Below are positions 1 through 64,000 of a DNA stretch of 64,000 nt, in pieces (positions within the stretch are counted from its first letter, which is position 1; each line of letters opens with the position of its first letter). The DNA is taken from contig CAWJQC010000007.1 in NCBI GenBank assembly GCA_963844965.1, forward strand, positions 128,001-192,000. The letters run 5' to 3'. This DNA comes from an uncultured bacterium. GTDB taxonomy: Bacteria; Patescibacteriota; Minisyncoccia; UBA6257; 2-01-FULL-56-20. The notes under the pieces are model-generated. The model saw only the letters and a program-made list of their open reading frames with translations. It did no database searches and was not told the origin of the DNA. The position numbers and the translations under genes are program-made.

Positions 1-51
1 TTTAATCGACAAGTTCAGAAACCAACTTAAACTTCATTGGAGTGTTATGTA

Positions 52-73
52 GGTGGCTTGCGCCACCTTTTTT
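52..73 (+). terminator. GC hairpin (ggtggc/gccacc) followed by a 6-T run; terminator of the upstream gene, immediately before the gap leader
   Basis: Seen in sequence: 6-bp GC stem plus T6. A TATAAT-like box lies at 76-81. Confidence 0.5.
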
Positions 74-87
74 GTTATAATAAAAGC

Positions 88-214
88 ATGAATCCCGTTA
101 GAAGCCGCGATTGCTTTATAGACCAACCACAGCTCACCCTAACAATGAACGGTCGTTTTATTAAAATTAAATTTTACAGATCGCAATTGATCGCGATCTG
201 CTTCTAACGGGATG
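88..214 (+). promoter_or_regulatory. Structured leader copy 1. The 5' arm ATGAATCCCGTTAGAAGC (88-105) pairs with GCTTCTAACGGGAT (200-213), which covers the uORF stop and the gap start codon. It encodes a 39-codon uORF beginning MNPVRS (88..207).
   Basis: Perfect 14-bp complementarity. An inner second helix is present (cgcgat / atcgcg). The uORF stop TAA at 205-207 lies 4 nt before the gap ATG at 212. A paralogous copy sits upstream of murA. Confidence 0.5.
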
Positions 215-1237
215 AAAAAAGCACGCATAGCGATTAATGGTTTCGGGCGCATCGGCAGGTTGTTTTTCCGCTCCGCTTTCGGCGCGCCGGATTTTGAAAT
301 TGTCGCCGTAAATGACCTGGGCGATTTGGAAAATTTTGTTTACTTGCTGAAATACGACACGGTTTACGGCCGCTACGCGAAGAATGTCGGCGCGAAAAAC
401 GGCAACTTGGTTGTTGACGGCAGCGAGATAAAATTTTTACAGATTAAAGACCCGGCGCAGCTTCCATGGAAGGACCTGAAAGTGGATATCGCGGTTGAGT
501 CCACGGGGCTTTTTGAGTCATACGAAAAAGCGAAAGCGCATTTGGATGCCGGCGCGAAGAGAGTGGTGCTTACGGCTCCGGCGAAAGACGATGACGGCGC
601 GCTCGGCAGGACGGTTCTTATGGGCGCGAACGATGACGACTTGAAAACATGCGCCATAACCTCAAATGGTTCCTGCACGACGAATTCCGTTTCTCCCGTG
701 ATTGAGATTCTCTCGGAAAATCCGGGAATTCTCAAGGCGACGCTCTCTACCATACACGCTTATACGGCGACGCAGAATCTGGTGGACGGTCCGGTTCGCG
801 GCGGGAAAGATTACCGGCGGGGCAGAGCCGCGGCGCAGAATATCACGCCGTCAACGACCGGCGCGGCAATTGCCGTAACGCGCGTAACACCCTCGCTTAA
901 GGGAAAATTTGACGGGGTCGCTTTACGCGTGCCGACAGCCACCGGCTCCGTTTCCGACATCACGTTCCTTGCCAAGCGCAAGACGTCGGCCGAGGAGATA
1001 AACGATATTTTGTGCAAAGCCGCCGCTTCGCCGCGCTGGCAGGGGATTCTTAAAGTGAGCGAGGACCAGCTTGTTTCCTCGGATATCGTTGGCGAACCGT
1101 ACGGCGCGATTGTGGATCTGGGTTTCACGAAAGTAATTGACGGCGATTTGGTGAAAGTTCTATCTTGGTATGACAATGAAGCCGGATATGTCGCCACACT
1201 AATAAAACATGTACAAGAAGTTGCTAAACTTATTTAG
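212..1237 (+). CDS. gap: glyceraldehyde-3-phosphate dehydrogenase
   Basis: NGFGRIGR NAD-binding motif and SCTTN catalytic-Cys motif in a 341-aa full-length ORF. Confidence 0.95.
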   Translation: MKKARIAINGFGRIGRLFFRSAFGAPDFEIVAVNDLGDLENFVYLLKYDTVYGRYAKNVGAKNGNLVVDGSEIKFLQIKDPAQLPWKDLKVDIAVESTGLFESYEKAKAHLDAGAKRVVLTAPAKDDDGALGRTVLMGANDDDLKTCAITSNGSCTTNSVSPVIEILSENPGILKATLSTIHAYTATQNLVDGPVRGGKDYRRGRAAAQNITPSTTGAAIAVTRVTPSLKGKFDGVALRVPTATGSVSDITFLAKRKTSAEEINDILCKAAASPRWQGILKVSEDQLVSSDIVGEPYGAIVDLGFTKVIDGDLVKVLSWYDNEAGYVATLIKHVQEVAKLI

Positions 1238-1357
1238 TGGCGACATAGCTGGCCGAAGGAGGGGTCGGGAGGAAAATACGAGGTTCCTCCCGTGTAGGAA
1301 ATTACTCAAAACCGAGGGTTGTGAGGGAGCGATTTGCTGTATAGCGAATCGCGACGT

Positions 1358-1412
1358 GGGCTACGTTTCCACGCTGGTAAAACACGTAAAAAAAGTAGCG
1401 GAATTAATCTAA
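1358..1412 (+). repeat. Diverged duplicate of the last 17 codons of gap (GYVSTLVKHVKKVAELI* versus GYVATLIKHVQEVAKLI*), 120 nt downstream of the gap stop and in another frame
   Basis: Peptide and nucleotide similarity to gap 1187..1237. Confidence 0.7.
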
Positions 1413-1416
1413 AGAC

Positions 1417-2019
1417 ATGTTCAAAGAATTTAAGGGCCGCGAGCTGCAACCTCGGGATATAATGATACGCGAACTGTTGCGGAATTTTGCCGGTTTGAAG
1501 CCTTTTGACAAACTGGAAATTTCTTCCAGCATTGCAGAACTAAAAACTAAAAAAGAGTTCACAGATTTAATTGAGGCCGGATCTACGGAACTTGCCCGCG
1601 ATCTGCTTTTTAACATCGCCAATTCTATGATTAAAAAACGGCTTGAATTGAGAAAAAGTGAACTGGGAAAAATAAAAGAGAAAGGCCCGGCGCCTGCGCC
1701 CGATAGAACGAGATTTCGTGATGACGAACTGGTTGAGAAGCTTATGGGAGTGCTTGAAGAAAAATTTGATGTTTCGGAGAAAGAAAGGTCTGTGCAAATA
1801 CAAAAACTGAGGACTTGGCAGCCGAAAAGCACCGAGGGAATGAGTCATGGCAAGCGTGGGCGCGACACCCCGCATACTGTTCTGCGCAAAAATATGCGCG
1901 GAGGAAAAAAAATATCGGAATTGCCGGTCAATCCAAGTGTTTTACACGCCATTGATGATGCCGAAGATGCCGAAATACAGAAGCGGATTGCCGGCGGCGA
2001 ACAAGAATCGGAAACTTAA
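1417..2019 (+). CDS. hypothetical protein
   Basis: 200-aa ORF with a charged, coiled-coil-like composition and no recognisable motif. Confidence 0.35.
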   Translation: MFKEFKGRELQPRDIMIRELLRNFAGLKPFDKLEISSSIAELKTKKEFTDLIEAGSTELARDLLFNIANSMIKKRLELRKSELGKIKEKGPAPAPDRTRFRDDELVEKLMGVLEEKFDVSEKERSVQIQKLRTWQPKSTEGMSHGKRGRDTPHTVLRKNMRGGKKISELPVNPSVLHAIDDAEDAEIQKRIAGGEQESET

Positions 2020-2020
2020 C

Positions 2021-2701
2021 ATGAGCGAGCGGAACGTCAGTTTAATACTTTTTATAATATCTTTGATTGCGATTTTCACCGCTTTCGCGTTTTACGCCGC
2101 TTTTTACTTCACGACTTCGTTTTTGATTCACGACAGCGTGAATAAAACCTTGCTTTGGAGCGGGCTTTTTGACAGGCAAATTCGGGTTCAGGCGGAGAAA
2201 AAAGTGAACAGCTCCCCCGCCGTTCCTTCGGGTCAGATTGATACCTCAAATTGGAAAACCTACCGCAACGAGAAATACGGATTTGAGGTAAAATACCCGG
2301 CAGAATTAGAGATACGCAGTCCTTCGGAGAGCCCTCTTCCCGGTGAGCTCATGATCCACATTATAGCCGATGACTATAAAAACACCGAAGAGGGACCGGC
2401 TGCGTTTTATGAAGGCAAGGATGAAATTATATGGAAAAGCCGATTGTCTCACGAAACTTCTTATAAAGTTGGCGATCAGTGCCTAGAGGGAGATTGGGGT
2501 TTCGGGACTTACAACAGGGAAGAAATAAATTGCACAGTTTTTAATCTGCATCCGTATGCGATTAAAGAGGAGGTACCCAACATTGTGGAGCTCAGTTTGC
2601 CCACACAAAATTTCGACCTAACAATAGAAATTTATTATAGAAAATACTCTGACGAAGTTTTGCAGCAAATCCTCTCCACGTTCAAGTTTATTCAAACATA
2701 A
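2021..2701 (+). CDS. membrane-anchored hypothetical protein carrying the conserved block DTSNWKTYRNEKYGFEVKYP and ending TFKFIQT
   Basis: ATG at 2021 followed by an N-terminal TM helix. It is a paralog of 5582..6304. Confidence 0.55.
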   Translation: MSERNVSLILFIISLIAIFTAFAFYAAFYFTTSFLIHDSVNKTLLWSGLFDRQIRVQAEKKVNSSPAVPSGQIDTSNWKTYRNEKYGFEVKYPAELEIRSPSESPLPGELMIHIIADDYKNTEEGPAAFYEGKDEIIWKSRLSHETSYKVGDQCLEGDWGFGTYNREEINCTVFNLHPYAIKEEVPNIVELSLPTQNFDLTIEIYYRKYSDEVLQQILSTFKFIQT

Positions 2702-2793
2702 TGCGAATCTGCGAATGTGTGCGAATGCCGTGAATGATTGGGATTTAAAATTTATTTAGAAATTAGAAATTAGTAATTAGAAATTTTTGTATT

Positions 2794-3243
2794 ATGCTCA
2801 TCTATATCGGCGCGGACCACCGCGGGTTCAATTTAAAAGAGCGGATAAAAGGTTTTCTGCGCGAACGCGGCTATGAATCTTTTGACGTCGGCAACGCGAA
2901 GTACGACGCGAACGACGATTACCCGGATTACGCCGAGAAAGTCGCGAAGGGAGTGGCGGCCGAACCGGGACGAGATAAGGGAATTCTGATCTGCGGTTCC
3001 GGAGTCGGGATGGATATCGTGGCGAACAAGTTCAAAGACGTGCGCTCCGTTTTGGCTCTTAGCACCGACCATGTTTTTGACGCCCGTCACGACGACAACG
3101 TGAACGTTTTGAGCCTGGCGGCTGATTTTATTACCGAGGAGGACGCCTTCAAGATTGTGGGGATCTTTTTGGAGACACCGTTCGCCGGAGATGCCAAGTA
3201 TAAAAGGCGGCTTGAAAAAATTTCCCAAATAGAGAACCGCTGA
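2794..3243 (+). CDS. rpiB: ribose-5-phosphate isomerase B
   Basis: IGADHRGF and ICGSGVGM motifs; 149 aa. Confidence 0.9.
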   Translation: MLIYIGADHRGFNLKERIKGFLRERGYESFDVGNAKYDANDDYPDYAEKVAKGVAAEPGRDKGILICGSGVGMDIVANKFKDVRSVLALSTDHVFDARHDDNVNVLSLAADFITEEDAFKIVGIFLETPFAGDAKYKRRLEKISQIENR

Positions 3244-3296
3244 CGGGAGATTGGAACATAAAAAAGGCCACCGCTGCGCGATGGCTGTTTTCGTAT

Positions 3297-3866
3297 TTAT
3301 TCAACGTGGACTGGCTGGCTGGCGGGAAAAACGTCACAGTGCTTTTCCTTCCAGGCAATCCATTTTTCTGAGGTTGTGGCGAATACTTTTTCGTGCATGT
3401 CCATTATTTCGACAAGCGAAAGTGGACGGTAGTTTTCGCCGCAGGGGTCCGGCACGTAGGTGGGACCATCTCCGCCCCACGACTTTCTCCTATAGAACCA
3501 ACCTTGTTCGTTCGTCGAATCCGGACCCTTGAAGAGTATCGTTGTGTCGTGCCACGATTCTTGCGCCAGCGGCATTTGTCCGAGTATTTCGGCGTGTTTC
3601 TCGTTATACGTTTTCTTGATTAGGTATGCCGTAAAACTTCTGATTTGTTCCAGTTCCAAATCCGTGGGCATGACCGAGTTAGCGTATAGCGACGCTATCC
3701 AGCCCGTGTTTGGGTGAGATGAACCAACCGGGATTTTGAATTCTGTTTGAATGCGTTCTATTTCGGATTCCGTCAAGTATTGCTTCATTTTCCCTCCGTT
3801 GATGGATGATTGGCAGAGCTGAGACAAGTTTACGCCGAATTCGGTTTTCGTGTCAATAAATGCCAT
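3297..3866 (-). CDS. hypothetical protein
   Basis: 189-aa ORF with ATG at 3864-3866 on the minus strand; no family recognised. Confidence 0.4.
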   Translation of the reverse strand: MAFIDTKTEFGVNLSQLCQSSINGGKMKQYLTESEIERIQTEFKIPVGSSHPNTGWIASLYANSVMPTDLELEQIRSFTAYLIKKTYNEKHAEILGQMPLAQESWHDTTILFKGPDSTNEQGWFYRRKSWGGDGPTYVPDPCGENYRPLSLVEIMDMHEKVFATTSEKWIAWKEKHCDVFPASQPVHVE

Positions 3867-3894
3867 GAGGTCGTTGTGCTACAATGAAACCATA

Positions 3895-4542
3895 ATGGAG
3901 GTTATCCCCGTAATAAATTGCCACGACAAAGATTTTGAGTGTGTGCTCGCGAAGGTCGCAATCGTGGAAAAGTTTCTGAAGAAAGGCGACTGGTTACACC
4001 TGGACGTTTCCGACGGACGCTTCACATTCAACAGGTCATGGAGAAATCCTACCCAGTGGGCGAACTTGCGTTCGGGATTTAACCTGGAAGCTCACCTGAT
4101 GGTTGAGGAGCCGGAGAGATATATTGAGGATTGGATCGCCGCCGGCGCGAAGCGGTTGATTATGCACGCGGAGACAATAAGCGAGCAAAGTGCGAAGCAT
4201 ATGGCGCAAAGAGCCAAACATCGCGGCGTGGAAGCGATGCTCTCAAGCGCGCCGCACACGACGTTCTCGGAACTTTGGCCATTTTTGAAATTATTCGGGG
4301 AATTTCAGGTTTTGGCCGTTGATCCGGGTCCGTCCGGCCAGAAATTTTTGCCGGTTGTCCTTGAAAAGATCAGGTTTTTGAGGAATTTCGCGCCGAGTGC
4401 TAAAATTGAAGTTGACGGAGGCATGACGCCGGAGACCGCCCGCGATGTAAGAGCGGCCGGAGCGGATATTGTCGCCTCCGCGACATATATTTTCGGAAGC
4501 AAGGACCCGAAGAGGGCGTACAAAGAACTTAGGAAAGTTTAA
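3895..4542 (+). CDS. rpe: ribulose-phosphate 3-epimerase
   Basis: HLDVSDGRF, VDPGPSGQKF and VDGGM motifs. Start chosen at MEVIPV so the gene does not overlap 3297..3866; alternative starts exist from 3850. Confidence 0.8.
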   Translation: MEVIPVINCHDKDFECVLAKVAIVEKFLKKGDWLHLDVSDGRFTFNRSWRNPTQWANLRSGFNLEAHLMVEEPERYIEDWIAAGAKRLIMHAETISEQSAKHMAQRAKHRGVEAMLSSAPHTTFSELWPFLKLFGEFQVLAVDPGPSGQKFLPVVLEKIRFLRNFAPSAKIEVDGGMTPETARDVRAAGADIVASATYIFGSKDPKRAYKELRKV

Positions 4543-4665
4543 AATGTAAAAATCAAAATGAAAAATGACAATGCAAAATGTCAAAATTGATTTTTTTTTA
4601 AAACCTTTACCATTTTTAATTTTTAATTGTCATTTTAAACTTTGATTTTTTAACTTTACATTTTT
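4541..4665. repeat. AT-rich imperfect palindrome between rpe and tkt, built from aaaatgN repeats
   Basis: The left arm (aaaatgtaaaaatcaaaatgaaaaatgacaat) is mirrored on the right as attgtcatttt...tttgatttt...tttacattt. Confidence 0.5.
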
Positions 4666-5526
4666 ATGTTGGATCTTCACGAGAAAAAAATAAGGCATTT
4701 GGAATTTATCGCGAACAAGTTACGCGAGGACGTGATTGGGATGGTTTCGGGGGCAGGTTCGGGACATATCGCTGGACCTCTCGGGATGGCCGACATCTTC
4801 GCCGCTCTTTATTTCCATATTTTGAGTCACAATCCCAAAAACCCCGGATGGGAGGGGCGCGACCGGCTGGTTTTGTCCAACGGCCATATCTGCCCTGTTC
4901 AATACGCGGCTCTTGCCCGTGCCGGTTATTTTCCGCTGGAGGAATTGAACACTTTGCGCCAGATCAATTCGCGGCTTCAGGGCCATCCGCATAGGAAAGC
5001 CTTGCCTGGGATTGAGACGACCTCCGGTCCTCTCGGAAGCGGAATTTCACAGGCAATCGGAATGGCGTTCGCGGCCCGGCTGGACGGCAAAAAATACCGC
5101 GTTTATTGTTTAACTTCCGATGCCGAACACGAGGAAGGCAACACTTGGGAAGCGTTGATGTTCGCCGGGAAGAACCGATTGAGCAATCTGACCGTTGTCG
5201 TTGACCGCAACAACATTCAGATAGACGGTTTTACGGAGAACGTGATGCCGCTTGAACCCTTGCGCGCCAAGTATGAAACGTTTAACTGGGAAGTTCTGGA
5301 GATCGACGGCCACGACTTCCGCCAAATTATTTCCGCCGTGGCCGAAGCGCAAGCGATTTACGAAAAGCCGACTGTGATAATAGCCCACACGATTCCCGGC
5401 AGGGGTGTTGGTTTCATGGAGTATGACTATCTCTGGCACAGCAAGCCGTTCAAGCCGGGGGAAGCGGAGAAGGCTTTGCGTGAATTGAGAACGTTGGGCG
5501 GAAAAATAGGAGGCGAACACGAATAG
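4666..5526 (+). CDS. transketolase, N-terminal (TPP-binding) subunit
   Basis: GSGHIAGPLGMADIF and DRLVLSNGH motifs; split-type transketolase. Confidence 0.9.
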   Translation: MLDLHEKKIRHLEFIANKLREDVIGMVSGAGSGHIAGPLGMADIFAALYFHILSHNPKNPGWEGRDRLVLSNGHICPVQYAALARAGYFPLEELNTLRQINSRLQGHPHRKALPGIETTSGPLGSGISQAIGMAFAARLDGKKYRVYCLTSDAEHEEGNTWEALMFAGKNRLSNLTVVVDRNNIQIDGFTENVMPLEPLRAKYETFNWEVLEIDGHDFRQIISAVAEAQAIYEKPTVIIAHTIPGRGVGFMEYDYLWHSKPFKPGEAEKALRELRTLGGKIGGEHE

Positions 5527-5581
5527 TTAGAAAGTAGTAGGTAGTAAGTAGAAAGTAGAACAGAAACAAAGTAGAAATACA

Positions 5582-6304
5582 ATGGAAACAAGAGAAATAT
5601 TCATGAGCAGGAAAGGTTTCGCGCCAATTTTCGTAATTCTTATCGTTGTCGTTGCTATTGCCGCGGCTGTGATCGCTGGGATTGTTGTAAAAAATACAAC
5701 AAAGAATAGGCAAGCGGTTGAGCAAGCGGCGGCGCCAGCGGAGCAATCGGCGACGGTTTCGAGTACGCCAGCCGCGGCGAGTTCAACAATCGAAGTCGTA
5801 GGTTCCTCGACTGGTTCGACAAGCTCACAGCAAGCAAGTTCGGGACAAGCGTCGGTTGATACCTCTACTTGGCAAACCTACCGCAACGAGGAGTATGGGT
5901 TTGAGGTGAAGTATCCGTCAAACTATGTTGCCGAAGAAATTTCGGATGTAGTTCACGAATTCGATCTGCTCGTCTATCCCCATGGCAATTACGGCGAAGG
6001 TGAGGAAATTCCCGGACTTAACGTATTTATTGATAGTCAGCCGCTCAAACTCATAAAGAACGTCGGAAAGACCTATTCGGATATCGAAGATTTTGTAAAG
6101 AACGAGCCAAGTTGGTTCAAAACGCCTGCGCAGTTGGTAGATTTCAACGGTATCAAGGCCGCGCAATCATTGACCGGTCAGAATAACAGATATGTTCAAT
6201 ACAATTTTATTAACGGCCAGCTGTTCTTTTCGGTGTATGTCGACCAGTTTGTTGATACTGCCGAAATCGAGAACATTGCGCGTACTTTCGAATTCATAAA
6301 ATAA
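5582..6304 (+). CDS. membrane-anchored hypothetical protein, paralog of 2021..2701 (DTSTWQTYRNEEYGFEVKYP ... TFEFIK), inserted between the two transketolase halves
   Basis: N-terminal TM helix, Ser/Thr/Ala-rich linker, and the shared conserved block. Confidence 0.55.
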   Translation: METREIFMSRKGFAPIFVILIVVVAIAAAVIAGIVVKNTTKNRQAVEQAAAPAEQSATVSSTPAAASSTIEVVGSSTGSTSSQQASSGQASVDTSTWQTYRNEEYGFEVKYPSNYVAEEISDVVHEFDLLVYPHGNYGEGEEIPGLNVFIDSQPLKLIKNVGKTYSDIEDFVKNEPSWFKTPAQLVDFNGIKAAQSLTGQNNRYVQYNFINGQLFFSVYVDQFVDTAEIENIARTFEFIK

Positions 6305-6308
6305 AACC

Positions 6309-7325
6309 GTGATTAACCTAGAGGCAAAATTATCCGAAAAAGTTTTTAAGGTAGAGGTGGAGCAAAAGCCGATTCGTGACGGCTACGGCGAGGGTCTGCT
6401 TTTGGCCGGCGAAGCGAACCGGAATGTTGTTGCATTGACCGCCGACCTCACTGAGTCCACGCGCGCGAACGCATTCGCTGAAAAATTCCCCGAAAGATTT
6501 TTTGAGTGCGGCGTTGCCGAACAGAATATGGCGGCGATCGCGGCGGGACTGGGTATTTCCGGAAAAATTCCGTTCATTTCCTCCTTCGCCACATTTTCTC
6601 CGGGGCGTAATTGGGAACAGATTCGGACAACTATCGCTTATAACGATTCCAACGTGAAGATCGCTGGGCATCATACCGGCGTGTCAACCGGTCCCGACGG
6701 CGCGACGCATCAGGCAACGGAGGATATCGCGATGATGAGGACATTGCCCAACATGAAAGTGATTGTGCCGTGCGATGCGATTGAAGCGCGAAAGGCGACG
6801 CTCGCCGCCGCGCATATTTGGGGACCGGTTTACTTGCGTTTCGCGCGCGAAAGAACTCCCATAATGACAACCGAAGCGACTCCGTTCGTGCCTGGCAAAG
6901 CTGAAATTTTTTGGGGAGACCCCTCGGCAAGCTCGGGGCGACGGCTGAAGCCGTCGGTTTTAATCGTCGGTTGCGGCAGTTTGTTGTACAACGCGCTTAT
7001 TGCTGCGCGCGATTTGGAAAGAATAAAAATCGGCACGATAGTTTTGAATTGCCACACGATAAAACCGCTGGATGAGAATAAAATCGCGGAGCTCGCGAAA
7101 AAAATCGGCGCGGTAGTTACCGTTGAGGAGCATCAGATCGCAGGCGGCCTTGGTGGTGCGGTTGCCGAGCTCTTGGCTAAACACGCACCGGTGCCGATGG
7201 AGTTTGTAGGAGTGCGCGACACCTTCGGCGAATCCGGCCCACCCGCGGCGCTTGTAGAAAAGTACGGAATGGGAGTTGATAGTATAAAGGTGGCGATTAG
7301 AAAAGTTTTAAGACGGAAGAAGTAA
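6309..7325 (+). CDS. transketolase, C-terminal subunit
   Basis: FFECGVAEQNM motif and pyrimidine-binding/C-terminal domains; 338 aa. Confidence 0.9.
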   Translation: MINLEAKLSEKVFKVEVEQKPIRDGYGEGLLLAGEANRNVVALTADLTESTRANAFAEKFPERFFECGVAEQNMAAIAAGLGISGKIPFISSFATFSPGRNWEQIRTTIAYNDSNVKIAGHHTGVSTGPDGATHQATEDIAMMRTLPNMKVIVPCDAIEARKATLAAAHIWGPVYLRFARERTPIMTTEATPFVPGKAEIFWGDPSASSGRRLKPSVLIVGCGSLLYNALIAARDLERIKIGTIVLNCHTIKPLDENKIAELAKKIGAVVTVEEHQIAGGLGGAVAELLAKHAPVPMEFVGVRDTFGESGPPAALVEKYGMGVDSIKVAIRKVLRRKK

Positions 7326-7374
7326 TCTGTCTCCGAAAGTTGGGCGAGTAAAAAAACAAATCCCCAGCCGCGTT

Positions 7375-8763
7375 ATGGATAATAATCCTATGCCAGTTCC
7401 GCCGGAATTAAGCTTGCCGCCTCGTCCGCGTTCTTCGCGAGTAAAATGGATTTTAGTCATCCTCATCGTGATTGTAGCGGTCGGCGCCGGTTTTTACTTC
7501 GGGTCAGCGAGGCGCGCTCAGGAACTTTATTCCGGCGGCACCGAGCCCGTCGGATCAATTCAGAAACTCCAAAGTAATTTTTCTTACAAGCCCTGCGTCC
7601 AAGCCAGTTCTTCGGATGCCATCGGCGCCCTCGTGAATGCCAACAATTGCTTTGCTTTCAACGCGTACGAGGATATTAAAGAATCATCCAATGGAAATAT
7701 TTTTTTCTCACCCTACAGTATCTCTGAAGCGGCCGGAATGGTGTATGAAGGAGCACGAGGCGAGACTGCGTTGCAGATACAGAACGTATTTGAGTTTCCC
7801 GATAACGCCGACGCCAGAAAATCGGCACTACTCGCAATATACAACGATTTGAATTCTACAAGCAGCGAGTATGCGTTAAATGTCGCGAATGCGGTGTGGG
7901 TAGAGCGCGATTTTCCGATTCTGGATGATTACTTGAGCACCGTCCGGCAATACTACGGCGGCGAAGCAACGAATCTTGATTTTGCCGGCAATCCCGGGCA
8001 AGCGACGGACGCAGTAAATAAGTGGGTCTCGGACAAAACCAGCGGCAAGATTCCGACGCTTTTTGACGGTCCTCTGAGCCAGCAGGCCAAACTTGTTCTT
8101 ACGGACGCCATTTATTTCAAAGGTTCCTGGGCTCACGCCTTTGAGGCCGGTCAAACGAAACCAGCGACGTTTCGCCCGATGGGAGGAGCGAGCGTTCAAG
8201 TCCCAACAATGCAGTCGGTCGGATCGGATAACGAGTACGCTTACGCCGAAACGGACGACCTCCAATTATTGGAGCTGCCCTATAAAGGGAACAAGTTGGA
8301 TATGGTGATTATTTTGCCGAAGAGCGACGATCCTTCGCACGTTGAAAGTTTGCTCTCGCCGCAAAATCTCACCGACTGGGAAAGGCAGGCTTTTAGCCGG
8401 AAGGTTGACATGTATATTCCGAAATTCACATTTAGCGAAGGATACGATCTTGGTCAGCTGCTTCAGGGGATGGGCATGACACTGGCCTTCGATTCGCATC
8501 CGGGGATAGCCGATTTTTCCGGAATTGACGGCAAAAAAGACCTTTACATTGACGTCGCAGTTCACAAAGCGTTCGTTGCCGTGGACGAAAAAGGAACGGA
8601 GGCTGCCGCGGCGACAGGCTTCGGTTTCGCTCCGACGATGGCTGTTTTCGTGCCGCCTCCGCGAGTAATTTTCCGCGCCGACCACCCGTTTATCTTTTTA
8701 ATTCAGGATGTTGAAAACGGCGACATTCTTTTCTTGGGCAAAGTCGTGGATCCTAAAAGTTAA
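7375..8763 (+). CDS. serpin-family serine protease inhibitor with an N-terminal TM anchor
   Basis: NIFFSPYSISEAAGMVYEGARGET serpin signature, a reactive-centre-loop region (EKGTEAAAATGFGF) and a C-terminal FIFLIQD motif. Confidence 0.8.
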   Translation: MDNNPMPVPPELSLPPRPRSSRVKWILVILIVIVAVGAGFYFGSARRAQELYSGGTEPVGSIQKLQSNFSYKPCVQASSSDAIGALVNANNCFAFNAYEDIKESSNGNIFFSPYSISEAAGMVYEGARGETALQIQNVFEFPDNADARKSALLAIYNDLNSTSSEYALNVANAVWVERDFPILDDYLSTVRQYYGGEATNLDFAGNPGQATDAVNKWVSDKTSGKIPTLFDGPLSQQAKLVLTDAIYFKGSWAHAFEAGQTKPATFRPMGGASVQVPTMQSVGSDNEYAYAETDDLQLLELPYKGNKLDMVIILPKSDDPSHVESLLSPQNLTDWERQAFSRKVDMYIPKFTFSEGYDLGQLLQGMGMTLAFDSHPGIADFSGIDGKKDLYIDVAVHKAFVAVDEKGTEAAAATGFGFAPTMAVFVPPPRVIFRADHPFIFLIQDVENGDILFLGKVVDPKS

Positions 8764-8901
8764 GCTCTGCGCGCGGAAAATTTTTTAAAAGCGCCGATTT
8801 TCTGCTATACTTTAATTATGTTTGACGTTGTTGCTCGGTTCTGTGAGCTAGGATAATAGAGCTAAAATTACTAAAGGCGTGACTAAAACACATAAATAAG
8901 C

Positions 8902-9897
8902 ATGAGAAAAAAATATGACTTGGTGACCGTGGGGGATTGCGTTGTTGACGCTTTTATCCAGCTTCGTGAAGCATCGGTGCATTGCGACAAAAATCATGAG
9001 CAATGCGAGCTTTGCATGGCTTTCGGGGATAAAATTCCCTACGATTCGCTCGTAGTGATGCCTGCAGTCGGCAATTCATCAAACGTGGCGGTGGGTACCC
9101 GGCGTTTGGGCCTGCGAACCGCCATCCTTGCCGCCATCGGCGACGATTACTACGGTAAGCAAATACTGGACGTATATCGGCGGGAGAAGGTAAGCCCTGA
9201 GTTCGTGAAGATCAACAAGGGAATACCAACGAATTATCATTTTGTGCTGACGTTCAAGGCCGAACGGACGATCTTGATAAAACACGAGAATTACGATTAT
9301 TACAGCCCCAATCTCCTGGGAAGTACCGATTGGATCTACTTTTCTTCAATGGGCGAACATACCTTGCCGTTCCATAGGAAGCTCGCCGATTATTTGGCGC
9401 GCCATCCCCGCGTGCGTATGGGTTTCAATCCTGGAACTTATCAGCTGCGTTTCGGAAAGGACAAACTCCGAGATATTTATAGAAGAAGCCACGTGCTTTT
9501 TGTGAATCGGGAGGAAGCCGGACATATCCTTGGTATCGGCGATTTAGATATCAAAAAACTTCTTTACGGTCTCCACGGATTGGGTCCGAAAATTGTCGTG
9601 ATTACCGACGGTCCCTCCGGAGCCTACGCGTCCGACGGGCGCGAGCGGTTGTTCATTCCGAAACACTCCGATCCCAAGCCGCCGGTTTCGCGTACCGGAG
9701 CGGGCGATGCCTTTTCGTCTGGTTTTATGGCGGCTCTTATTTACGGCCTTCCGCTTGAAGACGCTTTAAGATGGGGTCCGGTTGAATCTATGCGCGTCGT
9801 CCAGTTTTTTGGAGCTCAGACCGGTCTCCTTACCAAAAACGAGATTCTGACATTACTGAACAAGGCTCCAAGATCCTTCAAGCCAAAAAAGATTTGA
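8902..9897 (+). CDS. PfkB-family carbohydrate kinase (ribokinase/fructokinase-like)
   Basis: TGAGDAFSSGF anion-hole motif near the C-terminus; 331 aa. Confidence 0.8.
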   Translation: MRKKYDLVTVGDCVVDAFIQLREASVHCDKNHEQCELCMAFGDKIPYDSLVVMPAVGNSSNVAVGTRRLGLRTAILAAIGDDYYGKQILDVYRREKVSPEFVKINKGIPTNYHFVLTFKAERTILIKHENYDYYSPNLLGSTDWIYFSSMGEHTLPFHRKLADYLARHPRVRMGFNPGTYQLRFGKDKLRDIYRRSHVLFVNREEAGHILGIGDLDIKKLLYGLHGLGPKIVVITDGPSGAYASDGRERLFIPKHSDPKPPVSRTGAGDAFSSGFMAALIYGLPLEDALRWGPVESMRVVQFFGAQTGLLTKNEILTLLNKAPRSFKPKKI

Positions 9898-9900
9898 TTC

Positions 9901-10812
9901 ATGAAAGCATTAAAGGACTTTCTCAAAGAAACCGATGCGGGAGGATTTGCCATTGGGCATTTCAATTTTTCCGACCTTGCGGGTCTTAAGGCGATCTTTG
10001 AGGCGGCGGAGGAGTTAAATGTTCCGGTTATGGTCGGGGTTTCGGAGGGCGAGCGGGAATTCGTTGGGGTCTGGCAAGCGGCCGCGCTCGTGAAAAGTTT
10101 GCGCGAAGAATACGATTACCCGATTTTTTTGAATGCCGACCACACGCATTCTTTGGAAAAGGTCCGGGAAGCCGCCGAAGCCGGTTTTGACGAGATTTTG
10201 TTTGACCCCACACCTAACTTCGTTGGGAGAGGGGCAAGCGGCTCCGAGTCCGTGTTGGAGGAAAGTATTAGATTGACGAAAGAAGCGGTGCGGCTCGTAA
10301 AATCCATAAATAAAAAGATTTTGGTTGAGGGGGAGATTGGCTACATCGGTAGTTCATCGGAGGTGATGAAGGAGCGGCCGGAGGGGATAGAGCTTACGAT
10401 GCCGGAAGAAGCGCAGATGTTCGTGAAAGAAACCGGTGTTGATGTTCTGGCGCCGGCGGTCGGCAATATGCACGGGCTCTTAGCGCGGACGGGCGCGGAC
10501 GGTACGCGGACTTACGCGGAAAAGCGGTTGGATATCGCTCGCGTTAAGGCGATAAAGGATGCAGTGAAAATTCCGCTTACTTTGCATGGCGGTTCCGGCA
10601 CGGCTGACGAAGATTTTGTCGCGGCTATTAAAGCCGGAATCAATATAATCCACATAAATACGGAAATCCGCCTTGCTTGGCGCCGCGGCGTGGAAGAGGG
10701 ACTGAAAAACAATCCCGACGAAATCGCGCCCTATAAAATTCTGCCGCCGGCGGTAGAAGGAATTAAAAAAATCGTAAAAGAGAGATTGGAATTATTTAGG
10801 AGAGAAACTTAG
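9901..10812 (+). CDS. fba: class II fructose/tagatose-bisphosphate aldolase family
   Basis: FAIGHFNF, NADHTHS and LHGGSG motifs. Confidence 0.75.
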   Translation: MKALKDFLKETDAGGFAIGHFNFSDLAGLKAIFEAAEELNVPVMVGVSEGEREFVGVWQAAALVKSLREEYDYPIFLNADHTHSLEKVREAAEAGFDEILFDPTPNFVGRGASGSESVLEESIRLTKEAVRLVKSINKKILVEGEIGYIGSSSEVMKERPEGIELTMPEEAQMFVKETGVDVLAPAVGNMHGLLARTGADGTRTYAEKRLDIARVKAIKDAVKIPLTLHGGSGTADEDFVAAIKAGINIIHINTEIRLAWRRGVEEGLKNNPDEIAPYKILPPAVEGIKKIVKERLELFRRET

Positions 10813-10953
10813 TTGTTGCGGCGCAGTGAGAGCAGTTTGGCTCAAAAAATATAGCCGCAGCACTGTGCGCTTCAAGTAACTTTTTCAGCCGCCGCGGCCT
10901 TATATTGTAGGTAGAGAGTTGCGGTCGGCTTATTTTTTTGTTATCCTATAGCC

Positions 10954-11007
10954 ATGGATCTATCCGTTCAAAAACGCGAAAAATTAACGGCGGAGCCACT
11001 ATCCTGA
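10954..11007 (+). other. 17-codon uORF MDLSVQKREKLTAEPLS* that mimics the first 10 codons of rplY (MELVVQKREKF), located 120 nt upstream
   Basis: Nucleotide and peptide similarity to the rplY start at 11077. Confidence 0.5.
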
Positions 11008-11076
11008 GGGTAAAGCCCGAAGGATCTCGTTGAGATTCTTCGCTTCGCTCAGAATGACACGCCACATTGTTTTAAT

Positions 11077-11778
11077 ATGGAACTCGTTGTTCAAAAAAGA
11101 GAAAAATTTGGCAAAGCGGTAAGGTCTCTGCGTGAACAGGGCCTGATTCCGGCCGAGCTGTATGGCCGCGGGATTAAAAATTTGCATTTGGCGGTTCCCG
11201 CGAAGGATTTTCTTAAGACATGGAAGCAGGCCGGCGCGAACACCGTAGTTAATGTGCTTGTGGAGAACAGAAAACACCCCGTGCTCATATACGACGTTAA
11301 GAAAGATTACCTGACCGGCGAAGTTGAACATGTTGATTTCTACGCCGTGCGCATGGACGAGAAAATCAAGGCCAAAATTCCGCTTGAATTTGTGGGCGAG
11401 GCGCCGGCGGTCAAGGAAAAAAGCGGCATTTTAAATAAAGCTATGGCCGAAATTGAGGTTGAAGCGTTGCCGGCAAATTTGCCGCACAGCTTTGAAGTGG
11501 ATATCTCGTCGCTGGATGATATCAATAAGAGCATCTACGTTAAGGACATTAAGGTGCCGAAGGATGTAAGCGTTATTGTTGATCCGGAGACGGTTATCGC
11601 AACCGTTACGCCGCCGGCCAAGGAGGAAGAAAAAGTTGAAGCGCCGGTTGATATGAGTGCGGTTAAAGTTGAAGGCGAGGAAAAGAAGGCGGAACGGGCG
11701 GCGGAAAAGGTTAAGGGAGAAGAGGGTGGCGAACCACTTGTGAAGCCCGTGAAGGAAGAGCCCCCGAAAAAAGCATAG
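11077..11778 (+). CDS. rplY: 50S ribosomal protein L25 / general stress protein Ctc
   Basis: L25 N-terminal domain plus a Lys/Glu-rich C-terminal tail. Confidence 0.85.
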   Translation: MELVVQKREKFGKAVRSLREQGLIPAELYGRGIKNLHLAVPAKDFLKTWKQAGANTVVNVLVENRKHPVLIYDVKKDYLTGEVEHVDFYAVRMDEKIKAKIPLEFVGEAPAVKEKSGILNKAMAEIEVEALPANLPHSFEVDISSLDDINKSIYVKDIKVPKDVSVIVDPETVIATVTPPAKEEEKVEAPVDMSAVKVEGEEKKAERAAEKVKGEEGGEPLVKPVKEEPPKKA

Positions 11779-11898
11779 AGTAATGGCCAGATCTAAGGGT
11801 CCGAAGCCAAAAGTTTTAGGTGACATAAGCCTGCCTGCCGCAGCACTCGGCGGGCAGGTTCTTCTAAAATCCCTGGGCGGCGCGATAACTTTACGGCC

Positions 11899-13275
11899 TT
11901 GCCCGAGAGGTTGAATTTGAGCTACGAGAAAGTTCTGCGCCTGCCGCTCACCAATTTTTTCAAGTTGCTGCTCTGCCTTCTCGCGGCGGCCTTTTTGGTT
12001 TTGGGAACCGTCACCGCGCCGACGATTTTTATGCTTGCATCCGGCCAGTCCAGCGCGACAAGCACCGCTGAACGGCAGCAGCTTGAAACGCAGCTCGCGG
12101 GACTGGAGGATCAGATAAATCAGTACGAAGACCAGATAACCGGCTATCAAAAACAGGGGAATTCTCTTAAGGGCGAGATAGATATTCTGAACGATAAGGT
12201 GGCGAAGCTGAACCTACAGATTCAAGCCATCAATCTGACCCTGGCGGACATTAACAAGAACATAGACGAAACCAAATCGCAGATTGACATTACGGAATCC
12301 AGCATTGAGGCGAAGAAACTTTCGCTCGCCCAGCTGCTTCGGGAGCTTTACGAAGGCGAGAGCCAATCCCTTGTGGAGATTTTTCTGCAAAATCCTCACT
12401 TGTCAGATTTCTTCGCCGACGCGCAAAACGTGACATTGCTGCAGGATAATTTGCGCGTCAGCGTTGAGCAGATTACCGATTTGAAAAACCAGCTTCAGGA
12501 CAAACAAAACCAGTTCTTTTTGGCGAAGGCCGACGCTGAAACCACCCAGGCGTATCAAGCGAGTCAAAAAGCCGAAATCGCGGACACCAAGGAACAGAAA
12601 AACGAACTTCTCACCGAGACAAAGGGACAGGAATCCAAATATCAGACGCTCCTCCAGCAAACCAAGGAAACAGCCGCGCAGATCAGAAGCAGGATTTTTC
12701 AATTGTTGGGAGGCGGTGAACTGAGTTTTGAGGATGCCTACCAGTATGCGAAGCTCGCCGGCGGGGCGACGGGAATTGACCCGTCTTTGATTCTGGCCGT
12801 TCTTGACCGTGAGTCGGCTCTGGGGCAGAACGTCGGTAAATGCAACTATAAGACGGCGATGAGTCCTGCGAATCAGACGTTATTCCTGCAAATTATGAGC
12901 GAGCTTGCCATTAGTCCCGACACGGTCACCGTTTCTTGCCCGAACAGCGACGGGGTGTACGGCGGCGCGATGGGTCCGGCGCAGTTCGTGCCTTCAACGT
13001 GGAATTTTTATAAGGATGCCGTATCCAAAATTACCGGCAATTCACCGGCGTCGCCATGGAACAACGCCGACGCCTTCGCCGCCACGGCGCTTTATCTGAA
13101 GGATGGGATGACCGGCTGTAAGGCGATTTACAGCGTGAACGACAGCATCAACCGCTGCACGGCCGCGAAATATTACGCCGGCTCGCGCTGGCGGAGCTAT
13201 CTTTGGACATACGGGGAGGCTGTCGTTGACCGCGCGAAGAGCTTTGCGGAGGACATAGCGACGATAACGAGCTGA
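11899..13275 (+). CDS. secreted coiled-coil protein with a C-terminal lytic transglycosylase-like domain
   Basis: Signal/TM segment, a long Q/E/K-rich coiled coil, then a DRESALGQN...GAMGPAQFVPSTW SLT-like motif. The alternative (TTG) start is uncertain. Confidence 0.5.
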   Translation: MPERLNLSYEKVLRLPLTNFFKLLLCLLAAAFLVLGTVTAPTIFMLASGQSSATSTAERQQLETQLAGLEDQINQYEDQITGYQKQGNSLKGEIDILNDKVAKLNLQIQAINLTLADINKNIDETKSQIDITESSIEAKKLSLAQLLRELYEGESQSLVEIFLQNPHLSDFFADAQNVTLLQDNLRVSVEQITDLKNQLQDKQNQFFLAKADAETTQAYQASQKAEIADTKEQKNELLTETKGQESKYQTLLQQTKETAAQIRSRIFQLLGGGELSFEDAYQYAKLAGGATGIDPSLILAVLDRESALGQNVGKCNYKTAMSPANQTLFLQIMSELAISPDTVTVSCPNSDGVYGGAMGPAQFVPSTWNFYKDAVSKITGNSPASPWNNADAFAATALYLKDGMTGCKAIYSVNDSINRCTAAKYYAGSRWRSYLWTYGEAVVDRAKSFAEDIATITS

Positions 13276-13356
13276 TTTTTGCGTAACCAATCACTCGCAC
13301 AATCGTTTAAGTTAATATGTTCTGGTTGGTCGCGGTGTGACGAATTAAGTTGAGCA

Positions 13357-14637
13357 GTGATAATGGTATTCAAAAAAATAACTTTAGCCAACGGTTTGAG
13401 AATCATCCTCGCGCCGCAGCCTCAGAGTTTGGCGGCGACGGTTTTGATATTGGTCGCGGCCGGTTCTGAGTACGAAACAAATAAGATAAACGGCATATCG
13501 CATTTTCTGGAGCACATGATGTTCAAAGGAACCATCAATCGTCCGAAGCCTGGCATGATTGCCGAGGAGCTGGCGGCACTGGGCGCCCAAACCAACGCCT
13601 TTACTTCGCAAGAATACACTGGCTATTGGGGTAAGGCGGAAAATCACAAGCTGCCAAAAATTTTGGATATCGTATCCGATTTATATTTAAATCCGTTATT
13701 TAATCAAGAGGAGATAGAAAAAGAACGCGGAGTGATTATAGAGGAAATAAATAGATACGAAGATACGCCGCCACGGCGCGTGCAAGAATTTTTTACTTCG
13801 CTTTTATATGGTGACCAGCCGGCAGGGTGGGACATTGCTGGAAAAAAAGAGACCATAAGAAAGATCACGAAGAACGATTTTTTGAGGTATCGCGGAATCC
13901 ATTATATAGCACCTAAAACAGTGGTAGCAATTGCGGGAAAGTTTAACGAAAAAGAAGTTGAAGAACAAATTAGGAAGCGTTTTGGCGACTTAAGGCGCTA
14001 CGCCGTAGTCCGCAAAAGAAGAACTTCGGACAAACAAAGCAGAGCGGCGACGTTCGTTAAATTTAAAAATTCCGACCAAAGCCATCTCGTGCTTGGTGTG
14101 AGGGCTTTCGACCTATTTGACAAGAGAAGATATGCCATAGAGGTATTGGCGCACGTTCTTGGAAACTACTCAAGTATGAGTTCGCGGCTTTTCAAAAGAG
14201 TGAGAGAAGAAATGGGCGCGGCCTATTATATTGATGCTGGGGCGGACCTCTATCTTGATCACGGCTACCTTGCTGTTTCTGCAGGCGTGGATCATAAGAA
14301 GGTCAAACTGGTTATAGATGTTATTTTGGAGGAAATGAGACGCCTGAAGAAGGAATTGGTAGGCGAAAGTGAGCTTCAGAGGTCAAAAGACCATATCGTT
14401 GGGAATATGATATTAGGGCTGGAAACATCAGATGAGCTTGCCGGATTTTGCGGTCAGCAGGAAATATTAACCCGGCGTGTTTTGCCCGTTGAGCGATTAA
14501 TTGCTAAAATTCAAGGCGTGAGGGCTGGGGAGGTAAGAGCCGTCGCGAATCATATTTTTAGGGCCGATAAACTTAATCTTGCCATCATCGGGCCCTACAA
14601 AAAATCACAGATGTTTAAAAAAATCTTGAAATTATAA
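13357..14637 (+). CDS. M16-family zinc peptidase (insulinase-like)
   Basis: HFLEHMMFKGT inverted zinc-binding motif; 426 aa. Confidence 0.85.
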   Translation: MIMVFKKITLANGLRIILAPQPQSLAATVLILVAAGSEYETNKINGISHFLEHMMFKGTINRPKPGMIAEELAALGAQTNAFTSQEYTGYWGKAENHKLPKILDIVSDLYLNPLFNQEEIEKERGVIIEEINRYEDTPPRRVQEFFTSLLYGDQPAGWDIAGKKETIRKITKNDFLRYRGIHYIAPKTVVAIAGKFNEKEVEEQIRKRFGDLRRYAVVRKRRTSDKQSRAATFVKFKNSDQSHLVLGVRAFDLFDKRRYAIEVLAHVLGNYSSMSSRLFKRVREEMGAAYYIDAGADLYLDHGYLAVSAGVDHKKVKLVIDVILEEMRRLKKELVGESELQRSKDHIVGNMILGLETSDELAGFCGQQEILTRRVLPVERLIAKIQGVRAGEVRAVANHIFRADKLNLAIIGPYKKSQMFKKILKL

Positions 14638-14640
14638 TTC

Positions 14641-14740
14641 CTTACGAAAGTACGAAAACATACGAAATTACGAAAAAGGTGAGCCATGCCATTTCGTACA
14701 TTCGTACAATTTCGTATTTTCGTAAGACAAATTTCGTATG
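14641..14740. repeat. Palindromic element copy A: four direct TACGAAA heptamers, a core ggtgagcc, then four TTTCGTA heptamers
   Basis: Near-identical architecture to the element at 63850..63940. Confidence 0.8.
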
Positions 14741-15767
14741 CCGGAAACAAGGACATCTGAAATTTCGTGGGTTACTCTGTGGCGGATTTTGTTTTTCGCC
14801 TTGCTTGTCGCGGTTCTCTACCTGGGGAGGCAGATTCTTTTGGGGTTATTTCTTGCCATAATTATTTCGTCGGGCATAGAGGTGGTGGTGAATTTTTTTG
14901 AGAGGGTGGGCATACCGAGAACGCTAGGTGTGATTTTGCTTTTTCTTGCCGGCTTGGTGCTCATAATTATTGTCATTTATACGGTTATTCCCCTGATAGT
15001 GGTTGATTTGAATTCCATTTTTTTCGGTTTTGATAAGTCAACGGCCGGCGTCATTTGGACATCACTCGTAGAGTCTGAGAACTTCGCAGTCGGTAAACAC
15101 GCTTCTGAGCGGTCTTTCGCAGCAATTTTTTTCCGGGAGCGCTTCTCCTTTGGATGTTTTTTCAAAGACTCTCGGAAGTTTCGGGCTTGTCATGGCGGTG
15201 ATCGTAAGTTCGTTTTATTTGAGCATAAGCCGCGACGGAGTGGAGAGGTTTATAAAAGCCGTGCTGCCCGCCGATTACGAGAAGTCGGCTTTGAGCATCT
15301 ATGAGCGCTCAAGGAAGAGAATTGGCTTTTGGTTCCGAACGCAGATTTTTTTGAGTCTGCTAATCGGGCTTTCGGTTTGGGGAGTGCTCGTTCTTCTTGG
15401 CGTGAGGCACGCTTTTCTCCTCGGCATAGCGGCGGCTATTTTTGAAATTGTCCCCTATGTGGGCCCAATTCTTTCCGGCGCGCTCGCGGTTCTTATGGCG
15501 CTTTCCACGTCCGTATCCCTCGCGCTTTATACTTTGATAGCATTTCTAATTATCCAGCAACTTGAATCACACGTATTGGTGCCGCTTTTGATGAGGCGCG
15601 CCGTTGGTTTGCATCCGGTGATAGTCATCATCGCTCTCTTAATCGGCATAGAGGTCGGCGGAGTTTTGGGTGCCTTGATCTCCGTTCCGGCAGCCGCGGT
15701 TTTTGAAGAGGCGCTTGACGAATGGTCGCAGAAGAAACGGCCGAAAGAACCGGAACCCGTTATTTAA
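14738..15767 (+). CDS. AI-2E family transporter (PerM/YhhT-like) with an apparent -1 frameshift near 15070
   Basis: Two overlapping ORFs (14738..15304 and 15150..15767) together give a ~343-aa AI-2E protein. The reading frame changes at about 15068-15074. Confidence 0.7.
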
Positions 15768-15875
15768 TGCAATCCGAAAAATCCGAATTTCATCCGAATG
15801 ACCCAAATAGAATAAACAAAAACCATTTGGAGCATTCGGATGTATTCGCAGATTCGGATTGCTGTAGCGAAGCGT

Positions 15876-17276
15876 ATGAAAAAGTTTTACATTACGACGA
15901 CGCTTCCTTATGTGAACGCGCCGCCCCATATCGGTTTCGCTCTGGAGATTATCCAGGCGGATGTCATCGCCCGCTCCCGAAAGCTCGCGGGCGATGATGT
16001 GTTCTTTAATACGGGGACGGACGAGCACGGCTTGAAAGTATATCGCAGAGCGGTGGAAGAAAAAAAAGACCCGCAGGTTTACGTAAATGAATGTGCGGAG
16101 AAGTACGAAGATTTAAAACGTACGCTTGGCGCTGATTACACGAATTTTATCCGCACGACCGATCCCCATCACGTGAATGCCACGCGGGAATTTTGGAGAA
16201 AGTGCGACGAAAACGGTTATATCGAAAAAAAGCTCTATAAGATCAAGTACTGTGTTGGCTGCGAACTGGAAAAAACCGACTCCGAGCTTGAGAACGGCCG
16301 TTGCATAATTCACCCGAATCTTGAGATTGAAATAATAGAGGAAGAAAATTATTTTTTTCAATTCTCCCGGTATCCAGAAGTCCCTCCTCGTGCTTTACGA
16401 AAAATATCCGGATTTTGTTTTGCCAAGCGCAGCGTTTAAATGAGATAAAAAAATTTGTTGAGGGCGGCTTGCAGGATTTCAGCGTTTCGCGCCTCAAAAA
16501 AAAGATGCCGTGGGGCATTTCCGTCCCCGGGGGACGAAGAGCATGTGATGTATGTTTGGTTTGACGCTTTGGTGAATTATGTATCGGCTTTGGGCTGGCC
16601 GGAGAACAAAAAGAAGTTCGCCGATTTTTGGGGGACAGAAGCGGCGCCGAATGCCGTGCAGATCGCGGGAAAAGACAATCTTCGCCAACAGTCGGCAATG
16701 TGGCAAGCGATGCTTATGGCGGCCGGATTGCCCACTTCGCGGCAGATTCTCATACACGGTTTTATTACTAGCGGCGGCAGTAAGATGAGCAAAAGCTTGG
16801 GCAACGTGGCGGACCCGTTCTTTTTGGTCCAAAAATACGGCACGGACGCATTGCGCTACTGGCTACTGCGTGAGATTCCCGCCTTTGAAGACGGAGATTT
16901 TGAGGAAGAAAAATTGCGCGAGCGGTACAATGGCGACCTAGCGAACGGATTGGGAAATTTTGCCGCGCGCGTTTTAACGCTCGGCGCCGGCCTCGGTAAA
17001 GTTTCGGAAGGTTTAAAACCCGATGCCGAGATATCGGGATATATAGAAAAAACAAAAAAGGTGGTTTCGGAAAAAACGGAAGGATTCAAATTCCACGAGG
17101 CGCTTGCCGCGATTTGGGATTTGACCGGCTTCGGCGATTCGTATGTGAATAAGACCGCGCCGTGGGGGATAAAGGATGCGGCGGAAAAAACACAGACAGT
17201 TTTCAATTTGGTAGTGATTTTGGATAATGTGGCGGCGATGCTTCGGCCATTTTTGCCGGGAACGCGCGCAAGATAA
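15876..17276 (+). CDS. metG: methionyl-tRNA synthetase (short form), interrupted by three single-base insertions between 16374 and 16533
   Basis: PYVNAPPHIGF (HIGH) and KMSKS motifs. The frame goes 0, 1, 2, then back to 0, and conserved MetRS sequence (QKSLLVLYEKYPDFVLPSAAF, NEIKKFVEGGLQDFSVSRL, PGDEEHVMYVWFDAL) is recovered in the shifted frames. Confidence 0.85.
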
Positions 17277-17338
17277 CTGAGTGCATAAATTGGGACGGCG
17301 AACTGAAAATAAAAAAGGGCGGGATTTATTCCCGCGCC

Positions 17339-18052
17339 TTAAATAGAAGTCAGAATGGTCTGTATGGCCGTTTGTACTTGAAGCATGGAACATATTGCTT
17401 TCTCGCCATGTTTTGGAAAATCTGGCGCGGCTTCCATAACCCGCTGATGCGAGTGATAGCCGCCGCTGAAGCCGATGGTGTTCAGTACTTGTCCGTGAGT
17501 GCTGTTGTACCATCTGGCAGCCAGTTTTTTGGCGGCAATCAGGCCATCGCGGGTGTCATCTACATATACGGCATTTTTCCAATCAATGAGGCCGTCGATA
17601 AAAGCGAATACATCCCAGAATGCCTCGGTTTTATCAAAAGAGCTGCCGCAGGCGAAAAGTAAAACATGAGGTGGCGTCAAACCCAGCACCTTTAATTTTT
17701 CCCAGAGAATGCCGTGGTCTTCGGCACTTAGGATGCCGACCGCAGCACCCAACAATTTGCAGGAGTTGATGAGTTCTGCGGCTCCATCGCGCAGCTTTGC
17801 TTCATTGTGGTGCTCGTCAAGGTATGATTTGCGGATTGTGTTTAGGCGTTCGGGCGTGGCGGTTTCCGGTATGCCGTGCCGGCGATAGAAATCCATGAAA
17901 TCAGCTCCGATTTCCGAACGGTATTCGTCAATGGTCGGAGCCGGTAAGCCGAAGGAGTTGAAGATTCGCGTCACGCTGCCATAATTTAATAATAGGTCGT
18001 CCCAAAGCGTTCCATTCCAGTCCAGGACAATGACGGTTTGTTCCTGTCGCAT
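17339..18052 (-). CDS. HAD-family hydrolase
   Basis: DWNGTLWDD motif I and YVDDTRDG motif. Confidence 0.7.
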   Translation of the reverse strand: MRQEQTVIVLDWNGTLWDDLLLNYGSVTRIFNSFGLPAPTIDEYRSEIGADFMDFYRRHGIPETATPERLNTIRKSYLDEHHNEAKLRDGAAELINSCKLLGAAVGILSAEDHGILWEKLKVLGLTPPHVLLFACGSSFDKTEAFWDVFAFIDGLIDWKNAVYVDDTRDGLIAAKKLAARWYNSTHGQVLNTIGFSGGYHSHQRVMEAAPDFPKHGEKAICSMLQVQTAIQTILTSI

Positions 18053-18100
18053 GCAGCTCCTTTTTAACAATTAAACTGGATTTATGATAAATTAATTCAT

Positions 18101-19073
18101 ATGGACCGTCAATCGGAAAAATCAATTTTTTTTGACGCGCACACGCATGTTCAATTTCAGGCGTTCGCTGGCGATTATAAGGAAGCCGTCGGGCGCGCTT
18201 TGAGTTCGGGCGTCGGCATGGTGAATGTCGGCACACAGAAGGACACCTCGCGGCGGGCCGTGGAAATCGCGCACGAATACGAGAACGAAAAAATTTTCGC
18301 AGCGGTCGGTTTGCATCCGATTCATACCGGTAAATCGTTTCACGACGAGGATGAACTTGGCCTACCGCGGACAGACGCAGATGATACGCAGACAGACGCG
18401 GAAAATTTTCAGCGTAAGTCCGCGTTAAATCCGCATGGGTCGGCGTCTGCTGGCTTCTGGAGCAGGGCGGAGGAATTCGATCATGAGTACTATAAAAAAC
18501 TCGCGCTGGACCAAAAGTTGTGGCGGTAGGGGAATGCGGATTGGACTATTACCGTGCGACAAGCGACATGGGACAAGCGACATGGAATGAAATGAAGGCG
18601 CTAAACAGAGGCAGGTGCTTGGGGCACAGATACAACTTGCGCGGGAAATAAAAAAGCCCTTAATGCTCCACTGCCGAGACGGAAAAAAGTCCGGCACGGG
18701 GCCGGCATTTGATGATTTGGTTAATATTTTAGAGAGTCATGCGGCAGGTGTTCCCTTTGTGAGCCACTCTTTCGTCCGCAATCTCGGGTTGGCGAAAAAA
18801 TTACTTGATTTGGGTTCGTATTTTTCTTTTAACGGCATTATTACATTCACGCACGATTACGATGAAGTTGTGCGTTTTCTGCCGGTGGACAGGATATTGT
18901 CCGAGACAGATGCGCCGTATCTCGCGCCTGTGCCCCATAGGGGCAAACGCAACGAACCGGCGTATGTGGTAGAGGTTGTTAAGAAGATGGCGGAAATAAG
19001 AGGCCTTTCGATTGAAAAGATGGCAGAGCAGATTCGGGAAAATACGGGAAAAATTTTCGGTTTGAGATTTTGA
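18101..19073 (+). CDS. tatD: TatD-family deoxyribonuclease with two frameshifts at about 18513 and 18600 and a perfect 14-bp tandem duplication (18558-18571 / 18572-18585)
   Basis: FDAHTHV, KVVAVGECGLDYYR and PLMLHCRD motifs are found in three different frames. Confidence 0.75.
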
Positions 19074-19150
19074 GAGGCACATAAACAAAAAAGTTTACAC
19101 CGGTGGGGCAGTTGTTAACCGCGTTTTTTTGAGTTACAATTTTTTTAACG

Positions 19151-22100
19151 ATGAAGAAGTATAACTTCGGAGAAATAGAGAAAAAGTGGCAGGAGGCGTG
19201 GGAGAAAGAAGAGCTTTACCGTGCCGACGACAAGAGCAAGAGAGAAAAAAAATATGTTCTGATTGAATTTCCGTATCCGTCTGGCGAGGGGCTACACATG
19301 GGGCACCTCCGGCCTTATGTTGCTGGAGACGTTTATAGCCGCCATTTGCGGATGTGCGGATATGAAGTTATGTATCCTATCGGCTGGGACGCGTTCGGAC
19401 TGCCCGCGGAGAACTATGCCATCAAGAACGGAATTCAACCGTCAATCTCAACGGCGCGGAACGTGAAAAATGCGAAGCAGCAGCTCAAAAGCTGGGGGAT
19501 GGGTTTTGACTGGTCGCGCGAGATAAATACGACCGACCCGAATTACTATAAATGGACACAGTGGATATTCCTGCAGCTTTGGAAAGCCGGCCTGGCTTAT
19601 GAAGCCACCGGTCTTATAAATTGGTGCCCGAAGGACAAAACCGGTTTGGCGAATGAGGAGGTAATTAACGGTTGCTGCGAGCGTTGCGGGGCGCTCGTGG
19701 AAAAAAAGGAAATGCGGCAGTGGTACCTCAAAATTACCGCCTACGCCGAAAAACTCTTGGAAGGTTTGAAGACGCTTGATTGGCCGGAAAAAATAAAAGT
19801 TCAGCAGGAAAACTGGATCGGCCGTTCGGAAGGAGCGGAAATAGATTTTGAAGTCGCTGGGCAAAAACCGAAGAAGGTAATATTGATGCATGGGAAAGAT
19901 GCAAATCCTGACGAAAAGTGGTATCCGTGGCTTGCGGAAGAAGTTCAAGAGCGCTGTACTAAATTTATTGCGCCTCGTCTGCCGGAATCCGACAATCCCG
20001 AACTTGAAGCATGGCTTCGTGAAATAGAAAAAGCGAATCCCGATGAAGATACTATTCTTATTGGACATTCTCGCGGTGGGGTGGCGATTTTGAGGTGGCT
20101 GGAAAATCTTAGGTCGGGGAAAGTCGTTAAAAAGGTAATAATAGTAGCTTCGGACAGGGGAGATGCCAAAAAGGAATCGCGGGGTTTTTTTGGCAAACCC
20201 TACGATTTCAAAAAAATACGGTCTCATTGCGACAGTTTTGTTGTTCTACATTCAAGGGACGATGAATGGGTGCCATTTGAAGCGGGTGAATATATTGCCA
20301 AAAATCTGAACGCCAACTTTTTGATTTTTGACGGCAGGGGACACTTCGGAAAAAAATTGCCAAAACAGGAAATTTCCGAACTCGTTGGTGAAATTTTTCC
20401 GAGTATCAAGGTTTTCACCACCCGCCCCGACACGCTTTTCGGTGCGACGTATATGGTTTTGTCGCCGGAACACGAACTTATATTAAAAATTAAAAATCAA
20501 ATATTAAATTGGGGGGAAGTTGAAAAATATATAAAAGTTGCTCAGGGCAAATCAGAGGAAGAACGTATTGCCGAAGGAAAGGAAAAAACCGGCGTGGAGC
20601 TCAAAGGAATCAAGGCGATTAATCCGGCGACGAAGGAAGAAGTTCCCATTTGGGTGGCGGATTATGTGCTTGCGGGATATGGCACGGGCGCGATCATGGC
20701 TGTGCCGGCGCACGACGAACGGGATTTTGAATTTGCGAAGAGGTATAAATTACCGATCAGGGAAGTTATAGCCCCGCTATTTATCGAGAAAGGAGGTCTA
20801 GATGCTTGGAGAGAGACCGGTGTTACAAAAAAACGCAACACAGTCAGTTGTATCATCAAACATTGGTCCGAGGATAAGTACCTTTGTCTGCGCTGGGTGC
20901 ACGATAACTGGCGCGGATTTGTAATCGGTGGCGTGGAAGGTGGCGAAGACATCATAGAAGCTGCCTGTAGGGAAATACGAGAAGAAACCGGATTCAAGAA
21001 TGTAAAATTTATAAAAGTACTTGGAAACGAGATTCACTATAAATTTTTTGCCTCCCATAAAAACGAAAACAGATGGAATGTTGGTCACGGGATTTATTTC
21101 GAACTCTTGAATGGCGAAAGTGATGAAATTTCTGAACAAGAAAAGAAATTGCATAGCGTTGTGTGGATTGATAAGGATAAAGTGGCCGATTTTATCGCCA
21201 ACGACCCCAGCGATTCTTTGTTGTGGGAGCGCCTTAATGGCGTATCGCGGCCGTTTATTGAGGAAGGAGTTCTGGTTGGTTCTGATAAATTCACCGGTAT
21301 GAATTCCGAAAAAGCCAAATGGGAAATTACGAAACTCGTCGGTGGGAAGAAACAAATTCAATATCGCCTGCGCGACTGGGTTTTTTCGCGCCAGCGCTAT
21401 TGGGGCGAGCCGATTCCGCTCGTCCACTGCGCGAAGTGCGGGATTGTTCCCGTGCCGGAAGAGGAATTGCCGCTGAAACTCCCGGAAGTGGAGAAATACG
21501 AACCTACCGGCACCGGCGAATCGCCGCTTGCTGCCGTGGATTCCTGGGTGAATACAAAGTGTCCTGAGTGCGGCGGGAGAGCGAAACGTGAAACTAACAC
21601 CATGCCGCAGTGGGCCGGAAGTTCGTGGTATTACCTCGCATACATAATGCGAGGAATTTCCCCGCCCGCGCCGACGCTTCGGCGGGCAGGCAATTTCCCC
21701 GCCAAAGGCGAGGCTAGCCAAGAGCTACAATTTCCAATTTCCAAATATCAAGAAGCTTTTAGGCATTGGCTGCCGGTTGACGTTTATTTCGGCGGCATGG
21801 AGCATACGACGCTTCATCTTCTTTATTCGCGGTTTTGGCACCAATTTCTCTACGATAAAAAATTCGTGCCGACGCCGGAACCTTATCTGCGTCGCGTGCC
21901 GCACGGGATAATTCTCGGTCCCGACGGCGAGAAGATGTCTAAAAGCCGCGGCAATATCGTGAGTCCCGACGAAATCGTGAAAAATTTTGGAGCGGATTGC
22001 CTCCGCATGTACGAACTATTCCTTGGTCCGCACGAGGCGACGGTTAGCTGGAAAAGCGAGGGCATTTTGGGGATTTCGCGGTTTCTGGAGCGCGTTTGGA

Positions 22101-22610
22101 AATTCTATGGAGTAATCGCGAATAATGCGAACCATGGACAAAATAATGCGAATGTTACAAGAAATTTACAACGGACGATCAAAAAAGATCACTGAAGATA
22201 TTGAAACATTCCACTACAATACTGCCATTAGCGCACTTATGATACTCTTGAACGACCTTGAAAAGACCGGCGCGGGAAAAGAAGTCGGAGAAATATTTTT
22301 GAAACTTCTCGCTCCGTTCGCTCCGCACATAACGGAGGAATTGTGGGGTGGGGCGTTTGGCAAAAAAACTTCCATCCATCGCGAGGCGTGGCCACAATAC
22401 GACGCAAATTTGATAAAAGAGGAAACATTCACGCTCGTGATCCAGGTGAATGGCAAAGTGCGTGACAGCGTGGAGGCGGCCGCGGGCGTAAGCGAATCGG
22501 AAGCGAAAGAGCTGGCTTTGGGCAGGGAAAAAATTAAAAATATTCTCGGCTCGGCAAAACCCAAACGCGTGATCTACGTTCCGAGCAAGTTAATTAATAT
22601 TGTGCTTTAA
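19151..22610 (+). CDS. leuS: leucyl-tRNA synthetase with two in-frame inserted hydrolase domains (an alpha/beta serine hydrolase at about 19870-20410 and a Nudix domain at about 20780-21260); +1 frameshift in the A6 run at 22181-22186 before the anticodon-binding domain
   Basis: HMGH, TTRPDT, YGTGAIMAVPAHDERD and YRLRDWVFSRQRYWGEPIP motifs plus KMSKS form a LeuRS core. The inserts carry the GHSRGG / HSRDDEW / GRGHF triad and the Nudix box GGVEGGEDIIEAACREIREETG. The C-terminal domain continues in ORF 22125..22610. Confidence 0.9.
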
Positions 22611-22617
22611 TTAAAGA

Positions 22618-23595
22618 ATGAAGGGAGGAGCGAGGGCAATAATGATATTGATCTTTATAGTGGTGATCGGCGTCGGGATATTTTTAGCTCACTCCGGTTT
22701 TGTCTCTGGTCTTAAGTCCTTCACTTCGGGATTGACCCGCTTGTTCCCACCTTCCTCGTCATCGTCTTCCTCGCAAGGGGGGGTGTCGTCAACGCAACCG
22801 GCATCTTCGCAATCTGCGCCTCCGTCCGTGCCGTGGTATGAACAATCATCCACTCCGCCCGCCAATTCTTCTGCCGCGGTGCCGTGGTATGAACAGACAG
22901 GGACGTCCTCGATTAATCCTTCGGATATTCCAACCGGTTACACGATCGATCAACTCTCGCCGTATTTTCACAGGGTGCGGCTTCGTTACGTCTCGGCCGG
23001 CTCGTTTTATTCGGTTGGGCAGATTTCTTTATACGCGAATCTGAACGGCAGCGATACGGTTGACGTGACGGGATGGATGCTCAGGGCGAACACTGGCGGC
23101 GAAGTTGTGCCGCAGGCGGTGAATTTATACGACCCGTCGGGGCTTGCCGCGCCGGATGATATTGTTTTGAAGAGCGGGGACTACGTGAATATCTACACCT
23201 CGGCAAGCGCCATCGGCGAAAATTTGCGGCTCAACAAATGCACGGGCTATTTGGAGGACACAAATCATTTCAATCCGTCTCTGCCACAAGATTGTCCATC
23301 CATCAGCCAATCCGACATTTCCGGTTTCAGCGGCCAGTGTCAGAATTATATTACGTCTTTGTACAGTTGCGCGCTGCCGGCTCCCAATCCGCCGGTGCCT
23401 CAAAACGATTACGGATGCATCAATTATTTAACCACGATAAACTTTAAAGGGTGTTACGAGAGGCACAGTGGCGACTCCGATTTTCTGAGCCACGAATGGC
23501 GTGTCTGGACCAGCTACACATTTTTGGACCAATATCACGACAAGCTCCAGCTTTTGGACAAAAACGGACTGCTCGTGGATTTGTACCAGTACTAG
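22618..23595 (+). CDS. membrane-anchored secreted protein with a Ser/Pro-rich linker and PWYEQ repeats
   Basis: N-terminal TM helix, low-complexity linker and Cys-rich C-terminal domain. Confidence 0.5.
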   Translation: MKGGARAIMILIFIVVIGVGIFLAHSGFVSGLKSFTSGLTRLFPPSSSSSSSQGGVSSTQPASSQSAPPSVPWYEQSSTPPANSSAAVPWYEQTGTSSINPSDIPTGYTIDQLSPYFHRVRLRYVSAGSFYSVGQISLYANLNGSDTVDVTGWMLRANTGGEVVPQAVNLYDPSGLAAPDDIVLKSGDYVNIYTSASAIGENLRLNKCTGYLEDTNHFNPSLPQDCPSISQSDISGFSGQCQNYITSLYSCALPAPNPPVPQNDYGCINYLTTINFKGCYERHSGDSDFLSHEWRVWTSYTFLDQYHDKLQLLDKNGLLVDLYQY

Positions 23596-23671
23596 AAATT
23601 AGAAAATAGGAAACAGGGGAATAAACATAAAAAATCAAAGCCGCCTCTTCGGAGGCGGTCTTTTGAATGGC

Positions 23672-24274
23672 TTAACTTCTGTCATCCGCGTCCATTCTGA
23701 GTCTCGGAGTGTTGCCTTTCTCTGCATGCTCTTCCGCCTGGTATGCCAATTTCTCAATATACATTCTGAAGATTTGCAGACCGGGTTGAAGTACGACGGG
23801 AGACGTTCCTAGATTGGTTAGTTCAACCATCAGTTGGGAGGGTTTGGTAATGCCGTGACCGGGATGGATAAATCCATGTGAAGCGTGGTTCAGAAAGATT
23901 CTACCAAGTTCGGTGGTGTTTTCCAGTTTGGCCAAGAGCCACTTATTGATGCCAAGCGATTCTCTGGTTTGGGCAATAATGCTTTGACCCGAACCTAGAA
24001 CATATCTCCCAAGTCCCATATATGGCTCGAAGGCCGTTTCAATCGACTCTTTGCTTGCGGGATCGATGGGCGTCGTATTTTCACGCGGGATGCGGAAGCG
24101 ATTACCAAGGTGAAGATAATAGCAGATGTTTCCAAGTGATTTTTCGTCGAACGGAACGATAATCAGGGCACCCAGTTCCATAAGTTTTGGGAAAAAGTAG
24201 CCCGGCAGTCGGCCCGATTTAATGTCATCAATCGTGCGTATCTCGTTCAATAGATCTTCCGCCGGTCCGTTCAT
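23672..24274 (-). CDS. dCTP deaminase-like protein (dUTPase superfamily)
   Basis: YLHLGNRF and LGRIFLNHASHGFIHPGHGITKPSQLMVELTN resemble the Dcd core. AAGGAGG precedes the ATG at 24274-24272. Confidence 0.55.
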   Translation of the reverse strand: MNGPAEDLLNEIRTIDDIKSGRLPGYFFPKLMELGALIIVPFDEKSLGNICYYLHLGNRFRIPRENTTPIDPASKESIETAFEPYMGLGRYVLGSGQSIIAQTRESLGINKWLLAKLENTTELGRIFLNHASHGFIHPGHGITKPSQLMVELTNLGTSPVVLQPGLQIFRMYIEKLAYQAEEHAEKGNTPRLRMDADDRS

Positions 24275-24436
24275 TGTCGCCCTCCTTATTAATACGCTGC
24301 GATTAGTATATAACACAGTTAATCGCTCCACAAGTCCGCTGTTGCTTATTTTTTGCGTTGCAGTATAATGCGGCTATCCGGTTGAGCTTCGCTCGCCGGA
24401 AATTAAAAGCTCCTTGAGAGCTCGGAGGTACGGGAT

Positions 24437-24634
24437 ATGGACAATGTACTGAAAATTAAGATGGTTGAAAAAAGAGCTTTAGGAAAGATGCTCGCCGCTC
24501 TATGTGAATTTGATGTTCGGAGCTTTTCGGGGTCGCTTAATGGCAACTATGCCGAGGTTGAGTTCACTTTTAATTCTCCGCAAGAGAAAGAAGCGGCGCT
24601 TGCCAGGCTGAATGGATTAAATTTAATTTTCTGA
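24437..24634 (+). CDS. small hypothetical protein
   Basis: 65-aa ORF followed by a hairpin and T-run terminator at about 24667-24698. Confidence 0.3.
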   Translation: MDNVLKIKMVEKRALGKMLAALCEFDVRSFSGSLNGNYAEVEFTFNSPQEKEAALARLNGLNLIF

Positions 24635-24892
24635 ACCATCTCGCATTCAATTCTTTTTCAGAACAAAAGCCGCTTCTCCCGAAGCGACCGTTTTTTATGA
24701 ACAGATAGTTTTTGCTGAGAGGCAAAAACACCTTATGGCCTTAGAAGCGAGGCGTTCGTTTCGAGAAGCTATCGGAGGCGATTCGAGCTTGGTGTCGCCT
24801 TAGGCGACGCGAATCGCCGAGATGCAGCGGGCGACTTGCCGCTGGAGCAAATTGAACCGCGGTTCCCGAAACAAATGCCGAGCGTCACTTCC

Positions 24893-25968
<1,076 letters not shown>

Positions 25969-26037
25969 AAAATAAATTCCGCCTCTATGTGCGTTAAGGC
26001 GGCATTAATGAGCTGGTGAATTTGATCGTCCTTCGGC

Positions 26038-26694
26038 TTACTTCGTGTAGACCCAAATGCGCGCCGACATGCCGTCCTTGAGCTCAGGATACTTTGCCGG
26101 ATTGAAACGGATATAAACATTGAATTGATATGTCGGACGCTGGCTGAAAATATTGGAAGTCGTGTTCCCCTGTGAGATCCGGCCCACTTCGTCAACAACG
26201 CCGTAATACTCCTTAGAACCGAACGCGTCCACCGTGAACTTCGTCAGGTCGCCTACTGCCACGCTTGCAAGTCCCTTATCTTCGTCCAGGTGGCCCACGA
26301 CGCGAAGCTGGGTAGGATCAATCATCGTCGCCACGACGGACTGTCCGGTCAGTGCGCTTTCAAACTCGCCGATGTTTTGATCGATCGAAACTATCTCGCC
26401 GCTCGTTTCCGACTCAACGATCCCGTTCCCGACGCGGGCAATGGGCTGGTTCGCCGTTACCATGTCGCCGACTTTCACAAACACCGTTTGCAGCGGACCA
26501 GAGTTCGCCGGCGATAAGTTAATGACCGGCGCCTGGACGACCGATAGGTCGATATAGACCGTCCTTGATGAAACGTACCAGTATGCTCCGCCGCCGATTA
26601 CGACACAAGCAACGAGGGCGACAATAACCGTGGCCCTGATTACACGGCGGTTACCCTTTATTTCTTGTCCTGTTTTTAATTCTTGTTCGGCCAT
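26038..26694 (-). CDS. HlyD-family periplasmic adaptor (short)
   Basis: N-terminal TM helix plus a beta-barrel/lipoyl-like adaptor domain. Confidence 0.6.
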   Translation of the reverse strand: MAEQELKTGQEIKGNRRVIRATVIVALVACVVIGGGAYWYVSSRTVYIDLSVVQAPVINLSPANSGPLQTVFVKVGDMVTANQPIARVGNGIVESETSGEIVSIDQNIGEFESALTGQSVVATMIDPTQLRVVGHLDEDKGLASVAVGDLTKFTVDAFGSKEYYGVVDEVGRISQGNTTSNIFSQRPTYQFNVYIRFNPAKYPELKDGMSARIWVYTK

Positions 26695-26706
26695 GTCAAA
26701 AATAGA

Positions 26707-28269
26707 TTAGAAATTTGCGAGGGTATCACCCTCATTTATCCCCGACGTAATTTCCGTCATACCGTTGTCGCCAACAGGGCCGATCTGAACCTGTTTTTGT
26801 TCAGTCCCAGCGGGGGTTTTCACGAGCACGAAATATTCGTTGCCGTTATTGAGTACGAGCCGACTCGGCACAAAGATCACGCCGTCGTCTTCGGCGAGGA
26901 CGATGTGAACGTTTCCCGTCATGCCGTCTTTCACTTGCGGCTCTGGATTCGTGAAGAAAAGCGTAACAAGGTACGAAGGCGTGCCGTTTACTTGTGTCTC
27001 CGCGCTGTCTATCGCCGTTATGGTCGCTGGGAATGTCGTTCCGGTACCGAACGCGTCCAGAGTTACCGCGGCCGCATCGCCAACTTTAACTTTTACGACG
27101 TCATATTCGGAAACATAGGTTTGAACTTCAAGTCCGCCATTATTTACGAGCGAAAGAACCTGCATGCCGGGTGACACCACTTGTCCGACCTGCGCGGTGA
27201 GGTCTTGCACCGTACCGGGGAACGGCGCAGCAAGCGAAGTATCGTCCAAAGCAACTTGCGCGGCAGCGGCAGCGGCCTGCGCTTGCGCGATGGCTGCCTG
27301 TTGCTCCTGGATCTCCTGCGATGTTGAACTGGCGGTCGTAAGGTTCAACCCCGCTTGCGCTTGCGCGATGGCGGATTTTTCGGAAGCAATATTCTGTTCG
27401 GCAGCGGTGATCTCCGTGACCGCCCCGTTCACTTCATTCAATCCCGTTGTCGCTGAAGTCTTGTAAGTTGCGGCGGTAGACGCTGACAGGCCTTCTTCGT
27501 CGGTGAGCGCCGTCAGCGCCTCATTCATAAGGTTTTGGATCGGCGAGAGATAGTCCGCGGCGTTTTGGAGTGTCGTATCAAAAACCGCATCAGGAGAACT
27601 TGCGGTCATATTTGCCAATTCCGTCTGCCATGCGTTGAGGTCGGCGCTCGCGGAAACCCTCAGATTTTGAATATTATTAAGCAATTGAGAGTCGCTCACG
27701 CTGAACGTAAGCTGTGGATTATTTCCTTCTGGGTCTGAGAAGAATGCGGCGAGCTGGGTGCGCACCGCATCGTTCGCTTTGGCGTAGGCGTCATTCAAAG
27801 TATTGGGAATTCCCGTATAATCATTCGCGAGCGATTGTTCTGCGGACGCGAGCGCGGCCTGCGATACGGCGATCGTCTGCGATGTGGCGCCCGTTTGTAG
27901 TTCGTCTAGTTTCACCTGAGCCGCCGCAAGAGCAGCGTTTGCCTGTTCAGCGCCCGCTTTGAACGTCGCACCGTTCAGGTCCGCAAGCGTTTCTCCGGTG
28001 CCCACCACATCCCCTTCTTTCACATACACATGCGCTATCTTACCTGCTTCCTGAAAAGAAATGCCTGCCTTATCCTCCGCGACCACCGTTCCCGGCTCGT
28101 CGAGCGCCTCCACGACATTACCGCGCGCAACGGCGTAAGAACCAAGCGTGGGCGCCGCGTTGGAAAAAATATACCACACCGCGCCGCCGGCAACGAGAAC
28201 AACGGCAACCCCGGCGACAAACCGGAAATGGACAACGAAAAACTTTTTTATAACATTAGACCGTTCCAT
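26707..28269 (-). CDS. HlyD-family membrane fusion protein with a long Ala/Gln-rich coiled coil
   Basis: TM anchor, lipoyl-like domain, extended coiled coil and a C-terminal beta domain. Confidence 0.65.
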   Translation of the reverse strand: MERSNVIKKFFVVHFRFVAGVAVVLVAGGAVWYIFSNAAPTLGSYAVARGNVVEALDEPGTVVAEDKAGISFQEAGKIAHVYVKEGDVVGTGETLADLNGATFKAGAEQANAALAAAQVKLDELQTGATSQTIAVSQAALASAEQSLANDYTGIPNTLNDAYAKANDAVRTQLAAFFSDPEGNNPQLTFSVSDSQLLNNIQNLRVSASADLNAWQTELANMTASSPDAVFDTTLQNAADYLSPIQNLMNEALTALTDEEGLSASTAATYKTSATTGLNEVNGAVTEITAAEQNIASEKSAIAQAQAGLNLTTASSTSQEIQEQQAAIAQAQAAAAAAQVALDDTSLAAPFPGTVQDLTAQVGQVVSPGMQVLSLVNNGGLEVQTYVSEYDVVKVKVGDAAAVTLDAFGTGTTFPATITAIDSAETQVNGTPSYLVTLFFTNPEPQVKDGMTGNVHIVLAEDDGVIFVPSRLVLNNGNEYFVLVKTPAGTEQKQVQIGPVGDNGMTEITSGINEGDTLANF

Positions 28270-28324
28270 AAGATTATTTGATTATACAATAATTATAAAT
28301 TATATAATATACCGACTATGCGTT

Positions 28325-29074
28325 TTAAACTTCAATTTTATCAAAGAAGTAGCCGCCCAGCAATGAAAATGTCAACGCCATCCCTACAAGAACCAGCGCA
28401 TCTGTCCCAAATCCTAAATCGTGATGTCCAATGTTGGCAAGGAGGACACGCAGGGCGTCAATGCCGTACGTCAAGGGATCGATGCGGGAGATGAACGTAA
28501 GCCAACTCGGCAATCCTTGCAGCTCAAACAGCGCGCCTGAAAGGAAGAAAAGCGGCATGACCAAAAAATTCATGATAAGCGAAAAGGCTTGCATATCGTC
28601 AAGAAACGAGCCGATGATGGTGCCGATCGATGCAAAAATAAGCGCGATTAAAAACATTATGAATATCGCGGGAAAAACCGCCGCCCAGCTTGTCGGTTGG
28701 AAACCAAAGAAGGTTGATATGACGAGAACGATAACGCCTTGTATGGTGGCGACGGTTGCGCCGCCCAGGGTTCTCCCGATCATAACGTCGGTGCGCGGCA
28801 TCGGAGCTACCAGTGTTTCTTTCAAAAATCCGAACTGACGGTCCCAAATTACTTCTATGCCCGTGAAAATGGCGGTGAATATGATGCTCATTCCGACGAT
28901 GCCGGGCGCCAGATAGTCAAGGTAGTTGCCCCCTCCCGCTCCTAACGAACCGCCAAAACCATAACCGAACATGACGAGGAATATAATCGGTTGGGCGAGA
29001 GTGCCGATCATGCGCGCCCTGGAGCGCAGATATTTCTTGATTTGCCGAAGCCAAAGATAATAGATTTTTTTCAT
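28325..29074 (-). CDS. ABC-2 type transporter permease
   Basis: Six predicted TM segments in the ABC-2 pattern; sits next to the ATPase. Confidence 0.8.
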   Translation of the reverse strand: MKKIYYLWLRQIKKYLRSRARMIGTLAQPIIFLVMFGYGFGGSLGAGGGNYLDYLAPGIVGMSIIFTAIFTGIEVIWDRQFGFLKETLVAPMPRTDVMIGRTLGGATVATIQGVIVLVISTFFGFQPTSWAAVFPAIFIMFLIALIFASIGTIIGSFLDDMQAFSLIMNFLVMPLFFLSGALFELQGLPSWLTFISRIDPLTYGIDALRVLLANIGHHDLGFGTDALVLVGMALTFSLLGGYFFDKIEV

Positions 29075-29086
29075 ATGTTGAGGGCG

Positions 29087-29875
29087 TTATCTTCTTCCCA
29101 TTCGGCGGCCTATGGCTCTTGCATGGTCGGCGGAACCGGCCCCTTCATCGCGAATGGTCTTGCCTGTGAGCGCGAGGAACGCGTCCTCAAGGAACTCCGT
29201 ATTCGTTTGCTTCTTTAGCTCGTCGGGAGTCCCAGTGGCGATAATCTTACCCTCATCCATTATGGAGATACGATCCGCCATCCTGTCAGCTTCCTCCATA
29301 TAATGTGTCGTGAGAAAAATCGTCATTCCCTTGGTCTTGTTGAGTTCCTGCAGGCGGTCCCACATGAGATTTCTTGTTTGAGGGTCAAGGCCTGTTGTCG
29401 GCTCATCAAGGAAAAGAATCTTGGGCTCGTGCAAGAGTCCCCGTGCGATTTCAAGCCGGCGTTTCATGCCTCCGGAAAATTCTTTGACCAAACTGTCTTT
29501 ACGGTCCCAGAGGTCAACGAATTTCAGGAGTTCTTCGTTTCGTTGCCGCCGCTCTACATCCGGCACGTCATAGAGCACCCCGTGCAGATCCATATTTTCC
29601 CAGGCGGTCAGGTCGTCATCCAAACTCGGGTCTTGGAAGACGATCCCGAATGTTCGGCGCGCCTTTTCCGGTTCGCGCACCGGATCAATATCGTTGAGCG
29701 TCATGGTTCCTGAAGTGGGGTGAAGAAGCGTCGTGAGCATCTTGACTGTGGTAGTTTTCCCCGCACCGTTAGGACCGAGGAAAGCAAATACTTCTCCGTC
29801 GTGTACCGTGAAAGAAACATTATTTACCGCCGTAAGATTGCCGTATTTTTTGGTTAGATTTTTTACTTCAATCAT
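29087..29875 (-). CDS. ABC transporter ATP-binding protein
   Basis: Walker A GPNGAGKTT, signature SGGMKRRL and Walker B ILFLDEPT. Confidence 0.9.
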   Translation of the reverse strand: MIEVKNLTKKYGNLTAVNNVSFTVHDGEVFAFLGPNGAGKTTTVKMLTTLLHPTSGTMTLNDIDPVREPEKARRTFGIVFQDPSLDDDLTAWENMDLHGVLYDVPDVERRQRNEELLKFVDLWDRKDSLVKEFSGGMKRRLEIARGLLHEPKILFLDEPTTGLDPQTRNLMWDRLQELNKTKGMTIFLTTHYMEEADRMADRISIMDEGKIIATGTPDELKKQTNTEFLEDAFLALTGKTIRDEGAGSADHARAIGRRMGRR

Positions 29876-29886
29876 ATTGCTGGGAA

Positions 29887-30363
29887 TTATTGCGGGACAC
29901 CATCAGTAATCTTTTTACTGAGGGCGGCGTATTGGGCCAACTCTTTGTCGGTAAGAACATTGAACATGGCGGTAAATCTTTGCAGGTTCCTGGCTTTCAT
30001 ATCGGCCATCCGCTTTTTATGCTGGTCCGAAAGTCTCAACGAAAGCGCGCGCCTATCGCGAGTGTTGTTCTCGCGCACGAGGTACTCCTTGTTCACAAGT
30101 TCGTCAACCAGCTGGGTTGCGGCGCTGCTCGTTATACCAAGACATTTTCCAAGTTCTTTAATGCTTATATCCTCCTTTTTTGTCACAATAGCCAATACTG
30201 CCCACTGGGAAGGGGTGATATGATGCTTGTCGCCTTTCGCATGATGGCAAAATTTGCCGGATTTCTTAGCGCCGGTAAGGCCCTGCGTCATAAATTTTCG
30301 TCTGATCGCATACATACCCTCAGCAATGCTTTCAATGCGCTGTTTCCTTGTTTTCATGGCCAT
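29887..30363 (-). CDS. MarR-family transcriptional regulator
   Basis: Winged helix-turn-helix (ISIKELGKCLGITSSAATQLVDELV...RDRRAL). Confidence 0.8.
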   Translation of the reverse strand: MAMKTRKQRIESIAEGMYAIRRKFMTQGLTGAKKSGKFCHHAKGDKHHITPSQWAVLAIVTKKEDISIKELGKCLGITSSAATQLVDELVNKEYLVRENNTRDRRALSLRLSDQHKKRMADMKARNLQRFTAMFNVLTDKELAQYAALSKKITDGVPQ

Positions 30364-30524
30364 TCAATTAAGTAACTTAATGTATAAGTATCTTAATAGA
30401 TTGGGATTTTCTTGTCAACCGCCACGGGCTGTGCATAACTCCAGATATAGACGTGCTTCAATTACCCCCGCCTAGAGAGTTATAATAATTAAAAGGTCGG
30501 TTTTATATTGCCAATCATAAATAC

Positions 30525-30908
30525 ATGGATGTCTCTATCCCTATTACTCAAGCACTGGGAATCATTTTCGCGGTAATGGGCTTGTCGGTGGTTATCGACA
30601 GAAAGAACGTGTCAGCCGGCCTTGAAAAGGTAACTCAGGACCGAGGATTCTTGTGGTTGTGGAGTTTTCTCATTTTGACCATGGGTGCCGTCATCGTTGT
30701 GATGAACAATGACTGGACCACCCCCGGTCTGCCGCTCATTGTCACCATCCTCGGATGGCTCACGGTCATAAAGGGAGCTTTTCTCCTCCTACTTCCCGGC
30801 CCCGCTATCTCGCTATACCAGAAATGCAACAAGGACAGCGTGCTCATATTCGGTGGAATTGTTGCCTTTATTCTGGGCTTGGTTTTGCTTTACTTGGGAT
30901 TTATGTAA
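30525..30908 (+). CDS. hypothetical membrane protein
   Basis: 127 aa with four predicted TM segments. Confidence 0.45.
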   Translation: MDVSIPITQALGIIFAVMGLSVVIDRKNVSAGLEKVTQDRGFLWLWSFLILTMGAVIVVMNNDWTTPGLPLIVTILGWLTVIKGAFLLLLPGPAISLYQKCNKDSVLIFGGIVAFILGLVLLYLGFM

Positions 30909-30987
30909 GCGTGCGCTAGATCAAAAGCGGGCGGGTATCGCCGTGTGTCTGTAGATCCTATCGCGGGTAGTCTGCTATAATTGGCCA

Positions 30988-31233
30988 ATGGCTTCAAATC
31001 CCCAAAATCCTCGAAAGTTGACCCCGATTTGGAGAGCAATAATCGAGATCGGTTTCATAATCTTCCTATTCTATTCCAATCTTTTGATGGGCGAGTTTAC
31101 TCGTGCAAACGGACAAGGGAAGAGTTTGATTTTTGCTCTTCGGGACATTTTTACGATCAACAATTTCCTTATCGCCATAATTTCCGGACTTATCGGCTAC
31201 GTGGTTTTTGAATATCTTCGGAAGAAACTCTAA
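30988..31233 (+). CDS. small membrane protein
   Basis: 81 aa with two TM segments. Confidence 0.4.
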   Translation: MASNPQNPRKLTPIWRAIIEIGFIIFLFYSNLLMGEFTRANGQGKSLIFALRDIFTINNFLIAIISGLIGYVVFEYLRKKL

Positions 31234-31370
31234 TGCTCTTGAGGGCCGCGTTATTCAAGCTCGAAAAAGTTCGAATCCTTGCCCCCTGCGACTTTTCGTC
31301 GCGTAATCTGAGCTTCTGGAAACATTGAAAAATATAGGGGAACTGTCCCTCGAACGGGTGCACACTCCTG

Positions 31371-31457
31371 CGGAGGGTACAGGATTCGAACCTGTGAGGG
31401 GATTTCTCCCCAACCGCATTTCGAGTGCGGCGCGTTAGACCACTCTGCCAACCCTCC
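31371..31457 (-). tRNA. tRNA-Ser (anticodon CGA)
   Basis: Acceptor ggagggt/accctcc, anticodon arm ccgca-cuCGAaa-tgcgg, long variable arm and T-loop ttcgaat. Confidence 0.85.
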
Positions 31458-31630
31458 ATTTCTATGCTTGACTTATTTTCAACTCCGTTTTTGATTTTAT
31501 ATCAAGTGTGCGGAACTGGCAATTGCCGCTAAACGCAAACCGGATGGCCGGATTGTTATGCTCTTGACTAAGGAAAACGGCGGACTTACTATGGTTGAAG
31601 CTTTGAACGCAATACGGATAAGGAGGGAGA

Positions 31631-32002
31631 ATGCAGGGTTTATCCGAAGAAGCCAACCCCGATCTTTCCAATATTGATTTCTCAGACATCATGGCCCTAG
31701 AGATGGTTGTGAGAAAAATCGTGAGCGATGCCGGAATCGGCGAGCACTGTGCTGTTATCGGCGGTTCCGAGGAGAATAGGGTTGTGGTCGTGAAATGCGG
31801 GAAGTTTTCGTGGGGACCGGATTGCACGGCCGCCACCCTGAGATATGTTGATGGTCCCGTCCTGTGTAGCGTGAGGCATCTCAATGGTGCCGTGGAATGC
31901 ACCTTGCATCTGTGCGCCAGAAAAAAACTTTCTCCCGAAAGTTACGAGGAGCTCGTGCATTGCATGGAAGACAGCGGCTTCCATGTGACCGTTGAGGCCT
32001 GA
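31631..32002 (+). CDS. hypothetical Cys-rich protein
   Basis: Strong SD sequence (aaggaggga) before the ATG and a TTGACT-17-TACTAT promoter-like sequence upstream. Confidence 0.4.
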   Translation: MQGLSEEANPDLSNIDFSDIMALEMVVRKIVSDAGIGEHCAVIGGSEENRVVVVKCGKFSWGPDCTAATLRYVDGPVLCSVRHLNGAVECTLHLCARKKLSPESYEELVHCMEDSGFHVTVEA

Positions 32003-32089
32003 GGTTGAGCGGGTGGAAAATTAAGTATTATGTATGTGCCGTCCCTTTGTGGGACGGTATTTTTTTGTCTGACTGCTCTGAACAGCGCG

Positions 32090-32189
32090 TTTTGCGACTG
32101 CTCTGCTGTTGCAAAACGCGCGTGGGGTTTTGCGACAAATTACCGATTTGTTGCAATAACCCCCGTTTTGCGACACTTTGTGATATAAT
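32090..32189 (+). promoter_or_regulatory. Three TTTTGCGAC direct repeats at exact 38-bp spacing (32090, 32128, 32166), interleaved with TTGCAA(A/T)AAC repeats and ending in a TATAAT box at 32184-32189, upstream of xer
   Basis: The periodic 9-mer repeats are directly visible. Confidence 0.45.
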
Positions 32190-32196
32190 GGAATCA

Positions 32197-33108
32197 ATGT
32201 CGGAAGTAGAAAATTTGGTTCGGGACTACCTGAATTATTTGGAAATAGAACGGAATCGCTCGCCGAAGACGCGGGAAAATTATGAGCGGTATCTTAGGGA
32301 ATTTTTTAAGTTTTCAAAAGCGAAAACGCCCAGCGACATTACGGAATCCGCCGTGCGGGATTTCCGCATGTACCTCGCTCGCCCCGCCAATCGTGGCGGG
32401 GTAAACCGCAGCATAAAAAAGGTGACGCAAAGTTATTATGTGATAGCCCTGCGTAATTTTTTGAAATATCTCGCGAGGCACGACATAAAAGTTCTGGCGC
32501 CGGAAAAGATAGAGCTTCCCAAGATTCCCGAACGGCAGATTGAAGTTCTGGAATACGGCGACCTGGAACGGTTGCTTGCCGCACCGAAAGGCACGGACCT
32601 CCGCAGCCTGCGCGATAAGGCGATACTGGAACTTTTCTTTTCAACCGGTCTGCGGCTTTCCGAACTGTGCGGTCTTTCGCGTTACATTGACCTCAAGCGC
32701 GGAGAGTTGTCCGTCCGCGGCAAGGGCGACAAGTTGCGCGTCGTCTTCCTCTCCGATTCCGCGAAAAAAGCGATACAGAATTATCTTGATAAGCGGACGG
32801 ACGCCGAAGAGGCGCTTTTCGTGAGTTTAACCAGGGCGGGGAAGGTTATCGGCAAAATAATTCCGCGGGCGGTTGAGAGAATCATAGAACGGCGCGCGCG
32901 CGAAGCCGGCATCGCGAAAAAGATACATCCGCACCAATTGCGGCATTCGTTCGCGACGGATCTGCTCGTGAACGGCGCCGACCTGCGTTCCGTTCAGGAA
33001 CTTTTGGGCCACGCGAACATTTCAACCACACAGATTTATACGCATCTCACGAACAAGGAACTAAGAGAGGTCCACGAGGCGTTCCATGCCCGCCGCAGGA
33101 AAGAATAG
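32197..33108 (+). CDS. tyrosine recombinase, XerC/XerD family
   Basis: HPHQLRHSFATDLL and LLGHANISTTQIYTHL catalytic motifs. Start placed at the ATG downstream of the -10 box. Confidence 0.85.
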   Translation: MSEVENLVRDYLNYLEIERNRSPKTRENYERYLREFFKFSKAKTPSDITESAVRDFRMYLARPANRGGVNRSIKKVTQSYYVIALRNFLKYLARHDIKVLAPEKIELPKIPERQIEVLEYGDLERLLAAPKGTDLRSLRDKAILELFFSTGLRLSELCGLSRYIDLKRGELSVRGKGDKLRVVFLSDSAKKAIQNYLDKRTDAEEALFVSLTRAGKVIGKIIPRAVERIIERRAREAGIAKKIHPHQLRHSFATDLLVNGADLRSVQELLGHANISTTQIYTHLTNKELREVHEAFHARRRKE

Positions 33109-33135
33109 CTGGCCGGTTTCCACGGATGTTTTCAA

Positions 33136-34519
33136 TCAAAGTCCGTAAGTGAACGGCGCGGCATAAAGGAAACCAGCGAAGCTCAAAATGGCGATGACGG
33201 CGAGTACCGCGCCCCGCCGAAGCGTAAGAGAATTCCAGTCGTCAACTTTCAGTATCTTCGTTATGGACCAGACGAGAAGGCCAATGGCGAAAATGTAGGC
33301 GGGGAAGTAGTGGTAAAGAAACGTGCTGCGGCGAACGATTGTGGCGAAGGGCAGGATGGATACAACGAAACCGGCGAGGAGAACGAAAAACGGCTTGTTC
33401 TCCCCGAAAGCGCGTGTTCGGAGGAATTTTTTAAGATAGCGCGGCAGGATGGCCAAGGCGCAGATCGCGGCGAGAGTACTTGAGTACCAGATGAAGGGAT
33501 TGCCGGTAAGGACAATTTGTTTCACGTGGTTCGCGACTGTCTCGTAAAAATATGTCATGGGAATTTGCATCGCCGGCCAGAGAGTACCACGGACTCTGAA
33601 GTATATTTGGACTACCCACGACATAGTTGCCGAAAGAAAAGAAGAGATCGGCAAGCGGAGCTGTGAGGTAGGGGAGACGAGGTGTTGCCGTGTAGGATAT
33701 CATGCCCAAAGATTTCAGAACGTCCAGATGCTCCATCGGCGTAAATATCGCGTAATTTACGGAAAAGACAATAAGGAACACAAGCACCGCGGCTATAGAA
33801 AATTTTTTCAGGTCGCTTTTCTCTGCAGCGGTTTCGCCGGTTTTTTTCTTCAGTAGATAATAAATCAAGAGGGGTCCCGCGAATACTACGGCCGTCATCT
33901 TCACTCCCAAGGCGAGTCCCCAGACGGCGCCCGCGGCCGTGGGCCACTGCGGTTTTTTGAAATAAAGCGCTAGAGCGGCAAAACCGAAAGCGAGGTACAT
34001 CCCGTCCATGAGAATCAGGCGCGTTTCAAGAAGCAATGCGTTCTCAAGTGTCAAAAATAACGCCCCTAAGATGGCGCCAATATTCGGCACGCCAAGGCTT
34101 CTAAGGAACCAATAAAAAATTAAGGCGAGCGCCGCGCCGAAAATCGCGCTCACTACTCTCAGAGGTATGTATGGAAAATTATTGAATGGTGAATTGCCGC
34201 CGGTAACGGTTATCTCGTCGCCGCCGGCTTTTTCTTGGCCTTTGATTATTACGAAATCGGTATTCTTGACGTTCTGCGGCGTTGCCGCGAGGGACAGGGT
34301 CGCCGAGTAGATTAACTTGCCGAACGGCGGATGGATGTCAAAGAACGGCACGCCCTTCACGTAATCCGCGGCGTAGGTCGCGAAATGCGCCTCGTCAAAA
34401 ACCGGTCGCGGCGGATAAGAAATATTCAAAAGGTGAAGATAAAAGCCGAGAGCCGTTATGGCGACAAGCGTGGCGAACGTGAAAATTTTATTTTTGGACA
34501 TTTCCGTTTTTCCGACCAC
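33136..34519 (-). CDS. GT39/PMT-family (ArnT-like) membrane glycosyltransferase with a frameshift within 33431-33654
   Basis: An N-terminal FDEAHFATYA motif, with the C-terminal TM region continuing in an overlapping frame (ORF 33136..33654). Confidence 0.7.
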
Positions 34520-34613
34520 CCATTTCCCCTTTTGTTTAATCTACCAGATTATAAAACAAAATCAGCCAATCGCAAGGAGTAACAAAAACCCCGCCAGTGG
34601 GGATTTTTATTGC

Positions 34614-34633
34614 TCGTGGACCTGGGGGGAATC
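34614..34633 (-). repeat. Exact 20-nt copy of the 3' end of tRNA-Ala(GGC) (tcgtggacctggggggaatc), preceded by its own terminator-like hairpin
   Basis: Identical to 34805-34824. Confidence 0.7.
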
Positions 34634-34807
34634 TCACGCGCTCGGTCGCCTGAGGCGACCTGTGCTTTTTAAAACCCTCGGTTTTTAATATTTTCCTACA
34701 CGGGGAACCGAGCGCGGTTCCCCGACCCCCTCCGCTGTTCGATTCCCTCAAAACCAGGTAACAAAAGAAAAAGGCGGCCGTCGCCGACCGCCTTTTTCTT
34801 TTGTTCG

Positions 34808-34878
34808 TGGACCTGGGGGGAATCGAACCCCCACCTCTTCCATGCCATGGAAGCGTTCTGCCACTATACTACAGGCCC
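34808..34878 (-). tRNA. tRNA-Ala (anticodon GGC)
   Basis: G3:U70 pair, anticodon arm cttcc-atGGCat-ggaag, T-loop ttcgatt, discriminator A. Confidence 0.8.
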
Positions 34879-35244
34879 ATTGGCAGATTTTGATCTGTTA
34901 TTCTTGAACTCGGGAGAATGTATCGTGTCGTAGATGCTGCCGTTCGGATTGATTATTATCGCCTTTATAACGGTTTCTATTGTTGGGTTGTCTGTTATAG
35001 TTTTGCCGTCTTCATCTTCCTTGCAGATCGGGATTTTATCCATTTTCATTAGGTGGTGGGCGACGCCGTTCATTGAAATAATAAACTGCGTCGGCGTTTT
35101 TTCAATGCCGAATCTATATCCATCCTCTTTCAATTTCGCCGCCACCTTCTCCACGCGTCCATCAATCTCCCTCATCTTTTCCATTCTCTGTCTTTCTAGC
35201 TCTTTTCCTTGCTCGGCAGTTACATATCCGCCGTTTGTTTTCAT
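34864..35244 (-). CDS. hypothetical protein
   Basis: 126-aa ORF whose 3' end overlaps the tRNA 5' end by about 15 nt. Confidence 0.35.
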   Translation of the reverse strand: MKTNGGYVTAEQGKELERQRMEKMREIDGRVEKVAAKLKEDGYRFGIEKTPTQFIISMNGVAHHLMKMDKIPICKEDEDGKTITDNPTIETVIKAIIINPNGSIYDTIHSPEFKNNRSKSANGPVV

Positions 35245-35258
35245 CGTCTTGCACTTAC

Positions 35259-35510
35259 TTATTTTACAGGCTGATTATCCGCGGAGGAAGATTTCTTGCT
35301 GAAAACGTAGAGATACAAAATCTCCAAAATGCCGACCGTGTTTACTACAAGCAAAACAACAAACCAAATTTTACTGCCCAAGTGTGCTGCTCTCCATAGG
35401 GCAAGGCCCTTCCACGCGAGCGACCAGATGACGAGGATGGCGAGGACGAATCCCGCGCCCGCGCTGAGCGCGCCGAAGCCGAACACGGCGCCCAACGAAT
35501 TACTCCACAT
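35259..35510 (-). CDS. small membrane protein
   Basis: 83 aa with two TM helices. Confidence 0.4.
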   Translation of the reverse strand: MWSNSLGAVFGFGALSAGAGFVLAILVIWSLAWKGLALWRAAHLGSKIWFVVLLVVNTVGILEILYLYVFSKKSSSADNQPVK

Positions 35511-35615
35511 ATATTTGTTAATAATGTCCGATGTTTGCGACCTTTGCCTCTCAAGCCATAATCATTTATAGTTTATACGATTCGCCCCCGTAGTTCAACT
35601 TGTTTCGCATTGGTT

Positions 35616-35687
35616 CCCCTTGTAGCTCAACGGATAGAGCAGTCCCGTCCTAAGGGAAAGATGAGGGTTCAATTCCTTCCAAGGGGA
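35616..35687 (+). tRNA. tRNA-Arg (anticodon CCT)
   Basis: Acceptor ccccttg/caagggg, D-stem gctc/gagc, anticodon loop guCCUaa, T-arm gaggg-ttcaatt-ccttc. Confidence 0.8.
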
Positions 35688-35835
35688 CACGGAGTACCAG
35701 TTTCCATTTTGAAGAATCGTAGTTCGTCTTTCCCAGCGGAGCCGCCTTTTTGTTTTCGTGTTAAAATTTACTTATGCCCGGTAGTAGAACTGTGATATCG
35801 GGCAATCAATAAAAATCGCAGTTCACTATCGGACT

Positions 35836-36327
35836 ATGCAGGAATATCTGGGCGAAGCCGTAATTTTGAACCGCGAGCCTGTGGGCGACCTTGACCTGCG
35901 CCTTTCTATTTTTACGAAGCGGTTCGGTAAGTTTGTGGCGAAGGCCAAGAGCGCGCGCAAGATAACTTCCAAGCTTGCCGGACACTTGCAGCCCGGAAAT
36001 CTTGTTGACGCAAGGATTGTTGAAAAGAATGGTCTGCAGATAGTTGATGTGCTGAAAAAACTGCGGCTGAGTATTGCTCCTGCCGATCTGCATCGCCTGA
36101 ATTTGATTCTCGCGGAAGCCGAGCCGGATTTGCGACTCTGGCGCGAGCTTGTAAGTGGCGAATTCGGTTGGCCGGAGGTGTTGAAAATTTTGGGGTGGGA
36201 TCCCAGCGTGGCGCGATGCGGCGCTTGCAATAGCGCGGAGAAGCTCGCTTTCAGCATTCCCGGGCAGGATTTTTTTTGCGGGAATTGCGTTTCAAAATTG
36301 GACCAGAATGAGGTAATATATATTTAA
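35836..36327 (+). CDS. recO: DNA repair protein RecO (short form)
   Basis: N-terminal OB-fold region (EAVILNREPVGDLDLRLSIFTKRFGK) and a C-terminal CxxC...CxxC zinc motif. Confidence 0.75.
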   Translation: MQEYLGEAVILNREPVGDLDLRLSIFTKRFGKFVAKAKSARKITSKLAGHLQPGNLVDARIVEKNGLQIVDVLKKLRLSIAPADLHRLNLILAEAEPDLRLWRELVSGEFGWPEVLKILGWDPSVARCGACNSAEKLAFSIPGQDFFCGNCVSKLDQNEVIYI

Positions 36328-36329
36328 TG

Positions 36330-36420
36330 TCTGTTGATTAACGAATTAACGGATTGCGTATTAACGGATTCGGTTTTTGATTCGTTAATTCGTTGATGCG
36401 TTAATAAATAATTTTTAACT
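36330..36420. repeat. Palindromic element built from TTAACG(A/G)ATT repeats and their inverse
   Basis: ttgattaacgaattaacggattgcgtattaacggattcgg ... gattcgttaattcgttgatgcgttaata. Confidence 0.5.
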
Positions 36421-36423
36421 CGT

Positions 36424-38252
36424 ATGTCACCGAGCAACAAGTACAACGAAAGTTATATTTCGCCTTGGGAGGGTGATAAAGACGCCATGGTGGGCAAGAG
36501 CGGAAGGTCTAAATCGGCGAAGCACCGCAACCGCGGCCCCATATTGATCGCTGTGGCGGCGCTTATCGCGGTAATAGCCGTCTTATTTTATTTCGCGTTT
36601 CTGCGGAAACCGGCGGGGCCGGATGTGGGCATGGAATTTCTGAATCCTGGAGCGATACTGGCCGGCGACGGGTTCACTCTCACAGTTTCGATTTCCAATT
36701 ATTCGGACATTGTTCTCCGGGACGCGAGGGTTTCGCTTGTTCTGCCCGACGGCGTTTCGTTTACGGAATCGCAGGCCGACCAGCGCGTTGATGAGAGAAC
36801 CATAGGCGATTTCGGGCCCGGGAGCGTCAATCAACAGTCCTTTAATTTGATAGTTACGAACGGCAGCAATGTATTGAAACATATCCAGGCTAAATTTGAC
36901 TACGCGACGGGCGGGAGCACAAGCGCCGAATTTGAGAGTGTCGGAGAATATGATCTCTCGGTTGGGCAACCGGCAATCGGTTTGAATCTGAGCGCGCCGC
37001 AGAGCATTTTCAACAGCCAGGATTTCACAGTCAAGGTTTCGTACATAAACAACACCAGCCACGATTTCAAAAATTTGCATTTAAACGTTGATTATCCGCC
37101 GATATTCGGATTCAAATCCAGCACGATGCAGCCCGAGTCCGGGAGCAATAATTCTTGGGATTTAGGGACGCTCGCTTCCGGCTCCAGCGGCGTTATATCC
37201 ATAACCGGCAGCGTTGTTGGGCCGGAAAAGTCGTTTTTCAACTTCGGCGCTTCTTTAACATCCGACCTTATGGGTAATACTTACACGATCAATAGCCAGA
37301 CGGCGTCCGTGGCCATTTCCGCGGCGCCGCTCGCGCTTCAAGTCACGCGCCGGAGCACGGCGGATAATGCACTGCATGCCGGTGACCCCGTTACTTACAA
37401 TCTTAATTACGTGAATAATTCCGATGTTACCATGCAGGACGTTACGATAAGCGCCAAACTTACCGGTGAAATGTTTGATTTCACGACGGTTGACACCAAA
37501 GCCTACTTTAATTCGCTGACCGATACGATTAATTGGTTCGCGGCGAACACTCCGGAGCTCCAGAGCATCGCTCCGGGACAGGGAGGGTCGGTTGCTTTCG
37601 CGATCAAAGTCAAAGATTCTTTTCCGATCCGGCTGATGAGCGACAAAAATTACACCTTGCGGCTGGACGCGCAGATTCATCCCCGACGGTTCCGGCAAAT
37701 ACGGCCGCGAACAAGACGGTTTCCATTGCCAGCATTGAAGACAAAGTCGCGGGAAAAATTGATCTGGCGGCGGAAGCGTATTGGCGCGACGCGCAGAGCG
37801 GGATTTTAAATCAAGGGCCTTACCCGCCGAGAGTGGATCAGCCGACGCAGTACACCATACACTGGCGGCTCACAAATTATTCCACAGACGTGGCAAATAT
37901 CACGGTTTCGGCGTATCTGCAGTCAGGCAGCCGGTTCACTGGAGTTGTGAGTTCCAATATCGCGAGTAGCACGCCGACGTACAATCCGGATTCCGGCCTG
38001 GTTACGTGGCAGGTCGGTTCTTTGCCGGCAACGAAAGGGATCACTGGAGCTCCGGCCGAAGCGGTTTTCCAGATAGAAAACACGCCGTCACTCACGCAGG
38101 TCAACCAAAACGTGTCGCTTCTGGGGGAAACGAAAGTTGAGTGGACGGATTCTTTCGTTGGAGCGGTGTACGACGCTACTGCTCCGCCGCTGGACACCTC
38201 CCTTCCGTATGATAAAACGATAACGGATACAGGCAGGACGGTGGAGAATTAG
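36424..38252 (+). CDS. large secreted surface protein with repeated beta-rich (DUF11/CARDB-like) domains; -1 frameshift near the C4 run at 37681-37684
   Basis: N-terminal TM helix and Ser/Thr/Asn-rich repeats. The frame change is recovered by ORF 37533..38252. Confidence 0.55.
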
Positions 38253-38310
38253 AAATTAGGAAGCAGAAAATAGAAAACAGGGATATGCCCAAAACAGATA
38301 AAGGCGATTA

Positions 38311-39675
38311 ATGGACAAGATTGTGTCTTTGGCGAAGCGCAGAGGGTTTATTTTCCCCGGCTCGGAAATTTATGGAGGACTTGCCAACTCCTGGGATTAT
38401 GGGCCGCTTGGTGTGGAGCTCAAGAATAATATCAAAAATTTCTGGTGGGACAGATTTGTGCACAGGCGCGACGACATCGTGGGATTGGACGCGGCTTTAA
38501 TAATGAACCCCAAGGTGTGGGAAGCGAGCGGTCATCTCAAAGAATTTATTGACCCGTTGATTGAATGCAAAAAGTGCCACGAACGCTTCCGCGCCGACGA
38601 GCTTTTTAAAAAAGGCAGCTGGAAGAAAGAGCAGGAATTCTTGGGAACGCTTTCGGAAGCCGACAAAGAGAAAAGGGTCCGCGACCTGTTTGACAAATGC
38701 CCGAGTTGCGGTGCGGAAGACCAGTTTACGATACCGCGCAATTTCAACATGATGTTTAAGACGTTCATCGGCCCCGCCTACGGCGAGAAATCCGTCGCTT
38801 ACTTCAGGCCGGAAACGGCGCAGGCGATGTTCGTTGATTTCAAGAGTATTTTGAACACAACGCGCAAGACCGTTCCTTTCGGCATCGCCCAGGTTGGAAG
38901 GGCGTTTAGGAACGAAATAACGCCGGGCAATTTCGTTTTCCGGACAAGAGAATTTGAGCAAATGGAAATAGAATATTTCATCCGCGAGAAGGACTGGGAA
39001 AAATATTTTGACTATTGGCGCAAGGAGATGCTGGATTGGGTCGGGGATCTGGGTATCAAACCGGCGCGCATCCACGAGAGCGAAATCAAAGAGGAAGACC
39101 GCGCGCATTATTCGTCAAAAACCGTGGATTTTGAATACAATTTCCCGTTTGGCAGAAAAGAACTTTACGGCTTGGCGTATAGAACGGATTTTGACCTCAA
39201 GAATCATGAAAAGTTTTCCGGCGCTAACCTGAAGTACCGCGATCCGAAAACCGGAGAGGAGTTCTGGCCGCACGTCATTGAGCCGAGCATGGGTGTTGAG
39301 CGCCTTTTGCTTGCCGTAATGCTTGAAGCGTATGCCGAGGATGGCGACAGAGTTATTTTGAAACTTCCGGCAAAATTGGCGCCGCATAAGGCGGCGGTGT
39401 TTCCGCTCTTGGCCAACAAGCCAGAACTTATAAAGCTCGCAAAGAAAATATATGACGATTTGCGCCAACAGTTCGTGGTCGCTTGGGACGACCGCGGCAA
39501 CATCGGCAAGCGCTACTACGCGCAGGATGAAATCGGCACGCCCTGCTGCATCACCGTTGATTTTGATTCGCTGGAGGAGGACGACGTTACCGTGCGTGAT
39601 AGAGATACGGCGAAACAGGAGAGGATTAAAATAGCCGAACTCGAAGAATATTTGAAAGAGCACATAGGACCATGA
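38311..39675 (+). CDS. glyQS: glycyl-tRNA synthetase (alpha2 dimer type)
   Basis: Class II motifs, FRNEITPGNF, a zinc-ribbon insertion (CKKCHERF...CPSCG) and a C-terminal anticodon-binding domain. Confidence 0.9.
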   Translation: MDKIVSLAKRRGFIFPGSEIYGGLANSWDYGPLGVELKNNIKNFWWDRFVHRRDDIVGLDAALIMNPKVWEASGHLKEFIDPLIECKKCHERFRADELFKKGSWKKEQEFLGTLSEADKEKRVRDLFDKCPSCGAEDQFTIPRNFNMMFKTFIGPAYGEKSVAYFRPETAQAMFVDFKSILNTTRKTVPFGIAQVGRAFRNEITPGNFVFRTREFEQMEIEYFIREKDWEKYFDYWRKEMLDWVGDLGIKPARIHESEIKEEDRAHYSSKTVDFEYNFPFGRKELYGLAYRTDFDLKNHEKFSGANLKYRDPKTGEEFWPHVIEPSMGVERLLLAVMLEAYAEDGDRVILKLPAKLAPHKAAVFPLLANKPELIKLAKKIYDDLRQQFVVAWDDRGNIGKRYYAQDEIGTPCCITVDFDSLEEDDVTVRDRDTAKQERIKIAELEEYLKEHIGP

Positions 39676-40664
39676 CGGAAGTAATCGAACAGAAGGAGGA
39701 GCAGGTGGAAGCAGAAAAAGAACCGAAAATGAATTTTACGATATTTTATTCGGGTCATGTCAGAGCAGGAGATTTTGATAAATTGAAAGCGCTCTTCGAA
39801 GAAGCTGATATATACGTTCCGGAATCTATTGGATGGGATAAAAGGGAAAAGGAACTCTTTAGCAGGATGTCGGCTGGAGAGATAGACGGGGAAACATTTA
39901 AAGAAATGTTGTCGAAGTTCGAAAAAGACGACCCCGTCCTAGCCGAGGAATATAAGATAATTTACAATTCACATAAACCGATAGAATTCCTCGATGTTCC
40001 CGGAGATAATCAGACACATAAAGACACCGTGATGGCTCTTGAGGGCGAGTACGACGCTTATCTCGGTTTTTTGGACGGAGAATTTGACGAGGCGGTCTCG
40101 GAAATGAAGGGAGCTTCGGAAAAGTATGCAATTGCGCAGCAGGAACGGGAAAAGTACATAAAGTCGTTGGCGAACAGCAGATTGAAAGATTTAGTCGAGA
40201 AAAACCAGGCGCTTAAAGACAAGATTAAAAAAGGAGGCGGTATAAATGTTTTAATGAGCATAGGCGCGGATCACACGGCATTGGCCAGCGGTTTAAAAAA
40301 GGATTGGCCAGGGGGCGTAGAGACGAAATTCAGCGACTCGCCCTTTATATTCGATTATGACGCGGAATTGTACCGGCGTTATATGTTCAATAAGGAAGTT
40401 GGCGATGAATTGGTTGCCAAAGCCTTACTTTCCAGAGGATTGGTCTATAAATTTCGAAATTTTTGCAGAAATCATCAAGAGATAAGCGTTGTTTCAAGAA
40501 AAATTATTTCCGGCTTGACGTTTAATGATATAAGGAAAATTTCCGAAAGTTTGGGGGCTGGCGACGATTTGCAAAAAGCTTTTGATTCGTTGGGCAGGGA
40601 TATAAAAATCCCCGAATCGCGCGAAGAAGTAGATAAAATACTAGGAAAAAATAATAAATCATGA
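39672..40664 (+). CDS. hypothetical protein
   Basis: 330 aa. Its stop TGA overlaps the ATG of the murA leader uORF (ATGA). Confidence 0.5.
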   Translation: MTEVIEQKEEQVEAEKEPKMNFTIFYSGHVRAGDFDKLKALFEEADIYVPESIGWDKREKELFSRMSAGEIDGETFKEMLSKFEKDDPVLAEEYKIIYNSHKPIEFLDVPGDNQTHKDTVMALEGEYDAYLGFLDGEFDEAVSEMKGASEKYAIAQQEREKYIKSLANSRLKDLVEKNQALKDKIKKGGGINVLMSIGADHTALASGLKKDWPGGVETKFSDSPFIFDYDAELYRRYMFNKEVGDELVAKALLSRGLVYKFRNFCRNHQEISVVSRKIISGLTFNDIRKISESLGAGDDLQKAFDSLGRDIKIPESREEVDKILGKNNKS

Positions 40665-40805
40665 ATCCCGTTAAAAGCCCTGCCTGGCAGGCAGGCGCGG
40701 TCGCGTTGCAATAAATAAATTTATCAATACTATACTATGAAAAAGTTGAGTGAGGTAAAAAAATGTATGCAGGGCGGTACGACCGCGACCTGCTTCTAGC
40801 GGGAT
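40661..40805 (+). promoter_or_regulatory. Structured leader copy 2. The 5' arm ATGAATCCCGTTAAAAGC (40661-40678) pairs with GCTTCTAGCGGGAT (40792-40805), which covers the murA start codon. It encodes a 17-codon uORF beginning MNPVKS (40661..40714).
   Basis: The outer helix pairs with one G-U wobble and one A-C mismatch. The inner helix co-varies with copy 1 (cggtcgcg / cgcgacc). The uORF is translationally coupled (ATGA) to the upstream gene. Confidence 0.5.
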
Positions 40806-42069
40806 GAAATTCATTATCCACGGCGGTAAAAAACTTTCGGGCGAAATAGAAGTGATGGGCGCCAAAAATTCGGTTTTGAAGGCGATGGCGGCTTCGCTTT
40901 TGTTCGCGAACCCCGTGACGATAGAAAATGTCCCGCAGATTGAGGACGTGGCGCGTATGTCCGAATTGCTTATGGACTTGGGAGCCGCGATAAAGAAACC
41001 GGACGAGCGGACGCTCGTGATTGATTGTGGCGTCGTCAGAGAAACGGCGATAAAAACCGAAATTGCCAACAAACTCCGCGCTTCAATCGTTCTCGCGGGA
41101 CCGCTTCTCGCGCGGAGCGGCAATGTTATTTTTCCGCATCCCGGCGGCTGCGTGATAGGGAAACGCCCAATTGATATATTTCTGGACGGCTGGCGGGCGA
41201 TGAGGGCGAAAGTGGAGGAAAAGAAAAATCGTTTTGGGGTCTCGGCGAAGAAACTTTTCGGCGCGGATTTCACTTTCCGCGTCGTCTCGGTGACGGGAAC
41301 GGAAACGTTAATGATGACGGCGGCACTGGCGCACGGGAAGACGGTTTTGCGTAACGCCGCCTGCGAGCCGGAAATTCCGGCTCTCGCGGAATTTTTGAAC
41401 AACTCCGGAGCGAAGATAAAGGGAGCCGGAACACCGATGATTGAAATTGAAGGGACCGGCGGCAAGTTGCTCAAAGCGAAGCGTCCGTTCCGCGTCATTC
41501 CGGATAGGATTGAAGCCGGAAGTTTCCTGATTTTGGGCGCGGCTCTCGGGAAAAAAGTCAGAGTAACCGATTGCGACCCCGAGCACCTTTCGGCGCTTAT
41601 GATTCAACTCAAGGACGCCGGCGTGAATTTGAAAGTTGAAAAAAATTGGATTGAGGTCGGGCGGCCGAAGCATCTCAAGGCCGCGAATGCCAAAACAAAA
41701 GAATATCCCGGCTTTCCCACGGACCTTCAGGCGCCGTACGCCGTGCTTATGACGCAAGCCGAAGGCGAAAGCATGATTTTTGAAACGATTTTTGAGGGGC
41801 GGCTGGCTTACGCTGACGACCTGAAGCGAATGGGAGCGAATATCGTCCTATGCGACCCGCATAGGATTTTGATTAAGGGTCCGACGCCGCTCCACGGCCG
41901 CGAGATGGAAATGCCGGATCTCCGCGCCGGTCTCGCGTTTGTCATCGCCGCTTTATTGGCGGAAGGCGAATCAACGATAGGTAACGTTTATCAGATAGAC
42001 CGCGGCTACGAAAAGATAGATGAGCGACTGAGGAAGCTGGGAGCGGAGATTGAAAGAACGGAACGGTGA
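40804..42069 (+). CDS. murA: UDP-N-acetylglucosamine 1-carboxyvinyltransferase
   Basis: Full-length 421-aa EPT-family protein with the active-site Cys region (PHPGGCVIGKRPID). Confidence 0.95.
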   Translation: MKFIIHGGKKLSGEIEVMGAKNSVLKAMAASLLFANPVTIENVPQIEDVARMSELLMDLGAAIKKPDERTLVIDCGVVRETAIKTEIANKLRASIVLAGPLLARSGNVIFPHPGGCVIGKRPIDIFLDGWRAMRAKVEEKKNRFGVSAKKLFGADFTFRVVSVTGTETLMMTAALAHGKTVLRNAACEPEIPALAEFLNNSGAKIKGAGTPMIEIEGTGGKLLKAKRPFRVIPDRIEAGSFLILGAALGKKVRVTDCDPEHLSALMIQLKDAGVNLKVEKNWIEVGRPKHLKAANAKTKEYPGFPTDLQAPYAVLMTQAEGESMIFETIFEGRLAYADDLKRMGANIVLCDPHRILIKGPTPLHGREMEMPDLRAGLAFVIAALLAEGESTIGNVYQIDRGYEKIDERLRKLGAEIERTER

Positions 42070-42125
42070 GTGAGTCATTCTGAGCGTAGCGAAGAATCTC
42101 CACGCGCAGTTATTTCACATATATC

Positions 42126-42425
42126 GTGACTAACAAGTATAATTCGGTTATTTATACTGGTATCACGAACGACATCGTGCGGCGAATGGGTGAGCATGTT
42201 CGCAAAGCGGTTCCGGGTTTTACATCAAGATATAGTGTATGTAAATTGGTGTGGTTCGAAGAATTCAAGACACCGGAGGAGGCCATCACCGCAGAGAAAC
42301 GAATCAAAGGGTGGGTGCTAAAAAAGAAAGTGGCGTTGATCAAAGAGAAAAATCCTGAATTCATAGATTTATTGCATGGAGATCCTTCGGTTTTGCCTCA
42401 GGATGACAATGGGGAGAGGCGTTGA
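42126..42425 (+). CDS. GIY-YIG nuclease family protein (UPF0213/YhbQ-like)
   Basis: SVIYTGITNDIVRRMGEH...KLVWFEEF GIY-YIG core. Confidence 0.75.
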   Translation: MTNKYNSVIYTGITNDIVRRMGEHVRKAVPGFTSRYSVCKLVWFEEFKTPEEAITAEKRIKGWVLKKKVALIKEKNPEFIDLLHGDPSVLPQDDNGERR

Positions 42426-42457
42426 TTTTTATACTCAAAAGATATAGATTTAAGTCA

Positions 42458-43466
42458 ATGTTCACCAAGAAAATCGGTATTGACTTAGGCACGACCAACA
42501 CCGTGGTTTTCGTGCCTGGCAAGGGATTTATCATCAACGAGCCGACTATTGTCGCCTTGATTAAGCCCGACAATACGGTGCTTGCCGTGGGTGTGGAGGC
42601 GAAGGAAATGATCGGGCGGACGCCGGAAGAAATCGTCGCCTACAGGCCGCTTAAGGATGGCGTGATTGCCGACTATTACATCACGAAGGCGATGCTTACG
42701 TATTTCATCTCCAAGGCCTCTGGCTGGTTCAATGTTTTCAAACCGGACGTTGTCATCTCGGTTCCGGCTGGAATTACGCAGACCGAGCGGCGCGCCGTTA
42801 CGAACGCCGCGAAAGAAGCCGGAGCGGGAAACGCTTTTATCGTGCGCGAGCCGGTTCTCGCCGCTTTGGGCGCTGGAATTCCAATTAACGCCCGTTCGGG
42901 GAACATGATCATCAACATCGGCGGCGGCACTTCCGAAGTCGGCGGTCATCGCTTTGGGCAGCATAGTTTCCTGGACGAGCTTGCGCATTGCCGGCAACAG
43001 ATTTGACCAGGCAGTCAGCGATTATGTGAAAAGGAAATACGCCTTGGCCATCGGCGAGCAGACGGCCGAGAACGTGAAAATTGAGATCGGCTCGGCATGG
43101 CGACAAAAGAAAAGATGGAATATGAACTCCGCGGCCGCGATTTGATAACCGGGCTGCCGAAAGATATATGTCATCAATTCCAACGAAATAGCGGACGCAC
43201 TGAATCCGTTCCTCGTGGATATCGCCGGCTCAATTCAAAGCGTTTTTAACGTGACTCCGCCGGAGCTTGTCGCGGACATCATGGAGAAGGGGATTATTCT
43301 TTCCGGCGGCAGCGTCCAGCTTCACAATATGCCGGAATTTTTTGAAAGATTTTTGGGCGTGCAGGCCTATGTCGCCGAGGATCCGTTATTCTGCGTCGCC
43401 AAAGGCACGGGGCTGATTCTGGACCACTTGGATATGTATAAGAGGACGCTTTTGAACAAGAGATAA
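42458..43466 (+). CDS. mreB: rod shape-determining protein MreB, interrupted by three single-base insertions at about 42935, 43100 and 43170
   Basis: IGIDLGTTNT and IGGGTSEV(AVIALGSIVS) motifs and the C-terminal GIILSGGS...AEDPLFCVAKG are split across four frame segments. Confidence 0.8.
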
Positions 43467-43467
43467 T

Positions 43468-44395
43468 ATGGAAGCTGGGTTGCAAAAACTGTTTCGCTGC
43501 ATACTTCACGGGAGTTTTGGGAGGTATTTTGACGAGATAAAACGGGTTCGTCGCATTTTTGTTGCCGCCGGCATTGAAGTGCTCGCGCCGAGAGCCGAAG
43601 AGATCAAAAAGATCGAGAATGGTTTCGCGATTTTTGATGGCGACGGCGATGCGGATCCGCGTCTGATTGAACTTCGCTATTTACATAATCTTAAATGCCT
43701 TGGCGAGGACGGTTTCAGTTATTTTGTAAATCCCGAGGGATATATCGGCAAAAGCGCCTCTTATGAACTCGGCATTGCGCAAGTTTCAAACGTGAGATGT
43801 TTCTTTGTGGAAAAACTGGCCGATCATCCGGCGTATCTCCACGCGAACTCCATCTGGAAACCGGAATTGCTGGCTGAATTCATAAAAGAAAAAAAACGCT
43901 TACCTGAGCCGCAAATCAAGCCGAACGAGGTTAAGATACACAAATTATGGGAAGAGCTTATGGTACCCGGCTCGGTGGTTGCCGTCGGCGGCATTATTGA
44001 ATACGTGTCGGACAAGAAAGAAAAAGAAATTTTACTTGTGAAGACGCACAAGTGGGGCGGGCGGTACTCTATCGTCGGCGGGAGGGTGCGCAGGAATGAG
44101 CGACTTAATGATGCGTTAACCCGCGAGTATCAGAGAAGAAACTGGTTTAAAATCGTACATCGGCGAACACATATGCACCTTTGATCAGATAAAAAACTCC
44201 GGTTATTACTTGAGCGGCATTCAGCATGTTTTTGTGGATAAAATCGTGCGCGTGACAGATAAGCGTGTCCGTTTGAACGAGGAGGCGCAGGAATTTTTAT
44301 GGGTTCCGCCTAAGATTGCGCTCGGCGAATTAGACATAGAACCCAACGCGCGGCAAACCCTGAGCCTTTATTCAAAAATGACCGTTGTATCATAA
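43468..44395 (+). CDS. Two-domain protein: a nucleoside 2-deoxyribosyltransferase-like (DNPH1/Rcl-like Rossmann) N-terminal domain fused to a Nudix hydrolase; +1 frameshift at about 44128 inside the Nudix box
   Basis: YFVNPEGYIGKSASYELGIAQ motif, then the Nudix box GGRV..NE.LNDALTREIREETG restored across the shift and continued by ORF 44210..44395. Confidence 0.6.
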
Positions 44396-44403
44396 CAAAG
44401 AGC

Positions 44404-45283
44404 ATGCTCATCGGCCACGGAAAAATCATTGAGGACCTGAAACGGCTGGCAGCCGAGAAAAAACTTTCGCACGGCTACATTTTTTACGGTCCGGCGATGG
44501 TCGGGAAGCGGCTTGTGGCTCAGAACTTCGCGAATTTTTTGGAGACCGACGATTTCAGCGAACCGAAATTATTAAGAGATACTCTGCTCATTGCGCCGGA
44601 CGCGAAAGGAACGGTAAGCATTGATTCCATCCGCACGATAAAAAATTTCCTCTGGCAAAAGCCGAACACTAGTGCCTATCGCACGGTTATAATTGACGAT
44701 GCCGAACTTATGACGTCGGAGGCACAGAAACGCCCTGCTCAGAGTTGCCGAGGAGCCGCCGCATTCCACACTCCTCATTTTGATTACAAGCGATATTGAC
44801 GGGTTAGCGGAGACGATAACTTCGCGGCTCCAGAAAATTTATTTTTCTGTTGTTCCCCGGAGGGCGCTGGCGGATTGGGCGAGGCGAGAGTTTCCCGACG
44901 CCAAAAATTTGGAAGGATTTGTGGCGCGTTCGTTCGGGAAACCGGGCCTCCTTTCGGCGATGATTCGGGATAAAAAATTCCAGGCGCTTTTGAAGTTGGC
45001 CGATGATTTGCTAAAATTAAAAGGCGATAAGCGTGATTTCATAAAAAGATTGCTTGCACCGGAAGATTTTGACCTCCCGAAATTTCTTGACGCGCTAATA
45101 CTTGTTATTTCATCGGAAGCGCCTTGCCCTCCTAACTTTTTGCGAACCAAAGCGATGATTGATGCCAACTCAATCGCGCAAAAAGTTTGGAGGGTGAACT
45201 GGCACAAGTTTCTGGAGTTGAGGCGCGAAGTTGCCTACTTTAATCTCAATCCGCGTTTGCAATTGGAAAATTTATTTCAATAA
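44404..45283 (+). CDS. holB: DNA polymerase III delta-prime subunit; +1 frameshift at about 44735
   Basis: AAA+ clamp-loader fold (GYIFYGPAMVGKR, SEAQNALLRVAEEPP restored, TSRLQKIYF). Confidence 0.7.
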
Positions 45284-45295
45284 TCCACCGAATCA

Positions 45296-45859
45296 ATGCC
45301 TCCCATAGCAGAACAATATCTAAAAGAATTGGAATCCGCGCTTAAAACCGTCGTGGATAAATTGCACGAGGAACTTCGGGCGATTCGGGGCAACCGGCCG
45401 TCGGCGGATATTATCTCGGACATCAAGGTTAACGTCTATGACCAGTGGATGACGGTGAAGCAGCTGGGTTCGCTCTCGGTTCTTCCGCCGCGCGGCGTTC
45501 AGGTTAATGTCTGGGACAAGAATGCCGTGGGCGCTGTCGCTAAAGCGATTGAGAGCGCGAAAATCGGGCTTTCCGTTACGAATGACGGCAACAACGTGAT
45601 AGCGACACTTTCGCCTTTGGGCAACGAGCGGCGGGAAGAGCTCACAAAGCTTGTCAAAAAAACCGCCGAGGGCTACAGAATTCAAATCAGGGCGAAGCGG
45701 GACGAGGCGATAAAGAAATTGAAAGAAGCGGAGACGAGCAAGCAGGCGAGCGAGGATGAGGTTTTTAAAACGAAGGAAAAAATTCAAAAAGCTGTGGACG
45801 AAGCGAACAAGAAAGTGGAGGAGATGGTTGAAGGAAAACTGAAGGAGCTGGCGGAGTAA
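45296..45859 (+). CDS. frr: ribosome recycling factor
   Basis: 187 aa with typical RRF length and motifs (LRAIRGNRPSADII, VIATLSPL, EERREEL). Confidence 0.9.
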   Translation: MPPIAEQYLKELESALKTVVDKLHEELRAIRGNRPSADIISDIKVNVYDQWMTVKQLGSLSVLPPRGVQVNVWDKNAVGAVAKAIESAKIGLSVTNDGNNVIATLSPLGNERREELTKLVKKTAEGYRIQIRAKRDEAIKKLKEAETSKQASEDEVFKTKEKIQKAVDEANKKVEEMVEGKLKELAE

Positions 45860-45939
45860 GCGGCCAGCCCCCTGCGTTATTCATAATTCACGCGAATCAA
45901 CTCGCTAACTAATTAACCGACTAATTTAACTAATAATCT

Positions 45940-47013
45940 ATGTTAATCGTCCTTATCGTTATCATCGGTCTTTCGCTTTTGATTCTCGGCCACGAAGCCG
46001 GCCATTTTTTTGTGGCCAAACTTTTCGGAATGAAAATAGATGAATTTGGTTTCGGTTTCCCGCCGCGGATTACCGCGAAGAAGAAAGGGGAGACGGAATA
46101 CAGCGTAAATTGGCTGCCGTTCGGCGGGTTCGTGAAAATCGCCGGCGAGGACGATTCAGCGCCTTCGGGTAAAGTCGGAGAACAGGCGGACGGACAAGCC
46201 GGCGGTGTTTCGGAAGAAGAAAAGAAAAAATTGTTTAACTTCCGGCCGGTTTGGCAGAGAGCCCTCGTTCTTTTTGCCGGCGTCGCCGCGAATATGATAA
46301 TCGGCTGGCTTCTGCTGTCGCTTGTCTTTTTTGTCGGGGCACCCTCTGCGCTTGCGATAGCCGCCGTGCAGAAAAATTCTCCGGCGGAAAAAGTGGGTCT
46401 CTTGGCTGGCGACGTCATAGAACATTACGCGAACTATACGGATTTCATCAAATTTGTGGATGACAATCGCGGCAGACCGATAACCATAAGCGTCCTGCGC
46501 GCCGGCAAAGAGCTGACTTTCAGCGTTGTTCCGAGAACCGAAACCGCTCCCAACGAAGGAGCCATAGGAATTGAGATCGCGGAAGGCGGGCCAGTGGCCG
46601 AAAGTTTGCCGAGCTCGCTCTATGATGGTTTTAGGGTATCCGTTGAAATTTTGGGATTGACCTACGTGGCGTTGTATCAGCTTGTGGTCGGTTTGCTTCT
46701 GCACGCCTCTTTGATTCCCGGCGTGGTTGGTCCGATCGGCATTGTCGCGGTCGCGTCCGAGACGAGCAAGCTCGGATTTATGTACTTCGTTTCTATTATC
46801 GCGCAGATATCCTTGGGACTCGCGGCGATCAACTTCATCCCGTTTCCCGCGCTTGACGGAGGCAGATTCTTTCTTCTTTTGATCGAAAAAATCAAGGGCT
46901 CCCGCGCCTTTTCGCAAAGAGTTGAGGCCACGATCAACAACGTCGGATTGGCGTTCCTGATAGTTCTGATTCTTTTGATAAGCATCCGGGATTTTTCGTA
47001 TTACATACTGTAA
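45940..47013 (+). CDS. rseP: site-2 protease RseP (M50 family)
   Basis: HEAGHF zinc motif, PDZ insert and a C-terminal LDGG motif. Confidence 0.85.
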   Translation: MLIVLIVIIGLSLLILGHEAGHFFVAKLFGMKIDEFGFGFPPRITAKKKGETEYSVNWLPFGGFVKIAGEDDSAPSGKVGEQADGQAGGVSEEEKKKLFNFRPVWQRALVLFAGVAANMIIGWLLLSLVFFVGAPSALAIAAVQKNSPAEKVGLLAGDVIEHYANYTDFIKFVDDNRGRPITISVLRAGKELTFSVVPRTETAPNEGAIGIEIAEGGPVAESLPSSLYDGFRVSVEILGLTYVALYQLVVGLLLHASLIPGVVGPIGIVAVASETSKLGFMYFVSIIAQISLGLAAINFIPFPALDGGRFFLLLIEKIKGSRAFSQRVEATINNVGLAFLIVLILLISIRDFSYYIL

Positions 47014-47119
47014 ACGATTGCTGCGCCCGAGCTTTTTCTGGTTTTTTGTAGCCGGAAAAATTGTACGTTACGGGCCGAATGCTTTTGTGAAAGTTATATT
47101 TATGGTATGATAGACGGCA

Positions 47120-48121
47120 ATGAAAAAGAAAAGCGTGGTTCTTATCGGCGGAGGGGTGGGCGCGTCAACATTTACGAAGGCGTTGAAAGATTTGCCCATC
47201 AGTTTGACAACAGTTGTCAGCGTTTTTGACGACGGCGGTTCCACTGGCGCGATCAGGCGCGACTATGGCGGCATTGCTCTCGGCGACTTTCGGCAGTGCG
47301 TTTTCGCGAGTTTGGGGTTGGATGGAAAGATTTTGCAGTCGTTGAACCACCGCTTTGGGCGGGGGAATCTTTTTGGCGTGAACGCGGGAAATCTTCTGTT
47401 GCGGTCCTTTTTGGATCAGTGCGAAACGGAACGCGACGGCGTGCGCGAATTGCATTGTTTATTGGGTCTTCGGAATCGGGTAATGCCGATTTCATACGAT
47501 TTCGCGCGTCTTTGCGGGAAGTTATCCAATGGAAGGATTCTCGGTGACCAGCAGCAGATAGCCGATCATTTAAGTTTCGCGGAGGCATCTATCAAAGAAT
47601 TATATCTTGATCCCGGCGCGAGGATTAATCCTGACTTACGAAAAGTGATAAGCGAGGCGGATTATCTTATTTTCGCACCGGGTCACTTCTTCACGAGTGT
47701 TTTACCGCATATTTACGTTAAAGGTTTCGCCGCCGCGTGGAAAGAAAGTAAGGCGAAGAAAATGTGGTTTTTTAATCTATTGGCGCACAGAGGGCAGGAC
47801 AGCTATTATACGCTCCGCGATTATTTACGATGGTTTGAGCGTGTTTTGGGGAGGCACCCCTTTGATGTTCTCGTGCTGAATAAGGATGTTGATAAGAAGA
47901 TTTTGGAAATCGTGAAAGACCGATTTGAGAAAACAAGAGTCACCGACGATGATTTGCGGTACGCGAAAGGCATTGGCGTGGAAATCGTGGTTGCCGATCT
48001 CGTGTCCTCCGAACTTCGTCCACAGCAAAAAAATGACGTGATAATGCGTGCGCCGCTTTGCCACGACCCCCGGAAAATAAAAAAATTCTTCGCTGGCCAA
48101 ATTCTCGCAAAGCGACGGTAG
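47120..48121 (+). CDS. YvcK/CofD-family protein (UPF0052, gluconeogenesis factor-like)
   Basis: LIGGGVG....VVSVFDDGGSTG...GD.R signature. Confidence 0.75.
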   Translation: MKKKSVVLIGGGVGASTFTKALKDLPISLTTVVSVFDDGGSTGAIRRDYGGIALGDFRQCVFASLGLDGKILQSLNHRFGRGNLFGVNAGNLLLRSFLDQCETERDGVRELHCLLGLRNRVMPISYDFARLCGKLSNGRILGDQQQIADHLSFAEASIKELYLDPGARINPDLRKVISEADYLIFAPGHFFTSVLPHIYVKGFAAAWKESKAKKMWFFNLLAHRGQDSYYTLRDYLRWFERVLGRHPFDVLVLNKDVDKKILEIVKDRFEKTRVTDDDLRYAKGIGVEIVVADLVSSELRPQQKNDVIMRAPLCHDPRKIKKFFAGQILAKRR

Positions 48122-48328
48122 ATTGAATCGGTGTTACAACTTGATTTTCTTCGCGAAGTCTTTGTAAAGCGCGATTTGTCTGAACGTGCGGGCGAGCCCG
48201 GTAGTGATTCTGCGATTGCAATTCGGATAGTATAAATTTTGTCGAGCGAGGTGCTGTTTCTTAAATAGCTTATCTTGATTGTGGCTATGAAATTGCTCCG
48301 AATTGTGGTGGAAAATATCGCAGAACTA
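48122..48328. repeat. Degenerate extra copies of the 3'-terminal repeat unit of the kinase-like gene, continuing past its stop codon
   Basis: The reverse-strand translation beyond the double stop reads KQHLARQNLYY...ITTGLARTFRQIALYKDFAKKIKL, paralleling the in-gene C-terminus RKEHNLARALGQTALYKDFVRKMKK, which is itself repeated. Confidence 0.55.
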
Positions 48329-49357
48329 CTACCGGGCGAGATTGTGTTCTTTGCGCGAGTTTGGTTTAGTTTTTTTCATTTTTCTGACAAAGTCCTTGTA
48401 TAGAGCGGTTTGCCCGAGAGCCCTAGCAAGGTTGTGCTCCTTTCTTGATTTATATCTGGACTTGTCCCAGCCGAAATAAAAATCATCAATGTAGTCGTTA
48501 AGGAAGCGGCTCGCGAGACCGAGAATCACGAGTCCGGTGGCTTTGGGCATGAGCCGCCACTCGCGTTCACTCAAGTAGTTTTTTGAGCCAAGCTTATAGC
48601 CGCGGAGGAAGGCGCGGTATTTTTTTGTATCAAATGTGTTTCGCTGGTCGTCCTCTTTTTTTCCGCAAAGGGAACGCAGGGCGTCGCCGAGATCGCAAAG
48701 AGGGGAAAGTTTCTGGATCGTGTCCATGTCAATCATGGCCACGGCGCAGTCGTTGTCGTCAAAAATAAAGTTGGAAATTTTCGGGTCGGTGTGGATGAGG
48801 CGGCGCGGCAGATCTTTCGGCAGGAAATGAGAAGGAAATTCGGAGATTAATAACTTCGCGGCGTTGTGCACACGGGCGTCCTTATCCTGAATCAATTTTT
48901 TATTGTGTTCGCGCAGTTTTTTGAGAACGGCGTCGTATTGGAACATGGGAAGTGGCTTCTTGACGGGCGTTTTAAAGTTTTTGAGTGTCAGGTGGAATTT
49001 CCCGAGCTCGCGTCCGGCCTCTTCCGCCATTTTTATATTTTTGGCTCGCGTGTACACATGGCCGGGAATCGCCGTTAACAGTCGCCAAAAACAAGCGCCG
49101 TTTTTGGCGAGGAGCTTCCCCCTTTTTGTGAGAATAATGCGTTGCGCGGGAAAGTTTTTGCTCGCGAGAAATACGGAAGCTGCCAGATAATTTTCCGTTG
49201 GTTCCTTCCGCGAAATAAGCGGATGGAGTTTCTGAAGAACGTAAACCCCGGTATTCGCGCGGACGATATACGTTTCGTTGAAAATGCCGGTCTTCACTGG
49301 ATAGAGTTTGGATATCTTGCCGATATGCCAGTTTTTGATGGCTTGCCTTGGAGACAT
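48329..49357 (-). CDS. aminoglycoside/choline kinase-like phosphotransferase (protein kinase-like fold)
   Basis: APH-family layout with a Brenner-like IHTDPKISNF and a DMDT region. The start is uncertain (49357 or 49435). Confidence 0.65.
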   Translation of the reverse strand: MSPRQAIKNWHIGKISKLYPVKTGIFNETYIVRANTGVYVLQKLHPLISRKEPTENYLAASVFLASKNFPAQRIILTKRGKLLAKNGACFWRLLTAIPGHVYTRAKNIKMAEEAGRELGKFHLTLKNFKTPVKKPLPMFQYDAVLKKLREHNKKLIQDKDARVHNAAKLLISEFPSHFLPKDLPRRLIHTDPKISNFIFDDNDCAVAMIDMDTIQKLSPLCDLGDALRSLCGKKEDDQRNTFDTKKYRAFLRGYKLGSKNYLSEREWRLMPKATGLVILGLASRFLNDYIDDFYFGWDKSRYKSRKEHNLARALGQTALYKDFVRKMKKTKPNSRKEHNLAR

Positions 49358-49441
49358 TGTGCTTATATTACACAATTTATGGTTTTTAAAACAATACCCG
49401 GCAGGACCTGAAATTGATATAATTCTCGTATGCAACTTTTA

Positions 49442-49925
49442 ATGACGCTCGGAGAAAAAGATTCCCCCGGAACTATAAGATACGCAAAGCTGCGCGAGCT
49501 GTTGTTTTTGATTCAGAAGGGAAAATAGCATTACTCCATGTTACCAATCACCATTATTATAAAATTCCTGGTGGTGGCATCGAAAAGAACGAGGATGTCT
49601 TAGCGGGTCTCAGAAGAGAATGTCTAGAAGAAATCGGTTGCGATATTGAGATTGCGGGGGAGATAGGAAAGATAATCGAACATCGTCATTTTCCTGATGC
49701 CCAGGATGAGGAACAGGAATCGTTTTGCTATACCGCCAACGTAAAAGGAGAGAAGGGAAACCCTCATTTTGAGCAGGGTGAGATTGATGATGGATTTCAG
49801 GCACAATGGGTAGACTTGAAAACTGCGATCAATTTGTTGAGAAACAGCAAGCCCGATACTTATGAAGGTTCATTCATCGTTGCGAGAGATCTTAGATTTA
49901 TCGAGGAAGCCATTAAGAATACCTA
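49442..49925 (+). CDS. Nudix hydrolase; -1 frameshift near 49465
   Basis: Nudix box GGGIEKNEDVLAGLRRECLEEIG. The N-terminus MTLGEKDSP is in a neighbouring frame. Confidence 0.7.
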
Positions 49926-50156
49926 AAAATCGAGATACTTTCTTAATTTGCGGTAGCCTGCTTGCCGGCATCGCCGTCTTTCTATGAGCATAAGGCGCTT
50001 GCTCTGAGAAGCTTGCGGAGGCGATAAAAGCTGGGTTTTTGCGCAGCAAAATTTTGTCGTCGAGCGGCAGCGAAAAACTTCCGCAGGGGAAGTTTTATCG
50101 CGGTTCTTGGAGCAAACGCCCGGAGCGGGGTTATCCACACCATCCCCACAGACGCC

Positions 50157-50184
50157 TTGACAGGGTTTTGGGGAGGAGTATAAT
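50157..50184 (+). promoter_or_regulatory. Sigma70-type promoter TTGACA-16-TATAAT
   Basis: Exact consensus hexamers at 50157-50162 and 50179-50184. Confidence 0.6.
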
Positions 50185-50190
50185 TGAAAT

Positions 50191-50288
50191 CAAGAATGAA
50201 CGAGCTCAAAAAACTTTCAGGTAGAAGCGGCTGATTTTCGCGCGCTTTTCGGCGCACGGAAAAACCGCTTTACCAGCGGTTTTTTGGT
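50191..50288 (+). ncRNA. Candidate small RNA of about 98 nt, between the consensus promoter and an intrinsic terminator (aaaaaccgct-ttacc-agcggtttttt)
   Basis: Promoter and terminator bracket a segment with no plausible ORF (a 12-codon ORF at most). Confidence 0.3.
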
Positions 50289-50506
50289 TCTTCAGAGCCG
50301 ACCGAAGCTTGAAATAATGCCCGCCCTTATTGGCGCGGACAGCCCCGAAATGTAGAGTCGGGGTTTGTATATCGGAAGCCCTGCGTCACATCTCATTCCG
50401 ACGCAAGTCGGGATTCTCGAAAAATATATAATCGCATTATTGTTTTTCGGGACAATTTCTCGTGGCGAGCAGGGCATAGCCGAGACTGAGAGAAGGAAAT
50501 TTGTGT

Positions 50507-50586
50507 GGGCCCCGTAGCGCAGATTGGTCAGCGCGCCCGACTGTTCAAGCGGGAGGTCGCTGGTTCGAATCCAGCCGGGCCCACCA
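50507..50586 (+). tRNA. tRNA gene with CCA. The acceptor, D and T arms are canonical (given one extra C in the 5' acceptor), but the anticodon arm is irregular (4-bp stem cccg/cggg with a 10-nt loop actgttcaag). Identity unresolved; Asn-GTT is one possible reading.
   Basis: T-arm gctgg-ttcgaat-ccagc, D-arm gcgc-agattggtca-gcgc, 3' end cgggccc-a-cca. Confidence 0.55.
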
Positions 50587-50614
50587 AATCTTTAGCTCTT
50601 TGGTTTTTGTTTGT

Positions 50615-50703
50615 GGCGGGATGGCGGAGTGCTAATCGCGGCAGGCCGTAACCCTGCTCTCCCATCGCGGAGTTCGAAGGTTGAAATCCCTCTCTCGCCA
50701 CCA
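50615..50703 (+). tRNA. Type II tRNA, Tyr-like (anticodon GTA), with an atypical C33 and an A51-C63 mismatch; encoded CCA
   Basis: Acceptor ggcggga/tctcgcc, anticodon arm gcagg-ccGTAac-cctgc, variable arm ctcc-catcgc-ggag, T-loop ttgaaat. Confidence 0.55.
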
Positions 50704-50717
50704 AATTTTTTGGATTC

Positions 50718-50788
50718 GGCGCGGTCGTCAAGTGGCAAGACTGAGGGCTTGCAAGCCCTTATCGGGGGTTCGATTCCCTCCCGCGCCT
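50718..50788 (+). tRNA. tRNA-Cys (anticodon GCA)
   Basis: Acceptor ggcgcgg/ccgcgcc, discriminator U, loop ttGCAag, T-arm ggggg-ttcgatt-ccctc. Confidence 0.8.
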
Positions 50789-51455
50789 ACACCCTACACA
50801 TTTTTTGAAACTAAAATGTGTAGGGCTCTTTCTCTCAGTCTCGGCAACCCCGACGTAAAGTCGGGGTTAAAGTCAGCATTGGGATGGTTGGCATTTCCGC
50901 CGCAAGGCGGAAAATTAAGAGCGAATGGTGGATGCCCTTGACATCAAAAGGCGACGAAGGACGCGGCGTAGCGGCGATACGCCTCGGGGAGGTGCGTAGC
51001 AACCTGTGATCCGGGGATTTCCGAATGGGGAAACCCAATTGAGCAAACCTCAATTTTTTTGCCGCAAGGCAAAAAGCAAACCCGCTGAAGTAAAACATTC
51101 CAGTAAGCGGAGGAATAGAGAACTAATGTTATTCCCTTAGTATCGGCGAGAGAAAAGGGAAGAGCCTAAACCTAAGTTTTCGCAAGAAAAGTTTGGTGTT
51201 ATAAGGTAAAAACACTTTGGATATAACGTTGAGCGTTATCCGCCAACGGCGGAGCGGCGACCAGCGTTATATCTAAAAAGGAGTTACAAATTGATTTGTT
51301 AGCCGAAGCCCACTGGAAAGGGGCGCCAAAGGGGGTGATAGCCCCGTAGGCGAAAACGAATCAACTTCTCGTTTTTATCCTTGAGTACTCTGAGGTAAAT
51401 TAGCTTCGGAGGAATTCGCCTGTACTATCAGGCAAGGCTAAATACTTTTGATGAT

Positions 51456-51492
<37 letters not shown>

Positions 51493-51688
51493 CAGGCCGG
51501 TGAGGCCGTTGAAATAGAACCTGAAACCATTCGTTTACAAGGAATTGAACCACGAACGTTCTGCCGCAAGGCGGGACGAGTGGGACAATGTGCCTATTGA
51601 AGAATGAGCCAACGACTTATTTTGCATTGCTCGTGTAAGCATCTATAAGATGCGTACGCACAGCGAAAGCGAGTCTTAATAGGGCGAA

Positions 51689-51972
51689 AACCATCTCAAA
51701 TTTTTGGACTGAAAAATAAAAACCGGTCAGTTTTTAGCTGCCGGTCTGCGAGATACCAATTCTTGTTCTAATTTTCTGACCTGAGCGTCCAGTTTTTCTT
51801 GAAGGCCACGATGCCTCAAGTATCTCCTGCCGCTTACGTGCGATCGATGTTTTTTCCTGGTCCAGATGGAATGTTGGGCCACGCAAACTCCTTTTGTCGG
51901 GCGACTGTAGATCTGGAAGGATTTTAGGATGAGCCGAATAGAAAGTCAACAGTCCAAAAATTTGAGATGGTT
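51689..51972 (+). other. Intervening sequence A in 23S helix 25 (about 284 nt), closed by a perfect 23-bp inverted repeat (aaccatctcaaatttttggactg / cagtccaaaaatttgagatggtt)
   Basis: The flanking rRNA sequence AATAGGGCG / GACCCGAAGCC matches the helix-25 IVS site. Confidence 0.7.
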
Positions 51973-52486
51973 AGGCAGTGCAACATAGACCCGAAGCCAG
52001 ATGAGCTTGCCTTGGCCAGGGTGAAATCCGCCGAAAGGCGGATGGAGGCCCGAACTGGTGGGTTGTTCAAAACCTTCGGATGAGCTGAGGTAAGGAGTGA
52101 AAAGCTAATCGAATCTGGTAATAGCTGGTTCTCTCCGAAATAGTTTTACGACTAGCGGCGCAGAAAATTTCGCGGGGGTAGAGCACTGGATGATTCGTAA
52201 AGGCCGAAAGGCCGACGAATCAATCAAACTCCGAATACCGCGATTGGAACCTGCGCTAGTCAGACTGCGGGGGCTAAGCTCCGTGGTCGCGAGGGAAAAA
52301 GCCCAGATCGTCAGCTAAGGTCCCTAAATCCATGCTAAGTGTTAAAGGTAGTCTTCTGCCATAAACAGATAGGAGGTTGGCTTAGAGGTAGCCATCCTTT
52401 AAAGAGTGTGTAACAACTCACTATTCGACGGCAGGGGGCGCGAAAATGTACCGGGGCTAAGCATGGTACCGAAGCTACGAATTACC

Positions 52487-52587
52487 TTGTGCTCCGCACA
52501 AGAATTTTCAGGTAATAATTTTCAATTTTCAAATGGTTTGGAAATTGTAAATTGCAAAATTGGAAATTCTCGCGCGCAGCGCGAGGT
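52487..52587 (+). other. Intervening sequence B in 23S helix 45 (about 100 nt): terminal hairpins gtgctccgcac and ctcgcgcgcagcgcgag around an AT-rich palindrome
   Basis: Sits between GAAGCTACGAATTACC and GTAGTGGTAGGAGAGC, the helix-45 IVS site. Confidence 0.65.
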
Positions 52588-52884
52588 AGTGGTAGGAGAG
52601 CATTCGTATTGCACTGAAGCTCGACCCGCGAGGGCGAGTGGAGCGGTACGAAGAGACAATGTTGGTATGAGTAACCACAATCCCAATGAGAAATTGGAAC
52701 CCCGAAAATCCAAGGTTTCCGTGGCACTGGCAATCAACCACGGGTTAGGCGGCCCTAAGCCGATCCCGAAAGGGGCAGGCGATGGACAGACGGTTAATAT
52801 TCCGTCCCTTCCCTATGGTTATCTGCCGCATGACGGAGGAAATAAGCTTGCGTGCCTTATTGGTTTGGCATGGTTTGCCTCAAA

Positions 52885-53033
52885 GCGTGTCTCACTGCGT
52901 TCGACACTATAGTTAAACAATTTTTCAGTTAACGAGTTGCGAGTTAACGAGTTGAAAACAAAAAACCCGTTAACACGTTAACTCTTTAACTCGTTAATAA
53001 TTAATTATTGGGTGGCGAGCGGAGCGAGGCACG
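52885..53033 (+). other. Intervening sequence C (helix 58 region), a member of the CGTGYCTCACTNNCGTTCGRCAC ... GAGCGGNGCGAGGCACG family
   Basis: Closing helix cgtgtctc / gaggcacg; interior gttaacgagtt repeats and their inverse. Confidence 0.65.
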
Positions 53034-53237
53034 TTGGAGGCCGACCGAAGGTTCGGTTTTTACCGGGCCGACGCAGGCGAAGAGCCTTCCAAGAAAAGCG
53101 CGGCGGTCACGCCGTAGAGAATCCGTACCGGAAACCGACACAGGTGGATTGGGCGAGAAGCCCTAGGGGAACGAGTGATTTGCCTCTAAGGAACTCGGCA
53201 AACAAGCGGCCGTAAGTTAGCAATATGGCCTGCCCGA

Positions 53238-53353
53238 CCGTGCCTCACTGCGTTCGGCGCGGAATTTAAAATTTTACAATTTTTAATTTTCAAACTGTTT
53301 GCAAAATTGAAAATTATATATTGAAAATTCCGCACGAGCATAGCGAGGTGCGG
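53238..53353 (+). other. Intervening sequence D (helix 63 region), same family
   Basis: Closing helix ccgtgcctc / gaggtgcgg (G-U compensated); interior aattttcaaa / tttgcaaaattgaaaatt palindrome. Confidence 0.65.
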
Positions 53354-54297
53354 TTGGGCCGCAGCGAAAGTCCCTTTGGCGACTGTTTACCAAAAACACA
53401 GCTCCCTGCGAACTCGCAAGAGGATGTATAGGGGGTGACGCCTGACCGATGCGAGAAGGTCAAGGCCGACGGTGCACGTAGCACATAGCATGTAACACAA
53501 AACAAGAAAAAATAAATAAAACCTGCTCCATGTTACATGTTGCGTGCTGCGTGTGCTGATTGGCTCAAGCCCTCGTCAATGTCAGCGGTAACTATAACCG
53601 TTCTAAGGTAGCGCAATTCCTTTTCGGGTAAGTTCCGAAGCGCACGAAAGGCGTAACGATCAAAGGACTGTCTCAGAGGCAAGCTCGGTGAAAATGCGAT
53701 TCCCGTGAAGACGCGGGATACCTGCAGCGGGACGAAAAGACCCCGGAAGCTTTACTGCAGCTTGGTATTGTTTCTAGGGCTTTGATGCGTAGCGTAGTGG
53801 GGAGCCTTTGAAGCTCCGCTCTCGGGCGGGGTGGAGGCGACAATGAAACACCCATCTTCAAAGTTTTAGCGACTAACCAGTTGGGGACCCTACACTCTCT
53901 AGATAAATTTTGGAAATCCAGAGAGTGTAGGGAAACCCAACCGGGACAGTGCTTGGTAGGCAGTTTAAATGGGGCGTTTTCCTCCAAAAAAGTAACGGAG
54001 GAGTTTATTAAGGTCGGCTTAGCCCGGATGGAAATCGGGCAGGACGTGCAAACGCAAAAGCCGGCTTAACTGCAAGGCCTACAAGCCGCGCAGATGCGAA
54101 AGCAGAAGTTAGTGACCCGACCACACATTATAGAATGGTGGGAGACACCGGACAAAAGCTACTCCGGGGATAACAGGCTGGTGAAGTCCGAGAGTCCCTA
54201 TCGACGACTTCGCTCGGCACCTCGATGTCGGCTCGGCACAGCGCGGGGGTGAAGAAGCTCCCAAGCGTTTGGCTGTTCGCCAATTAAAGTGCCACGT

Positions 54298-54338
<41 letters not shown>

Positions 54339-54456
54339 TGCTGCAGGCGTTTACACTTGAGGGGAGTTGGCCCTAGTACGAGAGGACTGGGCTGAACTGA
54401 CCTCTGGTCTACCGGCTTTGGTACCAACTGAAGCGCCGGGTAGCTATGTCGGGAAG

Positions 54457-54490
<34 letters not shown>

Positions 54491-54510
54491 ACCCCAAGAT
54501 TAGGTGTAGT

Positions 54511-54648
54511 CGTGCCTCACTATCGTTCGGCACGGTATCGATGCAAATATACTAATCGTACTAATGATGCGAATTTGATTCCATTGGTATCATTAGCATT
54601 CACTTGCATATTGGTATCGATACTCGTGATGAGCGGCAGCGAGGCACG
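54511..54648 (+). other. Intervening sequence E (helix 98 region), same family
   Basis: Closing helix cgtgcctc / gaggcacg; interior palindrome gtatcgatgcaaatatactaat ... attggtatcgatac. Confidence 0.65.
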
Positions 54649-54961
54649 ACAAGGTTTCGTTGAAGACTACAACGCATATAGGCTCTAGGTGTAAGATCCG
54701 TAAGGATTTCAGCCAAGGAGTACTAATAACCTGTTTTGCCAACCATCCCAATGCTGACTTGTGTGCTGTTTTGGAGAACCGCGGTTCGATTCGCTCCAGC
54801 GGCGAATCGCCCGCTGCTTCTCGCTCCGACGGCTCGCTTCAGGCGAGACCAAGCCCGTCGGAGCTCCGAAAGCTTCTCCAAAACAGCACACTGCGTCCGT
54901 TCAGAAAGTTTAGGTGTTTTCGCGAAGCGAAAACAGCAATTTAAAGATTAAAACGACTCTT

Positions 54962-55084
54962 TGATGTCGGTGTTTTATTCTCGTGTGTCCCACCTCTTCC
55001 CATTCCGAACAGAGAAGTGAAAGCACGAGCATCCGATGATACTACCGCCTTCGGGCGAAGGGAAAGTAGGATATGCCGACATCA
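54962..55084 (+). rRNA. 5S rRNA
   Basis: Helix I gatgtcgg / ccgacatc and a CCGAACAGAGAAGTGAAAGC loop region; about 120 nt. Confidence 0.85.
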
Positions 55085-55208
55085 AAGAGCCGTTTTTTTG
55101 TTTGAAAAAAAGTTTTCCTGCTCAAATTTTTGGAGATATTGACAAAATTTACTACCAAGAATTATCATTACTGCGGAACCTTTTTATGACCCAGGAGGTA
55201 AATAACCT

Positions 55209-55490
55209 ATGCGAGTTGAAGCGACACGTTTTGCTTGCGGCGATCCCAACGTTAAATCCCACATACTAATCTCTATTCTGGATGTCACGCCGGCGCCGGA
55301 CACACCAAACATTCTGCAAAGGGTCGTGACGACACTCAGGTCCGCGGCAGGATATCACGGAATCAAGTTTTCAATAAACGCACCCTACGAAGCCGGCAAT
55401 TCACTTTGGCTCCGTTTCGATGAGGGAGTGGGTCAATTTGAGGAAGATCCCATCGAGGCACTAAGAAAAGCGGGCCTTCTGGACGCTTAG
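55209..55490 (+). CDS. hypothetical protein
   Basis: 93-aa ORF with SD ccaggaggt and an upstream TTGACA-18-TATCAT. Confidence 0.4.
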   Translation: MRVEATRFACGDPNVKSHILISILDVTPAPDTPNILQRVVTTLRSAAGYHGIKFSINAPYEAGNSLWLRFDEGVGQFEEDPIEALRKAGLLDA

Positions 55491-55658
55491 ATTATTTACA
55501 ATTGTTACCTTGTGGCCACATCTGAATTTGACAATGTGACCACTTTTTTCTCCAAAAATTTGAGCAAGAGGATATTAAGGTTTTGATATTTTTTCTCCAG
55601 ACGACAGAGAAAAAATTTAGCCACGTTGTTTGCGTGGCTGTGTGGCGTGCTCGGAGTT

Positions 55659-56304
55659 TTACGAAATTTTCGCTTCGGTGAGGTGCATATGTTTTTTGAT
55701 GGCCGTCACCAGTAAATCATATTTATCTTGCTTGATGGTAAATCTCACATTGAACGAACTGAAGGAATGGGCGGATCGAAGTGAGCGGATTTGGAAGTCG
55801 GCTATGTTAAATTCGTTAGCGACTCCGATAAGCCTTGGTAGCCCGGTATTATTTACGTCAATGCAGACAACTCTCGTTTCGTCCGTTTTGGACTGAATTA
55901 GGCTGGCCATTGCTGCGACCTCCTTTTGCAAGTGCCGGTTACTATAATACTTCGGGTCAAATTTTTTCGCAAACTTACCTGCCCGTTCAGTGGCACAGGA
56001 TTTTCTCTATAAACTCCGCCATATGGGACCGGGCTCCGACGAATCGCCAAGTATATTTCAGGTGTTTGCCGGTGCGACCCTCCGGTGAGTTTGTATAAAC
56101 GTTGTTTCCATGGCCGAAAATAACTTTCGTTTTGCAAGCAAGGCATTCAAGTTTTCCAATTTCCCCCTCCGCCTCTTTAAAACTGCCCCTGAAAGGAATT
56201 ACGAGAATTGCCAAGCTTTCCCCCTGTTTATCTTTCCACCCACCGGCCCCGCCCCGCTTTTCAATTTTCAAGGTCATTTTGCGCCCGTCTTTTAAGATCA
56301 TCAT
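55659..56304 (-). CDS. hypothetical protein, apparently frameshifted between 55931 and 55987
   Basis: Two adjacent same-strand ORFs (105 aa and 90 aa) with no recognised family. Confidence 0.3.
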
Positions 56305-56354
56305 CTACCTCCTCTAAGCTGCCGTGTTTATTCTACGGCGCTTTTTGTTTTTTA

Positions 56355-56804
56355 TCAAGAGCCTAATTCGTGCACTTTGCCGCGGCCGGCCTTCTTCTCG
56401 CCGGTTATCTTTTTATTTTTTAGTCGTTCTTCACGGGCCGAGTGGGGCACTTTTGTCGCGATGCGCGGGGCGCACTCGGCGAGCGCTTCGTTCACGAAGC
56501 GGTTGAGTTTTTCCGCTACAATGTCTTTGTTCTGCTTCTGCGTTCTTTGTGATTGTTCATAAAGAACTACCTCACCTACGTCATTCACACGGTTCGCGAG
56601 CGGAGCGTATGCCAATATTTTTTCTTTTTGTTCGTCACTCAGAACTTTTGATCCGCGGACATTCCAGCGCAAAACCGCCTTGGTCTCCACCTTGTTTACG
56701 TTTTGCCCGCCTTTGCCGCCGCTCCGCGCATGGGTGATCACGTATTCCGATTCGGGGATAGTAAGCTTGCTGCTCATTTCGTTGTCATTGGTTTCAAGGC
56801 CCAC
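56355..56804 (-). CDS. arfB: alternative ribosome-rescue factor ArfB (peptidyl-tRNA hydrolase with a GGQ motif)
   Basis: SGGKGGQNVNKVETKAVLRW GGQ domain plus a basic C-terminal tail; 149 aa. Confidence 0.8.
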   Translation of the reverse strand: MGLETNDNEMSSKLTIPESEYVITHARSGGKGGQNVNKVETKAVLRWNVRGSKVLSDEQKEKILAYAPLANRVNDVGEVVLYEQSQRTQKQNKDIVAEKLNRFVNEALAECAPRIATKVPHSAREERLKNKKITGEKKAGRGKVHELGS

Positions 56805-56858
56805 AATATCAATTATTTTTTATTTCCGCGATATTATCAAGTTGTGAATTATGCGCGT

Positions 56859-56887
56859 TTGACTTGTGGAGCGCGGTCGTCTATAAT
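56859..56887 (+). promoter_or_regulatory. Promoter TTGACT-17-TATAAT upstream of rpsB
   Basis: Hexamers at 56859-56864 and 56882-56887. Confidence 0.6.
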
Positions 56888-56897
56888 TTTCTCTTAT

Positions 56898-57714
56898 ATG
56901 GCTGATATGGCTGAAGATAAATTGGCTGCCGCTGGCGGCCAGACAATTGCATATCCGGAAGAAGCTTCCCGCGAAATGATTGACGCGGGTGTTTTCTGCG
57001 GCCGCAAGAAGTCAAAGATCAACCCGAAGATGAAAGACTACGTCATCGCTAACCGCGGCGGCATCGGAATCATCAATTTGGCGAAAACCGTTGAAGCTGT
57101 GGACAAGGCCGCCGGACTTCTAAAAGAAAAAGTCAAAGGCGGCGGTCTCCTGCTTATTGTTGGCACGCAACCTCCTGCCGAGGAAGGTATTTTAAAACTG
57201 GCCAACAAATTTAACCTGCCGAGCGTGACTACGAGGTGGGCCGGGGGAACCATTACGAATTTCAAGATCATTTCCAAGCGGATCGAATATTTTAAAAAAC
57301 TTCGCGGTGACCTTGCATCCGGAGCTTTGACGGATAAATACACCAAGAAAGAACGCCTGATGCTTGAAAAGGAATTGGGCCGCCTTACGGAACTTTTCGG
57401 CGGGCTTGAAAGTTTAACAAGAGAACCGGACGTGCTGATAATTATTGATCCGAATCTTCACGAGCACTGCGGTTCGCGAAGCAAGGCGCATGAAGATCCC
57501 CGTGATTGCCCTGGCAAATGTTGATGCCGACCCGGATATGGTGGAATACCTCGTTCCAGGAAACGATAAATCGCGCAAGAGTATAAATTGGTTTTTGGGA
57601 AGGATTGAGTCGGCAGTGGAAGAAGCCGCGGCTATGCGCGCATCCGCCAAACTTGCCGAGGAAAAAGCGAAGGCAGAAACCCCCCCGGCAGATAAGGCAA
57701 AAAATAGTTTATAA
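56898..57714 (+). CDS. rpsB: 30S ribosomal protein S2; +1 frameshift at about 57465
   Basis: NPKMKDYV, GIGIINL and VGTQ motifs. The C-terminal part (AVREARRMKIPVIALANVDADPD) is in the next frame (ORF 57445..57714). Confidence 0.85.
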
Positions 57715-57759
57715 TTATTTTATACGGTGGCTTGCGCGGTCAAATCTGTTTTTTATGGT

Positions 57760-58212
57760 ATGAGAAATAACGCAAAGGACATACAAAAACTACGTGAAAT
57801 TACAGGAGCCGGCGTGATGGACTGCAAGAGGGCGCTCGGTGAAGCCGGCGGCGATTTTGATGCCGCTATAAAATTAATACGTGAACGCGGCCTTGTAAAA
57901 GTTGAAAAACGGGCCGACAGGGACACCGGCGCCGGGCTTGTCCATTCCTACGTCCACAACGAAAGAATCGGCGTGCTTCTGGACTTGCGGGCCGAAACCG
58001 ATTTCGTCGTCCGCTCCGATCCTTTTCGGAAGCTCGCGCACGAACTTGCCATGCAAATAGCCGCGTCCGCGCCAGCCGATGTTGAAGAACTTCTGAATCA
58101 GTTATATATTAAGGATGAAACCCGAAAGGTAGTGGATGTCGTGAATGAGGTTATAGCGAGAGTAGGCGAGAATATCAGAGTCAACAAATTTTATAGGATA
58201 GAAATCAATTAA
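57760..58212 (+). CDS. tsf: elongation factor Ts (short form)
   Basis: IQKLREITGAGVMDCKRAL UBA-like N-terminus and adjacent to rpsB. Confidence 0.85.
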   Translation: MRNNAKDIQKLREITGAGVMDCKRALGEAGGDFDAAIKLIRERGLVKVEKRADRDTGAGLVHSYVHNERIGVLLDLRAETDFVVRSDPFRKLAHELAMQIAASAPADVEELLNQLYIKDETRKVVDVVNEVIARVGENIRVNKFYRIEIN

Positions 58213-58243
58213 TTTGTAACTTGCCCTCGCGGGCGAAGTTGGC

Positions 58244-58555
58244 ATGTTCCAATTCATTTTCACCAATATTCTGATGATCTCCGCGGGCGCGCTTATCTAC
58301 GTGGTGGCGCGCGCATTGCCGCGGCTTGAACCCGAGCCGCAACCGGAGAAGAAAAATATTCTGGAACGCTGGATCGCGTCCGAAGTCCCGGAGAAGGTTG
58401 ACACGGCCCTGAACGGTTTTACGGTGAAGTTTCTGAGGAAGGTCAAGGTTCTGCTTCTCAAAACTGATAACGCCCTGAGCGGCCATCTGCAAAGGATCAA
58501 ACCGGAGGCGAATGGCGCACCAAAACGGCAACGACAAGCCGAAGCCACTTATTGA
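58244..58555 (+). CDS. hypothetical membrane protein
   Basis: 103 aa with one N-terminal TM segment. Confidence 0.4.
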   Translation: MFQFIFTNILMISAGALIYVVARALPRLEPEPQPEKKNILERWIASEVPEKVDTALNGFTVKFLRKVKVLLLKTDNALSGHLQRIKPEANGAPKRQRQAEATY

Positions 58556-58652
58556 TTTCAAAGAAATCGCCGCGGAAAAGAATGCGGAAAAGGAGGTTGC
58601 CAACACGGAAAATTTAGGCGATAATCAAACACAGAAGGAAGCATAGCTTGTG

Positions 58653-58735
58653 GCGCAGGTGGCAGAGCGGTCAATTGCACCAGACTGTAAATCTGGCGCC
58701 TTCGGGCTACGCAGGTTCGAATCCTGCCCTGCGCA
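58653..58735 (+). tRNA. tRNA-Tyr (anticodon GTA), type II
   Basis: Acceptor gcgcagg/cctgcgc, anticodon arm ccaga-cuGUAaa-tctgg, variable arm gcc-ttcg-ggc, T-loop ttcgaat. Confidence 0.85.
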
Positions 58736-58740
58736 CAAAT

Positions 58741-58766
58741 AAAAAAGCCCAAATGGGCTTTTTTAT
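58741..58766 (+). terminator. Intrinsic terminator (aaaaaagccc-aaat-gggctttttt)
   Basis: Perfect hairpin flanked by an A-run and a T-run. Confidence 0.6.
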
Positions 58767-58829
58767 TTGTGCGCCTTGCGACATTCAGTTCTGTCCCGCG
58801 CGTGAAGTGCGCCGTGCTATAATTAAGCT

Positions 58830-59012
58830 ATGAATCCCTCGCACTCTCTTACGGTATACGTGATCGGCGTTATCATCGTCCTTGCTGTTGTTAACGGCAT
58901 CACATGGCTTGTGGGTGGCATGGGAAGGTTCAGAACCATGGAATTGGTTTCTCTTGGCTTTTTATTGGGAATGCTCGCGATGTATATAGCAATGCATGTT
59001 TATAGGTGGTAA
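58830..59012 (+). CDS. small membrane protein
   Basis: 60 aa with two TM segments. Confidence 0.35.
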   Translation: MNPSHSLTVYVIGVIIVLAVVNGITWLVGGMGRFRTMELVSLGFLLGMLAMYIAMHVYRW

Positions 59013-59122
59013 GAATTGGAGCACTGTCCGAAAGATTTTTTGTCAAAATTGTTTGAGGGTCGTCTGCTTCGGAACCCTGATATTTGCGCGATTTTGCATT
59101 TGTATGCATAATTTGATGGCGA

Positions 59123-59325
59123 GGGCCAGTAGTTTAGTGGCAGAACACCTCAGGCGCGCAACCCCGCACCAAAAAGCAAACCGGGCCTGTAGCTCAGTGG
59201 CAGAGCATCCGGTTTGCATCCGGAAGATAGGGGTTCGATTCCCCTCGGGTCCACAACAAAAATTTTGCTTTTTTGGTACGGGGCAAGTGAGGAGATCGCG
59301 GGTCCGATTCCCGCCTGGTCCACCA
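59123..59325 (+). tRNA. Split tRNA-Ala-like gene. The 5' half (59123-59152: acceptor, D-arm, 5' anticodon stem) and the 3' half (59288-59325: 3' anticodon stem, variable loop, T-arm, acceptor, CCA) are separated by 135 nt that contain a complete tRNA-Ala(TGC).
   Basis: The halves pair (gggccag/ctggtcc with G3:U70; cctca/tgagg; D gttt/gaac; T gcggg/cccgc). They are paralogous to the inner tRNA-Ala but carry compensatory changes. Confidence 0.5.
59183..59253 (+). tRNA. tRNA-Ala (anticodon TGC)
   Basis: G3:U70, anticodon arm tccgg-ttTGCat-ccgga, T-arm agggg-ttcgatt-cccct, discriminator A. Confidence 0.85.
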
Positions 59326-59384
59326 CGTTACGGTCAGAAGGATTCCATTTTTTCCGCCGCTGCGGTAAGATATTTCTGAACTAT

Positions 59385-59473
59385 GGTGGGGTGGCCGAGT
59401 GGTTGAAGGCGACGGTCTTGAAAACCGTTATACCCCCAAAAGGGTATCGTGAGTTCGAATCTCACCCCCACCG
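59385..59473 (+). tRNA. tRNA-Ser (anticodon TGA), type II
   Basis: Acceptor ggtgggg/ccccacc, discriminator G, loop cuUGAaa, long variable arm ataccc/gggtat, T-loop ttcgaat. Confidence 0.85.
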
Positions 59474-59540
59474 CAGAGTTGGAAAAGTTCCATCTTTGAC
59501 TCCACCGATTTTGTTGGTGTATAATTTACTTACCATTCAG

Positions 59541-59951
59541 ATGAAACGTGTTGTTACAATTTTAATAGTCGTTAGTTTCGTCGCCATTTCCGTTTTCGGA
59601 TTCATCGGGGTTGAGTTTATGACGAGTCACCACGAGGCCTGCATCGTTTCCACGGTGCATGGCGGAATGTGCCCGGAAGCATCGGCGCCGTTGGATTACA
59701 TAAACTTTCACATGAACGCGCTCAAGAGTTTTTCAACGGCGGTTTTCGGTTATAGTTCGGCGCTCGGCGCGCTGCTTTTGGTTTCAATTTTAGCCCTTGC
59801 GGCCGCTTTTAAACTTGTGGCGCCCGGTTTCGCGGACACGAACCTTGCAATTGCCCGTTTCGGAGCGGAACTTGCAAAACCCAGTTCGCCGCTTACGCGG
59901 CGGCTTTTGCGTTGGCTTTCTCTTTGTGAAAACAGTCCTGCTTTTTCCTAA
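59541..59951 (+). CDS. hypothetical membrane protein
   Basis: Start placed at MKRVVTILIVV. The upstream part of ORF 59214..59951 merely reads through the tRNA genes. Confidence 0.45.
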   Translation: MKRVVTILIVVSFVAISVFGFIGVEFMTSHHEACIVSTVHGGMCPEASAPLDYINFHMNALKSFSTAVFGYSSALGALLLVSILALAAAFKLVAPGFADTNLAIARFGAELAKPSSPLTRRLLRWLSLCENSPAFS

Positions 59952-60085
59952 GAGCGCCCGCTTGGAACCGCTTCATCCCGCTGAGGGCGGGATTGGTCGC
60001 GGCGGATTTTATCGCGCGCTCATTTTCCCGAAAAAGGGATTTTTTGTTGTTAGTTGAGCGGTAAAGTAAATCAAAAGTAAAAATT

Positions 60086-60865
60086 ATGCTGAAAAAAAGA
60101 TTATTTTGGCTGGTGCTTGTCGCCGTGGCGGTTCTCGGCGTGGGTATCTACTTCAATTCCGCCGGCGCGAATATTTTTGCTGGTGCGTCCGCGGGCGGCA
60201 AGTGGTTCCTGCTAATTCTCATCGTCGCGGCCTTAGCCGAGAGCTTAAATCCCTGCGCTTATTCGGTTTTGCTTCTTACCATCGCTTTTCTTTTCAGCTT
60301 GGGCAGGTCCAGAGCTCATATTCTACAGGCGGGAGGCGCGTTCATTTTGGGAATTTTTCTCGTCTACATCGGCATCGGCCTCGGCGCTTTGCAGGCGTTG
60401 CAGTTGTTCAACACGCCTCACTTTATGGCGAAAATCGGCGCGGTGATTCTCTTCGTTTTGGGGTCAATAAACCTCATAAACTCTTTCTTCCCGAAGTTCC
60501 CCATAAAATTGAGCATTCCGCAGTCGGCGCACAATAAAATGGCGCTGCTTATGGAAAAGGGTTTCATTCCCACGGCGTTTGCCCTGGGAGCGCTCGTCGG
60601 TCTCGGCGAATTTCCCTGCACGGGCGGGCCGTATCTCGTGGTGTTGGGGCTCTTGCACGATCAGGCGACGCGACTTGCCGGTTTGGCGTATTTGCTGCTC
60701 TTTAATTTGATTTTCATCTTGCCGCTCGTTATATTCTTATTAATAGCGAGCGAACAATCACTTCTTGCGAAAGTGCAGGAGTGGAAAAAATCAAGCACGG
60801 GAAACATGCGATTCTGGTCGGGAATCGTAATGGTCGTTCTGGGAGTGATAATTTTCTTCCTCTAA
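60086..60865 (+). CDS. ccdA: cytochrome c-type biogenesis / thiol-disulfide transporter CcdA (DsbD transmembrane-domain family)
   Basis: Two conserved Cys motifs (LNPCAYSVL and FPCTGGPY) in a six-TM protein. Confidence 0.75.
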   Translation: MLKKRLFWLVLVAVAVLGVGIYFNSAGANIFAGASAGGKWFLLILIVAALAESLNPCAYSVLLLTIAFLFSLGRSRAHILQAGGAFILGIFLVYIGIGLGALQALQLFNTPHFMAKIGAVILFVLGSINLINSFFPKFPIKLSIPQSAHNKMALLMEKGFIPTAFALGALVGLGEFPCTGGPYLVVLGLLHDQATRLAGLAYLLLFNLIFILPLVIFLLIASEQSLLAKVQEWKKSSTGNMRFWSGIVMVVLGVIIFFL

Positions 60866-60955
60866 CGGCTAAAATTATATAATGCGAAAATTGCGAATAC
60901 TGTATGCGAATAATGCGAAAAATTTTCGCGGTATTCGCATAAATAATTCGTAGAT
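60866..60955. repeat. Palindromic element built from (A/T)TGCGAA(A/T)A repeats and their inverse
   Basis: atgcgaaaattgcgaatactgtatgcgaataatgcgaaaaattttcgcggtattcgcat. Confidence 0.5.
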
Positions 60956-61468
60956 TTGCATTATGATCCTATGGACGAAATAAAGGATTTTGAAGCGTTG
61001 GTTAAAAAAGTTGAAGCGATGAAAAAATCCGGAACGGTGGATTTGTCCACCGAAGAGGATTTGAGCATCGCGATAATGAACCTCGTCAGCTTGGAAGAAC
61101 ACTTCTTTTTCACCGGCGAGAAAACCGGCAAGGAGGAATATTTTGACCTGCTCGGCGAGGTGCGGGAAATGCGCAAGAAACTTCTCGCCAAAATGATAGA
61201 CAAACACGAAGGCGAGACGTGGTGCATTTCCAAGCATCTCTTGGCGACAACGATGCGCTTGATAGAGGTCGGGACGAAGTTGCGGGGCGACAAGAAGCTG
61301 AAAGAAGCGAAAGAAGTTTTTGAACAGGCGTTCAAGATCTATTCCATGTTTTGGGCGCTGCGCCTGAAGTTGATTGATGCTTCCGGATTTAAACAAGCCG
61401 CGGCTAGCGAAAAACCCTGGACCCTGAAAGATATCGTTAATAAATTAGTTGATTGCTGCGATGAATAG
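60956..61468 (+). CDS. hypothetical protein
   Basis: 170 aa, soluble and helical. Confidence 0.4.
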   Translation: MHYDPMDEIKDFEALVKKVEAMKKSGTVDLSTEEDLSIAIMNLVSLEEHFFFTGEKTGKEEYFDLLGEVREMRKKLLAKMIDKHEGETWCISKHLLATTMRLIEVGTKLRGDKKLKEAKEVFEQAFKIYSMFWALRLKLIDASGFKQAAASEKPWTLKDIVNKLVDCCDE

Positions 61469-61865
61469 GAAATACATTATCCTGGTATTTGTGGTTTTGG
61501 GCATCGCCATTCTCCTTATCGCTTTTCTCTTTTACCCGAGATCGCCCTATGCCAAAGGCACGCTTGACGGGTTTGCCCAGTGCCTTTCGTCAAAAGGAAT
61601 TAAAATGTACGGCGCTTATTGGTGTCCTCATTGCCAGAACCAAAAGGCGGCTTTCGGCGATTCGTTCAAGTACGTGAATTACGTGGAGTGCACACAGGAG
61701 GTAGCGGCCTGTGAATCTGCCGGGGTCGTGGGCTATCCGACATGGGTTTTTCCGGACGGCAGGCGGCTTGAAGGCGAACAGAAACTTGAGGATTTATCCT
61801 CGGCAAGCGGCTGCGCATTGCCCGGCAGCGAACCGAGCGCATCGCCTTCTTCCACAACGCCCTAA
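61449..61865 (+). CDS. membrane-anchored thioredoxin-like protein
   Basis: WCPHC active-site motif after an N-terminal TM segment. Confidence 0.65.
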   Translation: MIAAMNRKYIILVFVVLGIAILLIAFLFYPRSPYAKGTLDGFAQCLSSKGIKMYGAYWCPHCQNQKAAFGDSFKYVNYVECTQEVAACESAGVVGYPTWVFPDGRRLEGEQKLEDLSSASGCALPGSEPSASPSSTTP

Positions 61866-61968
61866 CGCGAGCGGCTTCAGCCGCGTCCAATGACGCCACT
61901 TGACCCCTTCCGATGTTATTTGCTAACATCTTCGTGGCTTTGTTGCCAATCCAAGGAGGAGTATAAAA

Positions 61969-62430
61969 ATGAAGAACAGAGCGAACGGAGGGACGATTCC
62001 CGCATTTCCGAATTCATTTCCATACAACGAGTTGCTATTTCGCGGCAAGCTTTCGGCGAAAACGCGCACATGGCGCTGGAACCACACAGGGTTGACACTT
62101 CTTTACACATCTACGAGCACTGCTCGGGATGTGGCGGAGGCGCACGGTCTTGATCCGAAGAGTGCCCCCCGCAGTGTACTGGTCGGCATTGGTGAGCTTG
62201 TTCCGGTCCGTGAGCTTACCAGTGCTGAGGCGGATCAAATCGAGAAAGAATTCGCCAACGGAAGGCCCGACATTTTCATTGGCGCCGGACGATATCGCTA
62301 CGAATTCAAAAACCTGAAACGTTTCAAGAAGCCCGTTCCGTTCAAGCCGCCACAGGGAGCGGTGAGGTTATTCAACGTTCCGGTTTTCCTTGTAGCCAAA
62401 GCCCTCAAGGAAGTCGGCGTTTCTCTCTAG
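61969..62430 (+). CDS. hypothetical protein
   Basis: 153-aa ORF. Confidence 0.35.
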   Translation: MKNRANGGTIPAFPNSFPYNELLFRGKLSAKTRTWRWNHTGLTLLYTSTSTARDVAEAHGLDPKSAPRSVLVGIGELVPVRELTSAEADQIEKEFANGRPDIFIGAGRYRYEFKNLKRFKKPVPFKPPQGAVRLFNVPVFLVAKALKEVGVSL

Positions 62431-62561
62431 AACGTGGACTGAGCCGGACCAAGTATGGGACAGCAGTAATGCTGTCCTTTTCGTTTTCCTGAATCATCGT
62501 GATTCGAATATTGTCCGCCCATCAGGAAAATAATACCCGCTTCTGTTAGAATAAATAGGTA

Positions 62562-63842
62562 ATGGGTAAGATACGGAATCTTGACCAACTCGCGATAACC
62601 GAACTCCGGCGTTCGGCGCTTTTGCTCGCCGAGGCAGGACTTGAAGCCATTGATACGGAGAAAATCATAAAGAACAACGTCCGACTCAAAAACGGCACGG
62701 TTGAGGTCGGGGGACAAAGCTTTTCGCTGAAAAATATCGGCAAGATAATTTTTGTGGGCATCGGCAAGGTTGCTTCGGAAGCCGCGGCAACCGCGGAAAA
62801 GATTTTGGGAAAACATCTCGCCAGCGGGATTTTGGTTGACGTGAAACCCGCGCCGAAGCTCAAAAAAATAAAAGCGTTCCAGGGGACCCATCCTCTGCCC
62901 TCGGCGAAAAATGTTGTGGCGGCGAAGGCGATAGTCAAAACCTTGCATGGTCTTAAGGAAAACGATCTGGTTATTTTCGTGGTATCCGGCGGCGGCTCAA
63001 CTCTCTTGTGCCTGCCGTCTGATGATCGGAAAAGCGGCGAAGAATCGCGGATAATGAAAATTTTGATAGCCAAAGCGGCGACAATCCAAGAAATCAACAC
63101 GCTCCGCAAGCATTTGTCCCTCGCCCGCGGTGGATATTTGGCGAAGTGCGCCTATCCCGCGAATGTCGTTTCTCTGATCTTCTCAGACGTGCCGGGAGGC
63201 GATCTGGGCTTTGTGTCTTCAGGCCCGACGGTGAAGGACGGAACGACGGTTGAAGACGCCGAGAAAATAGTGGAAAAATATCAAGTTGAGAAACGCAAGC
63301 TCAACTTGATAGATACGCCGAAGGAAGATAAGTATTTCCAAAAGGTCAAAAACGTCCTCGTAGTTTCCAACGACACCGCGCTCACGGCGATGGAGGCGAA
63401 AGCTGGCGAGCTCGGTTTCAAGGCGCAGATCATGACGACATGCCTCGCGGGCGAGGCGGCGGACGTCGGTTTGCGCACCGTTCAAAATTTGCATGATGTC
63501 GGCGCGAAATCGGTTTTTCTATACGGCGGGGAGACGACGGTAGCCGTGAGAGGTACTGGACGCGGCGGACGGAACCTGGAACTCGCGCTCTCCGCCCTAC
63601 GGGAAGTGCGCGAAGGAGAACTCGTTCTGTCTTTGGCCTCCGACGGCCACGACAACGGCGAGTTCGCCGGCGCGATTTGTGATACAATTACAAAGGAAGC
63701 AGTGGAGAAAGCCGGTTTTGATATTGAAGCAGAACTGGAGAATAGCAACTCATATCCGGTTTTTGAAAAATCCGGGAATTATTTGCTCACCGACCATACT
63801 GGTTCAAATGTTTCGGATTTGGTGATTGCGATAAAAGAATAA
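62562..63842 (+). CDS. glycerate kinase (MOFRL family)
   Basis: Conserved MOFRL blocks (FVGIGKVASEAA, VVSGGGSTLLCLP, LYGGETTVAVRGTGRGGRNLELAL, SDGHDNGEFAGAI). Confidence 0.8.
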   Translation: MGKIRNLDQLAITELRRSALLLAEAGLEAIDTEKIIKNNVRLKNGTVEVGGQSFSLKNIGKIIFVGIGKVASEAAATAEKILGKHLASGILVDVKPAPKLKKIKAFQGTHPLPSAKNVVAAKAIVKTLHGLKENDLVIFVVSGGGSTLLCLPSDDRKSGEESRIMKILIAKAATIQEINTLRKHLSLARGGYLAKCAYPANVVSLIFSDVPGGDLGFVSSGPTVKDGTTVEDAEKIVEKYQVEKRKLNLIDTPKEDKYFQKVKNVLVVSNDTALTAMEAKAGELGFKAQIMTTCLAGEAADVGLRTVQNLHDVGAKSVFLYGGETTVAVRGTGRGGRNLELALSALREVREGELVLSLASDGHDNGEFAGAICDTITKEAVEKAGFDIEAELENSNSYPVFEKSGNYLLTDHTGSNVSDLVIAIKE

Positions 63843-63849
63843 ACATCAA

Positions 63850-63940
63850 TCTTACGAAAATACGAAAATATACGAAATTACGAAAACTAAATTTGAGGTG
63901 ACCACATTTCGTACGTTCGTAAAATTTCGTACTTTCGTAA
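63850..63940. repeat. Palindromic element copy B: four direct TACGAAA heptamers, a core gaggtgacc, then four TTTCGTA heptamers
   Basis: Paralog of 14641..14740. Confidence 0.8.
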
Positions 63941-64000
63941 GAGCGGGCAATAGCGAGCATGAAATCCAAAAAATTAATTCTCAAATTTGAAGAAGTCGGC

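Follow-up and report, generated by a model that had tools for sequence, protein, structure and literature searches.

A tRNA-Ala gene nested in the anticodon loop of a second tRNA-Ala gene, and related nests in Patescibacteria

How can one tRNA gene come to lie inside another of the same specificity, and what becomes of the gene that it splits? The question is raised by a locus in the window (the whole stretch of 64,000 nucleotides that was analysed), where the initial annotation had reported a complete tRNA-Ala in the anticodon loop of a second tRNA-Ala. Bacterial tRNA genes are held to be structurally uniform, with self-splicing introns as the sole known interruption (review PMC4033280). Bacterial nests of one tRNA in another were not described in the paper library that was searched, in line with the annotation, which knew of none. 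A recurrent class of tRNAs housed in the anticodon loop of a gene for the same isoacceptor would represent a new kind of disrupted tRNA gene, unexpected in bacteria. Standard annotation gives only the inner gene of such a nest, leaving the outer genes (hereafter shells), orphan halves and decay products invisible in Patescibacteria genomes, and gene callers render these as spurious hypothetical proteins (P0003, P0004 and P0041).

Anatomy and predicted expression of the nested locus

Reading of the sequence revealed a tRNA-Ala(UGC) gene on the forward strand, as are all features described here, split into a 5' half (59123..59152) and a 3' half (59288..59325) with 135 bp between them. The 5' half, which pairs with 59288-59321, consists of the acceptor strand (59123-59129), the D arm (59132-59146) and the 5' strand of the anticodon stem (59148-59152); the 3' half provides the 3' strand of the anticodon stem, the variable loop, the T arm, the 3' acceptor strand, A73 and CCA. 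All stems pair, as originally described: the acceptor GGGCCAG/CTGGTCC is fully paired, including G3:U70, together with the D (GTTT/GAAC), anticodon (CCTCA/TGAGG) and T (GCGGG/CCCGC) stems. Joined via a TTTGCAA loop, the two halves are recognized by ARAGORN as tRNA-Ala(tgc). The T loop, TCCGATT, has C55, the sole case among the tRNAs of the window. The insert does lie in the outer anticodon loop; however, the loop is not merely interrupted, as first thought, but altered as well. On the 5' side GGCGCGCAA (59153..59161) replaces the TTTGCAA loop of intact homologues, and on the 3' side stands CAAG (59284..59287), of which CAA corresponds to anticodon-loop positions 36-38, followed by one extra G.

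The 135-bp insert consists of a second, different tRNA-Ala(UGC) within an inverted repeat. This inner gene, which we term type B, is complete except that CCA is not encoded (59183..59253); it scores 71 bits against the Rfam tRNA model and is called tRNA-Ala(tgc) by ARAGORN at 59183-59254. Repeat search and minimum-energy folding delimit the 5' arm CCCCGCACCAAAAAGCAAA (59162..59180) and the 3' arm TTTGCTTTTTTGGTACGGGG (59264..59283), with the unpaired spacer CAACAAAAAT (59254..59263) between the inner tRNA and the latter. The arms had been described as a 10-bp repeat and a separate ccccg/cgggg pairing; the pairing holds, but the two elements belong to one nearly continuous helix of 19-20 bp, paired save one C.A mismatch and one bulged T. 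The flank duplex reaches -25.1 kcal/mol, compared to -8.9 +/- 2.8 for shuffled sequences (0 of 2000 shuffles attained it), and ranks second strongest among the 166 tRNAs examined. The secondary structure prediction proposed as a check gave a nested double cloverleaf as the minimum-energy fold of 59123-59328, with z = -2.45 and 3 of 200 shuffles equally good. In its intron mode ARAGORN labels 59123-59325 an intron-containing tRNA; this mode mostly fuses neighbouring tRNAs, and the call was set aside.

The terminal inverted repeats, with arms of 19-20 bp, are a trait of miniature inverted-repeat transposable elements. The dispersed multiple copies expected of such elements were not seen within the 64-kb window, where the arm motif is single-copy in a search at up to 3 mismatches and no similar CCCC...GGGG hairpin occurs elsewhere. 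Related arms turned up nowhere but within tRNA genes and, as a hairpin, in the variable loops of shells.

A candidate promoter for the whole nest is the -10-like hexamer CATAAT (59107..59112), read from the sequence 10 nt upstream of the outer tRNA; owing to its weak -35 element, it was missed by a consensus scan. The intact homologue in contig L104 is preceded by a similar CATAAT at a distance of 11 nt. From 59123 to 59182 there is no -10-like box; lacking a promoter-like box of its own, the inner gene is probably transcribed from the promoter of the outer one. The transcript would probably present a cloverleaf at the tip of a long helix stacked on the outer anticodon stem. We propose that RNase P and 3'-end processing, by RNase Z or exonucleases, release the inner tRNA prior to CCA addition, that RNase III may cut the long helix, and that the outer halves would remain as a non-decoding shell. 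The two-piece outer tRNA, which the initial annotation expected processing by RNase P and RNase Z to leave, is a plausible predicted fate of this transcript. We infer that the inner tRNA is the working decoder, and presumably the only one. By its sequence, the shell of the window is unable to decode, even if religated, since a loop made of GGCGCGCAA and CAAG restores neither U33 nor an anticodon.

Homology of the shell and recurrence of nesting

Comparison with intact genes revealed that the shell is identical at 63 of 65 positions to the tRNA-Ala(UGC) genes of contigs L104 and L082, far beyond chance, and that it differs from the inner tRNA at 25 of 65. The TTTGCAA loop occurs in forty intact genes of the shell's type. 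L099, L101 and L129 have a loosely syntenic locus at which the gene is intact, with CCA, and has homologues of the DsbD-like genes of the window and of the genes around them on its downstream side. In sequence, the two outer halves make up an ordinary tRNA-Ala(UGC) allele resident in a Patescibacteria lineage. The compensatory differences between inner and outer stems, taken earlier as a sign that the halves had evolved as one molecule, show only that the two genes are different tRNA-Ala alleles. The inner tRNA is 2 nt from those of L132 and L133, and 4 nt from that of L134.

The arrangement is recurrent. Besides the nest of the close relative represented by L134 and L135, at least eight further nests (Ala-in-Ala, Ile-in-Ile and Thr-in-Thr) were found in independent metagenome and MAG contigs, and the anticodons of the inner and outer tRNAs are always equal. 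L132 and L133 have an almost identical inner tRNA in the same kind of outer gene, but with different flanks; other nests occur in L098 and L112 (Ala and Ile each), L087 and L082 (Ala) and L038, L044 and L130 (Thr). Where the junction is clean, the insert termini read YCCCG...CGGGR. With a caret marking each boundary, the junctions are TTTG^...^CA(A/T) for Ala and ...^TAA for Thr and Ile, which places the insert at position 35/36. In L132 and L133 the full junction is TTTG^TCCCG...CGGGA^CAA, with TCGGGA^CAA TGAGG on the 3' side as against CAAG in the window, and L082 has an exact TTTG^insert^CAT. As to the target-site duplication expected of miniature inverted-repeat elements, these three show none, while in the window, L134 and the group of L098, L087 and L112 the arms have CAA at either side; the last three retain TTTGCAA on the 5' side. 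Removal of the insert yields a 7-nt loop with U33 and an anticodon in L132, L133, L082, L098, L087 and L112, but not in the window or L134. The basal motif of the 5' arm, CCCCG(C/A)AC(C/T)AAAA, is shared by the window with L098, L087, L112 and L134, and a basal helix with a mismatch after 5 bp is seen again in several lineages. The inserts measure about 110 to 330 bp and include mosaic tRNA fragments and small GIY-YIG ORFs at some loci; small GIY-YIG genes also lie beside tRNA genes at several related loci. Additional hairpins are found in the D, variable or T loop of some related shells.

Two further features concern the relation among alleles. Nesting is reciprocal: the outer sequence of the window is the inner tRNA of L082, and the shell of L082 is of the window's inner type. 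In addition, L082 has a run of two 3' halves, both with CGGGA^CAT in front. The shells also form a series of decay. That of L132 combines a mismatch in the acceptor stem with C73 and with an anticodon stem into which a palindrome has been inserted; L133 has lost the 5' half by deletion, and the L083 group lacks the 3' half. Stems are broken in L130 and L044, and only 3' halves with hairpin insertions remain in L117 and L106.

In 80 GTDB genomes compared by synteny through tsf, the pair tsf-tRNA-Tyr is retained, but conservation of the locus extends no further and no orthologous nest appeared. Homologues of the adjacent membrane protein yielded one distant match with no tRNAs beside it, pattern scans of viral contigs gave nothing but one chance match within a coding region, and two window proteins had no exact match on record. 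An antisense ORF, searched against 1.84 billion representative proteins, hit mainly tandem tRNA arrays of unrelated organisms, with no context.

Of the readings offered initially, the one in which a tRNA gene received a segment bearing another tRNA is the best supported, by the match of the shell to a resident allele, the intact gene in L099, L101 and L129 and the decaying shells elsewhere. We favour it as probable, if by a modest measure: a tRNA-bearing cassette would have entered a resident gene of the same isoacceptor, leaving an inner tRNA that decodes and a shell that does not; such nests form a recurrent class in Patescibacteria. The incoming tRNA would compensate for the gene destroyed by its insertion, and older shells would then decay. 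The recurrence, the shared isoacceptor, the 35/36 junctions and the YCCCG...CGGGR ends imply a specific process of insertion or gene replacement. The mechanism may be gene conversion resembling homing, the transposition of a small element with inverted repeats, or the decay of a larger element that had integrated; the cassette of the window neither contains nor adjoins a gene for a transposase, integrase or endonuclease.

A bolder proposal, possible rather than probable in our view, is that these are self-propagating tRNA-replacement cassettes of Patescibacteria, each a complete tRNA between YCCCG...CGGGR ends that enters a gene of the same isoacceptor at 35/36. Such a cassette would destroy the resident gene while taking over its function and promoter, and successive invasions would generate Russian-doll tRNA genes and rapid allele turnover, which would have left its mark in the nests of allele A in B and of B in A and in L082, with its 3' halves from two generations. 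In some lineages the shell may persist as a structured tRNA-like RNA in two pieces that accepts alanine. If mobile, the cassettes would have found a new route into an essential single-copy gene without host death, by bringing the replacement along, and would account for the fast turnover of tRNA-Ala, tRNA-Ile and tRNA-Thr alleles in these reduced genomes.

Conservation of the shell and alternative explanations

Comparison of the locus in relatives, suggested at the outset, revealed the same cassette with the same junctions at the same locus in L134 (a JGI metagenome) and L135 (an NCBI MAG). A downstream tRNA-Ser(UGA), located in the window at 59385..59474 by ARAGORN and alignment, is a conserved neighbour that marks the locus common to the window, L134/L135, L132 and L133. 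Between the window and L134, the DsbD-like protein is 82% identical and the tRNA-Ser about 93%. Unconstrained DNA is near saturation, with differences at 17 of 28 upstream positions and at 6 of 10 in the internal spacer (59254-59263), which itself looks unconstrained by sequence. Conserved parts include the helix arms and both junction loops, GGCG(C/T)GCAA and CAAG: GGCGCGCAA is kept as GGCGTGCAA in L134, and CAAG is identical. The distal arms of the shell differ at 16 of 55 positions (29%), yet neither genome has lost any of the 21 shell pairs, five of which changed on both sides. A formal count over the window and L134 gave 51 pairs with 100% of cells paired; across distant nests MAFFT lost the register of the variable apical helix, where covariation was followed by eye only. 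This retention of pairs in the face of 29% arm divergence may mean either that the shell is under selection or that the cassette entered two different resident alleles.

The first of these options leads to the alternative that survives best, which is conceivable but in our estimate doubtful: the nest arose by insertion and is now a functional composite maintained by selection, either as an RNA scaffold or as a two-piece RNA that accepts alanine without decoding. The outer cloverleaf and long helix might stabilise the precursor or direct its processing, or the annealed halves, with G3:U70, A73 and CCA, might persist after excision of the inner tRNA. Neutral decay of the shell after a shared insertion should have left broken stems by now, yet none of the pairs is broken where unconstrained DNA is about 60% different. 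The conserved arms and odd junction loops, the G3:U70 and A73 retained in both shells and the basal helix motif, with its mismatch after 5 bp, recurrent in lineages point the same way, as do the L134 shell, in which every canonical T-loop and D-loop residue is present, and the fold of the L134 nest (z = -4.7). However, shells are clearly dispensable in relatives (L133, L132 and the L083 group), and the shell of the window carries C55. Moreover, the arm variants of the L134 shell are all known in intact alleles (acceptor and D arm in L136, T stem in L111, L128 and L130), so that entry of the cassette into two resident alleles explains the covariation without selection on the shell. To our knowledge, no function requires such a shell RNA. 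If the shell is selected nevertheless, bacteria would have in its halves a counterpart to split tRNAs, with a bearing on the old debate over the origin of tRNA from halves.

Might the insert instead be the remnant of a prophage or island that entered the anticodon loop site-specifically and was later deleted down to a tRNA and its ends? We consider this unlikely. Anticodon loops of tRNAs are classical integrase targets, the inverted ends YCCCG/CGGGR would correspond to the two arms of an attP-like core, and the insert lengths, mosaic tRNA fragments and small GIY-YIG ORFs of some loci would fit such an origin. However, products of tyrosine recombinases have a full overlap at both junctions, whereas the loop in L132, L133 and L082 is split cleanly between TTTG and the 3' remainder, without duplication. 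No nest contains integrase or element genes, and a complete tRNA is carried where integrative elements normally rebuild their target.

That the 135 nt are a true intron, with the outer halves ligated into a second functional tRNA-Ala, is very improbable. The exact junctions of L132 and L133 (CAA) and L082 (CAT), where precise removal restores a normal loop, and the TTTGCAA retained 5' in L098, L087 and L112 would suit an intron, and self-splicing introns at 35/36 of other tRNAs are described in Patescibacteria (PMC13011429). In the window and L134, however, no excision yields a 7-nt loop with U33 and an anticodon, and the non-tRNA remainder is just 64 nt of plain helix. An Rfam scan of the nest found tRNA as the sole family above threshold; the group I model RF00028 had no match over 59050-59400, nor any group II model in the nest, even at E <= 10. 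Nor did a search of the nests of seven related loci reveal a group I core, although it found the group I introns in the L087 23S. Group I introns need a 5' exon ending in U and an intron ending in G, whereas in the clean junctions of L132 and L133 the exon ends in G and the insert in A. The archaeal bulge-helix-bulge (3-nt bulge, 4-bp helix, 3-nt bulge) is also absent, as the initial annotation had suspected; the junction of the window has a 9x4-nt internal loop, 5 bp of CCCCG/CGGGG and a 1x1 C.A mismatch before the long helix.

That two tRNA-Ala genes were wrongly joined in assembly, as a chimera or by collapse, is scarcely credible: the source is a metagenome-assembled genome and tRNA genes have short identical stretches in common, yet the same nest and junctions in the independent records L134 and L135 exclude the misassembled tandem array that had been a concern, related nests occur in at least ten contigs of several other studies, and the complementary flanks and exact reconstruction of one tRNA from the halves are unlike a chimera.

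Comparison with known systems

Several known structures were considered for the junction and the halves and then dropped. A kink-turn and an integron attC-like core each lack a required motif (GA and GTT/AAC, respectively). A permuted two-piece tmRNA was not found by ARAGORN, and RF04321 scored 28.6 bits against a threshold of 47, matching only the T arm and acceptor.

The nest resembles the intron-containing and split tRNAs of archaea such as Nanoarchaeum, in that the gene is disrupted in or near the anticodon loop and its parts are held by the tRNA stems and an extra helix; the extra hairpins of some related shells likewise recall archaeal tRNAs with multiple introns. It differs from split tRNAs in its bacterial host, in the missing bulge-helix-bulge, in the complete tRNA of the same isoacceptor inside, and in an outer loop that cannot be restored here. 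We know of no splicing endonuclease for the nest, nor is one visible in the 64 kb of the window.

Self-splicing group I introns interrupt the anticodon loops of bacterial tRNAs, including at position 35/36 in Patescibacteria (PMC13011429). The nest shares the phylum and the kind of host gene with them, and its cleanest relatives the position as well, but it has a simple 64-nt helix instead of a core, the wrong nucleotides at the splice sites and a tRNA as cargo.

Compared to tRNA fragments left by integrative elements, the target is again a tRNA gene, and orphan halves and serial fragments occur in L082, L117, L106 and L133. Unlike att duplications, the halves are complementary parts of one gene rather than a repeated 3' segment, neither junction rebuilds the tRNA, the target is replaced by a complete gene, and the insert is 135 bp without an ORF, integrase or element genes.

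Free-standing homing endonucleases, such as SegB of phage T4, drive the replacement of tRNA gene regions (PMC2330249). A similar targeted DNA event would replace a tRNA allele or region here, and GIY-YIG genes lie near tRNAs at related loci; the window cassette differs in having no endonuclease gene in or beside it, and the outcome is nesting instead of allele exchange.

RNase III cuts intervening sequences out of rRNA, and the ends are not religated. The rRNA of Patescibacteria often carries insertions, as does the 23S of the window. The predicted fold of the nest shares with these sequences an extended helix in place of a loop of a structured host RNA, which would likely be fragmented and held together by its own pairing. 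In the nest, however, the host is a tRNA, which would no longer decode once its anticodon loop is opened, and a functional gene sits at the end of the helix.

Architecture of the nested tRNA-Ala gene

The window comes from the genome of a member of the Patescibacteria (candidate phyla radiation); the short EF-Ts encoded there has a top identity of 78%, to Paceibacteria, Liptonbacteria and Jorgensenbacteria MAGs, and its tRNA-Tyr is of the long-arm bacterial type. As the initial annotation described, a complete tRNA-Ala is nested in the anticodon loop of a second tRNA-Ala gene. The inner tRNA-Ala(UGC) (59183-59253) is canonical, being called by ARAGORN and scored at 71 bits by Rfam, whereas the outer halves (59123-59152 and 59288-59325), termed the shell, together form every stem of the second: the acceptor stem GGGCCAG/CTGGTCC, including G3:U70, the D stem GTTT/GAAC, the anticodon stem CCTCA/TGAGG and the T stem GCGGG/CCCGC, followed by A73 and CCA. 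Among the tRNAs of the window, only the shell has C55 in its T loop. The two inverted repeats initially described around the inner tRNA do pair, but are not separate; they form a single, nearly continuous helix of 19-20 bp, CCCCGCACCAAAAAGCAAA / TTTGCTTTTTTGGTACGGGG, interrupted by a single C.A mismatch and a single bulged T. The secondary-structure prediction proposed with them showed that the 206-nt transcript reaches its energy minimum as a nested double cloverleaf. The nest structure exceeds chance expectation; the flank duplex (-25.1 kcal/mol) was equalled by 0 of 2000 shuffles, and for only one of the 166 tRNAs in the collected sequences do the flanks pair more strongly.

Joined via TTTGCAA, the outer halves are called as tRNA-Ala(UGC), and they match the intact genes of two related loci, L104 and L082, at 63 of 65 positions. 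They are the ordinary resident allele of the clade, because 40 of the 49 loci found by scanning metagenome contigs with the outer D arm and anticodon-stem strand hold the same kind of tRNA-Ala(UGC) gene intact (type A: D stem GTTT/GAAC, CCTCA-TTTGCAA-TGAGG). The inner gene of the window defines type B (D stem GCTC/GAGC, TCCGG-TTTGCAT-CCGGA) and differs from the outer gene at 25 of 65 positions. Three related contigs, L099, L101 and L129, represent an unoccupied site, loosely syntenic with the window locus; each has an intact tRNA-Ala(UGC) with CCA upstream of homologues of window genes (identities of 62% for the DsbD-like gene, 73% for the next gene and 60% for the VKOR-like gene).

Other features of the window are unusual as well. 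The neighbour of the nest, tRNA-Ser(UGA), is bracketed by an imperfect inverted repeat (59350-59366 / 59470-59486, 82% complementary), and the 3' end of tRNA-Tyr runs into a perfect 21-bp palindrome, GCGCACAAATAAAAAAGCCCA/TGGGCTTTTTTATTTGTGCGC (58731-58774), resembling a bidirectional terminator. The gene for ribosomal protein S2 shows up as two overlapping ORFs (56703-57524 and 57445-57714); its frame shifts near 57469 (57440-57475), with ...IIIDPNLHEH in one frame and AVREARRMKIPVIALAN continuing in the next. Possible causes are a sequencing error, decay to a pseudogene and programmed frameshifting. Directly upstream of the 23S rRNA, with no 16S before them, lie three unusual tRNAs (50508-50788): an Asn-like tRNA with an 8-nt anticodon loop, CTGTTCAA (50508-50586), a second, weaker tRNA-Tyr(GTA) (50615-50703, 41 bits), and a third with discriminator U (50718-50788), whose TTGCAA gives a 6-nt or 8-nt loop and which reads as Cys-like GCA, or as Ala-like UGC with stem mismatches. 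The 23S rRNA match (50905-54743) spans 3839 nt compared to 2925 in the model; the ~900 extra bases inserted contain only one sizeable ORF (52406-52912) and match no Rfam intron family at E <= 0.01.

Recurrence and reciprocal nesting

The nest is real and recurrent, and independent records carrying it rule out the misassembled tandem array that the initial annotation had considered. The comparison with related genomes that it called for revealed, besides the intact gene at the loosely syntenic site, nests in several lineages. The nearest, in L134 (JGI metagenome) and L135 (NCBI MAG), were found with a protein query that is a spurious ORF running through the nest. They share the arms and the odd junctions of the window (CCTCA GGCGTGCAA ... 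CAAG TGAGG) and the downstream tRNA-Ser(UGA), their inner tRNA differs at 4 of 71 positions, and their DsbD-like protein is 82% identical. Two further loci, L132 and L133, found with an antisense ORF as protein query, have an inner tRNA only 2 nt apart from that of the window, a type A outer gene and an adjacent tRNA-Ser, as in the window, in flanks unlike those of the window. Their junctions are exact, with TTTG before the insert TCCCGA...TCGGGA and CAA TGAGG after it, i.e. at anticodon-loop positions 35/36.

Further nests are of Ala and Ile in L098 and L112, of Ala in L087 and L082, and of Thr(UGU) in L038, L044 and L130; several of these lie in the 16S-23S spacer. The inner and outer tRNAs have the same anticodon in all nests. 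The insert ends are alike across the Ala, Thr and L098 Ile nests, with (T/C/G)CCCG at the 5' end, CGGG(A/G) at the 3' end abutting loop positions 36-38 (CAA, CAT or TAA), and a helix base of 4-5 pairs followed by a mismatch or bulge. The window, L134 and the L098 Ile nest have the short motif CAAG between the 3' end and these loop positions; the arms of the L112 Ile nest are unlike the others. Comparison by eye of the CCCCG subfamily showed conservation in the basal half of the helix, whereas the apical half is wholly different yet complementary (GCAAA/TTTGC in the window, TTTTG/CAAAA in L098 and TTTGT/ACAAA in L112).

In the window, L098, L132 and L133, type A occupies the outer position, and in L082, L087 and L112 the inner one; the shell in L082 matches the inner gene of the window in type. 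Each of the two alleles is thus found nested in the other, a pattern incompatible with a single ancient duplication. Two successive type B 3' halves in L082, each preceded by CGGGA-CAT, suggest more than one round. The stems of the shell are perfect in the window and L134 and broken in L130 and L044; L132 has an acceptor mismatch, C73 and a palindrome within the anticodon stem, the 5' half is deleted in L133, the L083 group is without the 3' half, and in L117 and L106 orphan 3' halves are left, their T loops carrying hairpins.

A GC-rich palindrome of the type CCTGCCTGCCGGCAGGCAGG recurs in L038 (8165-8185), L132 (~2235-2255, minus strand), L133 (~2905-2925, minus strand) and downstream of tRNA-Ala in L108. 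It sits in the D loop or anticodon stem of outer shells as well as in spacers, and looks like a REP-like repeat piling up in dead tRNA shells. In the outer tRNA-Ala, the 3' half has a hairpin in its variable loop, CCCCGCACCG...CGGTGCGGGG, whose ends are those of the cassette arms (L098 555-590, L087 131-166 and L112 1853-1888, oriented coordinates), and D-loop hairpins occur in outer tRNAs of L112 (Ala and Ile), L038 and L130. The same replacement pattern is also seen in other tRNAs: in L133 (2960-2676, minus strand), 15 nt from the 5' part of a window-like tRNA-Ser, ~180 nt and a different complete tRNA-Ser; in L134 (1368-1545) and L136 (780-970), a complete tRNA-Ser and then orphan tRNA-Ser 3' parts with insertions; and in L032 (7185-7290), a complete tRNA-Thr and then an orphan tRNA-Thr 3' half.

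Origin of the insert and fate of the shell

We propose that a tRNA-carrying cassette entered a gene of the same isoacceptor and took over its function; the anticodons would match because a single-copy essential gene tolerates only same-isoacceptor inserts. Between a two-piece outer tRNA and the insertion of a tRNA-bearing segment, the two readings put forward initially, insertion is the better supported, and we lean towards an insertion that left a non-essential shell. A homing-like or otherwise site-specific event is favoured by the junctions at positions 35/36, which are exact and duplication-free, and a small inverted-repeat transposable element by the inverted ends and, in one subfamily, what may be a repeat of CAA. 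A larger integrated element, since decayed, is possible, although no integrase came to light. Small genes of the GIY-YIG type (Pfam PF01541) adjoin tRNA genes in L082, L112, L003, L020 (two copies) and L022; with T4 SegB as a precedent (PMC2330249), they are a lead to the mechanism rather than evidence for it. The L082 ORF (1640-1345, minus strand, 86 aa) is flanked by a perfect 19-bp inverted repeat, CCCCCACACCAATTGAGTT / AACTCAATTGGTGTGGGGG, and lies between two copies of the tRNA-Ala acceptor 5' strand, GGGCTCG and GGGCCCG, each of which matches one of two downstream 3' halves in an interleaved, not nested, order. A GIY-YIG-like ORF of the window (42126-42425, 99 aa), between murA and mreB and distant from the nest, is weakly similar to it.

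Between the window and L134, 17 of 28 positions differ in the upstream DNA and 6 of 10 in the spacer inside the cassette, the spacer to tRNA-Ser (56 nt vs 7 nt) being not alignable, compared to 16 of 55 in the distal arms of the shell, 5 of 89 in tRNA-Ser and the four in the inner tRNA. The shell arms therefore change at a rate between the lower one of working tRNAs and the higher one of free DNA. Across the whole nest structure, 100% of cells are paired, with double changes in 6 pairs. Neutral decay since a shared insertion is excluded for this pair, because all 21 shell pairs hold in both, five of them with changes on both sides. Possibly, the two lineages split first and the same cassette then invaded a different resident allele in each: the shell arm variants of L134 are all present in intact alleles elsewhere (its acceptor and D arm in L136, its T stem in L111, L128 and L130), and the window shell is nearly identical to intact type A genes. 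Selection for the fold of the shell would fit the conserved junction loops; we consider a maintained functional shell less likely than a non-essential one. The shell loop in both is GGCG(C/T)GCAA plus CAAG, so U33 and the anticodon are not restorable by any excision.

Transcription would begin from CATAAT (59107-59112), a -10-like box 10 nt 5' of the shell and a candidate start signal, which a consensus promoter scan left unflagged because its -35 is weak; the intact gene of L104 has a similar box upstream. Reading from the shell start to the inner tRNA revealed no -10-like box, so the inner gene would rely on the promoter of the shell. The precursor would fold as the nested double cloverleaf, from which RNase P would cleave at 59183 and a 3' activity after 59253, followed by addition of the CCA that is absent from the inner gene. 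The 20-bp helix may be a target of RNase III, and the shell halves would be by-products kept annealed by 12 tRNA base pairs and the helix remainder.

Comparison with known systems

According to reviews, only group I and II introns interrupt bacterial tRNA genes, which are called uniform (PMC4033280), and a recent survey of tRNA introns in Patescibacteria covers group I introns only (PMC13011429). Full-text literature search for nested, embedded or intron-encoded tRNAs returned nothing comparable, and the nest was not found in viral contigs. Rfam search of the nest gave no family but tRNA at threshold, and no group I or II intron signal even at E <= 10, by the same search that detected the 23S group I introns of L087. 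Moreover, clean junctions have G before the insert and A at its end, where a group I intron needs U and G. No bulge-helix-bulge is present at the junction, in line with the initial annotation, which had seen no obvious one. A permuted tmRNA scored 28.6 bits against a threshold of 47, the match being limited to the T arm and acceptor strand.

Altogether, the nest lacks the defining features of archaeal spliced or split tRNAs, group I introns, integrase att remnants and tmRNA, and shares with small transposable elements the inverted repeats only. It is a variant, without earlier description in the literature searched, within the class of disrupted tRNA genes and insertions into tRNA genes, and would be categorically new if the mobility of the cassette or the function of the shell proved true.
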